The notes under the pieces: generated by a model
Database searches by the model: none
Told to the model about the DNA's origin: nothing
Seen by the model: only the letters and a program-made list of their open reading frames with translations
Shown: piece by piece, positions 1 through 64,000 of the stretch
Layout of the letters: each line of letters starts with the position of its first letter
How positions within the stretch are numbered: position 1 is the stretch's first letter
Translations under genes and position numbers: made by a program
Assembly (NCBI RefSeq): GCF_004010195.1
Contig: NC_057718.1
Span: 85,153,136-85,217,135 of the forward strand
Direction of reading: 5' to 3'
Length of the DNA: 64,000 bases
Origin: Chiloscyllium plagiosum
Taxonomy: Eukaryota

Positions 1-243
1 GGCCTGAACACTCACTCACTCATTAAAAGCTATCCCTCTGGAACATGCCTTCTCGTTACCTCTTCTTCAAAACCTCTAACATATATCGCCAAAGTTATGA
101 CATTGATCTCCTGTCCAAAATTTCTTCAATTCTTGCTCAAAGGCATTCTTTCAAATGAGGACCACTAAAGATGTGTATAATGACAACGGTAAGCCATATA
201 TTGTAGAATAAAACAGTAGTTATATAAAGGGGTACAAGATCTA

Positions 244-396
<153 letters not shown>

Positions 397-1871
397 TTAG
401 CATAATGTCGTTATTTGGCACATAGGACTCTTCATCAGAAACAATAATGCAATACTTACCATCTACAATTAAATTCATTTACACTACATTGTGTAGTTTC
501 AATGCAATTTTTAAAAAAAATTTTGGATTGGATTTTAATTATTTTCCTTAGGAGATTCAGGTATTCAGTCATACTTTGCCATTCAATTAGATTTTGATCT
601 CCATTGCTCAGTATCTTTTAACTACCTTCTTCAACAAAATTCCATTGATTCAGTCTTCAAACTCCAACTCTCCCCCTAGAACTTCAGCTTTCTTAGGATA
701 AAGAATTCTAGACTTCTTCTGTGTCTTGCAGATCAATCCTCTGAGTTCCAAACTCAGGGAAATTTGTCATATCTGCAAGCCACCTTTGCAATTTAATTTT
801 CTAAATCTCTGATTCTGATTCAGATGCTCTGTATTCCCTTGAAAGCTTCCTCCCTGAGATGCAGTGCCAGAACTGAGCACATTACTTCAGGTAGAATCTG
901 ATGAAGGTATTGTACAATGGCTGCAGGATTTCAACTGCCTCATTGCATTCTAGCTCCCTCAAGATGAAGACCACCGTCCTTTTCACACCTGTATACTGGT
1001 AAGAGGTTTACAGTAGAATATAATTGGGAAAGCAAAACAGGAAAAGAAAAACAATGTCGAGGCAGTCTCAGGGTTGCAAACAGATTTTCTTAAATCCGTA
1101 CACAAACAATTTGCTTGCAAGTCAGAACACAATGCAGAACAATATCAAACAGCTGTTCATAACTATGGGAAAATGTTCATATGGCAGATCTTTAAAATTA
1201 GTATTAATACACGCCTGCATGGGATCAGGTTTGTAAGTATGAGCATTCATAAGTTGCACATTCATAGGTCAGTAACTGTCTATAATATTTTAGTATTGCA
1301 TCCTTTCAATGCACCATCAATTGAAGACAAAATTTGTTTCCTTTTCAGACTCTCAAGGCTTAGCAACCTGTATGAAGTGTGAACAACTTGAAGTCATTTT
1401 ATTGAACTGACTCAACACAGACAGACAGCACCACTATCTTTTGCTGTCAGGAATTGAGACAAAAATATTGTACCATAGAATGGTAGGTTATAGCTTTGAG
1501 GGGATGAAATTCATTAAATTTCTGAATCAAAAATATCAGAATATCTACTTGAAGAGAAACATTTGTAGAATTATGGGAAGGAAACAGGTTATTTGGGGCT
1601 AAGTGAATAGTTATTTCGGAGAGCTGACAAGAATGATGAGTGTTTTCTGTGTTGTGTGATTATATTAATACTTTCCCCATCTATTATTTTCACACAAAAG
1701 ATTCAAAAATATAGAACTCTCATCCCTCCAAACAAGCTGTGAAGGTTCAAGGGGCTGGAATAGTTGATTTCTGTTCCACTAACAAAAAAAAGTTATTTGG
1801 TTTGATAATGTGACTGAACTCTGTGGTTTATTCCTAAAGCTCCTATATATTACAGGTTAAGCAGTACATAC

Positions 1872-2003
1872 CTGAGTATCAACCCATCTGATGCCATCTG
1901 CGGTATGTTCAACCCGCCCATGGAAATGAACAGGGAGCATGTATTCAGGCCGTGCCTTTTCCCATGGGTTACCATAGCGTAGCCAATCATCAGCTTCCTC
2001 TAC
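1872..2003 (-). CDS. PYGB: PYGB coding exon 5 (132 nt)
   Basis: ttgc[46 protein letters not shown]|GTatgt; 'EYMLP' is PYGB-like. Confidence 0.95.
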
Positions 2004-4261
2004 CTGCAAGTAAAATGTTAAAAACTATTATTAAACAAAACAAATGAACTAAAAGGATTGCAAAGTATTATCTCCTATTGAATCTTTTTTTCTAAAGCAC
2101 TGTGCATTTTCTAGTTTAGAAACAAAAAATTAAAATGAATGTAAAAATATAAACTGCAAATACTAATTTTTGGTACAAGTATAAAGGAGTGGATTACATA
2201 GGCTATAAGACACTGGGACAGTTCACTCCACTTAAATCTACGTCAATATTATGCTCCACTGGTGTCTTCCCTGGAAAGCTGGTTAACTCAATTGGCTGGA
2301 CAGCTGATTTGGAATGCAGAATGATGTCGTCAGAACAAGTTCAATTGTGTCACCACAAAAGGTCCTGCTTTCTCAGCTGGTGACCTTGAGGCTAAACTCA
2401 CTATCAGTTGTCTCTGTCTAATGAGAGAGCAGCCAATGGTCCTATAGCAATTTTCATTTCATTCCTCACCTAAATCTATCATTGTAACCATCTATCATCT
2501 GCTTCCTCAAATGTTTATCTAGTTTCTCCTTAACAGCATTTATGTCATTTGCTTCAACCAGTCCTTATGGTAGCAAATTCCACATTCTTACCACTCTTTG
2601 GGTGGAGCTTCTTTGAATTACCTGTTGTATTTTGTGATGACTATCTAATATTAATGGCCTGTACGTTGTGGTCTTACCTAAAAGTGGTATAGTTCTTTCT
2701 GTATCCACTCTATAATTTTTAAAACCTCTATCAGATCTGCCTCAGACTTATTTTAGAGAAAGAAAAATATGTCCTAGTCAGAGAGATAAGCACAGACTAA
2801 GCCCATTCATCATTTCCTATATATACTCTTGTATTTCTATTATAATCATAGCAAATCTTCTCTGTGCCCTCTTCAGCCCAACTTTCCTAGCTCCTTCATG
2901 AGGTGGGCAATGGTGAGTCCGTTCAGAAAGACTGGAAACAAAAAGAGTTGCTTGACATCAAAAAAAAAAGGACCAATTTCCCTCCTAAGGTTTAAACAGT
3001 GCAGATGAAAATTTCACAACGAGCAGTGAGGCCTAATTTCACACAGTTATATCTCATTGTATATAAATGGAGGTGACATCAGGTACCAAATTTCCTATTC
3101 TCCCACTCAGCAGAGAGAGAAAAACTAAACAGATAATTTCTGACATGAAAGTCAGATCAGGTACCTGGCAGCTCCAGCTCAATGCTTGCTACTTTGAGCC
3201 TCCATCTTGGTCAGCAGTCCCCAGCATCTGAATGTACACTCCATGGACAGTGAGCATGTGCACGACCGATCCACAGAGATTGGCATCAGACATACACAAG
3301 CATTGTATCATGGTGCATTTCAAATTTACTTGGAACAGAGATCACCACTTCAGTGCTGAACCTAGGAATGCACCAACCCCTTACATTGCAATGATGCCCC
3401 AAGGCTGCTTTTCCCCACAGGGACAGGCACCCATCTCATGCTTTGGAAGAGGGTGCAAGGCTTTGGAATATGGTGTGCCAAACAACTCTCAGCTTGGTCT
3501 TTTAATGCTCACTCATTTCACACCTGCTAGAAGACTCACAAAATCTCTATCTTGTCTTGCTGCAATTTTACACCTTATTCAGAATTCCCAGTACTTCTAT
3601 TTGGACTTACCATTTAGCACTGACAACAGCAGGCAAGTTGTCATGGTTGTGAGCAGTTATCTGTCAAGGTGGAGCACAGATTTTTGCATGGCATTGTATT
3701 CCATCAATGTCACACCTACAGCATGTTTCAGCAGCTTACACAGCACATGCTTCAGCCAAATGGTCATGTCTCAAAGTCTATGGATAGTAATCTTTAGTCA
3801 AGTCAAAAAGGAGTGTTGTTAGTCAGGGGTATCACTGAAGCCAGTTAAGAACTGTGTTTGACCTCAGTCCAAGGCTCGGACACTGTCAATCAGCTATTTG
3901 GGGAAGTCAACGTCAAGGGTTCTGTATTGCCACAATATAGGGCGTGGGCAATAGTCAGTCCTGCCAGTCCAGTGCAAACAGTTCAGGGATTAGTACATTG
4001 TCAACTCCGGAGCTGCACTGATACCAGTTAGGATTCCAGTCACTCATCAGTCGAGGTTATCAGGCAGGGTGAAAGGTCATGGGCCACAATCAGTCCTGGG
4101 TGGTCCGCTCACTGAAACTCAAGGGGGATTATCAGGGGCCATCACTGTGGTAGAGGAGTTGAGAAAGTGAAATGTAGAAATTGCAGGCAGTACTTTGGGA
4201 TGCAAAAGGGACAAACTAGTTAAAGGAGAAAACTGAACCTAAGTGAGATTGATTTTGAATA

Positions 4262-5180
4262 ATGACTGGTCATGTTATAAAAAAGTGTCAGCTGCTCCCA
4301 ATGTTCTCCAAACAGAATAGTCTCTCAGGATGCAGAGAAGGTACGGCAGCCCCTCGAGCAGGAGCTCCTCAATGCCATTTGCTCCAGATGAGCATGGTGC
4401 ATTGCTGCCACAGACTTAAGATGCCCTGCAACACCATCATAAAATTATGCCATCTGCAGGACATGAGATTTGCAGCCTGAAGGGGTGGATAACTATCCAG
4501 GTCACGACTGTGTTAAATTTTTATTCAAATAGCTGCTTGCAATGTGGTGACCCAAGCAAAATCTCTCAGTCTTCAGCCCACAAATGTATCAAGGTTGTTG
4601 ACAATGCAATTCACGACAAATCACACCACTTTGTCTCATCTCCCTGTGATAAGGTCAGTGCTGCAGCTCAAACAGTAGGCTTCGTCAACATGGCTGGCTT
4701 ACCCCAGGTGCATGGTGCTATAGACCGTATACTTGTTGTGTTGAGAGCACCACATCCTAACATGGCTGACTTCATCAATGTAGGAATCAGCTGTGATCAT
4801 CAGTATCACATCCTAAAAGTGCTATGCCTTGTACCCTGGAAGGTTCTACATTGCCAGTATCTTGGAGAACTCTCATGTCCCTGCTTTGTTTCAGGGATCA
4901 ATCCTTACAAGGATGGTTACTGGGCGACAAGGGCTACCTTTCATAACCGTGGCCGATGATTCTACTATACAATCCTCTGAATACGGCCAACCATATTTGG
5001 CCCAACACATCCCATTCTTCTACCAGAACTATGGAGGAGCAGACAATGGACATCCTGAAGATGAGGTTCTGGTGTTTCAATTGGTCTTGGGGGACCTTAC
5101 ACTATAGTCCAGACAGAGTGTACCACATGGTGTGCCCTGCACAACTGGAGAATGCAGAGGAGGGGGGAGAAGAGAGGTGA
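4262..5180 (+). mobile_element. PIF/Harbinger transposase relic (HARBI1-like), frameshifted, in PYGB intron 4
   Basis: LLQMS...RLKM, VTTVLNFYS...ISQSSAHKCI...GFVNMAGLPQVHGAID, YPG...ILENSHVP, GWLLGDKGY, STRTMEEQTMDILKMRFWC...GTLHYSPDRV: the Harbinger DDE nuclease motif series spread over several frames. Confidence 0.85.
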
Positions 5181-6314
5181 TGGATGTAATTAGCTGAGCA
5201 CATAGTAGCAGTCCTCCAAGCAACAAGGTGAGAACATCAGGTAGGAAGAACATCAACTTCAGCTGTGCAGTTTTGGGCGCTACAAACCAGACAACATTTA
5301 ATTGACACCCACTTCCAATAAATAGTAGTTGGGTGAGTTGATCATTTGTTGCTGCTCGTTAATCAAGCAGTGCCTGTTAGTTCCCAGGAGCAAACACAAC
5401 CTTTTTTTGTTTGCTTTGTCTTTGCTTTTGCTAACATTTGAAAAATTTTAAGATTTGTAACTGTTTGAAGGTTTTCCAATTTGTGATGCTCCCACATTAA
5501 ACAATGATACATGGTGTTAGGGAAAATAGTAACACTCCCTTACACAGGGCTCTAACATGGTATAGGTTCAAGGATAGGTAGCTGTTGTGGTTTGATTCTT
5601 AATCTGCAGTTATTGGGCATTTCAATTCTAACCCATTAGAACTGATGGCTAGTTCTAGGTTTCCTTTTTTTTTAAAAAAAAAAGGAATGGCTGTGATTAC
5701 CTGTGGCACAGCTTTTAGAGATTGCAGTACTTGCATTTCAATATCCCTTTGTTCCACTACCCCAACAATTGGTTGCACTTTATAAATTAATGATCTTATT
5801 CTTCCTACAAGATGTACCACTTCATATTTATCTGTGCTGAACTTAATTTTCCAATTATTTGCTCCTTCTGTGAATTATCATCTTGTAATTTGTTGTACTC
5901 CTCCTCAATGTTAACTACATCCCCTGCCACACTCCTGTTAGTGTTTTCTGCAAATTTAGAAATTGTGTTTTTGAGAGGTATTTCTCATATCATATGAACT
6001 AAAGAATGCTGTATATATAGTATATTCTTGATTATTTAATCTCCATTTGACATCTCGCATGACACAATGGGAACAGTCTAGTCTCAGATCTTTGGAAATA
6101 CATTATATAACTTATTGCTTTAAGTGTGAATTGTAACTTAGTGGTAACTATTTCTCATCTCAGAGAGAAGATTATGGTCAAAAGATCACTACAGAGGCCT
6201 GAGCAATACTCTAGTCAATATTTATTCTCAAATAATAGCACTGGGATCACCACAAGGCACCAAATTGACAGCCACTGTTGTACAAATGACAACAATTCAA
6301 AAATAATAAATTGG

Positions 6315-9300
6315 TCATAGAGTCAGAGTCATAGAGATGTACAGCACAGACCAGACCCTTTGGTCCAACTCATCCATGCTAACCAGATATTCCAACCCAA
6401 TCTAGTCCATTTGCCAACACTAAGCCCATATCCCTCTAAACCCTTCCTATTTATATACCCATTCAGATGCCTTTTAAATGCTGCAATTGTACCAGCCTCC
6501 ACTACTTCCTCTGGCAACTCATTTCACGAGTCATAGAGATGTACAGCAAAGACCAGACCCTTTGGTCCAACTCATCCATGCCAACCAGATATTCTAACCC
6601 AATCTAGTCCATTTGCCAACACTAGGCCCATATTCCTCTAAACCCTTCCTATTTATATACCCATTCAGATGCCTTTTAAATGCTGCAATTGTACCAGCCT
6701 CCACTACTTCCTCTGGCAACTCATTTCACACACACATCACCCTCTGTGTGAAAATGTTGCCCCTTAAGTCTCTTTTAGATCTTTTCCCTCTCACCCTAAA
6801 CCTATGCCCTCTAGTTCTGGACTCCCCAACCCAGGGAAAAGACTGTCTATTTATCTTACCCATGCCCCCTCATGATTTTATAAACCTCTATAAGGTCACC
6901 CCTCAGCCTCTGACATTCCAGGGAAAATAGCCCCAGCTTATTCAGCCTCTCCCTTTAGCTCAAATCCTCCAATCCTGGCAACATCCTTGTAATATTTTCT
7001 GAACCCTTTTAAGTTTCACAACATCCTTCCGATAGGAAGACTAGAATTTCACGCAATACTCCAACAGTGGCCTAACCCATGTCCTGTGCAGCTGCAACAT
7101 GACACCCCAACTCAGGTACTCAATACTCTGACCAATAAAGCAAAGCATACCAAACACCTTCTTCACTATCCTATCTACCTGCGACTCTACTTTCTTGGAG
7201 CTATGAACATCCACTCCAAGGTCTCTTTGTATAACAACACTCCCCATGACCTTACCATAAGTGTACAAGTCCTGCTAAGATTTGCTTTCCCAAAATGCAG
7301 CACCTCACATTTGTCTAAATTAAACTCCATCTCCCACTCCTTAGCCCATTGGCCCATCAGATCAAGATCCTGTTGTAATCTGAGGTAACCTTCTTCGCTG
7401 TCCACTACACCTCCAATTTTGGTGTCATCTGCAAACTTACTAATTATACCTAATGTTCACATCCAAATCATTTATATAAATGACAAAAAGTAGTGGACCC
7501 AGCACCAATCCTTGTGGTGCCCCACTGGTTACAGGTCTCCAATGTGAAAAACAACCACCCTCTGTCTTCTAACTTTGAGCCAGTTCTGTATCCAAATAGC
7601 TAGTCCTCCCTGTATTCCATTAGATCTAACCTTGCCAACCAGTCTCCCATGGGGAACCTTGTCGAACGCCTTACCGAAGCCCATATAAATCAGGTCTGCT
7701 GCTCTGCCCTCATCAATCCTCTTTGTTACTTCTTCAAAAAGCTCAATTAAGTTTGAGATATGATTTCCCATGCACAAAGCCATGCTGACTACCCCTAATC
7801 AGTCCTTGCCTTTCCAAATAAGTGTAAATCCTGTCCCTCAGGAGTCCCTCCAACAACTTGCCTACCAACGACGTCAGGCTCACCAGTCTATGGTCCCCTG
7901 GCTTATCCTTAGTACCTTTCTTAAATAGTGGCACCACGTTAACCAACCTCCAGTCTTCCAGCACCTCACCTATGACTTTCGATGATACAAATATCTCAGC
8001 AAGGTGCCCAGCAATCACTTCCCTAGCTTCCCACAGAGTTCTAGGGTACACCTGATCAGGTCCTGGGGACTTAACCACCTTTACCAGTTTCAAGACATTC
8101 AGCACTTCCTCCTCTGTAATATGGACATTTTTCAAGATGTCACCATCTATTTCCCCACATTCTATATCTTCTGTGTCCTTCACCACAGTAAATCCTGATG
8201 CAAAATACTCGTTTAATATATCCACCATTTCCTGCAGCTCCACACAAAGCCCTACTGATCTTTGAGGGGCCCTATTCTCTCCCTAGTTACCTTTTTGTCC
8301 TTAATGTATTTGTTAAAAGCCTTTGGATTCTCCTTCACCTTATTTGCCAAAGCTCTCTCATGTCTCCTTTTCGCCCTCCTGATTTCCTTCTTAAGTATAC
8401 TCCTACTTCCACTATACTCTAAGTATACTCTCATAATATCTTGTCTATGACTGACATATACTACTTTCTTTTTCTTAACCATACCCTCAATTTCTCTTGT
8501 TATCCAGCATCGCTTACACCTACCAGCCTTTCCTTTCACCCTAACAGGAATAATATTGCCTCTGGACTTTCATCACCTCATTTCTGAAGGCTTCCCATTT
8601 TCCAGCCATCCCTTTACGTGCAAATGTTTGACCCCAATCAGCTTTTGAAAGTTGTTGCGTAATACTGTTAAAATTAGTCTTCCTCCGATTTAGAACTTCA
8701 ACTTTTAGATTTGGTCTATCCTTTTCCTCACTATTTTAAAACTTATGGAATGATGGTCGCTGGCCCCAAAGTGCTTTCCCACTGACCTCAGTCACCTGCC
8801 CTGCCTTATTTCCCAAGAATAGTCAAGTTTTGCATCTTCTCTAGTAGGTACATCCACATACTGAATCAGAAAATTTCTTGTACACACAAATTCCTTTGCA
8901 TCTAAACCCTTTACATTATAGCAGTCCTTGTCCATATTTGGAAAGTTAAAATCCCCTACCATAGCCACCCTATTATTCTTAGAAAACTGAAATCTCCTTA
9001 CCAATTTCTCAATTTCCTGCTGACTATTAGTGGGTCTATAATACAATTCCAATGAGGTGATCATCCCTTTCCTATTTCTCAGTTCGACACAAATAACTTC
9101 CCTGGATATATTTCTGGGAATATCTTCCCTCAGTACAGCTGTAATGCTATCCCTTATCAAAAATGCCACTCCCCCCTCCTCTCTTGCCTCCCTTTCTGTC
9201 CTTCCTGTAGCATTTGTATCCTGGAACATTAAGCTGCCAGTCCTGTCCATCCCTGAGCCATGTTTCTGTAATTGCTGTGATATCCCAGTCCCACGTTCCT

Positions 9301-10010
9301 AACCATGCCCTGAGCTCACCTGCCTTCCCTGTTAGGCCCCTTGCACTGAAATACAGTTAAAAATTTATCAGCCCTACCTTGTTGTCTGCTTTTTCCCTGC
9401 CTGCTTGACTCGCTTCTTTTCTCAACTGTACCAGTCTTACACTGATCTCTTTCCTCACTATCTACCTGGCCCCACCATCCCCACCTTAAATCCTCCTGAG
9501 CAGCTCCAGCAAATCTCTGTCAGTATGTTAGTCCCCTTCCAATTCAGGTGTAATCCATCCTTCTTGTACAAGTCACATCTACGCCTGGAGAGATTCCAAT
9601 GATCCAAAAATGTGAATTCTTCTCCCATACACCAGTTCCTCAGTCACGCATTCATCTGCTCTATCCTCCTATCCCGATCTTCAGTAGCGCGTAGCATCGG
9701 GAGCAATCCAGGTATTACTACCCTCGACGACCTCCTTTTTAAATTTGTGCCCAACTTTCTATATTTTCCCTTCAGAATCTCATCCTTTTCCCTTCCTAGG
9801 TCATTGGTTCCAATGTGTACAATGACCTCCTGCTGGGTCCTCTCCCCTTTGAGAATATTCTATGCTCCTTTTCAGACTCCTTGTTCCTGACACTAGGGAG
9901 GCAATACACCATTCTGATTTTTCGCTACTGGCCACAGGAATATCTGTCTGTGCCTCTGACTTGAGGGTTCCCTAACACAATTGATCGCTCGGTACCCGAT
10001 CCGCCGGTCC
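6315..10010 (-). mobile_element. CR1-clade LINE, degraded, near full length (ORF1 esterase region, endonuclease, RT, 3' tail)
   Basis: QEVIVHIGTND (SGNH/GDSL-type ORF1) near 9800-9830; GGVAFLIR/YYRP/VGDFNFP (APE); KSPGPD, KAFDKVPHGRL, FADDTK (RT); ctctatgactc tail. Confidence 0.9.
6326..6729. repeat. Tandem duplication, 2 x 202 bp, of a CR1 3' end
   Basis: 6326-6527 and 6528-6729 are nearly identical. Confidence 0.9.
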
Positions 10011-11645
10011 TGGTAGGTCATGAAAGGTGGTTTATAAATGCCAGTTCCTTTACTTTTTATTTTATCAGATTGCGCAGGAGCAACCTCGAATGAGTCATCC
10101 TTTTATCTGTAACAGGCCACATTGTTTTAACTTTGGACTGAAATTATTTAAATTCAGTTGCCCATTTTTCTCAAAGGGGAAAACAAAGATGTTTGTAGAA
10201 TACTAGTTTTCAGAAGAGTTCTGATGAAGAGTCACTGGATTCATAATATTAACTCGGTTTTCTCCCACAGAAAAAGACTGAGCCCAGGGTCCAACAAATT
10301 AACCAATGAACTAAAGACTAGTTGGCATTCTACAAATAACACTGAGGCATTATCGAAGAAAGGAAAATAGACTGTAGAACCAACCTAGCTAACTTTTAGA
10401 TTTTGGGCTAGTGTTACAGAATTATATTCTTCAGATGATTCCCTCTTGCTCCTTCCCCCACTCATAATATTTGTGATTGTCTATTAGTCTTGGTGTGTGC
10501 ATATGTTGGATACAGATAGAAGTTTTAAAAGGGCAATATTTAAGTTACATAAATTAGAAATATTTTCCTTTTACCATTTTTGTCTAAATTATACAGGCTA
10601 TAGATTAATAATTCATCAGGTCTACTTTTTCCTTTTGCTTAAAATAGTTTGACTATAATAAATAGTTACTTTCTTGTTCAGGTAAAAAAATATTTTCTGT
10701 ATATTTGATAATTACTGGAAAAGGAAGCACAAATAGCAACGCCTGATTAACTCATAACTACATTGTGAATGCAGACAGGATAACAAGATGAACTTCATTT
10801 CCATGAATACTGTATTTGGAAAAATCAATGATTTATTAACCACTAAGTTATAAAGTAGCTAGCAGGCATTAATTAGAATTCACTTTTGCTCCTATAAATA
10901 GGCACAGACTGAAACAGTGATTGTTGGTTGAGCAGGTGCATGCTCAGAAATGGACGTACATGTCTATAGTAGTAGGTACAAATAGACTTTACTTCATTCT
11001 TTCAGTTGACTTCTGGAGTACAATACGACTTAATATGGAAGTGTTTCCAAATTATAGACTGGCGCACTCTGTGTAAGAGATTACTTTTTGTATCTATCTA
11101 CTGCAATTTGCTAATCAGTATGCATATGCCTCTGAAATACTTCAGAACCTCCCCATTTCCTAATAATATCCAATCTATCCTGTTATCATTCAAAATGGAT
11201 CACCTCACACCTGCTAATATTGAAACTTATTCGCCAATTTCATGTGCTTAGTATCGCGCTCTCTGTAATGTTACGCTCCTAATGTACTATGAGCATATCT
11301 TTCTGTAGTTAGCATGTGACTCTACTTTGCTATTTAAGCTATGAAGAATTTTAAGTTAATACTTCAGGTCCCAGTACAGATCCTCACGGCAGACCACTAA
11401 ACTCCTCTTTCCAATTATACATCCATCAACCACACTCTTGTCTGTTGTCATCTAACTGGTTCTCTAAACAGCTCAATGATTGCTTTCAATTCCAAAATCT
11501 TTAATTTTAGCTACTCAGACACCAATCTGTAGAATTATTGTATATCAATCACATTAGTAATGCACAAGTGGTGGCTTAGATTCTGCTTGCTTACATATGT
11601 AGGAACCAACTGAAAAATTATCGATGGTTGGAGGTTTACAATATA

Positions 11646-11790
11646 CAGAGAATATCTGGCACTCGATTAACTGAATTCTGGATTATCCGAACAAGATCAC
11701 AAAGTCCCAATGCTTAGCTAACTATGTTATCCGGCTACTGAATGAAATACTCCCTGCCGGTGTCCTTCAGATAATCAAGGTTCCTCCATA
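11646..11790. mobile_element. Probable Tc1/mariner (Tigger-like) MITE
   Basis: TA-CAGAG...GATTATCCGAAC at left and TTCAGATAATCAAGGTTCCTCCA-TA at right (degenerate terminal inverted repeats). Confidence 0.5.
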
Positions 11791-11986
11791 CAGGGTGTTT
11801 CTCTTATGTAAAAGCTTATTAAGGATTAGGCTGCAGAGTTCTTTTCATCATCTACCATGCAAGAGGCGACAGCTTATTGGAAGTTAGATCTATGTGAATT
11901 AACCAAACAACAATAATCAATGATCTCATATTACACGCTTTTGTTCAACAGATCATTAAAGAATTCAATTATTCCAGAAAACTCAC

Positions 11987-12090
11987 CTGCCAGCCATTAT
12001 GAATCTTCTGATTAAAAATACCAAATTCATAGCGAATTCCATAGCCATATGCTGCCAAACCCAGTGAGGCCATTGAATCAAGGAAGCAGG
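11987..12090 (-). CDS. PYGB: PYGB coding exon 4 (104 nt)
   Basis: aatttAG|(A)[34 protein letters not shown]|GTgagt; phase matches exon 3. Confidence 0.95.
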
Positions 12091-12575
12091 CTAAATTCAA
12101 GAATAAAAATAAATTAGCCAAAACGCTAGCTTTCACTTTCCAATGGTTGGTCACATTATAATAAATAGAATGGCAGAGTTTTCATTTAGTGGCACTGGTT
12201 TTGCATTGCAATATACCTGAACTTGGTTAACCCAGTGCAAAAGATCAATGCATTTTAGGTGTTACACCCAGTCTGAATTATTTAGATGGTCACTTGAGCT
12301 GTTTGAAAAAGAAATGTAGAGCTGGAAGCTGTCCCCCTCCAAAAGGAAAACTGGCTACACTACCCCAATTTGAATTAATCGCTATCAAGCACTTTTGCCA
12401 AATGCATCATTTGCACCTTCCAGGAGCCTTTTTTTTTAGCTGAAGGATATTTAATTTTGCATTTACATTTTTAAAAACCTGACAATTACATGCCAGTAAA
12501 CAAAAAAAACTCTACAGAATTATTTTAAAGTTTTTGATAATCATATTACTCACATGGTGAATTAAACACCTATTA

Positions 12576-12737
12576 GGTCTGCAGATGCTGGAGATCAGAG
12601 TTGAGAGAGTGTTTTGCTGGAAAAAGCACAGCAGGTCAGGCAGCATTCCTGACGAAGGGCTCCGGCTCGAAACGTTGATTTTCCTGCTCCTCGGGTGCTG
12701 TCTGACCTGCTATGCTTTTCCAGCAACACACACTCAA
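12576..12737. mobile_element. Penelope terminal-repeat fold-back element
   Basis: Inverted arms (gctggaaaaagcacagcaggtcaggcagca / tgctgtctgacctgctatgcttttccagc); core CTGACGA-AGGGCTCCGGCTC-GAAAC-GTT at 12649-12676. Confidence 0.75.
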
Positions 12738-12989
12738 TATATTATCATCTGGGATCAACAGTGGCATCAAACAATTGGAGTAAAAAAGCAGCAGTACATC
12801 AGCCCTCCTGCAGAAATAGTGCCTAATCCCATTACAGTCAATAAAATTGCATCAGATGCTGTAGAGAACAGGCAGCCAATCTGACACTTTCCATTTTGTG
12901 CCATCACAGTGAATGAATTTCTACCCCATCATTTTTGTGATAAACCCAATTCCAGCTGTATTAAAAAACTGATGAACATAAATACATTA

Positions 12990-14310
12990 CAGTCATAGAG
13001 TCATAGAGATGTACAGCACAGGAACACACACTTCAGTCCAACTCGTCCATGCCGACCAGATATCCCAAACCAATCTAGTCCCACCTGCCAGCACCCAGCC
13101 CACATCCCTCCAAACCCTTCCTATTCATATACCCATCCAGATGCCTTTTAAAATATTTCAGTCGTACCAGCCTCCACCACTTCCTCTGGCAGCTCATTCC
13201 ATATACGTACCACCCTCTGCATGATAAAGTTGCCCCTTAGGTCTCTTTTATATCTTTCCCCTCTCACCCTAAACCTATGCCCTCTAGTTCTGGACACCCC
13301 TACCCCAGGAAAAAGGCCTTGTCTATTTATCCTATCCATGCCCCTCAATTTTGTAAACCTCTAATGTCACCCCTCAGCCTCCGACGCTCCAGGGAAAACA
13401 GCCCCAGCCTATTCAACCTCTCCCTTTAGCTCAAATCCTCCAACTCTGGCAACTTCCTTGTAAATCTTTTCTGAGCCCTTTCAAGTTTCACATCATCCTT
13501 CCGACAGGAAGGAGACCAGAACTGCATGCAATACTCCAACAGTGGCCTAATCAATGTCCTGTACAGCTGCAACATGACCTCCCAACTCCTGTACTCAATA
13601 CTCTGACCAATAAAGGAAAGCATACCAATTGCCTTCNNNNNNNNNNNNNNNNNNNNNNNNNNNNNNNNNNNNNTGAAAAACAACCCTCCACCACTACCCT
13701 CTGTCTTCTACCATTGAGGCAATTCTGTATCCAAATGGCTAGTTCTCCCTGTATTCCATGAGATCTAACCTTGCTAGGCAGTCTCCCATGGGGAACCTTG
13801 TCGACTGCTTTACTGAAGTCCATATAGATCACGTCCACTGTTCTGCCCTTATCAATCCTCTTTGTCAACTTCTTCAAAAAACTCAATCAAGTTTGTGAGA
13901 CATGATTTCCCACGCACAAAACCATGTTGACTATCCCTGATCAGTCCTTGCCTTTCCAAATACATGTACATCTTGTCCCTCAGGATTCCCTCCAACAACT
14001 TTCCCATGACTGACATCAGGCTCACCGGTCTATAGTTCCCTGGCTTGTCCTTACCACCTTTCTTAAACAGTAACATCACATTAGCCAATCTCCAGTCTTC
14101 AGGCACCTCACCTGTGGCCGTCATTGATAGAAATATCTCAGTAAGAGGCCCAGTAATCACTTCCTTAACTTCCCACAGAGTTCTAGGGTAAACCTGATCA
14201 GGTCCTGGGGACATCCAGCACTTCCTCCTCTGAAATATGGACATTTTTCAAGATGTCACCCTCTATTTCCCTACATTTTATATCTTCCATGTCCTTTTCC
14301 ACAGTAAATA
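12990..14310 (-). mobile_element. CR1 LINE 3' part, with assembly gap 13637-13673
   Basis: PGNYRPVSL, SQHGFVRGKSCLTNLIEFFEEV, LYRTLIRPLLEYC; CTCTATGACT tail. Confidence 0.9.
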
Positions 14311-15036
14311 GCACTGAGAAACATTTTAAGGTGCAAATAAATAATTACATTCTAAAATACTGCCTGGTTGCACAGATTCATAAAGACTTATATGTTCTGC
14401 AACAAAAGAATTAATTTGAGCTGACAATTGAACCAAAACTCGATTTTGAAAAACTGGTACACTTTAGAACACAATTGCACCCTAGCGAAAACTCTACTTC
14501 AAGCTGTCAGTACCAACTTGCCAGTCATTTACATCAGTCATAATTGTATTGAATGACAAAGCATGCTCAAAGGGCTGAATATTTCACTTCTGGACTAGTA
14601 AAAGTAGTATTTGTCAGGTGAGACATTAAACTGAGATTCCATCTACCATTTGATGATGTAAGCAAGAGACTTCACAACGTTATTTTAAGAATTCATCTGA
14701 AGTCATGGCCCAATATTTAGTGCTCAATCAACATCTAAACACCCTGAACACCACCACTTCACCAACCTTGAAATCGCTTTGCATTTTATTTAATTCCAGT
14801 TTATGGAACCTGACTGTACGAAAATTGGCTGTTGAATTTCATTACAGCAGTTGAGGAAAATACCATACAAATGCAAATTCTTCCTTAATTGAAATAAATT
14901 GTGTGTCAACTGCAAAAAGTGGCCACCGCTAGACTGACTCTGATTAATGGAAAGAAGGAATGTAAAACACCTATTTCAGAGCTAATATAAATTTCCTTCG
15001 CAATTAAGACACTCTAGCTTGCCCACTGGAGATCCA

Positions 15037-15226
15037 GCAGGTCAGGCAGCATCCAGGGAACAGAAGAATCGACGTTTCGGACATAAGCCCTTCTTCAGGA
15101 AGGCTGAAGAAGGGCTTATGCCCGAAACGTCGATTCTCCTGTTCCCTGGATGCTGCCTGACCTGCTGCGCTTTTCCAGCAACACATTTTCAGCTCTGATC
15201 TCCAGCATCTGCAGACCTCACTTTTT
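15037..15226. mobile_element. Fold-back Penelope terminal-repeat mini-element with two opposed hammerhead cores
   Basis: About 63-bp inverted arms; cores at 15071-15098 (-) and 15104-15131 (+); TSD CCACTGGAGATCCA on both sides. Confidence 0.8.
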
Positions 15227-15472
15227 CCACTGGAGATCCAGGCTTGTACACATTGCTGCCAATTGATGGGATGAGATGGGAGATAAGCACACTGTTGACA
15301 AGTCACTTAACACTAAATTTCCCACACAATGTGTCACACTATTAAAACAAGTTCTATACAATATTGTTTTTGGACACAGTTCTCAGAAATATACTTACAA
15401 AAACATGAGGGGGAAGGAGGAAGGACAGAATTCAAATGGATATCTGTCTTCAATTGAATTCTAAAGTACTTA

Positions 15473-15622
<150 letters not shown>

Positions 15623-17139
15623 CTAGAGGGAGGAGAAAGGAATAAAAGTTTCAGCAAGTAAGAATCAAACATTTAACTTTTATTAGAAATTCCCCTTGTT
15701 CTGCCAATATTACAGCAGAATATTGCAAATGTTCAAAATTTGAATTCAGGCAACATCTGTTGACTGAAATAAGGTTAAAGTTTTAGGTAATGAACATTCA
15801 TCAGAACTGTTCCAGCACTTCCACCTTTTCTTCTATTTTAATTACTCTGTTTATTAAGAGTTGCAATTGGTCCAGGGTAAAAATACATTTATGCCCTTAC
15901 ATCCCTCTGACCAAATTTATATTTGGAATACTAAGTAGAAGCAATTTTGTTATGTAGCTCAAAAGATAATACCATGCATGTAGATTTAGCAGTAACTTTC
16001 ACAGGGAATGGATATACACTTAAAGGAGAAATTTGCAGGGCAATGGAGAAACAGCAGAAGATATAAGCACAATTGGATCGCTACTTCAAAAGGGCTAGAA
16101 TGGGTACAATGGGTCAAACGTTCACCTTTTGTGCTGCAAGTACATACTGTAAGTTCAATCTTGTGAAATCTCTCTGTCCATTAGCGATATTGACTTATTT
16201 TAGCAATTGAAATTGTGTGTAGATTCTCAATGTTCTGGATGGTGAATATATCAATGTAACTTCCTAAGTAATAAACATATGGTGCATCAATAAAATCCTC
16301 TTCAGGTTGAAGCAGTGTGATCACAGCCACTAGGAAACTCTGCTTGCCAAGCAAATATTGAGGAATATCTAAGCTTGGTACTGCATAGACCAATGAAGTA
16401 TAGATCAGAAAGCTGAGTACTCTGTGGTGTGATTGGAGATTACATTATGCTGCACCATTTATTTGTGTATTTGCTATAAAATGGAATTTTCATAGTACTG
16501 CAGATAAAAAAGCTAAAATCAATTTTTGTGTCAGTGCTGTAATGTAACTTAAAGTTACAATATAGTTTTATTAAGATTATTAGCAGAAACATATACTCAA
16601 ACAGAATAAAAAGCAGCTCCAATGTTAACCTAGACCACACTGCAGGAACATTGGCCAGCTTCTTCAATTCATGTTTATCCTTACGTTTGCTGGCTTCTAT
16701 TGACTCCTGGCCCAGTTTCTCCCCGATTTTAACATTCTCATTTTCACTGTATCGCTCCTTCTTACCACTGCCTTACAAATCTCTAAAACCTCAAACTTCC
16801 TCAGATGTTGGATACTTGTGCATTTCCCACCTCCTTCACTCCAACTTCTATGGCCAAATTCTCTCAATAAACTTCTTAACCTCTCTTCCTTGAAGTAGTT
16901 TCTCAAAACCTACATATTTGATCAAGTATTTAGTTACCTGTCCTAAGGACTCCTTTTTTTCACGTAGTGTCAGTTTTTATCAGATTCACACTACTATACA
17001 TTGGCCTGGGATATTTCACTTTATCCAATTCAATAATACTGAGAGAATAGAGCATCACATGGATGGTAAGAGATTGATACTAATTATAGCAAATCCTAGT
17101 TAGACATAAGGAGGCTTTGCAGAAGTGAAATCAGGAAAT

Positions 17140-17271
17140 CTTTGAGGAGAAAGTGAGGTCTGCAGATGCTGGAGATCAGAGCTGAAGAAGGGCTTATGCC
17201 CGAAACGTCGATTCTCCTGTTCCCTGGATGCTGCCTGACCTGCTGCGCTTTTCCAGCAACACATTTTCAGC
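17140..17271 (+). mobile_element. Penelope terminal-repeat mini-element with hammerhead core
   Basis: CTGAAGA-AGGGCTTATGCCC-GAAAC-GTC at 17182-17209; 14-bp TSD TGAAATCAGGAAAT at 17126-17139 and 17272-17285. Confidence 0.8.
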
Positions 17272-17757
17272 TGAAATCAGGAAATGTAAGTTCTGAAACA
17301 GAGACAATATTGCAGACACAGTACGGTATTTGAAACTGTGCTCAAAAGTTGAACGCAACAGAGCACAGATCAAAATATGGAAATAAAAATGGAAATAAAA
17401 CGACAGCTGGTGGAGAATGAAGGATGGAAAGAAATAAATCTCATCTTTAACAAAATACTATTGATTAAACCAAGAACTTCATCTTTTGATACATGTCTAT
17501 ACAAACCAATGTCCAGAAGAGAATTCAACAGAATAGATTCATTTTAATATGAAAAGGAGATTTTGTTCCTGGAACAGAATTAAAAGCAAAAGACAGTATC
17601 AAAATGGAACATCATGATGAAAATATTTGCTATATAATCATAAAGGTAATTAGAACACACTACCAGCTAAGCAATAAAAGGCTCCGAATGTTACACTTTG
17701 GTCAAAAACATTTATGCATTAAACAATGAACTGGGTAATACAATACTACAAACCAAC

Positions 17758-17859
17758 CTGATATATTGCTTCATCACTGGCATTCTCCAATCCCAAGTTC
17801 ACCATAGTGTTCTGCAGGGTTCGGCCCATGTAGAACTCCAGAGACAGGTAATAGATACG
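17758..17859 (-). CDS. PYGB: PYGB coding exon 2 (102 nt)
   Basis: ttttgt[36 protein letters not shown]|GTtggt; phase 0/0, continues exon 1. Confidence 0.95.
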
Positions 17860-18499
17860 CTACAAAACATAGGAGAGAGAAACCGTTTATTATAACGGTG
17901 AAGGAAGATGGTGATGAAAGATTTACATTTATATTGCACCTTTCATGACCTCAGGGTGCCCTGAAGCAGGTTATATTGAATGGAGTACTGCTGAAATATT
18001 GTCACGGTTAGGAAACTCAGCAGCTAATTTGTGCACTGCGAAGTCCCACAAACAGCAGTAAGATAATCAATTTTATTTATATTGAGCAAACTGTGTCTAA
18101 GTGAAATCCATTTTGGAAACATTTAATGACTTTCAAAATTTCAAATGACACTTCTTTTCTTCTTTCACAAGATGTGGGCCTTGAAGGCATGGCCAGCATT
18201 TGTTGCCCACTCTCAATTGTCCTTGAACTGAGTGGCTCACTACGTTATTTCAGAGAGCAATTAAGAGTCACCATAGCACTTTTGGTCTGGGGTCATAAGT
18301 AGACTAGACTCAGCAAGGACGACAGATCTCCTTCCCTAAAAAAGGACATCAGTGAACCAGATGGGATTCTAAAACAAACAATTGCTGTTGTCATGGTCAT
18401 CATTACTGAGCCTAGATTTATATTCTAGATTTATTGCTTGAATCTAAATTCCACCACCTGCCATGGCAGGACTTGTGCTCAAAGTCAAAGCGCTCCTAG

Positions 18500-21165
18500 A
18501 TTAGGGAGGGTGGGAAAAAAGGAGGGGGGGTGGCATTGCTAATTAGAAATGGTATAACGGCTGCAGAAAGGAAGTTTGAGGGGGATCTGCCTTTGGAGGT
18601 AGTGTGGGCTGAAGTCAGAAATAGGAAAGGTGCAGTCACCTTGTTGGGTGTTTACTATAGGCCCCCCAATAGCAGCAGAGATGTGGAGAAACAGATTGGG
18701 AAACAGATTTTGGAAAAGTGCAGAAGCCACAGGGTCGTAGTCATGGGCGACTTCAACTTCCCAAATATTGATTGGAAGCTCTTTAGATCAAGTAGATTGG
18801 ATGGGGCGGTGTATGTGCAGTGTGTCCAGGAAGCTTTTCTAACGCAGTATGTAGATTGTCCAACCAGAGGGGAGGCCATATTGGATTTGGTACTCGGTAA
18901 TGAACCGGGACAAGTGGTGGGCTTGTTAGTGGGTGAACATTTTGGTGATGGTGACCACAATTCTGTGACTTTCACCTTGGTTATGGAGAGAGATAGGTGC
19001 GCACAACAAGGTAGATTTTATAATTGGGGGAAGGGAAATTACGATGCTGTAAGGCAGGATTTGAGGAGCATACGTGGGGAGCATAGGCTGTCAGGGAAGG
19101 ATGTGGAGGAAATGTGGAACTTTTTCAAAGAGCAGATACGACGTGTCCATGATATGTATGTACCTACCAGGCAGGAAAGAAATGGTCGTGTGAGGGAGCC
19201 TTGGTTGACGAGAGAGGTTGAAGGTCTGGTAAAGAGGAAGAAGGAGGCATACATAAGGTTGAGGAAACAGGATTCAGACAGAGCAGTGGAGGGATACAGG
19301 ATAGCCAGAAGGGACCTGAAGAAAGGGAATAGGAGAGCTAAGAGAGGGCATGAAAAATCATTGGCGGATAGGATCAAGGATAACCCCAAGGCATTTTATG
19401 CGTATGTGAGAAACCTGAGAATGACGAGAACGAGGGTAGGTCCGATCAAGGACAGTAGTGGGAGACTGTGTATTGAGTCGGAAGAGATAGGAGAGGTCTT
19501 GAACAAGTACTTCTCTTCAGTATTTACGAACGAGAGGGACCGTATTGTAGAAGAGGAGAGTGTGAAATGGACTGGTAAGCTAGAAGAGATACCTGTTAGG
19601 AAGGAAGATGTGTTGGACATTTTGAACAACTTGAGGATAGACAAGTCCCCCGGGCCTGACGGGATATATCCTAGGATTATGTGGGAAGCAAGAGAGGAAA
19701 GTGCAGTACCGTTGGCAATGATCTTCTCGTCTTCACTGGCAACGGGGGTGGTACCAGGGGACTGGAGAGTAGCGAATGCTGTGCCCCTGTTCAAAAAAGG
19801 GAATAGGGATAACCCCGGGAATTACAGGCCAGTTAGTCTCCTTGGGTGGTAGGCAAAGTAATGGAAAGGGTACTGAGGGATAGGATTTATGAGTATCTGG
19901 AAAGACACTGCTTGATTAGGGACAGCCAGCACGGATTTGTGAAGGGTAGGTCTTACCTTACAAGTCTTATTGAATTCTTCGAGGAGGTGACCAAGCATGT
20001 GGATGAAGGTAGAGCAGTGGATGTAGTGTACATGGATTCTAGTAAGGCATTTGATAAGGTTCCCCATGGTAGGCTTATGCGGAAAGTCAGGAGGCATGGG
20101 ATAGAGGGAAATTTGGCCAATTGGATAGAAAACTGGCTAACCGGTCGAAGGCAGAGAGTGGTGGTAGATGGTAAATATTCAGCCTGGAGCCCAGTTACAA
20201 GTGGAGTTCCGCAGGGACCAGTTCTGGGTCCTCTGCTGTTTGTAATTTTTATGAATGACTTGGAAGAGGGAGTCGAAGGATGGGTCAGTAAATTTGCAGA
20301 TGATACGAAGATAGGTGGAGTTGTGGACAGTGAGGAGAGCTGTTGTCGGCTGCAGAGGGACTTAGATATGATGCAGAGCTGGGCAGAGGAGTGGCAGATG
20401 GAGTTCAACCCTGCCAAGTGTGAGGTTGACCATTTTGGAAGAACAAATAAGAATGCAGAATACAGGGTTAACGGTAGGGTTCCTAGTCAGGTGGAGGAAC
20501 AGAGGGATCTTGGGGACTATGTACATAGATCTTTGAAGGTTGCCACTCAGGTGGATAGAGTTTGTAAGAAGGCCTATGGAGTATTATCGTTCATTAGCAG
20601 AGGGATTGAATTCAAGAGTCGTGAAGTGATGTTGCAGCTGTACAGGACTTTGGTTAGGCCACAGTTGGAGTACTGTGTGCAGTTCTGGTCGCCTCACTTT
20701 AGGAAAGATGTGGAAGCTTTGGAGAGGGTGCAGAGAAGATTTACCAGGATGTTGCCTGGAATGGAGAATAAGTCGTACGAGGATAGGTTGAGAGTTCTCG
20801 GCCTTTTCTCGTTGGAACGGCGAAGGATGAGGGGTGACTTGATAGAGGCTTATAAGATGATCAGAGGAATAGATAGAGTAAACAGTCAGAAACTTTTTCC
20901 CCGGGTACAACAGAGTGTTACAAGGGGACATAAATATAAGGTGAAGGGTGGAAGGTATAGGGGAGATGTCAGGGGTGGGTTCTTTACCCAGAGAGTGGTG
21001 GGGGCATGGAATGCCCTGCCCGTGGGAGTGGTAGAGTCGGAATCATTGGCGACCTTTAAGCGGCATTTGAATAGGTACATGGATGGGTACTTAATCTAGG
21101 TTACAAGTTCGGCACAACATCGTGGGCCGAAAGGCCTGTTCTGTGCTGTATTGTTCTATGTTCTA
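18500..21165 (+). mobile_element. Young 5'-truncated CR1 LINE; ORF2 (endonuclease and RT) split by one frameshift
   Basis: ORFs 18530-19852 (VYYRPP, MGDFNFP, DHN) and 19846-21099 (GVPQG, FADDTK) are consecutive; GTTCTAT-repeat tail. Confidence 0.95.
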
Positions 21166-21384
21166 AAACCTCACTTGCAGACTTGAATTTTGTTTGGCTC
21201 ATGGGATATGATATCAGCGGCAAAACCAGCATTTATTGTCCATCACAAGGTTGGTGTACAGGTCACTTAACAAGTAATCCAGAGGCCCAGGTTAACTCAC
21301 TGGAGACACAAGTTCAAATTTCATTGCAACAGCTGATGAGATTTTATATTTAATTAAGCTCAGTCCATTAAAAACTTAGGTTGG

Positions 21385-21498
21385 AGGCCCTCTTGTAGTG
21401 CAGAGGTAGAGTCCTTCCCCCAGACCAGGAGATTTGGGTTCAAATCTCACCGACTCCACAGGCATATAACAACATCTCTGAACAGGTTGGTTAGAAAA
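21385..21498 (+). mobile_element. Short tRNA-headed SINE (second copy on - near 29155-29275)
   Basis: A-box-like TAGTGCAGAGG, B-box-like GGTTCAAATCTC, shared acatctctgaacaggttg body. Confidence 0.5.
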
Positions 21499-23846
21499 AC
21501 AGGCAAAAAGAAATAAAAACCTGGATTAGATCAACAGGTGACTGGTATTCAGGGGCCCAAAAACCCAGCTGGTTCACAAAAGGTCCTTTAAGAAAAGACA
21601 ACTGGTCTGGCCTAAGTAACTCCTAACCCTCAGCAACATGGTTGCTCTCCACTGCTCTCACAGGCAAAAGTGATGGTGACAAATGCTGGTGCAGTATTAA
21701 TAAGCAATAAAGAATTGCTTGAGAAGGATGCTGATCTTTTTCTAGGTGGTAAAATTTTTGTATTTGGCAGGGGCTGTCAGAAAGGCATCACTCTCTTACT
21801 GCAGTGCCAGCTATTGTTGGTACACACTGCTGGCCAGAGAGACAGTGAATGTTTAGAGGAGGAGATGGGGTGCCAATCATGTGGCTGCTTTATCCTGGAT
21901 GAAGCTTGAGTGCTGTTGAGGCTTCACTCATCCAGGCAAGAGGAAGAGTATTCATCACACTCGTATGGACAGGCTTTGGGAAATCAGTGAGTTACCCACT
22001 GCAAAGTTCCCAGCTTCTGACATGTTCTTACAGTCACAGATCCTGGGTTGTAGATAGACGGGCATAAACAGTAATGCTGTTGAATGTCAGTGGGAGAGGT
22101 TTAGACACACATATTGAAGATGGTCACTGCCTGGGCATTTATGTGGTGTGAATGTTAATTACTATCCATCAGCCCATGTACGAATATGGTCTAGGTCTTG
22201 CTGCATCGACCACTTCAGTATTTGAGGTATCCCAAGTGGTGCTGAATATGCTCAGTGAACACCCTCACTTCTGACTTTGCCAATGAACATTAATGCAGAC
22301 GTGGAATGGGAGTGCCAACTGGAAAAATCAAAAATGATGGTTCCCAGTCATAAGGATATAGTTTCAGAAATATATGAAGTCTTCACTCCAAGAGCCTAAT
22401 AAAGACTCCTCCTGTTGATTTTGAATTAATCTATGCAAAGACTGTGGAAGCTGAGGCTTCAGAGCAGAGAACCATATGGCAAGATTCAACAAAGCGCTCA
22501 ATATTGTGAGGCGTTTTGAAGGTATAACAGGAATAATCTGTTTGTCTGCAGGAGGGTCAGGAACCAAAACATAAACAAGTGGCAAAAGAACCAGAAAAGA
22601 ACTATTTATTTGTTATGATCTAGAAGATCCGAGTAACTTTCAAAAACAAAACCTGGATCAATATTTTGGGGAACTATTACAGGAGGAGTGAAGTTTATTG
22701 ACTAAATGCTTTGAGAATCAAGCGCAAGCACAATGATCAAAAGTCTTTTGATCATTGGGTTGGTATAGGTAGCACCAATGGCAATGAGCAACTGTTTTTA
22801 TCAGGACAATACACACAGACATTGTAACAGATAGATTCAGATTACTATAGACCCAAAATGACTACGCATAGCTACCATTCAGAAACTGGCATAGCTGCTA
22901 AACCACTGGCAGCAGTGTGTCATTATGGAATAGTTTGCTGGGTCAGTTCAGAGGGCAGTTAAGAGTCAACTACGTCAATATCGAGTCACATACAGGCCAG
23001 ACCTGATAATGAAGGCACAGCTAATTCCATAAAGGACATTAGTGAATCAGACAGATTTTAACAGCAATCTGGTTTGGTCATCATTACTACTGAGACAAGT
23101 TTTACATTCCAGGTTTACTTTTTAACTGAAGTTAAATTCATCAGCTACAGCAATGAGATAGGATCTCGGAATCATTAGCTCTGGTTTCTGGATTACGAGT
23201 GCAGTAACATAACCACTGGACTACTGTTCTGTTTCAGCAGCTTTCATAGTCATTTCTGTTCTCTCTGGAGCCAGCCCAGATACCTCGCTGATTGTGGCAT
23301 GGTGCATAAACAAATCATTATTGCAATCAGACAATAATCAACTATACACTGAACATGTTTTGATTGCAAAAGGTTGCCCAATCGCACAGCACAACGTGAA
23401 GTAAAATGCACCAAATGTTAGTGCTTGCAGCACAGAATCATAAAACATCATATTGACTAAGTTTCACAACATGGTTAGACCAAACAGTACGCTTTGAGCA
23501 TAAACACGCAGGATATGAAGTACTTTGTGAGGCACAAGCACGTGAACTTTGCTGTGCCTCACTGTACAGTGTACTTTGTACCTGCTCAAAGTACATACCT
23601 AAGTTTCAACAACTTGGTTAGACCAAACAAAATACTTGGAGCTGAAACAGACATTACAATCTATTTTGTGCACACACAAGGCAGAACACATGCACGATGG
23701 TATACACTGTGAGAGTGCCCACAGCACAGTGTCATCTTTGCACTTCCACAGTATAACATGCAATGTGCACTGCAAGATGACATCTATAAGTCAATATTAA
23801 AAAATTAAACATTTCTACGACACATTCATACACAATGCACACACTG

Positions 23847-24057
23847 TATAGGGGAGATGTCAGGGGTGGGTTCTTTACCCAGAGAGTGGTGGGGGCATGG
23901 AATGCGCTGCCCGTGGGAGTGGTAGAGTCGGAATCATTGGCGACCTTTAAGCGGCATTTGGATAGGTACATGGATGGGTACTTAATCTAGGTTAGAAGTT
24001 CGGCACAACATCGTGGGCCGAAGGGCCTGTTCTGTGCTGTATTGTTCTATGTTCTAT
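23847..24057 (+). mobile_element. 3' end of the same young CR1 family
   Basis: Differs from 20956-21165 at only about 4 positions. Confidence 0.9.
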
Positions 24058-25850
24058 AACTAGTCTAGGTGATGTTACCACAATGCAACCACAGCATCAA
24101 ATGCATTAACATAATGGCTACTTTACTGGAAACAAGAGAACGGCATCCATAATCTAGAAAAATATAGGTTGAATATTAATTGCAGGGATTTGTCTCAAAA
24201 CTTGGCTCAATTGCAGTAAAGGAGTCTGGAGGCGACTGTGGCACAGTTGTGAAGGAGATTTGACCAATTAAGAAGAGTTTCTCCAGATGCTCGGCCCAAT
24301 AAAAGGATGGCAGGTCGATCCCACGACCTGAATGCAGTTAAGGTTCTGGGGAACTAGCAGTCCCACCCGGAAATATGGGTGCAGTCACTGTAGGTGGGAG
24401 GCCAGTGAAGACATCTGAAGATAGAAATACTCTCTGAACACTTGTAAATAACACAAAACATCCATTGACCAGAGTTGTCGGGTTAACACAGCAACAGGAG
24501 TACTCTTCTCCAGAATGGTAATAAACTGCAGCTTTCTTACATCAGCATATCCAACATTGCAGATATGCCTCTGATTATTGACACGTTGCCATAATTCCTC
24601 AAGGGAATCCATCGAGAGGTCTACTTGGCTATTCTGATATACTTTTCTCATTTACTTTACTAGGTAACTGCTTGCCCAGTTCAAATAAGTTTCTTATACA
24701 TAGAAAAAGTATCACTACCATTTAAAGTGAACTGCTAAAGGGTCACTTAATCAACTGCTAAAGTGTCGACCAGCTTGATGTTTTTACTCATTTTTAGTTA
24801 GGTCGTGCAATTATCATCCAAAAACTGCCATCCTTGTTTTCATCCTTCATGACCTTCGCTCCTCCCTTATTTTCGCAAGCTTGTCCAGCCATACAATCTA
24901 TCAGGATCTGTATTCCTCCAATTCTGCTCTCTTCCCATATTTATGGAAAGACACAAAGGAGTTGGCGGTGGCTCAGAGGTGGTTTACTAGATTGATGCTA
25001 GAAATCACAGCATGTCAGGCAGCATCAGAGGAGGGTGAGCGAGCTAACATGGAGTCTAGATAGCTCCTCTTCATTTTTGTTTTCAGTACAGATTCCAGAA
25101 TCTGCAGTAATTTGCTCCTTTACTAGATTGATACCTGGAATGAGTGGATTGTCTTATGAAGATAGGTTGGACACGTGGACAATATGGACACTTTTTTTCA
25201 GAAAAGTGAGGGGTGACTTGGTTGAAATGTATAAGATACTGAATAGTCTTGACAAGGTGGACACAAGAAGAGTCCTTCTTCTTGTGAGTGATTTCAGAAC
25301 TGAGGGCCTCAATTAGGGGTTAACTTTTTCGACAATAATGAAAAGAAACGTTTTCTCTTCAAGGCTTGCTCGACTTTGAAACAATCTGCTTAAAAATAAA
25401 GGATGTGGGGTTGAACATTTTTAAAGCAGTAGTAAATTTATTCCGTTACCTAAAAATCATCTTAGGTTATCAGAAGTAAATGGAATGTGGAGTTCAAAAC
25501 ACAAATAAATCAGCCATGATCTAATTAAATGATAGAGCAGGCTCGAGATTCCATATGGTCTACTTCTGCTCCTATTTCATATGTTCGTAGGCTTGGGATC
25601 CAGAAGAGTAATTCAAAAACACATCATAGAATAGCACAGAAAGATTCACAAAGGCTATAGGAATGTTAGCCTCCACATTAGTGAACCAGATGGGATTTTA
25701 CAACAATCAATGCCAGCTATTATGGTCATCATTCCTGAACCTAGTTTTATATCAATGAAATTCTGGCCTCTACACTTAGAAGACTAGAATGTAGGAAGTT
25801 AGATGTAACACTATTCTTTGCAAAGCCCTAGCTAGGCCACATCTAGACTA

Positions 25851-26055
25851 CTGCAGGTGTTGGAGATCAGAGTTGAAGTGTTGGTGCTGGAAAAGCGCAG
25901 CTGGTCAAACAGCATCCAAGGAGCAGGAGAATTGATGTTTTGAGCATAAGCTCTTCACCAGGAATTCCTGATGAAGAACTTATGCTCAAAACATTGATTT
26001 TCTTGCTCCTTAGATGCTGCCTGACTGGCTGTACTTTTCCAGCACCACTCTCTTT
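25851..26055. mobile_element. Penelope terminal-repeat fold-back element (decayed cores)
   Basis: Long inverted arms centred on GGAATTCC near 25961; 13-bp TSD CACATCTAGACTA at 25838-25850 and 26056-26068; inserted in a CR1 relic. Confidence 0.75.
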
Positions 26056-27114
26056 CACATCTAGACTATAGCAGTTCTGGAAGGAACTAAGGAAGGAAAT
26101 GTATGCCTTGGAGAAACGTAATTTTACAAGAATATTATCTGGATTCTCAGGATTAAATTACAAAGAATAACTAGATAAATTATGGTTGTATTTCCTTGAA
26201 GTTAGAAGGTTATGCTTTATGTGATCAAAGGTTTCAAGATATTAATAAAGTAAAGTAGTGAGAGGATAAATAATTTTTCCTCCATCTATCCAGTTTGGGA
26301 ATTCTACAATTTAGGAGCTTAGAATAAAAATAACAGCCAGAGGCCTAAGAAATTAAATTAGGAAACATCTTTACAATTTGGAGTATTCCCAAAAACAGCA
26401 ATTTGAAAATAAACATTTTCGGCTGCTGGTTAATCATAACAAAAGATTACCTGGTTACTATTTCAATGCTATTTATACTTGACAGACACTACACTTCAAA
26501 AGTCATTGTTTGTAAAATGCTTCAAGAAAGCAATATAAAATGCTACGTTGTGAAAGCACAATAAAAAATGCAAATTTTTTGATAAAAAGCTAATTACCTA
26601 AACCATTTTTCAATACAGTCATAGAGATGTACTGCACGGAAACAGATCCTTCGGTCCAACTTGTCCATGCCGACCAAATATCCTAAATTAATCTAGTCCC
26701 ATATCTCTCCAAACTCTTCTTATTCATACACCCATGCAGATGCCTTTTAACTGTTGTAATTGTACCAGCCTCCACCACTTCCTCTGGCAACTCATTCTAT
26801 ACACACATCTTCCTTTGTGTGAACATACCACCTTTTACGTAAACCTTTAATAAAGTAATTCTTTCTTAAATCACTGGTCAAAATGCAGAACCAACAAGCT
26901 CTGAAAAAAAATATGCACGGTCTCTGTGTTTCAAGCACACAATCCTCGGACATGGATGGCTCAACAAGTCATGGAAATTTCAGCTAGCGGTTTAACATCC
27001 TAAAAATTACACCATCTACATACACAACTGCTGCTAAGCTAAAATATACTGCAGAGGCCCAATGGTATCATTCTCACCCAAACCAGAAGATTGCAGGTTC
27101 AAGCCCTCACTCAC

Positions 27115-28640
27115 AGTCAGAGTCATACATCATGTAAACAGACTCTTCGGTCTAATTCATCCATGCTGACCAGCTTTCCCAAACTAAACTAGTCCCATTT
27201 ACCTGTATTCCAAACATGTATCTGTCCAAATGTAGTAACTGTACCTGCATCTACCACTTCTTCTGACAGTTCAATCTATATATACATCACCCTGTGTGAA
27301 GTAGTTGCCTCTTGAGTCCCTTTCAAATCTTTCCTCTCTCACCTTAAAACTATGCCCTCTAGTTTTGAACCAGCCTACCCTAGGGATAAGGCCTTTGCTA
27401 TTCACCTTATCTATGACCCTCATGATTTTTAAAATCTCTATAAGGTCACTCCTCAGCCTCTGACACTCAAGTGAACAAAGTTCCAGCCCCTCCCCATAGC
27501 ACAAAGCCTCTACTCCTATTAACATCCTTGTAGATCTTTTCTGCACACTTTTTAATGTAATAATGCCCTTCCTATAGCAGGCCAACCAGAACTGTGTGAA
27601 GTACTCCAAAAGTGGTTTCATTCACATCCTGTATAGTTGCAACATAACATCCCAACTCTAATAATCAATGCTCTGAGCAATGAAGGCAAGCGTGCCAAAT
27701 GTCTTCTTCACTACCTTATTTACCTGTGATACCATTTTCAACGAACTATGTACCTTAACCCCAAGGTCTCTCTCTGACAACAATCCCCAAGGCCCTCCAA
27801 TTAGCAGTACATATTGTGTTCTTGTTTGTCCTACCAAAATGAAACACCCCGACCTCGCATTGATCTAAATGAAACTCCATCTACCACTCATCAGGCATTT
27901 GACTCAGTTCATGAAGATCCCATTGTAATCTTAGATAACCTTCTTCAGTGTCAAACATACTATAAATTTTGGTGTCTTCCATGAAACTATGACCCATCAT
28001 CGATCCCGACGGAACACCACCGGTCGCACGCCTCCAGTCTGAAAAACACCCCTCTCCCATCACCTCTGCCTCCTATCATAAAACCAATTTTGTATCCAAT
28101 TGGCTGGCTTTCCCTATGATATAACTTTACTAACCAGTCTACCATGCGGAATCTTGTTAAAGGCCTTTCTAGAGTTCATGTAATCAATTTCAAGGGCTTT
28201 GCCCTCATTTATCTTCTTGGTCGTGTCTTCAAAAAACAAAATCAAGTTTGTGAGAGAATTTCCCACACACAAAACCATGTTGACTATCCCTAAGCAGTCC
28301 TTGTCTCTCCCAATGTACATAGATCCTATCTCTCAGACTCCCCTTCAACAACTTAGCCATCATTAATATCAGACTCACTGGTCTATCGCTCCCAGGCTTT
28401 TTCTTGCAGCCTCTTAAATAAAGGCATAATGTTAGCTAACCTATAAGTCTTCTGGCACCTCACCCACGATTGTAGATGATACAAAATCTCTGTTAGGGGA
28501 CGTGCAATCTCTTCCCTAGCTTCCCACAATGTCCTGGGATATACCTGATCAGGTCCTAGAGACCGGTCTACTTTTATGCTTTTTAAGACCTTGAGCACCT
28601 CCTCAACTTTATCGCAGACTGTTTACAATAGATCACTATT
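27115..28640 (-). mobile_element. Degraded CR1 LINE (RT region)
   Basis: PDQVYPRTLWEAREEI, KAFNKIPHGRL, PLLEY motifs in broken ORFs. Confidence 0.85.
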
Positions 28641-29567
28641 TATTCCCAAGTTCACTAGCCCAGGTTGACACTCTAGTGCATTACTGACACAGTGTGAAAC
28701 TTTATCAACATCTGAATTGGCAGTAAGAGTAGTCATTCAGCTCCATAAGCCTTCTCCACCATTTAATAATATCATGGTAACCTCAAATCAACATTCTCAC
28801 CTGATTAATTTTCATACCTTTGCTTAACAAAAATCTATTTAGCTCTGTCTTTAAAAAAAAATCAAGGACTCTGCTTCTATCCCCTTTCAGGAAGAAAGTT
28901 TCAAACACTCGTAATCTTTCGACAGAAAGAAAAGTGTCTCATCTGTTTTAATTGGGTGACCTCTGATGTTTAAATCTCCCATGACAGGAAACACCCTCTC
29001 CACATCTACCCCATCAAGACCCACTAGGATTTTACATTTTACAATGAAATTGCCTCTTACTCTAAGAGCTCCAGCAGGAACAAACCTAAGCTGTCAAGCC
29101 CATTCCGGGTATTTGTCTAGTAAACCTTTTTTGAAGTGTCTCCAACACACTTATAGATTATTTTGCTCATCAACTTGTTCAGAGACATTATTACACACCT
29201 TTGTAGCAGGTGCGACTGGAACCTGGGCTACTTGGCTTAGAGATAGCAACACTATCATAGCACCAAAAGGGCCCTATTCCAACGCATTTATACATTTCCT
29301 TAAATCAGGTAACCAATACTGTTCACAGTACTACAGATGTGGTCTGATCAGTGCCTTATATAACTGAAGCATAACAATCCAACTTTGGTATTCAATTCCC
29401 CTCATAATAAATGATAACATTCTATTAGCTTTCCTCATTACTAGCTTTACCTGCAAACAAATCTTTTACAAATCATGCACAAAGACACCCAGATCTTTCT
29501 CCATCTCACAGCTCTGCAATTTCTCACCATTTAATAATATGCTTCTTTTATATTTTCCCTGCCAAAC

Positions 29568-30214
29568 TGTCACAAAGCTAGTCTTTTTTTTCTAAAAGCT
29601 ATACCTTGACTCAAGGATACTCTGTCCTTGATTTTTCAGAGGGGTAATAAACCAGGCCAGACTCCGATCAGACTGTTTTGGTAATGAGATGTAAAGGATT
29701 TTGAGAGGCCTTTGGTTTAATATGTAAACTGATGACACTTCAGGCCTATATCGTCATGGTTTAGAAATGACCCTGTAGAATGAAAAAGGGAGTGGTCAGC
29801 TTGAGCTGAATGGTTTAGTTCAGTGCAGAACTGCTTAGGAGTTCAACAGTGAGCTGTGTGGAAACTCTCTCTTCTGCCCTTCTAAACTTTAAGCTGTAAG
29901 CATCTGACCCTTTTTTAATACTGTAATAAGGGGGGGGGCGGGGTTACTTATTGGGACAGTTGTGTATATTCGGTTCATGCATACTTAAGTCTCGTTTGGA
30001 TAGACTGAGTCCTGTAGAGGTTCTTTATTCTGTTCTTCATGTTTCATTGTGTAATTTTGTGAATAAATTTTTTGTCTGTTTTAAACCTGGTAGTCAACCT
30101 TGCTAACTTAATCCAGGTAATTTTCACTGTACACTTAGCGAAACAAATTGCAGAAGTTATGGTCTGAGCTGTCTGCTTAAGAATGTTTTGAGTGGTCTGG
30201 CCTAGTCCATAACA
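29568..30214 (+). mobile_element. Solo LTR (647 bp)
   Basis: TGTCAC...CATAACA termini, AAAC/AAAT flanks, AATAAA near 30062, interrupts a CR1 relic. Confidence 0.7.
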
Positions 30215-30632
30215 AAATGGACAAGTTCACATTGTCCTACATTATATTTAATTGACACATCTCTGTCTAGTCACAGCTTATTTATTATTGCATTGTAGCT
30301 TCTTTATGTCCTCTTCACAACTGACTTTCCTATCTTTTGGAGTTTACCACCCTTCAAATGAAACCCTGTTCGCCTTGACCATTGAGTGTAGATGGTGGTC
30401 TAATTAAGGTATTTAACACAATCAAACAACTGAACATGGTAGGTAGAGAAAATTTCTCTACGTACTGAATTCAGAGTAAGAGAGCATAACCCTAACATTA
30501 GGATTAGGCCATATGTCAGGAAACCATGGTTCACAAAAAGGGTAGTGGGAATGTGGAGAAGTAATTGAGGCAAGGCCAACTGAAAACTTCAAGACAGTGA
30601 TTGATAATCAGATATGGGTAAAATAAGGTTAG

Positions 30633-30860
30633 AAGTGAGTAAGGACTGCAGATGCTGGAGATCAGAGTGTGGTGCTGGAAAAGCACAGCAGGTCCTGAGG
30701 AAGGGCTGATGCCCAAAACATCAATTCTCCTTCTCAAGGGATGCTGCCTGACCTGCTGTGCTTTTCCAGCTGGCAGCTTCCAAGGTGCAGGAGAATCGAT
30801 GTTTCGGGCATCAGCCCTTCATCAGGACCGGCTGTGCTTTTCCAGTACCACACTCTCGAC
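30633..30860. mobile_element. Compound Penelope terminal-repeat fold-back element
   Basis: Same repeat family; CTGAGGA-AGGGCTGATGCCC on + and CTGATGA-AGGGCTGATGCCC-GAAAC on -. Confidence 0.7.
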
Positions 30861-31169
30861 TAAAACAGGATTACAAAATTAAAGCAAATAACTTGAGTTA
30901 AGATACTGATTAGCCATTACTGAACAATACTGGAACAGACAAAACTGCCTACATAACTACTTTCTGCTACTTCATGTGCCAATTTTCACTGGGGTATTCC
31001 CTCCAATCCTGCTGCCCTCTTTGAAATTCAAATAAAAAAAGACTTCATTAAAAAAATAACTTGAATTAGATTTTAAACAAATGGTTAAACCATGCCACAG
31101 TGCATCTTACAGGTGCATCCTGGAAGACATGTGCAAGCTTGATTCAGATTCCATAACATCATAACATGT

Positions 31170-31527
31170 TGAAATAACTCCACGGACACCGGTACCCCTT
31201 CACATGTACACAATACATGCAGTCTGACCAGCTAGTCCCTAGAGTGAGTGCAATCTAAGACCCATGTTTATTTTTTTTTCCTCTTATTTTTAGAACCTCT
31301 GATACACCATTTTTAAAAATTCTCTTGTTTTGTTTTTTACACCCCACTCTACCGCCTAACTGCAGTAGTGCTTACTTTCCCCCCGTGCCCATGTTGTGTG
31401 CGTGCAGGTGAAGACCCATGTTTATACAGGTCAGCCAGGATTCCCCAATTGGCCCAGGTCAACCACCCCAAAACAGGAAATTGTATTCAATAAGATCCAT
31501 CTGGCCAACGTTGTTCCAATCACTATA
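31170..31527 (-). mobile_element. Solo LTR of the Gypsy family seen at 49581-52577, with a nested poly(A) retro-insertion
   Basis: Aligns by eye with the LTRs at 49581-49796 and 52028-52577; CATGT/CATGC flanks; internal insert bounded by 15-bp TSD AAGACCCATGTTTAT at 31257-31271 and 31411-31425. Confidence 0.75.
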
Positions 31528-33099
31528 CATGCAAAAAGTAAATCTACAGCCTCCATGAAGCAGAAGAATATACTGAATGCAAAACTGACAAAGATATAAA
31601 CCTAATTCTCCAAATTTCTAAATGAAGTAGCAGGCCAACTGCACCACTCAGTTCCTCCTTGAATGTTTTGCTTTCCTCAACACACTTGTGAAAACCACAG
31701 ATGATTTTGAATTGCAGAAACAGAATCGCAGAATTAAAACAGCACAGAAGGAATGGTTCATTGTGCCTGGCTCTACAATTGACCACCTAGTGCCATTCTC
31801 CTCCCAATACTCCTGCACTTCCTTTTCAGATAGCAAAGAAATTCTCTTTTCAATGCCTCAACAGAACCAGCCGCACACCTGCTCATAAAATAAAGTGAAT
31901 CATTTGAGTGTGGTGACCCGTTCAATAACATTCTTGCCCTAAAATGGAGAAGGTCAGAGTTCAAAATTTTACTTCACAGGCACAAGCAGACAATGCAGTA
32001 CTGAGGAGGAGCTATCATTCAGATCAGTGTTTAAACAGATACTAGGGTAGATGCAAAAGGTTCCATTGCATTATCTGAAAAGAAGAATTTTCTCATGGAC
32101 ATTGATGAACATTTAACATTAACCAATATCACAAAATCTTATTAACATTTGTAAGATCATGTTGCATGCAAATTGGGTGCTACTTCCTTACAATGCAAAA
32201 AAAAATACTTAATTATCTGTGAAGCAATTTAGAATGTCCCAAGGTCATGAAAGTGTTATGTAAATGTAAGGCTTCCTTTCTAGAAACTGCTCTCTAGCAT
32301 ACACCCAAAGGCACCAAGTACAATTGGAGCAACATACCATAGGGCAGCAATTAAATCAGCATAGATCAGGCCAAATGAAGTCAACATTCAGCTTTCTGTA
32401 AATTGCATGAACCAGCTCAGTCCCTGTCAACTCAAATCTAACTTGATTTCCCTAACTGTCTTATCAACCTAATAAATGAGTTAAAATTGGGGTTCAAAAT
32501 TTCAGTAAAGCATACACAGTATATTTATATAATGGGGCATTTGCAATTGTGAGAGAAGTTTTAAAAATGAAATTTAAAACAGAGGTTGAAAAGTTTTGAG
32601 AAAGTGTCTTCGGTCATTATGTTAACTTGGTGCATTAAACTGTTTCAAGATGAAAAAGAAAATAATTTCAGTTCTTTTCTCATAGCTTGCAAAACTAGAT
32701 TGAAGTACCTGCAGTTGGGGCTACAATGTTTGAAGTGTTTACATGAGATACTGGTCAATTGGTGCAAAGGTGGAGTTTATCTAATAGCGCATATAGACTT
32801 CACATCAATCCAGGCAAATATTCAGAGACAGAAAACTTTGTTAATCAGTTCAAGGATTAGAAACATGTGAATATAGCAAGCTACTGAAATAACAATATCT
32901 TCTTGAACACTAACCTCTCTTCTACATGTAAGCTTTTCTAGTCTGCAATCTACCCAAGATGAATCTCATGTGTGGTTAGTTTTGAGGCCAGAACATTTAG
33001 ACTAAGACCATTTAAGGAAATGATTCTTGTTCTTCCACTTCACAATGAATCAGCAATAGTTGCAAAAATATAGTGTCAATTTTGACAGTGGTCATAGTC

Positions 33100-33450
33100 T
33101 GTCAGTAGGTTGTGAATTCAAGCCTCACACTAGATATTTTAAAAAAAATTTAACCTATTACGCCCAGTGTAGCACTGAGGGAATGCTGAAGTGGTAGAGA
33201 TGTTGTTTATATTTAATCTGACATCAAACTGACGACCTGTTTATTTCCTCGGGTGAACACAAACATTCCAATAGTACTATTTAAAGGGGCAGGGAGTTCT
33301 TCTGCTGTCGGGCTAATATTTATCATCAGATTACCTGGTAATCTTTTCAATGCTGTATATGGAACCTTAATGAGGGAAAATTGATTGTTATGTTTCCTAC
33401 ATTATGACAGCGATGACACTTCAAAAATAAATTAGCTAATAAGCACTTGA
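33100..33450 (+). mobile_element. DeuSINE (SacSINE1-like) relic
   Basis: cagtgtagcactgagggaatgctg...gcagggagttct...aatatttatc...tttcctacattatgacagcgatgacacttcaaaa resembles the remembered consensus; similar relics near 14610-14885, 17917-18070 (-), 31955-32280 and 54020-54260 (-). Confidence 0.55.
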
Positions 33451-34479
33451 AGTCAAAATATTTTAGAGAAATTTTTATTTGGTATAAAACAAAAATGATG
33501 CCAAAATTGCAAAGAATAGTATTAGAAATGTTACAAAAGGATGGTGGTATTTAAATTTGATAAATTACCTAGATCGGACAGGATACATCTGAAGATATTG
33601 AAGAGTGAAAGTTGCAGAGGCACTGGCCATAATCTCTCACTGCACAACATACTGGCTAAAAATATTCTCCTAATGCATTTTAAGAACTCTTGAGATGTTA
33701 AAGAGTTAAATTTGCTCTGGCAACCTGTAAGAAATTGGATGCCCCAGGGGTAGGGTGATTTGTTTCTCTGTCTTGCAGGGAGAATGTAAAAATTTACATA
33801 GCCATCTCCTGCGATTCAGTGTCAGTCAATAACATTGCAGTTAAGGTTCTAACCACACCCTGCAATTTAAAAAAAAAAGATTTACATCAGATCTTGCCAT
33901 TAAGGAATGATCTAGTCCATTGTTTCTGGAAACAATCAAATCACTACATTGTCTCTTGAGTGGCATGTGATTCTGGGGGAGTGGCTGGGGGTTGTCTTGT
34001 GGACATTACTGACGGTGATATAAAATCTTGTACGAAGGAAGGACTGGGCCCTTTGTTCAGAGGGATCTCTTGACACAGCTTCGCAAGCATTGCGAAGAGC
34101 AGTAAGAGTCCTTCCAAAGCTTGTACTTGTTTAATAAATTTTGGCTGTTCACAGAAGTTGGCGTATTGCAGTTGCATCAAGTCTGTAAGAACCTCAGGAA
34201 AAAGAACCTAACACTCTGCTTCATCTGTGCCCTTACAATAATTCTATTCCAGTTAATATTACGTGGTTGGTCTCATGTTTTGTATATCTCAATTATGTGC
34301 CTTCATATGTGCCCTTCTACCTCCCTCCTTCACAATGCTTCTTAGATAAGTGAACTGGAGAATTGCAAAAATTACACGTTTGTTCAAACAATGTTCAAGT
34401 ATAAACCTAGCAGCCAGATAGTTTAATTTCATTGGTAGGAAGCCTTTAAGAATGATAATCTGGGACAAAATTAACAATC

Positions 34480-35850
34480 TTAGAGTCATACAGCATGGAA
34501 ACAGACCCTTCAGTCAAACTAGTCCATGCCAAACATAACCCTAAACTAAATGATTCTCATCTGAATGCTCCTGGCCCATATCCTTCCAAACCTTTCCTGT
34601 CATGCACTTATCCAAATGTCTTTTAAAATGCTGTAATTGTACCCACATCCACCACTTAGTCAGATGTACAGAACAGAAACAGATCCTTCGATCCAACTTG
34701 TCCACGCTGACCAGACATCCCAATCTAATCTAGTCCCATTTGCCAGCACTTGGCCCATACCCCTCTAAACACTTCCTATTCATTTACCCATCCAGATGCC
34801 TTTTTAAATGTAATTGTACCAGCCTCCTCCACTTCCTCTGGCACGTCATTCCATACACGTACCACCCTCTGCATGAAAAAATGCCCCTTAGGTCCCTTAT
34901 ATATCTTTCTCCTCTCATCCTAAACCTACGCCGTCTAGTTCTGGGCTCCCCCACTCCAGGGAAAAGACTGTCTATTTATCCTATCCATGCCCCTCATGAT
35001 TTTATAAACTTCTATGAGGTCACCCTCGGCCTTTGACGGTCCAGGGAAAAGAGCCCCAGCCTATTCAACCTCTCCTTATAACTCAAATCCTCCAATCCTG
35101 GCAACATACTTGTCAATCTTTTCTGAACCCTTTCAAGTTTTACAACATCCTTCCGATAGGAAGGAGACCAGAACTGCACACAGTGTTCCAATAGCGACCT
35201 AACCAATGTCCTGTACAGCCGCAACATGACCTCCCAACTCCTGTACTCAATACTCTGACCAACAAAGGAAAACATACCAAATGCCTTCTTCACTATCCTA
35301 TCTACTAATGACTCTACTTTCAAGGAGCTATGAACCTGCACTCCAAGGTCTCTTTGTTCAGCAACATTCTCTAGGAGCTCACCGTTAAGTGTATAAGTCC
35401 TGCTAAGATTTACTTTCCCAAAAGGCAGCAACTGCATTTATCTAAATTAAACTCCATCTGCCACTTCTCAGCCCATTGGCCCATCTGATCAAGATCCCGT
35501 TGTAATCTGAGGTAACCTTCTTCGCTGTCCACTACACCTCCAATTTTGGTGTCATCTGCAAACTTACTAACTATACCTATTGTTCATATCCAAATCATTT
35601 ATATAAATGACAAAAAGTAGTGGACCCAGAACTGATCCTTGTGGCACTCCATTGGTCATAGGCCTCCAGTCTGAAAAACAACCCTCCACCATCACCCTCT
35701 TTTACATTCTACCTTTGAGCCAGTTCTGTATCCAAATGGCTAGTTCTCCCTATATTCTATGAGATCCAACCTTGCTAACCAGTCTCCCATGGGGAACCTT
35801 GTCAAACGCCTTACTGAAGTCCATATAGATCACATCAATGGCTCTGCTCT
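34480..35850 (-). mobile_element. Stacked CR1 3' fragments
   Basis: Two CR1 tails plus RT C-terminal ORF 35012-35437 (QRDLGV, LYRTLVRSLLE). Confidence 0.85.
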
Positions 35851-36654
35851 TGGAAGTTCATTCCAGTCACGAATCACTAGCTGCAAAATATGTGTCTCAT
35901 GTCTTTTTTAAATAAATCTCCTCTCACCTTAAAGTGTCCCCTACTCTTGAAATCTCTCATCCTAGGGAAAAAGCAACTACCATTAACTCTATCTATACCT
36001 CTCATTATTTTGTAAACTTCTATCAGAAACACCTCTCAAAGGAAAGGGAAAAACAAAAACTACACTCATATTGCTGGCAAACCTGTTGACAAGGGTGGTG
36101 CTGTTCTGAGTAAGGGTCACTGCAACATAAATACTCACTCTGCTTTCTCTTCACAGATGCTGCCAGACCTGCTGAGCTTTTCCAGCAACTTCTGTTTTTG
36201 TTTTCTGCTGTTATTGTCTGGTATACCAACATTCACCCAACAGAGGCTGAACACTGACTCTCCAATACTTCATTCTCCTTTGCCCTGGACCATAACTTCA
36301 CCAATGAACATTAATCCATTGTTTACATAGCGGTCACTACCTTCATAAACACCCCCCCGCCCCCAAAATCTGCCCTTCATATCCTCCAACCTCAGAACCA
36401 AATCCTGAATAGCCACTTCTATCTCTTTCACAAGTTCCACCATCAGGACTATTCTAGCAGACTTGTCGCACCAGCCTGCTCCGGCCCAATTAAACTGACT
36501 GCATCCTAGCTTGACTATATATTTTCTCCTCTTGTTTAGTCTTTTCCTTCTTGGTCCACGATTTTTCAGATAGCTTCTGTTATTTTGAATTTCTAACTTC
36601 CAAGCTTTAACAGTCTCATCATCAAGGGTGTCCAATAAATAAAACAAAACTTGT

Positions 36655-37625
36655 TCTTGGATGTAGGCATTGTTAGGTAGATCAGCTTTTATTTCTCATT
36701 CCCAATTCCCCTCCAGAAGATCACAGTGAACTGCCTTTTTGAACTGCTGCAGGCCTTGAGGTGTAGCGACACAAGAGCTTTTAGGAAGGCAATTCCAGGA
36801 CTTTGATCCAGCGACTGAGAACAAACAGAGATAGAATTCTAAGTCAGGATGATATGTGGCTTGGAGGGGAGCGTGCAGGTGATGGTACTCCAATCCACAT
36901 GCTGCCCTTGTCCACATCAGTGTTAAAGTTCATGAGCTTGGAATGTGCTGTATAGGGAGTCTTGAGTTACTGAGGTGTATCCTGTAGGTGGTACCCAGTG
37001 CTGCCACTGTGTTACAGTGCAGAAGGAACAATGTAAACATTAGTGGATTCCATGCCATTCAAATAGGCTGATTTTTCCTGGATGGTGTCAATCTTCTTGA
37101 ATGCTATTGAAATGCTTCCATTGGGACAAGTAGAGAGTTTGCCATCACACATGACGTATGCCGTGCAGATGATGAGCAGAGACTGGGGAGACAGGAGGGG
37201 AGTTTCTTACTGAAGAATTCCTAGTCTCTAATCTTCTCTGGTATTTAGATAGATAGTTCAGTTTCTGGTCAATAGTGAGCAACCCCAGGATATTGATAGA
37301 GGGGCATTTAGCATTGGTAATAGCATTGAACATCCAAGGGCAATGGTTAGATTTTCTCCTGTTAAAGATGGTCATCGGCTAGCACTTGTATGGTGCAAAT
37401 GTTACTTGCCACTATTCAGCCTAAGTATGGATGATGTCCACGAGGTATTGTCGCATATGGCCACAGTTTCAGTATCTGAGGAACTGTGAATGGTGATCAG
37501 CATTGTTGCTAGTAACTGCACATCCCCACTTCTGACCTTGTGATGAGAGAAGGGTACTGATGAAGCAGCTGAAGATGCTTGGGCCTTCTGCAGTGATGTC
37601 CTGGAGTTTCCATCCACAGGAACAT
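36655..37625 (-). mobile_element. Degraded non-LTR retrotransposon 3' part (different family from the main CR1)
   Basis: WNCLP...PQGLQQFKKAVHCDLL and INILG..IDQKL RT C-terminal remnants; related fragments near 21200-22290 and 54270-54590. Confidence 0.6.
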
Positions 37626-37854
37626 CCATATTATTTTTACTTCTATAACCAAGTTTACGGTTTAACCATAATCTGTGCCCCATGTTGTCCTACAAATTTT
37701 GGTTACACCTCCACTGAGCTCATGCTTTTTCAAAAAAAAACTAACTTATGCCACTACCATTCTCTTTCACGATTCTCAATAACTAATTTGTCTCTTAATA
37801 TCTTCTGCCCTTTCTGATTTTCCTTTTGTTTTGTTACCTCCACCAATTGACCAG

Positions 37855-39280
37855 AGAATCATAGAGTCAGAGATATACAGCATGGAAACAAACTATTCCG
37901 TCTAATCCATCCACTCTGACCAAACATCTGATATAAATCTAGTCCCATTTGCCAGCTTTTGGCTCATATCCCTCTATTCATTTACTCATCCAGATGCCTT
38001 TTAAATGCTGTAATTGTACCAACCTCCATGACTTCCTCTGGCAGCTCATTCCACACATGCACCACCCTCAATGTGAAAAAGTTACCCTTTAGGCCCTTTT
38101 TAAAAACTTTTCCCCTCACCTTAAATCTATGCCCTCTGATTTTGGACTCCCTCCTCCCAGGGAAAGTACTTTGCCTATTTAGCCTATCCATGACCCTCAT
38201 GATTTTATAAAGCTCTAAGGTCACCCCTCAGCCTCAGACACTCCAGGGAAAACAACCCCTGCTATTCAGCCTCTCCCTATAGCTCAAACCTTCTAACCCT
38301 GGCCACATCCTTGTAACTCTTTCTGAACTCTTTCAAGTTTTACAACATCCTCACTATAGGAGGGAGACCAGAACTGCACACAATACTCCAGCAGTGGCCG
38401 AATCAATGTCCTGTACAGCTCCCAAATCCGATAATCAATGCACTGATCATTATAGGCAAGCATACCAAATGTCATCTTCACAATACTGTCAACCTGCGAA
38501 TCAAGGAACAATGAACCTGCACTCCAAGGTCTCTTCATTCAGCAACACTCCCCAGGACCTTACCATTAAGTGTATAAGTCCTGCCCTGATTTGCCTTTCC
38601 AAACTATAACACCTCACATTTATCTAATTTAAACTTTATCCGTCACTCCTCAGCCCATTGGCCATCTGATCAAGGTTGAGTTGTACTCGGAGGTAACCTT
38701 CTTTGTCCACCACACCTCCAATTTTAGTGTTATTCAAACATATTAAACTTATTAAAACATTCTAATTTTTGCCCATTTCAGATAAAAGGTGTAATATTAA
38801 ACAGGTTCCCTTCAGTCCAACTCTTTCATGCCAACCAGATATCCTAAATCAATCTAGTCCCATTTGCCAGCAGTTGGCTCATATCCCTCTAAATCCTTCC
38901 TATTCATATATCCATCCAGATGCCTTTTAAGTGTTGTAATGGTACCAGCCTCCACTACTTCCTCTGGCAGCTCATTCCACATACACACCACCCTCTGCGT
39001 GAAAAGGTTGCCCTTTGGGTCCTTTTTAAATCTTTCTCCTCTCACTCTATGTTCATACCCTCTAGTTTTGGACTCCCCCCACCCCAGGATAAAAAGACCT
39101 TCTCTATTTATCCTATTCATGCCCCTCAATTTTATAAATTTCTACAAGGTCACCCCTCAGCCTCCGACGCTCAAGGGAAAACAGCCCCAGCCTATTCTGC
39201 TTCTTCTAATAGCTCAAACCCTCCAACCCTGGCAACGTCCTTGCTAATCTTTTCTGAATGCTTTCAAGTTTCACAACATC
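37855..39280 (-). mobile_element. Two CR1 3' fragments
   Basis: RVV..WNELPEEV..AGTIT.FKRHLD in ORFs 37982-38224 and 38854-39129. Confidence 0.85.
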
Positions 39281-41260
39281 GTTCCTTTCAGAGGTATCTC
39301 TTGACATCAAGTGCATCTAGAAATCAATCAATCAGATTGAGCTTCTAGTGCCTCTTGAGGTAGAGAATTCCAAGGAGTCACAACCCTAATAAAAAACTCA
39401 TCTTGGTTCTAATTAGCTTACACCTTCATCTGAGACTGTGTCTTCCCTGATTCTAGATTTTTCCAATGAAGGGTTGGGGGAGAGGGGGCTGTTAAAGGAA
39501 AGTCCTGTTTAAATCATTTGGTTGAGGTTTTCTTGGTGAGGTAACAAAGGATACCTTGGTTGATGCTGTGTGTCTGCACTTCCAAAAAGGTATATGATTA
39601 GACAAATTGAAGCCCATGGATTAAATGGAACAGTTGCAATATGGTTACAAAGTTGATTTAGTGATGGGAACGAGCAAAAAGACTCCTCCTTCCCGCTCCA
39701 GGCCTCCCCACACAGTCTGGAGAAGGTGTACAAATGCAAATTCTCTAGTACTAGGATTGCTGCTTTTCCTAGTGTACATTAATGATCTAGGCTTTGGTGT
39801 ACAGGGCACACTTAGAAAACTTGCAGGAGACAAAACTTGTGAATCATGAGGATAGCAATAGACTTCAAGAGGATGTAAAATCGTCACAGTTCTACTGGAC
39901 AATGGGGCTGCTCTCTCATTAGAATGGTGGTTTAACCCGAGGGTTACAAAGGGAGAGGTTGAGAAGGATGGTCTTTCATGTTAACTGCAGCTGGCACAGG
40001 AATTGAGCCCTTACTGTTGGCATCATTTGCATTTCAAACCAGCTGACCCCAAAGGCTAGTGGATTGGGGAATAAAACTACTGATGAAAAAATGCAGAGAA
40101 TTGTGAAAGAATATATTTTGAAAAGAAAAATGAGGAAAGACATGCACTAAAATGATGCAATTTTAGGAGGATGGTAGTATGCACACAAATCTTTGAAGGG
40201 GGGGGCAGGTTATCAAAGCAGTCAAAAGATATTTGGACATAATAAGGCAAAATGTGCAAAAGCAAATTACCATAAAAACACTTAACTTCAACTGACTTAC
40301 TGCCTCAAAATTATGTCGAGATACTGGAGCTGTTTTATTTCCAAGAGCGTTGAAAGATGGTTTGATAGTGTTGAATACTATGAGGGAGCCAGAAAGGGTA
40401 GATAAAAAGAGACAAAGTCCACTATCACCAAGATTGAAAAGCAGGGAACACAGATGTAAAGGTGACCAACAAAAGAACGAATAATGACGAGAAAGAAACA
40501 GTTACTAAAGAAGTGATTAGGATCTAGAGTACACTGGGCAATAGCATAAAGGCAGATTCAGTTGTGGCTTTCAAAAAGGTTGCAGGGGAGTGGAATTAGC
40601 CGATTTACTCTTGCAGACAACTAGAATAGGCATGAGGCCCGAACATCCTCTTTCTATTTAACCATTCCATGATTCTTGTTAGAGTGAAGTAGAGTTTTCT
40701 TCTTAAATGTTGCGGACTAAAGATTTATTGTATGGCCAAACTAGACCAAAACCACACCCGGAAAATCCAGGCCAAACTAATGTTTGTCCCAATACAACGA
40801 ACGCCAAACTACGAAACCTAATAAGAAATGCATTAAACTGAATGGTAACATGAAGACTTGGTAAAACAATAAGGAAGCTGAAAGCATTTTACTACAGTAG
40901 TTCAAATTGCATGAATCGTTTTGAATTGGAAAAATCTAAAATTTAAAATTATAAACCACCGAACACATTGATTGATATTTAAAGTAGAATGCTTGGCAGG
41001 GTTTTTTTTTAAAAGAAAACATTTTAATCGTTTTAAAACTGATACCATGAACCCTAGGGTTTTTTTTTCCGTAGCGCGACTACATAAAACTCCTCTTATA
41101 CTCTTGCATACTTCAACTGCAACAGAGGGATACATTTCTAATGTAATGTTGTGCAAGCAGTATCAGTTAACAGTTGATAAAACGGAAGATATAACGATAC
41201 CCGGCCAGAAGAGGACGTGACTGGACTGAGTTGTCGGATTGCAGTTCAGCAATAACCCAC

Positions 41261-41503
41261 CTTGGGATCTTTCTCGTAATAATACTGCTGGGTGCGGATC
41301 CATCGCCCGACCAAGTGGTCGCGGATGGTGTGAGCCAGAGCGAAGTAGTAATCCCGAGGGGTAGCGACATTTCTGTCTTTGACCAGTGTGAAATGCAAAT
41401 GCCTGTTGAAGCTCTTCTTGAGCTCCACCACATCTCCGAGCTCGGCGATCCCCCTCACACTTATTTGCTTCCTCCTTTCGAAGTCTGTCAGCGGAGTGGC
41501 CAT
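41261..41503 (-). CDS. PYGB: Glycogen phosphorylase, brain form, coding exon 1 (81 codons)
   Basis: [81 protein letters not shown], then GTGGGT donor; 243 nt. Retains the RKQISVRG phosphorylase-kinase serine. 'LGDV' favours PYGB over PYGL/PYGM, which have 'VENV'. Confidence 0.95.
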
Positions 41504-41830
41504 AGTTTCCTTTTTGGCGAGAAGAGGTTCTGGGACCGCAGTAGACAGAAACACACACCCGAACGGCACAGGCACACAGTTTGGACTGAACCCAGCCGCT
41601 GTGTGCGCCTCGTCCTTCCTCCTACGGGACGTGCTCAGTACGTAGCGCACTGAGTACAGGAAGGGGGAGGGAGTGAGTCCAAACACGGGAAATAATCCTG
41701 TGGAACGCCACATCCAAGTACGTTGCCCCGCACCGAACAGGATTGGGGAGACCCGTAAATGAGCAGAGTGCGAGATTGTTGATTTTCCCCCTTCCTCCAT
41801 GAAAATAGTCGACAACGTTCACCCAAAAAC
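41504..41830 (-). promoter_or_regulatory. PYGB: PYGB 5' UTR and CpG-rich proximal promoter
   Basis: CpG density rises sharply around exon 1 (about 41180-41830) against a CpG-poor background; ACGTG at 41629-41633. TSS not determinable from sequence. Confidence 0.7.
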
Positions 41831-42884
41831 CGCTGCAACAGATTTAATGGGTAGATTGAACTCCGAATTAAACACCACACTCCTATATTAATACAGTGAG
41901 ACAGATTGTACCTGTTATCAACAAAGGTTAAATGCCGATAGACAGAAACAGATTGGGCCCTCCGCATAAACAGTGAATTAAGTTGCATCTGCATGGAGAT
42001 CTACAGCATTAAAAAGGCCATTCGGTCCATCGAGCTTGCACCAGTCGAAAACAATCACCTAATCCAATTTCCAGCACTGGCCCATGGCCTTGTATGCCTT
42101 GTCACCATAACAATCTATCTGAATATTTCTTAAATGTTATGAGGGTTTCTGTCTCTACCATCCTCACAGGCAATGAGTTTCAGATTCACTCCACCCTCTA
42201 GATGAAAACATGTTTTTCTCACATCCCTCTAAACCAAATGCCCCTATCGTCACTGAGCCCCCCACCAAGGGGAATTTTTTTTCCGTGTCTATGCTCCTCA
42301 TAATTTTACATATCTTAATCATGTCCCCATCCCTTTCCTCTAATCCATGGAATACAACCCCACTCTAATCGATCTCTTGTCATAGCTAAAAATCTCCAAT
42401 CCAGGCAACATCTCAGTAACTTTTCTTTGCATCCTTTCCTGCACAATCTCATCCCTCCTGTAATATGCATTTCAGAACTGTTCACAATACAACCCTAATT
42501 GCGATCTGACCAATATTTTAAACTGTTCCAATATCATCTCCCCGCTCTTGAACTCTATGCCTTGGCTAATAAAGGCAAGTATCTCACATGCCAACTTAAC
42601 CACTTTATCTATCCATCCCACCAACTAAAGCAACAGTGAACATGCACACCAAGATTTCTCTGACCCTTGTTTCTTCCCAGGTTGAATGTTGAACACAGCA
42701 AGGGTCCCAAAAACTGACCCTCATGGAACCCTACTGGACTAAGATCACCATCAGAATAGCAGCCACAAGTATTACTCTTTGCCTCCAGCCATTCAGCCAG
42801 TTGTAAATTCAATTTGCCAAATTTCCTTGAACTCCTTGGGTTTTTGTTTTGTTGCTTTGATTTTTACCTTCTTTCACTTCCTCT

Positions 42885-43170
42885 TCAGATGTAAATCTTG
42901 CTGGGGTAATCAGTGCTCTTGGGCAGCAGCACAACCCAAATTCTACACGATGGTGACCCTCCCAGCAACTTGCTGAGCTCCTTGTCATTGTGGATGGTGC
43001 ACTGCAGGTGATGGCTTACTTGTTGACCTAGGCCATATTGCCTGCCAACTCGAAGATCTTGGTGGTCAGGTACTCAAGGATGGCAGCCAAATGAATGGGA
43101 GCCTCACCCCCTTGTCTGGCATTATATCTCTTATGCAGTTGGTAATGGATATGACTGACTGGGAACTGGA
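42885..43170 (-). pseudogene. Histone H2A pseudogene, central and C-terminal part
   Basis: LQFPVSHIH...APIHLAAILEYLTTKIFELAGNMA*...HLQCTIHNDKELSKLLG/RVTI...VLLPK resembles H2A LQFPVGRVH...[24 protein letters not shown]...HLQLAIRNDEELNKLLG.VTI...VLLPK; stops, deletions and frameshifts present. Confidence 0.9.
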
Positions 43171-43188
43171 GGTTGTATGTATGTATGT

Positions 43189-44110
43189 AAAAACGCCATC
43201 CCATATTCCCAATTCCTTCTCCTCCGCCACATCTGCTCCCAGGAGGACCAATTCCAATACCGAACAACCCAGATGGCCTCCTTCTTCAAAGACTGCAATT
43301 TCCCCTCAGACGTGGTTGACGATGCTCTCCACTGCATCTCCTCCACTTCCCGCTCCTCCGCCCTTGAACCCTGCCCCTCCAATCGCCACCAGGACAGAAC
43401 CCCACTGGTCCTCACCTACCACCCCACCAACCTCCAGATACATCGTACCATCCTTCGTCATTTCCGCCACCTCCAAACAGACCCCACCACCGAGGATATA
43501 TTTCCCTCCCCTCCCCTATCAGCGTNNNNNNNNNNNNNNNNNNNNNNNNNNNNNNNNNNNNNNNNNNNNNNNNNNNNNNNNNNNNNNNNNNNNNNNNNNN
43601 NNNNNNNNNNNNNNNNNNNNNNNNNNNNNNNNNNNNNNNNNNNNNNNNNNNNNNNNNNNNNNNNNNNNNNNNNNNNNNNNNNNNNNNNNNNNNNNNNNNN
43701 NNNNNNNNNNNNNNNNNNNNNNNNNNNNNNNNNNNNNNNNNNNNNNNNNNNNNNNNNNNNNNNNNNNNNNNNNNNNNNNNNNNNNNNNNNNNNNNNNNNN
43801 NNNNNNNNNNNNNNNNNNNNNNNNNNNNNNNNNNNNNNNNNNNNNNNNNNNNNCCCCCACCCCCTCTCCGGCCTATCACCCTCACCTTAATCTCCTTCCA
43901 CTTATCGCATTCCCAACGCCCCTCCCCCAAGTCCCTCCTCCCTACCTTTTCTCTTAGCCTGCTTGGCACACCTTCCTCATTCCTGAAGAAGGGCTTATGC
44001 CCGAAACATTAATTCTCCTGCTCCTTTGATGCTGCCTGACCTGCTGCGCTTTTCCAGTAACACATTTTTCAGCTCTGATCTCCAGCATCTGCAGTCCTCA
44101 CTTTCTCCTA
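43189..44110 (+). mobile_element. 5'-truncated Penelope-like retroelement (RT C-terminal region, gap, terminal repeat with hammerhead core)
   Basis: KNAIPYSQFLLLRHICS...RTPLVLTYHP...FRHLQTDP is typical of the PLE RT thumb/linker; 3' end carries CTGAAGA-AGGGCTTATGCCC-GAAAC at 43983-44007; 17-bp TSD GTTGTATGTATGTATGT at 43172-43188 and 44111-44127. Confidence 0.85.
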
Positions 44111-44127
44111 GTTGTATGTATGTATGT

Positions 44128-44565
44128 CGATTTATTTATTTAGAAACATTACACAAGACAAATGGGCAGGAAATTTGTCACCAGAATACATGAGCATCAG
44201 CCTGCAACAAATCAATACGATCAATCCTCCCGCATATCAATACATACTGATAATGAAGGACACCAATTCAACTAGGACAGCATCACAACATTGCAACAGG
44301 CTAAACCATAACAACCTCAGGAATCCCTAGAGGCCTGGTATTCATCCACTGGTTTCTTAAACTAACACATTGAAACAGACCCCATCTACAAACCACTATA
44401 GAACAAAAGTGGAAGTAGAACCACCCACCTCAACGTATAAATTCAGGGCAGATTATAACTACAGTACTTCACCTGGAGGCTACACAGCGCTGAAGATGTT
44501 GCCCAGGAGGGAGACAAAACATTTACAAGGAAATCAACCAGCCTGGCAAACTAACCAACAACTTC
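44128..44565 (+). mobile_element. Older Penelope-like element 3' end (GIY-YIG endonuclease relic and decayed hammerhead)
   Basis: KHYTRQMGRKFVTRIHEHQ...HTDNEGHQFN*D...ESLEAWYS...LN*HIETDPIYKPL (YIGQTGR..RI.EH...EAW..IN pattern); CTGAAGATGTTGCC...GACAAAAC near 44490-44520; 12-bp TSD AACTGGA(G/C)GTTG at 43164-43175 and 44566-44577. Confidence 0.8.
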
Positions 44566-44642
44566 AACTGGACGTTGGCTCAGGAGGAACAGGTCTTGGC
44601 CTTAGCCATGCCTTTCTCTCCAGTTTTACCACAACCCAATAT
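44566..44642 (-). pseudogene. Histone H2A pseudogene, N-terminal part, separated by Penelope insertions
   Basis: (ATA)ILGCGKTGEKGMAKAKTCSS*ANVQ aligns to [25 protein letters not shown]; start codon decayed to ATA. Confidence 0.85.
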
Positions 44643-44913
44643 CTCCCAAAGAGAAACTTACCTTTGCTACCAGTCTCCTAGGTAGGACCTTATCAAAGGT
44701 TTTGCAGAAGTCCAATTAGAATACATCAAAAGCATTGACTTCATCTACATACCTGGTCAACTCCTTGAAAAATTCGGTCCAGTCGGTCAAACAATGCTGA
44801 GTGCTCTTGATTAATCCCAGCTTCTCCAAATTGAGATTAATTGTGTCCCTCAGAATTGCTTAAAATAGTTTCCCCAACACTGAGGTTAGACTGACTGGTC
44901 TGTAGTTTCCTGG

Positions 44914-45726
44914 TGTAGCCAGGTTGTTGCACAGAGAAAGACAGGAGGACCTTTTGGAGAAATACTCGTGAAAATGAGATGTTAGCCAGGAGGCTGCAGA
45001 GAGCCAGAGGTATTAGTTACCGATAGGGGCTAGGAATGATCAGTGTAAAAACAAACTGCTGACATACAGGGGAAAACAGCTTGTAAACTGTGAATGACCG
45101 GAGTCCAGGTACTGCTTGGTACCAACCATATTCTGCAGAAAAAGTAAGAAAGATAGTTTAATGCAGAAGCCTTATATGGATGAAGGGCAATGAGGTAATG
45201 CTACTTAGCTCCTTGGTTTGCAGCCAATAAGGTAAAGACATGCAATTAACAGATGAGCCTGAGTCAACAGGGAAATGACATCACAACTCGAGAAAGATAA
45301 GGAAAGAAGATAAAAGAAGACCCTTGAGGCATACAGGTCACGATAACTCCAGAGTCCAACACTTGCAAATCAAACTGTATGTCAAGGATGTGAAAAGAGA
45401 GCGCGAGAGTAGTGTGTGACCAACATCAGCCCTCCTCAACAGCAGGAAAACAGTTATCTTTTATATTCTGTGACTACTCAGGGAGTGTCAGAGGACTTGC
45501 GTGGGTATAAAAACAGGTTTTTAATTCAGTTTGTGGCAAAATATATAAACTCTAATTTGTAAGAGAACATATAAGAAATAAGTGCATGGTTCAATACAAT
45601 CATAAAGTAATTTGTAAAGTTGTAAGAATTGACTCTTCTCCTCTCTACACACACCGGCAGCTGCAGCTGACATTTGCTGGAATCAGACAGCAGCTGGTGG
45701 TTGCCGGAAGTATACAGGCATCAACA
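44914..45726. mobile_element. Solo LTR (813 bp)
   Basis: Starts TGT, ends ACA, 4-bp TSD CTGG at 44910-44913 and 45727-45730, cleanly interrupts a CR1. Confidence 0.75.
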
Positions 45727-46779
45727 CTGGTTTATCCTTTGCTCACTTCTTAACTAATGGTACCACCACGGCTGTCCTCCAGTTCTTCGGTACTTCTCTT
45801 TTGGCAGAGGGGTGTTGAAAATTTTTGCAAGTACCCCTCTATTTCTTCCTCTGCCTTACTCAACAACCTGGGATATATTTCATCCTGACATGGAAGTTTA
45901 CCTATTTTAAGTGTGCCAGACCTCTTAGAACCTCCTCTCTGTTATACTAATTCCTTTTATTGTATCACAGACGTTCTCCATGATTTCTATACCTATACTG
46001 TGCCTCTCACTAGTGAACATCGACCCAAAATATTCATTTAGAATCCTGTCGACATCCTCTGGCTCCACAAACAAGTTACTGCTGTGGTTCTTAATGGACC
46101 CTCCTCTTTCCTTCATTAATCCTTTTACCCTACAACTTAGGATTTTCCTTTATCTTACCTATCAGTCTTTTCATATCCCCTTTTAGCCTTCCTAATTTCC
46201 TTTATAAATTTGCTCTTGCTTATTTTATACACGTTCTGCTATTTTAATTAAAAACTTGCTTAATTCTAGATTCTTCTGAACTGAAAATGAAGCTCATTTC
46301 CTACATATATACTCTCCATGTCATAAACCCAACAATATAAACATCTTTCCATTAACACGACAGAGGTGTGCAGTCATCTGATCTTTGACAAAACGTTCGA
46401 TTTCGTTAGTGTTCACAAAGAGCTGATCTATTGTTTTAAAGAGAACCCTTCACAGAAGTAACTAACATTTCCCTGCATCTCTTTAGAAATCCAGATTTCC
46501 AAGATAATATATTTAAAATTTATATAAATTTATAAAACCTTTCAATACATTCCACTCCCCAAAGAAAGATGAAAATTTCCATCAAAATGTTCTTCTCAGC
46601 ACTACTTTTGTTCTATTAACAGAAATAATATATACATTAACTGTACAAATGTTTCAACATCAACAATATTTTACATAAAATCATTTTAGTAATTGCATCA
46701 ATCTTCATATGTGCTCTTGACAAAGAATTTGCTATAATATTGTTTTTCCAGACAAATAAATGATTTTAAAATAATATGG

Positions 46780-49530
46780 CTGGAGTATTAAACTCTACCA
46801 AAACAACCTTGTCCCAAAATTTCTCTAAAACAAATTAAAGTATTGCAGTATGTGTAAATAGTGGTTTCTTCAGAGTTGTTCAATGTGTAAATTTGAAACT
46901 GATGTAGAGACAACACAAGATTCAGTGTCTCTTTCTCCACTATTAAATATTTCTGTTGATGTAAATCAGTCTCTTCAAAAAATAACAGGAAGGCTGTTAG
47001 ATCTTCATTTTGTCTTCTTGTAATAAAAGGCACCCACACTAATATTGCTGGCATCAACAGCCAGTTTGAACGGTTCAGTGCTGCTAAAATCAGGTGCATT
47101 TATCAGCTCAGCTTTCAAACTGTCATTCTTATGACCATCCAATCTGATAATCATATGTCCATTCAATGATTCTACCTTTCTAATAAAATCTCAAAAGGAA
47201 TTAACACAATGCTGAAGTTTGGAACAAACCTCTGATAAAATCCACTCATGCCAACATATCATAGAATTGTGCATTTGTCTGAGCAGTTATTTCACTTCTC
47301 TGGCCTTGTCCAACAGTGTCTCAAATAAATCACTTTTGCTTTCACAAATTCACTTCTAGCCAGAATTATAATTGAATTGTTTCTTTGTAGTCAAACAGTT
47401 TAGTCCAATCAGACAAATGTTCTTTTGAGGTTAAACTGTGTACAACCAAGGCTTCAATTTAGTCATTTATATAGAAAATAATTGGTGTATTTTTCATTCC
47501 AAATAGTATAACTTTACATTGATGAAGTCCATCTGGTGTTAGAAAAGCTGACATTTTTTTGGCTATATCAGTGAATGGAACTTGCCTATACAAGTGCATG
47601 TTAGTGGCAATTTGTGTGTCCAATTCTTCCAATGCAGTCCTTGACTCTCAAAATAGGCATGAGTTCACTTTTGTCACTATGTTGATTTTATGCAGAACCT
47701 TTGTGATCTACCTCATTTTGGCAACAGCACAATAAGTGTGCTGCAGCTCCCATTATCAGTTAAATTTTGTCATCTAATTATTCCATACTGTTTTCCCTAT
47801 TGTAAATACATTATTTTCCTGACTATCCTCACAATAACAATATTTCTTTAATATAACTACCACAGTCATTGATTTTTCTTCCTATCTGAAGTACTCACTA
47901 CATAACTCATGATTACGTTTCTCTTTGATTTGATATGGTCCAGTGGGGCTTACTTTGACAGAAACCAAAATTTCAAACTTTGGCCTTATTAATGTGCTCT
48001 GTTTTTCATTGTGTTTTGAGCACTCTTCAAATATGTTTTGGCCAAATTATTTTTTTCAATTAGCTTTTCTCTGAAATCCAAGGTACCAGCTGGAAGTATA
48101 ACCTTCAACTTAATGGTATTTGCTCCTTGTCCATATTATCACCTCAAAAGGATTGAATCCTCTGGATCTATTAGGTCCATCCCTGACAGCAAGCAGTAAC
48201 AAGGGAATTCCTTTCTCCCCATCATTAGGACATTCTCGACAATAACAGTTAATCACGATCTTTAAAATTGGATGCCATGTTTCAATGAACCTTGAGATTG
48301 TGGGTGATGTTCAGAAGATATAAACTGCCACACTTCCAAACTATTAATTCTTTCTTTGAATATTTGTGACATTTAATTTGAACATGGATCTATTATATTT
48401 CTTCGGGTAATGTGAATCTAAAATAGCTTTTCTCTTATAATTTTTGCAGTAATTTTTCCTAAAGGCACCGCTTATAATATTTTGTTAAAACATGTTAAAA
48501 AATCAGTTCATTGAATTCAAACAGTGTAGAGACAGACCATCCGAGTTCATACCAACCGTTCAAAAAGCATCCCACCCAAATCCACCCTGTCACCTTGGAT
48601 TTCCCATGACTAAGCCACTCATCCCTAGACACTATGGGCAATTTAGCATGACCAATCCACGTAATCTGCACATCTTTGGATTGTAGGAGAAAATTGGAGC
48701 ACCAGGACGAAACCCATGCAGACATGCAATCTCCAATATGCAAACTCCACACAATCGATCAAGGGTGGAATCAAACCTAGTTCCCTGGCAGAACGCAGCA
48801 GCAGTAGAAACCAGTAGTTCCATTGTTAAAAAGATACTGATTCTTATTCTTATTCTTGGTTTTAGGTAGGAGTTCTACACAATTTATTTTAAATAAACCT
48901 TGGTAAATATTACTTTTAAAGCTAGTATCAGAACTAAAGGTTGAACTGATGGTTGCAATTTCCCTGCTACCTGACATGTCTGACAAACATGGCAAAATTT
49001 GACCACATTTTTATGTACTATATTCCTGTTTAAAATTTTTAAATTTATGTTTGCCGAATACTTAAGTGACCATCATTGAAATTTTATGAACCCTCATAAA
49101 ATTTCATTATGATATTCAGATGGGACTACCACCCAAAGGACTACTGCCCATTCTTCACTAGCTGAAATCTGAAGTGGTCTCTATTTCTTCATTAATATTT
49201 TGTCTTTCAAATAATAACATTCAGATATTGGTTCTGATTCAACATCTGAGCAGTCAATTCAACGTAACTCTCTCAATTCAGCACCCCCTCATTGTATTTC
49301 CATTGAAGAAGATGGCTAACTATATCAGACTCATTCTCTTTGCCTTCATCCTTTCCAAGATAAAATTAATTTATTTTATAGGAACTTGGTTCAGTATTCC
49401 AACCACAAATTCTCTATTTACTGAGTCACTCTTTCATCCAACTCTTACAATAGGACTGTCTTGTAACCTCCATATGTATTCCAATTAATATTTTCTCCTG
49501 TGCCAACCATTCTGGAGGCCACATTGTCTC
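46780..49530 (-). mobile_element. Degraded Gmr1-like Gypsy pol (protease, integrase, RT, RNase H order)
   Basis: Reading minus strand from high to low coordinate: CYYLKDKILMKK, GHLSIRQT, VVKFCHVCQTCQVAGK, INCVELLPKTK, HHPQSQGSL, KGIPLLLLAVRD..N.S.GFNPFE (integrase, about 49220-48130); QVPFTDIAKKMSAFLTPDGLHQCKVILFGMKN (RT, about 47760-47470); APDF...PFKLAVDASNISVGA, HQQKYLIVEKETLNLVLSL (RNase H, about 47110-46800). Confidence 0.85.
48500..48825 (-). mobile_element. Older V-SINE copy inside the Gmr1 integrase
   Basis: Reverse complement of the same central domain (gggcaatttagcatgaccaatccac...catctttgga). Confidence 0.75.
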
Positions 49531-49580
49531 ATCACAGAGTCATATAGCATGGACACAGACCCTTCAGTCGAACTCATCCA

Positions 49581-52577
49581 TAAAAGAACTCCAGAGTATC
49601 CCGTCACCCTTTATTTACATGTCCATAGTTCTTGACACTGGTCTGGCTCCCTCAGGGCCAGCTCTCAGAATGAACTTCTCACAGTACTGTTTATATCTGT
49701 AAGCCAGGGCTCCCTGATTTAACCAGGTTAACAGGCCCAATTGGGGAACTCATATTTTATGAGGTCCACCTGGCTGACCTTGTTACAATCACTACATCCC
49801 TCCCCCTCTCAGTCCAGGGACATAGACCTGTTCCTTCTCTTGTAGCCAATCCTTGGGTGTTTTTGCACTGGGTCAGATTCCTTTGACTCAGCCTCGGATA
49901 TGAGTGGCATATACTGGACCATAGTCCGCCTCTTGTTTCTGGAGGGTCTTGGAAGACATTCTACCTCCTCTTCAGGCAATAAAGACTCAAGGCTGCGACA
50001 TCTGCTGTGTCCATCCCAGACTTTCTGTGAGGTTTCTTCAATACTGAACAGAGTGGGAGAACCCACAGGTTCCAAAAGCCTTTCCAGCTGTTCTGTGGGG
50101 CTAGTTTTGTTTTGCTCTTGTCCTGTTTGTGAGTTTGCAGTTTTCAATTGGTCCACCTACTCATTCAGGACCTTCACACCTACCCAAACATTTTGTATGT
50201 AATGGGACATGACCTCACATCAATCATGCCTCTGACCACGCAAGGCCACTTCCATCATTTCGGAACCAAACTTCATCCTCTGCAGTAAACTGTCTCTCGC
50301 ACTTAGAAGAGTGTGTCCGGCATTGGTGTTCCTGATGCCATTTCACCCTCCCTACTTAGGTCCATGAAGATCAGATTTAACTCGGTGTGGAATCTTCTCC
50401 CCATTAGCACTCAGCTGGAGCTATACTTGTAGTTGCATGAGGGGTGGTCCGATAATCAAATAGGAACCAGGACAGTTGAATCTGTAGACTGTTTCTTTAA
50501 GCCTGCCTTCAAAGTTTGGACTGGTCTTTCTGCCAGACCATTTAACAATGGATGATATGGACCTGTTCTTATATGCCAAATGCTATTAGACTTAAAGAAA
50601 TATTCACATTCCCTGCTGATAAATGATGGCCCGTCATCTGTGACCAACGCTTCCAAGAGCCTGTGTATTGCAAAAGATGCTCACAGTTTTCTATCCTGGT
50701 TCCTATCTTTGACAAATGAACTATACACACGTTGAACCATTTTGAATGGGCATCCACAATGACAAAGAATATTGAGCCGATAGAAGAACTGGTGTAGTGA
50801 CCATGTAACCAAGCCAGGGTTAACCCAGCCATTCCCACAAGTGTGGGGAGCTGTTGGCACTCTGGGCCCTGGCCCACCAATGTAGCTATATCTGCATCAA
50901 ATCAAGTCTGCTACCAGACATAACTTCTCATTAACAACTTCATTTTGGACACCCCTGGTGGAATTCAGCTAGTATCTGGAGGCAACAATCACTCTTGCTC
51001 CACATTATAAAATAACATCCTGTATGGATATCTGGTCACACCCAGTTCAATAAGGTTTCAATTTTAGTTGTGATGGTCCTTTTGTTTCCTGCAAACCAAC
51101 TGTTTTAGTTTTGCCAGGACATTCACAGTCTAATATTGTCAGAAGGGCGTTCAGAAAACCAAAAACCAGAATTAACTCTTCTAGCACTACCTGTAGTGTA
51201 TCTGCTAGCAGAAGGCAGCTCAAACCATTGTATTTGCTGCTTGGCCTCCTGGCCAGTGTTCCAACTTCTATCTGTAAGCATTTAAAATGAGAGCCCTTTG
51301 TTTAATTCGAGTTGAAACTACAGGCAACACTGCCTTGTCTTTTTGAAGTAGCTCTACCAGGGATTTGTGGTCTGTTACTATTACAAATTTACACCTTTAA
51401 AGTTATTCGTGGAACTTTCTCACACCAAAGATAACCATTAATCCCTTTTTCTCTACCTGGGCATATTTGCGCTCTACATCAGCTGGTCTGGCAAACAAAC
51501 GCTATTGGGCGTTCCTCTCCATTGAGCCATCTGTGAGTCAATTTTACTCCAAGACCATTCAGGGAGACATCGCATGTCAGCACTGCATCTTGTTTGGGAT
51601 CATAGTATGTCAACAACTTAGACGATGATAGCCACCTCTTCACTTTCCTAAAGGCTCCGTCTTGGCTTTGAGACCATTTCTAAACTGACCCTTTTCAATA
51701 GTATATGTAAGGTTGCCAGGATGCAGACCAGGTTACATGTGAACTTTCTGTAATAACTCATCAATCCCAGGAAAGATCTAGACTCCGGTACAGATGTGGG
51801 AGTCATGGCACCTTTGATTGCCTTCACTTTATCTTCCAACAGGCATAACCCAGTCTTATCGATCTGTAGCCCAAGTAGATCACTTGGGATACCTGGGACA
51901 TACATTTTGCTCTTCTACTACGTTCAAGTTCTCTTAAGTGCTCTTTAATGGTCTTCCTTGTTGTTAGCACACATGGCGACCTGGGGAGGACCTTGTAAAA
52001 TGTTCTCCATCCCACTCTCATCGACACTGAAATAGCTCCACAGAGGCTAGTATGCCGTCATCAAATCACCAAGTCACCCTTTATTTACATGTGCATAGTC
52101 CTTAACATTGGTTTGACCTCAGAGCCAACGTGGGCGGCACGGTGGCACAGTGGTTAGCACTGCTGCCTCGCAGCGCCAGAGACGCGGGTTCAATTCCCGT
52201 CTCAGGTGACTGACTGTGTGGAGTTTGCACGTTCTCCCCGTGTCTGCGTGGGTTTCCTCCGGGTGCTCCGGTTTCCTCCCACAGTCCAAAGATGTGCATG
52301 TCAGGTGAATTGGCCATGCTAAATTGCCCGTAGTGTTAGGTAAGGGGTAAATGTAGGGGTATGGGTGGGTTACGCTTCGGCGGGTCGGTGTGGACTTGTT
52401 GGGCCGAAGGGCCTGTTTCCACACTGTAAAGTCTAATCTAATCTATCTGTAAAGTCTAATCTAATCTAATCTAACTCTCAGAGTGAATAGAACTGCTGTC
52501 ACTCCTGTTTATATCTGTCAGGTAGGGCTCCCTGATTGAACTAGGATAACAGCCCCAATCAGAGAACTCATATTCTA
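49581..52577 (-). mobile_element. Internally deleted Gypsy LTR retrotransposon with both LTRs (RT, RNase H, integrase order)
   Basis: LTRs about 49581-49796 and 52028-52577; polypurine tract AGGGGGAGGGA at 49797-49807 before TG; PBS-like TGTCGATGAG 52017-52026; RSFLGLMSYYRKF (RT), LTCDVS (RNase H), VVDAHSKW-like, LVTDDGPSF, PYHP..NGLAER.VQTLK (integrase). Confidence 0.85.
52132..52474 (+). mobile_element. tRNA-derived V-SINE (HE1-like), full length, inside a Gypsy LTR
   Basis: A box TGGCACAGTGG, B box GGTTCAATTCC, central TGTGTGGAGTTTGCACGTTCTCCCCGTGTCTGCGTGGGTTTCCTCCGGGTGCTCCGG, CR1-like tail GGGCCGAAGGGCCTGTTTCC and (TCTAA)n. Confidence 0.85.
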
Positions 52578-53835
52578 CCTTTAATTTCTGCTTAACTGAT
52601 TCTCCCCAATTTCTTTCATGTGAACTCGGGAGTCTTCTTACATGAAAACAAAACCGAGACCTTAAACCTTTTCAGTTTCCAATTATCTACAGATTTCTAA
52701 CCAAATCCTCATGGCTTGTAAGCTGCACAAATAAACTGCTGAGGTAATATATTCCAATAACTGCTCTGAAAAACTCCTTCCTAGGAGAGAAACTACGTTT
52801 GCGTCAGACTCTAATTAACTGTATACCCATCTTCCCTGAACTGTCCTAACATCTTTCAATTTTTCATGTTTCTAAACTGAAATTGATCCTTGATTAACGT
52901 GAAGTGGAAACAAGCTTCAATGCTTTTCCTACTTGTTGTAAACTCCATAGTATTACCAATTTTCCATTAACACTTCAGGATTTACAGTCATTCGCTCTCT
53001 GAGCAATGCTGGAGTAAGGTACTATCTCATGAGGACTTGGATCTTAATTTTATTTTAAAGAAAGCCCTTCTCAAATATAACATCCATATGTCACTAATTT
53101 GAAATGTAAACTCTAAAAATATCAATATATTTCAAATTACATACCTTTCATCACACTGACATTTTGACCATTAGACATAACACAGCAGATGGAATATGAT
53201 AAATTTTACTATACTCATTTCTGGAATGATTAGATTGTCCTGCAAGGAGAAATTGTGTAAATTTGGCATATACTTCTTGGATGTTAGAAGAATGAGAAAA
53301 ATTTTAAGGGGTTTGACAGGGCATTTGCTGAGAAAATGTTTCCCTATTTGGGGAATCTGGAACTTGGTCACAATCTGAGAAGATAGAATCTCTTCGGATT
53401 ATTTGTGACTGAGAATGATGGGAATTTCCCCGTCAAAATGTTATGAGTTATAATCTGTAGATGCTCAATTATTGCTCATATATTCAAAACATACTAATAG
53501 GTATTCATTCAGAAAATGAATGAAGGGCTTTGGGGTTAGTGCAGTTAGGTTGAAAAAGATGACCAGGCATGTTGCCAGGACCAGGCATCTTTTTGAATAC
53601 CAGGGCAGCATAAAAGGGTCAAATGGCCTACTCTTGCTCCAATTTCTTATGCTATTATGACAGCCATATTACATTGATGTTGTAGTTTTGCAGTAAGTTA
53701 AGGTATTATAATTGTCTTCCTCTGCAATGAATGAATTTATTAAGTAAAATTTGTGAGACATCATTGACTGATTTGGATGATACTGGATCTCACAGACTGA
53801 CTGGGCCTCTGAGCAAAGGACAAAAAGAAATAAAG

Positions 53836-54009
53836 GGTCGAGAATGTCATGCTGGAAAAGCACAGCAGGCCAGGCAGCATCCGAGGAGCAAGAGAATCAA
53901 TGTTTCAGGCATAAGACCTTCATCAGCAAAGGCTTATGCTCGAAACGTAAATTCTCCTGCACTACAGTTTTGACTCTGATCTCCAGCAACTGCAATCCTC
54001 ACTTTCCCC
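53836..54009. mobile_element. Penelope terminal-repeat fold-back element
   Basis: Same family sequence, inverted arrangement; flanking AGAAATAAAG direct repeat. Confidence 0.7.
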
Positions 54010-54936
54010 AAATAGAAATAAAGCATTGATACAGCAAGTTTAAGAATGTTAGGTGTACCAATGTGCTTTACAACCTATGCAGTACTTTTGAAAAGCAATG
54101 TAGAATTGACAGCAGCCAATTTGCACAGGGCAAGAATATACAAACAAGGAGATTATGACCAGGTTTCTGTTTTGTGATGTTGTTTAAGGAATAAGTATTG
54201 AATAGTCATCAAGGAGAATTCCCTTGCCCTTCTTTAAAATAGTTATGGGGAATCTTTATTTTAAATTATTCATGGGATGGTGATGATCACTGGCATGGCC
54301 AGCATTTGTTACTCATTTCCAATAACCCTTAAAAGGTCAGCCACCTTCTTTAATCAATGTCAACCATTTCTTGTATGTATATTTGTAGCACCGTTAAGAA
54401 GTTCAGGGTAGTTGACACAGCGACAGTGAAGGAATGTCAATGCAGTTCCGAGTCAGGATAAAGTTCATAAAGGAGCTTCCAGGTAATGATGTTTCCTTAC
54501 TTCAGCTGTTCTTGTCCTTTTAGGTAGTAAAGGTGCATTTGGAAGGTGCTGGTGAAGGAGGCTTGGCGAGTTGTAGACAGTACACATTATTTCAAAAGTG
54601 GGAATATTAGATTCACCAGTCTTTCATGAATATTTCTTCATTAATTCTGATATAAATATTTGAAGGAATAATACCATACATACAAATCTACTAAAATATA
54701 CTCTTGTCAAAGATGACATGTTGCTATCACTTCATTACCCACATATTATACTATTACCAAGGGGTTTCAGTACATTTTCATTGATTAAAAATGGGAACTC
54801 TTGCTCCAAGGAGAATAAAAACCAGAAATTAGGTAAGAAGCATTCTAACAATATTTATGTATTTATCCCAACTCTCCAAAGGAGCAATTCACTCACACCT
54901 TTGTTATGCCTTATTCCCTCAACTTAGAATATTATT

Positions 54937-55186
54937 TCAAAGTTTGTGAGAAGATTTGTAGCTCGGGTGCTCGTTGCTGTGGTTCTTTTCGCCGAGCTGG
55001 AAGTTTTTGTTGCAAACGTTTCGTCCCCTGTCTAGGTGACATCCTCAGTGCTTGGGAGCCTCCTGTGAAGCGCTTCTGTGGTGTTTCCTCCGGCATTTAT
55101 AGTGGCCTCTCCCTGCCTCCCAAGCACTGAGGATGTCACCTAGACAGGGGACGAAATGTTTGCAACAAAAACTTCCAGCTCGGCGA
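54937..55186. mobile_element. Second-family Penelope fold-back element with hammerhead cores on both strands
   Basis: 70-bp inverted arms 54989-55058 and 55117-55186 (1 mismatch); GCA-CTGAGGA-TGTCACC...GGGGAC-GAAAC-GTT-TGC on - at 55012-55051; 13-bp TSD TTAGAATATTATT at 54924-54936 and 55187-55199. Confidence 0.8.
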
Positions 55187-55519
55187 TTAGAATATTATTC
55201 CTTTTCAAATAGGCTATGAATACTACCAATGACATCTCTGGATGGCACAAAATAAGACATATGAACAAAGAGCAACCAATGTCATTTGGAAGCAATAAAA
55301 AGCAGTTGCCAGTCTCAAGGATGGGGCTGCTGGAAGTGTGTGTAATAGGATAAGGAATCAGGTGCTGTGAATCATGTTCTGGACCAAGTGTGAGTAACGG
55401 GGGTCAGATTGTAAGGCCTTTGAAAGGCAACTAAAGGTTAGCACTATTCCAGCAGCTATCCTTTGGTAGGAACACAAACTTGAATGAGAAGATTCTTAGA
55501 TAGGAAGGCAAATGCAATT

Positions 55520-58500
55520 TTTAAAAAAATATATAGTTTTATTAAAAAAAGGAATTTTTTCTTTTGAATATTACAACGAATACAAAAGCAAACAATTCAA
55601 ACCAATATTAAAAAACAAACCCACAAATTACACAGATAAATAAATAATAACTAAGCTAAAATTGGAAAATCTTAACAATAATAATAACAATCATAATACA
55701 GTTCAGCGAAACAAACCAATAGCCCTCGATCATCGAGCACATAAGTTTATATATATTCATATGTTCATAGTTCCTCCTCACTGGATACCAGATTCATGAC
55801 ATAGAATTGTCATGGCTATATAAAGGCTCTTATTAGTATGCCGGACAAATCTGTACCCAGGTAGTCCAAAAAGGGCTGCCATGTCTTATAGAAATTCTCA
55901 GTCTTATAGTGCACCATACTCATAAGAAAGTCCAAAAGAATGTGCTCCATGACTACCTTATGCCAACCCGCCAGCCCCGGAAAATTTTCCGACATCCACC
56001 CGAATAGAATGTTCTTTCTTGCACAAAGAGTGATGATACTGAAAATCTTTTTCTCATGTGCATCTAATGAAAGCGAATTAACAAAACCAAGAAGAAGAGA
56101 TACCAGGTCCATCTCCACCTCTGTCCCCAAGGCCTTGTCTATTTCACCTACCACAGCTGTCCAGACAGCCCGCAGTCTGTGGAATGACCAAAAACAATGA
56201 ATAAGCGTGCCAATGTTCATTTTACATTTAGGACACATTGGAGATGCTCCCTCTTTAAATTTAGTGAGGTGGTCTATGGCCAAATGGTCCCTGTGGAGTA
56301 TCTTCAATTGCAAGACATGGGTCCTGTTGCAAATCAAGATCCTTCTTGCATTTTCCCAGATAGCCTCCATATTTCAGAAAGGATCTCAATGTCGAATTCC
56401 CACTCCCATACCCGACAGAGCAGTTCTGTCTCATCCGAGGGACCCTCTCCCAGTAGATGATAAGCATTGCTAACAAATAACCTACCCTTAGCACTCAACA
56501 CCCTTAGAAGGGTGGTCTCTTTTCGTATGAAATTTCTAATTTGAAAGAAACGAAAGAGGTCCCTACTGGGCAATTCATATTTCCGAATCAACTCGTCAAA
56601 GGACATCAATACTGTCCCCTTCGAATAAATCACCCAGGAACAACATGCCCCTAGCTGCTCACAGTTTAAACCCAGAGTCCATCAGCCCAGCTAAAAGCAC
56701 AACACACCAACTATGGGTGTAAAAAATGATGTTTTAGCAATATTACCCTGATACTTTGCCCTCCATGCCTTGACAGTACTGATGACTATTGGGCTATAGT
56801 AATATTCTTTAACTGTTGTCATTTTGTCTAAGAACAGCATGCTAATAAGGGGGCATCTTGCCAGAGATATTTCGATGTCCAACCAAAGTGAGTGAGGGTC
56901 TCCCTGGGCCCAATCTTTCACGTGAGATAGCAACGAGCTTAACTGATAGTTTTTGATATCTGGAAGGCCCACTCCTTCCAATCCTAAGGTAACTGCAATT
57001 TAGTCAATTTAATTAGGGGCAACTTGTGATACCAGTTAAAAGAACTGAACCAGCCATTCAGTCTTCTAAATATTTGCTTAATAAAAAGCAGATGAGGCAT
57101 TCGCATAGGATTCAACAGGCAGAGCAAAAGGTTCATTTTAGTGAGGGCTACCCGATCTAACCAAGAAGTGCCTCCCACCTACGAAGGTCCTGCTTGATTC
57201 TGTCAAATAAATGGGGAAAATTGGTTTTAAATAGTCGATTAAGAACGGGAGTAATAAATATACCAAAGTAGAGAAAGCCCTTCTGTGATCATCTAAAGGG
57301 GAACTGAGATCCACTCGCAGGATCAGGCACTCTTGTGAGACCACCCATGGGCATGGCCTCTGATTTCACAACATTTATCTTATAATCCACAAAGCAACCA
57401 AATAAATTGATGCATTGTATCAGTTATGGCCCTGAGACTGTCGGGTTTGATAAGAAGACAAGAACGTTATCTGCATACAGTGCGATCTTATGTGACTTCA
57501 TCCCCACTTCTGCAGCGGTTATATTGGGATCCCTATGTATTGCCTCCGCCAGCGATTCAATCACCAATGTGAAAAGCAATGGTGACAAGGGACAGCCCTG
57601 TCAACTGCCCCTACGAATATTAAAATTGCTTGACCATAAATCATTGGTGAGGACCGCAGCAAGAGAATCATGATACAAAACCTCCACCCACCTGATGATG
57701 GTCTTTCCCAGGCCGAATTGCTTTGAAGTATGAAAAGAATATGGCCACTCAACCCTGTCAAATGCCTTTTCCGCATCTAAGGAGAGATCACCAATCCCTG
57801 TACCAATCGCTGTTGACATACTTGGATCATGTTAAGTAATCTCCTGACATTATCCATCAATCTGTGACCTTTTATGAATTCTGGTCCTCCTTAATGATAG
57901 GACCAGAATTCATAAAAGATAGGATTTTGAAGTTGACATTCAGAAGTGACTTGGGCCTATAGGAAGCACAGTCCTCTGGGGCCTTCCTTTTTTTAAGAAT
58001 CTCCTCTTGACGCCATCATAGGACTTACTTTTCTGGAGTACTTCCGCCGAGAAGTCTTGAAAAAAACATGACTCTGGAGCCACAAAATAACAATGCCCTT
58101 GGGTCCTTCCCCTGTGCTATAGAGGGTTCCATGACCCTCTGCTTATCTTTGTAATGATGGAACTTTACCAGGACAGGGTGTGGGCACTGATCCGTACCTG
58201 ACTTTCGTGTCATGATCCTGTGGGCTCTTTCAATTGTTATCCTTATCTTCTCAACCTCCAAACTAAGGAATTCTGGGAACCACTTCTTGAAGAGCTACAC
58301 CGGTTGCTCACCTTCTGTCCCCTCCGATATGCAAATAATGTGCAGGTTCTTTCTTTTGCCCGTTTTCAGAAATCACCTAGCCGATCCAACAGACCGCGGA
58401 CTGCGTTTCCAGGGCTTCAATCTGGCTCTCGGAGGAGTCAGTCTCTGCCTCTACCCCCGCAGTCCCGCACTTGAGTTTATCGGTCATTTTTCCCAGGTCT

Positions 58501-58820
58501 TGCAGCATAGCAGATACAGGAGCCAGCTCCTCTTAGATTTTTTTGTGGATCTGCCTCCCCAGGACCTCGTGAGATTTGGCCAGCTCCTCAACCAGGGTCT
58601 GGTGAGTAAGCAAGCTCACTGCTTCAATGGTTTGGGCTGTGTGCCCTGGGCGAGCTTCCACCTTTTTTCTCTAGCTGCAAAAATTGATTTTTTTTCAGGT
58701 TTCTAGCTCCTTTACTGTATTTTTACTCATAGTGAAGTGTATGGGAGGGGTTCCAGCGCTGTCAGGTTGGTTTTGCAGTGTGATGCCCAGCAAACGCGAT
58801 CCTAACATGACGCTGCCAGC
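55520..58820 (-). mobile_element. L1-clade LINE relic (ORF1, RT and C-terminal zinc knuckle; endonuclease region missing)
   Basis: IERAHRI...PVLVKFHHYKDKQRVM (ORF1p), SLDAEKAFDRVEW, YADN at 57466-57477, CPKC....GTLIHCFWS; A-rich tail near 55520-55700. Confidence 0.85.
57869..57918. repeat. Perfect 20-bp inverted repeat with 10-nt spacer
   Basis: CTTTTATGAATTCTGGTCCT (57869-57888) / AGGACCAGAATTCATAAAAG (57899-57918). Confidence 0.9.
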
Positions 58821-58829
58821 TTGGATTGC

Positions 58830-59465
58830 CGCACAAATACAATTTTGGCATTTATTTTGAGAGGATTTGAATATAAAAGCAGGGATGTACTTCTGAGGCT
58901 TTATAACGCTCTGGTCAGACCACATTTGGAGTATTGTGTGCAGGTTTGGGCCCCATTTCTCAGGAAGGATGTACTGGCCCTGGAGTGTGTTCAGAGGAGG
59001 TTCGCGAGAATGGTACTAGGACTAAAAAGCTTAAGATGTGAAGAACATTTGAGGACACCGGATTTATACTCGATGGAGTTTAGAAGGATGAGGGGGGCAT
59101 CTAATTGAAATATTTAAAAAACTGAATGGTCTGGACACAGTAGATGTTGCGAAGATGTTTCCATTGGTAGGAAAGACGAGGAACCGAGGGCATAGCCTTA
59201 GGTTAAAGGGAAGACTTTTTAGAATGGGGAAATGAGAAACGTCTTCAGCCAGAGAGTGGTGAATCTATGGAACTCATTGCCACAGAAGGCTGTGGAGGCC
59301 AGGTCATTGAATATATTTAAGATGGAGATTGATAGGTTCTTGAGTATTAATGGTTACAGCGAGAAATTGGAAGAATGGGGTTGAGAAACTTATTAGCAAT
59401 GATTGAATGGCAGAGCAGACTCAATGGGCTGAATGGCCTAATTTCTGCTCCTATGTCTTATAGGG
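58830..59465 (+). mobile_element. CR1 3' fragment
   Basis: LYNALVRPHLEYCVQVWAP in ORF 58821-59108. Confidence 0.85.
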
Positions 59466-61339
59466 TCATCTGGTTGCAGAAAGGCCTCTTTCCAGACAAC
59501 AAGTGGCATGGCGAGAGCAAAGGCTGAGGGGATCTACTCCATAGACCCAATCAGTAAGAAGTTTTTTTTTCTTATCCCCAGCCTTTAGAGCATCTCTAGG
59601 CTCTTTTGCTCCCTCACCCTCAGCCTGGTGATGGCAATGGCACAAGTGCAGACACATGCGAGTATAATGTTCTCAGACACATGCTGCCTATTGTGGCTAT
59701 CCTACGTCATGTGCCTCATTTGCACATGTGCAGGGGTCATTTGGGCATTATGAATAAATGCTCCATTTCAAATAATCATCAAATTTTCCACTGGATGCGT
59801 GGATTGAATATGCCTTCAGCACACTTTCAGTAGGACGTTCCAACCACCCCAAATTGCTTCAGGAGCACAGTAATTTTGTAAAAAATTACATCCAACCTAA
59901 GAAAGTGATTAAAAACCGAAGGGCTGGAGGTACCCAATGGGTTATCGACAGCTTTTTTGAGATAGGTAGAGAGGTATGATGAGCAAATGAAACAGATTGT
60001 AAAGGTGCTCATAGTTTATGACAATGGGATTGCTAAAAACACAATTTTATAGCCCTTGCAGTTCTCAGTGTGAGAAACAAAAGCTCACTCACTTTAATAA
60101 TTTCAGTCTGAGACCAAAAATCTGAAACAGAGTCGTTTATTTGTACACTTGCTAGTGGGTGCCATGTCTAATGCCAGGTAAGGCAATGACAAATGCACAC
60201 CAAATCCAACAAACTCTAGTTTGAATTCCCATATGTTTTCCTTATTCCATTGTTTGCCCCCATCCTCCGCGTACGTCATTCAGTTCCTTAAGACTGATCC
60301 CACAACTTCTGTTTATCGGGCCTTGTCCGTGACAAATGTCTATCTCTGCCTCCCCCATAAGGTTGTTTGATGTCATCCCATCCTTTGCTTACCATTATCT
60401 ACCCCCTCCATCTGGCTGCCCCTCACAGCATCTTATCACTAAGCCCTTTTAATTGGGGTTTGTTCCTGTGTCTCTGTACAAGTGGGAAACAGATGTTTAT
60501 AAAGGCCTCTTTTCACAGCATTTTATCCAGTGCCTATATTTCTACCATTGTTCTGTAATCACGTCTCATGCTAACATACCATTTTGTAACGGATGATATA
60601 TTTCCTCATTCTTGCTAAGTCAACTCTCGTCCGAAACAATCCCAAACTAATGTGAATTCATTTACTCTGTATCAGAACTTATAATTGCAGAAATAACATT
60701 AATTCACCTATATCCCACATGAGTAAGTTATATCGTTTCAGTCAAACTGTTTCTCTCTTCATAAATGCTTCCAGGGCTGACAGATTTCTTCATCACCTTG
60801 GTTTTGTTTTCCGATGTCTAGCATTAGCAGTATTTTGCTTTTATTTAAAAAAAAGAAATATTAGGGGCAATGCAAAAAAGTCGTGGTGGCTATGAAGGTG
60901 AATGTTGACAATGGAGAAATTAAACAGCAGAGGTTGGAAAGGGATAAAGGATGGGAGGATGTGAAAGAAGCATTGGGAAAGGGAGCATCAGAACGAAGAA
61001 CGGCTAGAGAGAGGGAGGGAGAGAAAAAGGGAGGGAAGGTGAGGATGGAGAAGTGAGAGGGAGGGGGGGAGGGTAATAAGAAACAGCTTGACTGGAAATC
61101 TTTATACAGTAATTATTCGTTGTTCAGCGGGTGATCTAAAGCCTTAGTAAAAGTGACACGCAGAGGTTTGGGAGGGAGAGCTTCATGGCTGACAGTCCCG
61201 AGATAGCCAGGGCAGGAGAGCTGGTTATAGATCTGGAAAGGGTCACTAGAAATTATGACCGATAAGTTTTCAATCACGAACAGGCATGTTTGTTAAAGTT
61301 CCACCTATTTTTTTCTGAAACCCACTTTTTGTTTACACC

Positions 61340-61527
61340 AAGATTACTGCAAAGCTGGCGGATTCTTCAAATGGCACCACTCGGACGGCGGCGAGCACGT
61401 GGCGGAAGTCACGTGCACTCGCGCGACGCCAGGGCGGGAAAGTGGCTGAGATCGTTTGAAAACAACAGTTAGGCGGGAAGCGCGAGGGCGCGGAGGGTGC
61501 GGCGCCGTTAGCCGTCAAATGGTGAGT
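61340..61527 (+). promoter_or_regulatory. CpG-island promoter and probable first exon (ending in ATG) of an unidentified divergent gene
   Basis: CACGTG 61396-61401 and 61410-61415, GCGGAAGT 61402-61409, GGCGGGAAA 61433-61441, TTTGAA 61455-61460, GGCGGGAA 61472-61479; ATG 61519-61521 directly followed by consensus donor GTGAGT 61522-61527. Confidence 0.7.
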
Positions 61528-62329
61528 GCTACCTTGACGGCTACCTACCTTTCATCACCTCAACGGAGAATCCGAGCCGCCAATATCGGAGATCCCCAAG
61601 GCATCGGGGGAAAGGAGGCAGTGCGCAGGGGGGTGGAGATGTGGCAGGAGGCAGTGGAACAGGTTGGGAAGGAGGTGGTGGAGCGGGTGGGGACAGTCAG
61701 GGGAGGAGGCGGTGGCTGGTGACCGGGGAGGAGGNNNNNNNNNNNNNNNNNNNNNNNNNNNNNNNNNNNNNNNNNNNNNNNNNNNNNNNNNNNNNNNNNN
61801 NNNNNNNNNNNNNNNNNNNNNNNNNNNNNNNNNNNNNNNNNNNNNNNNNNNNNNNNNNNNNNNNNNNNNNNNNNNNNNNNNNNNNNNNNNNNNNNNNNNN
61901 NNNNNNNNNNNNNNNNNNNNNNNNNNNNNNNNNNNNNNNNNNNNNNNNNNNNNNNNNNNNNNNNNNNNNNNNNNNNNNNNNNNNNNNNNNNNNNNNNNNN
62001 NNNNNNNNTGGAGGGGGTGCAGGGCTGTGTGTGGGGTTGGTGGGGGAGGGTGCGAGGGCATGGAAGGGGTGGGGTGGGGAAGGCGGCCAGTGTGAAAACA
62101 GAGAAATTAAAGAGAGGTGGGGAAGGGATGGGAGCGTGTCAGAGGATTACTGGTAAAGGGAGGAGCAGAATGAAGAGAAGGAAGATGAAGAGCAGAGAGG
62201 GGGCGAATAGCCCTAACTTTATACAGTACTTTAAATGAGCCATTTGATTTAATTATGATTTTCACTCACCAGCTGCCGTGCTTCACCTTTTATATTCATT
62301 TTGATGTTTACAAATTCAGGTCTGTTATA

Positions 62330-64000
62330 GATCAAAGAGTTGTACAGCATGGAAACAGACCGTTCAATCCAACCAGACCATGCCAAACGTAATCCCAAAC
62401 TAAACACTCCCACCTGCCTCCTCCTGGCCCATATCCCTCCAAACCTTTCCAAAACATGTAATTATCTAAATGTCTTTTAAATGTTGTAATTGTACCCACA
62501 TCCACCACTTCCTCAGGAAGTTCATTCCATACATAAATCACCCTCCGTGTAAAGAAAATTGCTCCTCTTGTTGCTTTAAAATTTCTCTTCTCACCTTTAA
62601 GTGTGCCCCTTAGTCTTTCTTCCCTTCCCGCAACGTTCTGGGATACATTAGATCAGGTCCTGTAAATTTATCCACCTCTATATTCTCTAAGACCTCCCAA
62701 ACTTCGTCTTCTGTAATGTTAACTGTTTTTAAAAAATGAAAATGTACTCCTCTGCATTCTCTATACTCCATTTCTTTCTCCACAATAAAAACTGATACAA
62801 AATATTCATTTAATATCTCCCATCTCTTGGGGTTCAACACAAAGTTGACCTCCTTGATCTTCAAGGGGCACTACCCTCTCTCCACTTACCCTCTTGCTCT
62901 TTATGTATTTGTAGAATCTCAACTGTCTGTGTGGAGTTTGCTCATTCTCCCCGTGTCTGTGTGGGTTTCCTCCGGGTGCTCCAGTTTCCTCCCACAATCC
63001 AAAGATGTGCAGGTTAGGTGAATTGGCCATGCTAAATTGCCCGTAGTGTTAGGTGTAGGGGAATGGGTCTGGGTGGGTTGCTCTTCGAAGGGTCAGTGTG
63101 GACTTGTTGGGCCGAAGGGCCCATTTCCACACTGTAGGGGATCTAATCTAATCTTTCGATTATCCTTAACCTTATCTGCCAATGCTATCTCTTTGCCTTC
63201 CTGATTTCTTTCTTAAGAATGCCCCTATACTGTTTATACTAATTAAACAGTTCAGTTGAACCAGGTTGCCTATATCTAAAAAAGATTTTCTTTTATTCTT
63301 GACTAGAACCTCAATATCTTTATTCATCCATTGTTCCTTAATCGTACCAGCTTCATTCTTCACTCTAACAGGGACATAATACCTCTGAACACTCAATATC
63401 ATACTCTTGAAAGCCTCCCACTTGTCAGTTGTCCCTTTATCTTCAAACAATCTACTCCAGTCAACTTTGAAAGTTCTTGTCTCGTACTATTAAAATTTGT
63501 CTTACTCCAATTAAAATCTTTAATTTTTAGGAAGGTTTATCCTTTTCCATTACCATTTTGAAACTAATAGAATTATGATCACCTGACCCAAAGTGTTCCT
63601 TCATTTTTATTCAGCCAACTGCCCAGCCTTATTGCACAAAATAAGGTCTGGTTTTGCTAGGAGAATCGACCTATTGATAAAGAAAATTTTCTTGGAAGCA
63701 TGTTATATTCTTCACCATCCAAGCCTTTAACACTATTTATTAAAGTCAGTGTGTGGAAAAAAATTTTTTGGGTGGGGGATGCTTCTTTAGTACTGTACAA
63801 TCCCATTAAGGTAGTTAGAACATAGAAGAATACAGCGCAATACAGGCCCTTCGGCCCTCGATGTTGCGCCGAACCAAGCCCACCTAACCTACACTAGCCC
63901 ACTATCCTCCATATGCCTATCCAATGCCCGCTTAAATGCCCATAATGAGGGAGAGTCCACCACTGCTACTGGCAGGGCATTCCATGAACTCACGACTCGT
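62330..64000 (-). mobile_element. CR1 fragments (with V-SINE insert) and another CR1 tail at the right edge
   Basis: WNELPEEVV, ILNEYFVSVF, WEAFKS motifs; tagaacatagaa tail near 63815. Confidence 0.8.
62925..63153 (+). mobile_element. 5'-truncated V-SINE inside a CR1
   Basis: Same central domain and tail as 52132-52474. Confidence 0.8.

Follow-up and report, generated by a model that had tools for sequence, protein, structure and literature searches.

The fold-back insert in intron 3 of a glycogen phosphorylase gene of the shark Chiloscyllium plagiosum, which carries a hammerhead ribozyme core on each strand, raises the question of whether such hairpins spread as a self-copying mini-element family or are merely left behind when a larger retroelement inserts. 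The stretch of DNA analysed here, referred to as the window, is 64,000 nt long (NC_057718.1, positions 85,153,136 to 85,217,135), and all coordinates refer to it. The answer that we consider very probable is that the insert is a dead-on-arrival insertion of a shark endonuclease-bearing (EN+), Neptune-like Penelope-like element (PLE), made in one event.

The insert, its host gene, and its parent element

The insert is bounded by two identical copies of a 15-bp direct repeat (15023-15037 and 15227-15241) with 189 bp between them, and its inverted arms of 64 bp (15035-15098 and 15104-15167) are 97% complementary and lie 5 nt apart. A preliminary description had reported a 14-bp repeat around an insert of about 190 bp, with arms of about 63 bp and a 5-nt loop; the insert size and the loop stand, while the lengths of the repeat and the arms are corrected here. 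In a numbering of the PLE 3' end where +1 is C3 of the hammerhead core, the left piece (15035-15101, minus strand) is an inverted, 5'-truncated terminal-repeat piece covering -3 to +64, with two differences from the right arm, and the right piece (15104-15228, plus strand) is a forward PLE 3' end covering +1 to +125. The right arm continues for 61 bp past the hairpin (15168-15228) as ordinary family sequence and ends in the element's tail of about 34-37 nt (15195-15228, plus strand; tail as defined in PMC8557442 and PMC11167929), which is present at one end only. Within the 5-nt junction (15099-15103), three bases match the element's native upstream sequence and belong to the left arm, and the other two are either untemplated or derived from a 7-nt slip. 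The insert contains no ORF. Both borders have microhomology to the target: the last 3 nt of the left duplication copy (CAG) are common to the inverted arm, and the first 2 nt of the right copy are common to the element end.

The duplication is perfect, the right arm matches that of a sister copy (core at 17182) at 64/64 positions and the tail at 40/41, and the two arms differ at only 2/64; by these comparisons the insertion is young, and its intactness needs no selection. The duplication itself is read from the sequence of this one locus. Of the 24 sequencing runs listed, 20 contain the stretch or part of it, with no RNA run among those listed as containing it, and word shares from this run search were left out as evidence. 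Nine nucleotides of the target 15-mer (15023-15037) match the antisense strand of the element's tail, a level equalled by 361 of 61086 window 15-mers (0.6%). A tail match of this type was found in none of the four other target duplications in the window, and the wider flanks of the insert are not family-like, with 1243 of 8622 random stretches scoring equally high. We therefore rejected the idea that the target was an older copy of the element; homology-aided priming at this site is possible, though chance is the likely explanation of the match.

The host gene is encoded on the minus strand. Its first four exons, at 41258-41500 (approximately), 17859-17758, 15622-15544, and 12090-11987, were located through short motifs of the known glycogen phosphorylase protein, and exon 1 was then checked against PDB. 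Exon 1 scored 149.8 bits against the brain form, compared with 144.7 for the muscle and 136.4 for the liver form, a small margin that makes the brain form (PYGB) likely. Thus, the earlier placement in "PYGB intron 3" holds as intron 3 of a glycogen phosphorylase gene, with the isoform likely but unproven. On the transcript, the hairpin lies 302 nt after the exon 3 donor. This donor, at 15543, reads GTCATT and is a weak, non-consensus site.

The identity of the parent element follows from a longer, 5'-truncated copy on the plus strand (43172-44127), which comprises an ORF remnant (43195-43521), an assembly gap, a 3' region, a core at 43983, and a tail, all within a 17-bp duplication of a TATG-repeat site; the copy proper (43189-44110) reaches about 790 bp upstream of its core. 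The forward arm and tail of the focal insert match the 3' end of this copy at 92% identity, and its core lies 3' of the ORF remnant, as expected for a PLE terminal repeat. Just upstream of the long copy, the minus strand at 42977-43150 may be a histone H2A-like fragment, as judged by eye. On its own, the ORF remnant yielded neither a useful Pfam match nor any Atlas match. In a search among longer proteins, 17 of 30 candidates were relatives of the remnant, and the seven named by source are all from carpet sharks (bamboo, whale, and zebra sharks). Among six relatives scanned, RVT_1 was above the cut-off in two and GIY-YIG was above it in one and sub-threshold in three more, with the GIY-YIG matches always C-terminal. 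A whale-shark relative aligns to the remnant at 69% over 109 aa, and a zebra-shark relative continues at its C-terminus through the hammerhead region in the same reading frame. Because reverse transcriptase (RT) and GIY-YIG domains are found among the relatives of this remnant, the focal unit is, by homology, the 3' end of an EN+ PLE, the full ORF of which is absent from the window.

The clade is probably Neptune-like. This assignment rests on a linker motif rather than a tree: in two relatives (P0002 and P0005) a CX4CxxC linker precedes the YIG motif by about 50 aa, in a region where the window copy has its gap, and a CX2-5CxxC motif in the RT-EN linker marks Neptune and Nematis (PMC8557442). 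Our literature search found no publication on shark Neptune-type Penelope elements; the family or a relative may be listed in the supplements of PMC4209133 or of bioRxiv 10.64898/2026.07.22.740005, the latter of which sampled one cartilaginous fish. As a separate observation, a pyrimidine tract ending in AG (43940-43960), about 26 nt upstream of the long copy's core, is a putative splice acceptor. Helix I marks the end of the PLE intron in Drosophila (PMC4209133), and an internal promoter has been placed in the Drosophila element (PMC2377424).

The hammerhead cores and their folding

The two hammerhead cores described previously are confirmed on the plus strand (15104-15131) and on the minus strand, which is that of the pre-mRNA (15098-15071, predicted cut after 15071). 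Both pass a strict minimal-hammerhead descriptor that matched four sites in the window, the other two being at 17182 and 12649, whereas 100 windows simulated with a first-order Markov model gave an average of 0.02 matches each. Both also have the CUGANGA and GAAA boxes, the extra base after A9, the G10.1-C11.1 pair, and the palindromic 15.2-16.2 positions of a loop-less helix III, features by which PMC4209133 defines the minimal hammerhead (min-HHR), and the earlier assignment to the minimal type I hammerheads of PLE terminal repeats is therefore upheld. According to the same source, min-HHRs are mostly solo motifs of truncated PLEs, and opposite-strand pairs of hammerheads lie 100-700 bp apart in Schistosoma, whereas the focal pair is only 5 nt apart and mutually antisense. 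Helix II of the focal cores is 4 bp, compared with 7-8 bp in Schistosoma, and helix I is 2 bp or absent, compared with a typical 4-5 bp and with 2 bp in D. virilis (PMC4209133). Specifically, the minus-strand core has one G-U pair in stem II and a 2-bp helix I, while the plus-strand core, which has lost the native 5' strand of helix I, has no helix I pair at the first two positions next to the core; the native upstream bases would give a helix I of 2 bp, a mismatch, and 1 bp, as at 12649. Neither core thus has a closing helix I of about 4-5 bp.

An Rfam search returned no hammerhead family among its 12 matches at E <= 10. The best of these were hairpin models, far below threshold, and we rejected them as evidence for a miRNA. 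One match, at 15069-15134, was to MIR6136, a miRNA family of ginseng (PMC3433442). The MIR6136 consensus itself looks like a hammerhead-like core folded back on its own complement, with a GACGA box, a short stem, GAAAC, and GUC; although its first box is imperfect, this family may represent a comparable inverted end of a retroelement that was annotated as a miRNA. A further hammerhead-like motif in the window (55018-55048, minus strand) has a 7-bp stem II and unrelated flanks, and fails the strict descriptor through two extra bases after the stem III palindrome.

Folding bears out the proposal that the core is buried in a long duplex on either strand. The minus strand of the insert folds at -159.8 kcal/mol (z = -19.2), with none of 200 shuffled sequences equally stable. 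The predicted in-context pair probability of stem II is 0.000000 on both strands, and when the structure is forced, opening a core with its stem II costs 41 kcal/mol on the minus strand and 37 kcal/mol on the plus strand. In transcription of the pre-mRNA strand, the antisense arm precedes the core, and by symmetry the same holds for the other strand. Moreover, the two cores are on opposite strands, so no core dimer can form within one RNA. Cleavage from this locus is thus predicted to be unlikely. The min-HHR monomer is reported to show no cleavage and its dimer low cleavage (PMC4209133), and cleavage by PAc, an anole PLE, is reported to be protein-dependent (PMC11167929). The "self-muzzled ribozyme" of the preliminary description therefore survives as a structure; the muzzling, however, is most likely a by-product, as the antisense arm comes first on both strands in every head-to-head insertion. 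Processing of the predicted hairpin by ADAR or Dicer is possible.

Family copies in the window and the origin of the fold-back

The window holds seven insertions of this family, beginning at 12575, 15038 (the focal insert), 17140, 25851, 30630, 43189, and 53836. Two fragments (25002-25033 and 36156-36189) have the flanks of other families and were excluded from all counts. The sister insertion in intron 2 (17126-17285, plus strand) lies 2 kb away, has a 14-bp duplication, and consists of an inverted tail piece (+83 to +128) and a forward piece (+1 to +91). It belongs to the same young subfamily as the focal insert, with 100% identity over about 91-92 bp, but differs from it in layout and junction. 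The older copies are a two-piece insertion in intron 3 (12575-12734; inverted +47 to +116, forward -6 to +88), a fold-back with both cores, a zero-loop palindromic junction at -4, and a 13-bp duplication (25838-26068), and a fold-back with a 10-bp duplication (53826-54023; inverted +1 to +91, forward +7 to +126 with an internal deletion). A further insertion consists of four pieces with three junctions (30630-30860). This last insertion, in intron 1, nests a tail-to-tail core pair in a head-to-head layout and has a long duplex on the pre-mRNA strand.

Putative target duplications were identified in five of the seven insertions (15, 14, 13, 10, and 17 bp) and were not found for those at 12575 and 30630. 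An adjacent inverted 5'-truncated copy is present at the 5' end of six of the seven. In five of the six short insertions, the outer ends, read by eye from comparison outputs, fall in two separate intervals, one end within about +84 to +91 and its counterpart within +113 to +128, leaving the tail at one end only; the focal right end at +125 conforms to this pattern, but its inverted arm ends at +64, outside the usual interval. No two of the eight junctions in the window are alike, and the 21-mer spanning the focal junction is present a single time. In four of the five simple two-arm insertions, each arm includes sequence that its partner lacks. The focal insert is among these (-3 to +64 on the left, +1 to +125 on the right), which in its case rests on three (at most five) loop bases; the exception is the copy at 25850, whose arms are nested.

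Outside the window, scans for the pattern of this family gave no hits in metagenome contigs or prokaryote genome contigs. The decayed ends of two other families (36076-36200, plus strand; 24990-25075, minus strand) share the PLE's downstream motif but have different hammerhead-like regions, and on this basis are probably other PLE families. Intron 1 also contains near-complete endonuclease and RT frames of LINE type (18500-21099), presumably CR1-like, which measure 450 and 420 aa and are split by a frameshift. They are flanked by a 97.7% identical repeat (20955-21169 and 23846-24060) and have several related copies elsewhere. A tandem duplication of about 202 bp (97.5%) lies at the end of a LINE-like copy at 6326-6729.

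We propose the following sequence of events for the focal insert. The GIY-YIG endonuclease would nick both strands 15 nt apart, as the length of the duplication implies, and each 3' overhang would prime cDNA synthesis from an internal position in an element RNA. One overhang would do so at +125, where the tail ends and a 2-nt microhomology is observed, and the other at +64, with an observed microhomology of 3 nt. The two cDNA ends would then be joined head to head and filled in. The hairpin and its "muzzled" cores would be by-products of this reaction, and we expect splicing to remove the insert together with its intron, and the insert to have no function. That the hairpin arose during insertion, with each nick priming on an RNA of its own, is the most likely reading of the sequences, since no junction recurs among the eight and neither focal arm is nested in its partner, which means that neither is a simple copy of the other. 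In vitro, the anole PLE nicks and extends both strands, its RT starts at two internal sites bounding the tail, and uncleaved RNA is its main substrate (PMC11167929); the outer-end pattern of +84 to +91 and +113 to +128 matches these two start sites. This element, Anolis Poseidon PAc, therefore fits the outer ends of the focal family, although it belongs to the Poseidon clade, in contrast to the Neptune-like linker of the focal relatives, and primes without target homology, in contrast to the 2-3-nt microhomologies of the focal insert. The available text of that report does not deal with fold-back products.

The architecture otherwise agrees with that of known EN+ PLE units, in which a pLTR carries an adjacent inverted 5'-truncated copy at its 5' end and a 30-40-bp tail is often one-ended (PMC8557442). 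The head-to-head inverted 5' piece, one-ended tail, target duplication, strong 5' truncation, and junction microhomology are all shared with the focal insert, which differs in being a miniature with no ORF sequence. Rotifer PLEs likewise have inverted pLTRs, tails, and palindromic junctions, with target duplications of 8-10 bp, shorter than the focal 15 bp (PMC3846280).

It was for these rotifer elements that self-priming was proposed, and the same PLE origin with a second arm made by snap-back of one cDNA or antisense transcript is the best surviving alternative, though an improbable one. Palindromic head-to-head junctions are read in this way in PMC3846280, the copy at 25850 has the nested arms and zero-loop palindrome that snap-back would leave, and the 3-nt microhomology at the left border of the focal insert also fits end capture after snap-back. 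However, the other four two-arm insertions are not nested, each arm of the insertions at 17140 and 12575 holds tens of bases absent from its partner, and the anole element extends both nicked strands in vitro (PMC11167929).

A non-autonomous fold-back family, transcribed and retrotransposed as a hairpin unit, is less probable still. The intact duplication and cores, the very young sister copy 2 kb away, and the three hairpin copies in the window centred on the core would all be expected of such a family. Yet the sister copy has another layout and another junction, the loops of the three hairpins are dissimilar, as are their outer ends on both sides, and a duplex of 64 bp would make the region of internal priming inaccessible. 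The preliminary description had itself named a unique junction in every copy as the observation that would count against a self-propagating family, and this is the situation within the window, where a sample of seven insertions could miss rare recurring junctions.

Two other classes of insertion invite comparison with both-nick priming on two RNAs. L1 twin-priming pieces are adjacent, non-overlapping parts of one RNA. The focal pieces resemble them in that an inverted and a forward piece lie inside one target duplication (PMC2837659), but they overlap by 64 nt, which implies two template RNAs, and lack poly(A). Non-LTR retrozymes (PMC7229834; bioRxiv 10.64898/2026.07.22.740005) are, like the focal insert, short, non-coding, and PLE-related, with a type I hammerhead; they are, however, head-to-tail tandem repeats whose same-strand hammerheads release monomers or circles, whereas the two units of the focal insert face each other head to head, and each strand has a single core. 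As it does not have at least two head-to-tail, same-strand units, we rejected its classification as a retrozyme.

Long intronic duplexes are general ADAR substrates. The least probable reading, in which the hairpin or ribozyme has been retained because it serves the host within the pre-mRNA, through editing, small RNA, or exon 3 splicing, can draw on this and on a stem that is fully paired on the pre-mRNA strand, where both arm differences give G-U pairs, but it is countered by the youth of the copy, which leaves its intactness explicable without selection, by the roughly 1-in-4 chance that two of two changes fall on the G-U side, and by the similar hairpins all over the window.

The 5' ends and the role of the hammerhead

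The 5' ends of the family segments bear on the form of the template RNA. Four of 15 segments end before the core (797 nt of exposure), and 10 of the 11 that reach it stop at -6 to +7, its front edge; counted by insertion, six of seven stop in this interval. At the earlier rate, 6.8% would be expected to stop there, which gives binomial P values of 2e-11 for segments and 7e-7 for insertions, or 1e-4 when the rate is set to its upper bound, all of which overstate the case, as the interval was chosen post hoc and segments within one insertion are not independent. No segment (0/15) ends within 3 nt of the predicted cut at +29, and we accordingly rejected hammerhead cleavage as the cause of 5' truncation. 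Together, the clustering at the front edge and the absence of ends at the cut site suggest that the template RNA is uncleaved and begins just ahead of the core. We did not find such clustering in print, in a search that covered few subscription journals.

A more far-reaching proposal, which we regard as unlikely, is that the minimal hammerhead serves as the non-cutting head of a template RNA of about 130 nt and as a pairing device. Two RNAs would pair through the palindromic helix III and load on a dimeric RT-endonuclease, and copying from both nicks would leave the cDNA ends side by side, where they would be joined head to head. If this were true, fold-back stubs would be the default product of the reaction, and the PLE hammerhead, long unexplained, would gain a non-catalytic role.

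The focal insert is thus real and well preserved, and is most likely an ordinary miniature PLE insertion of described architecture rather than a new self-copying element; the inverted 5'-truncated copy plus tail and the minimal hammerhead are both published PLE features. As a single locus it means little, being one of very many PLE stubs, with seven insertions of the family in 64 kb. It is of value because it preserves a clean fossil of how PLEs integrate, in which the overlapping arms argue for two template RNAs and both-nick priming, and the 5' ends argue for an uncleaved template beginning at the hammerhead. Both bear on the question of what purpose the hammerhead serves in PLEs. Furthermore, if such stubs were equally dense genome-wide, shark introns would carry a large load of near-perfect duplexes for the ADAR and small-RNA pathways.
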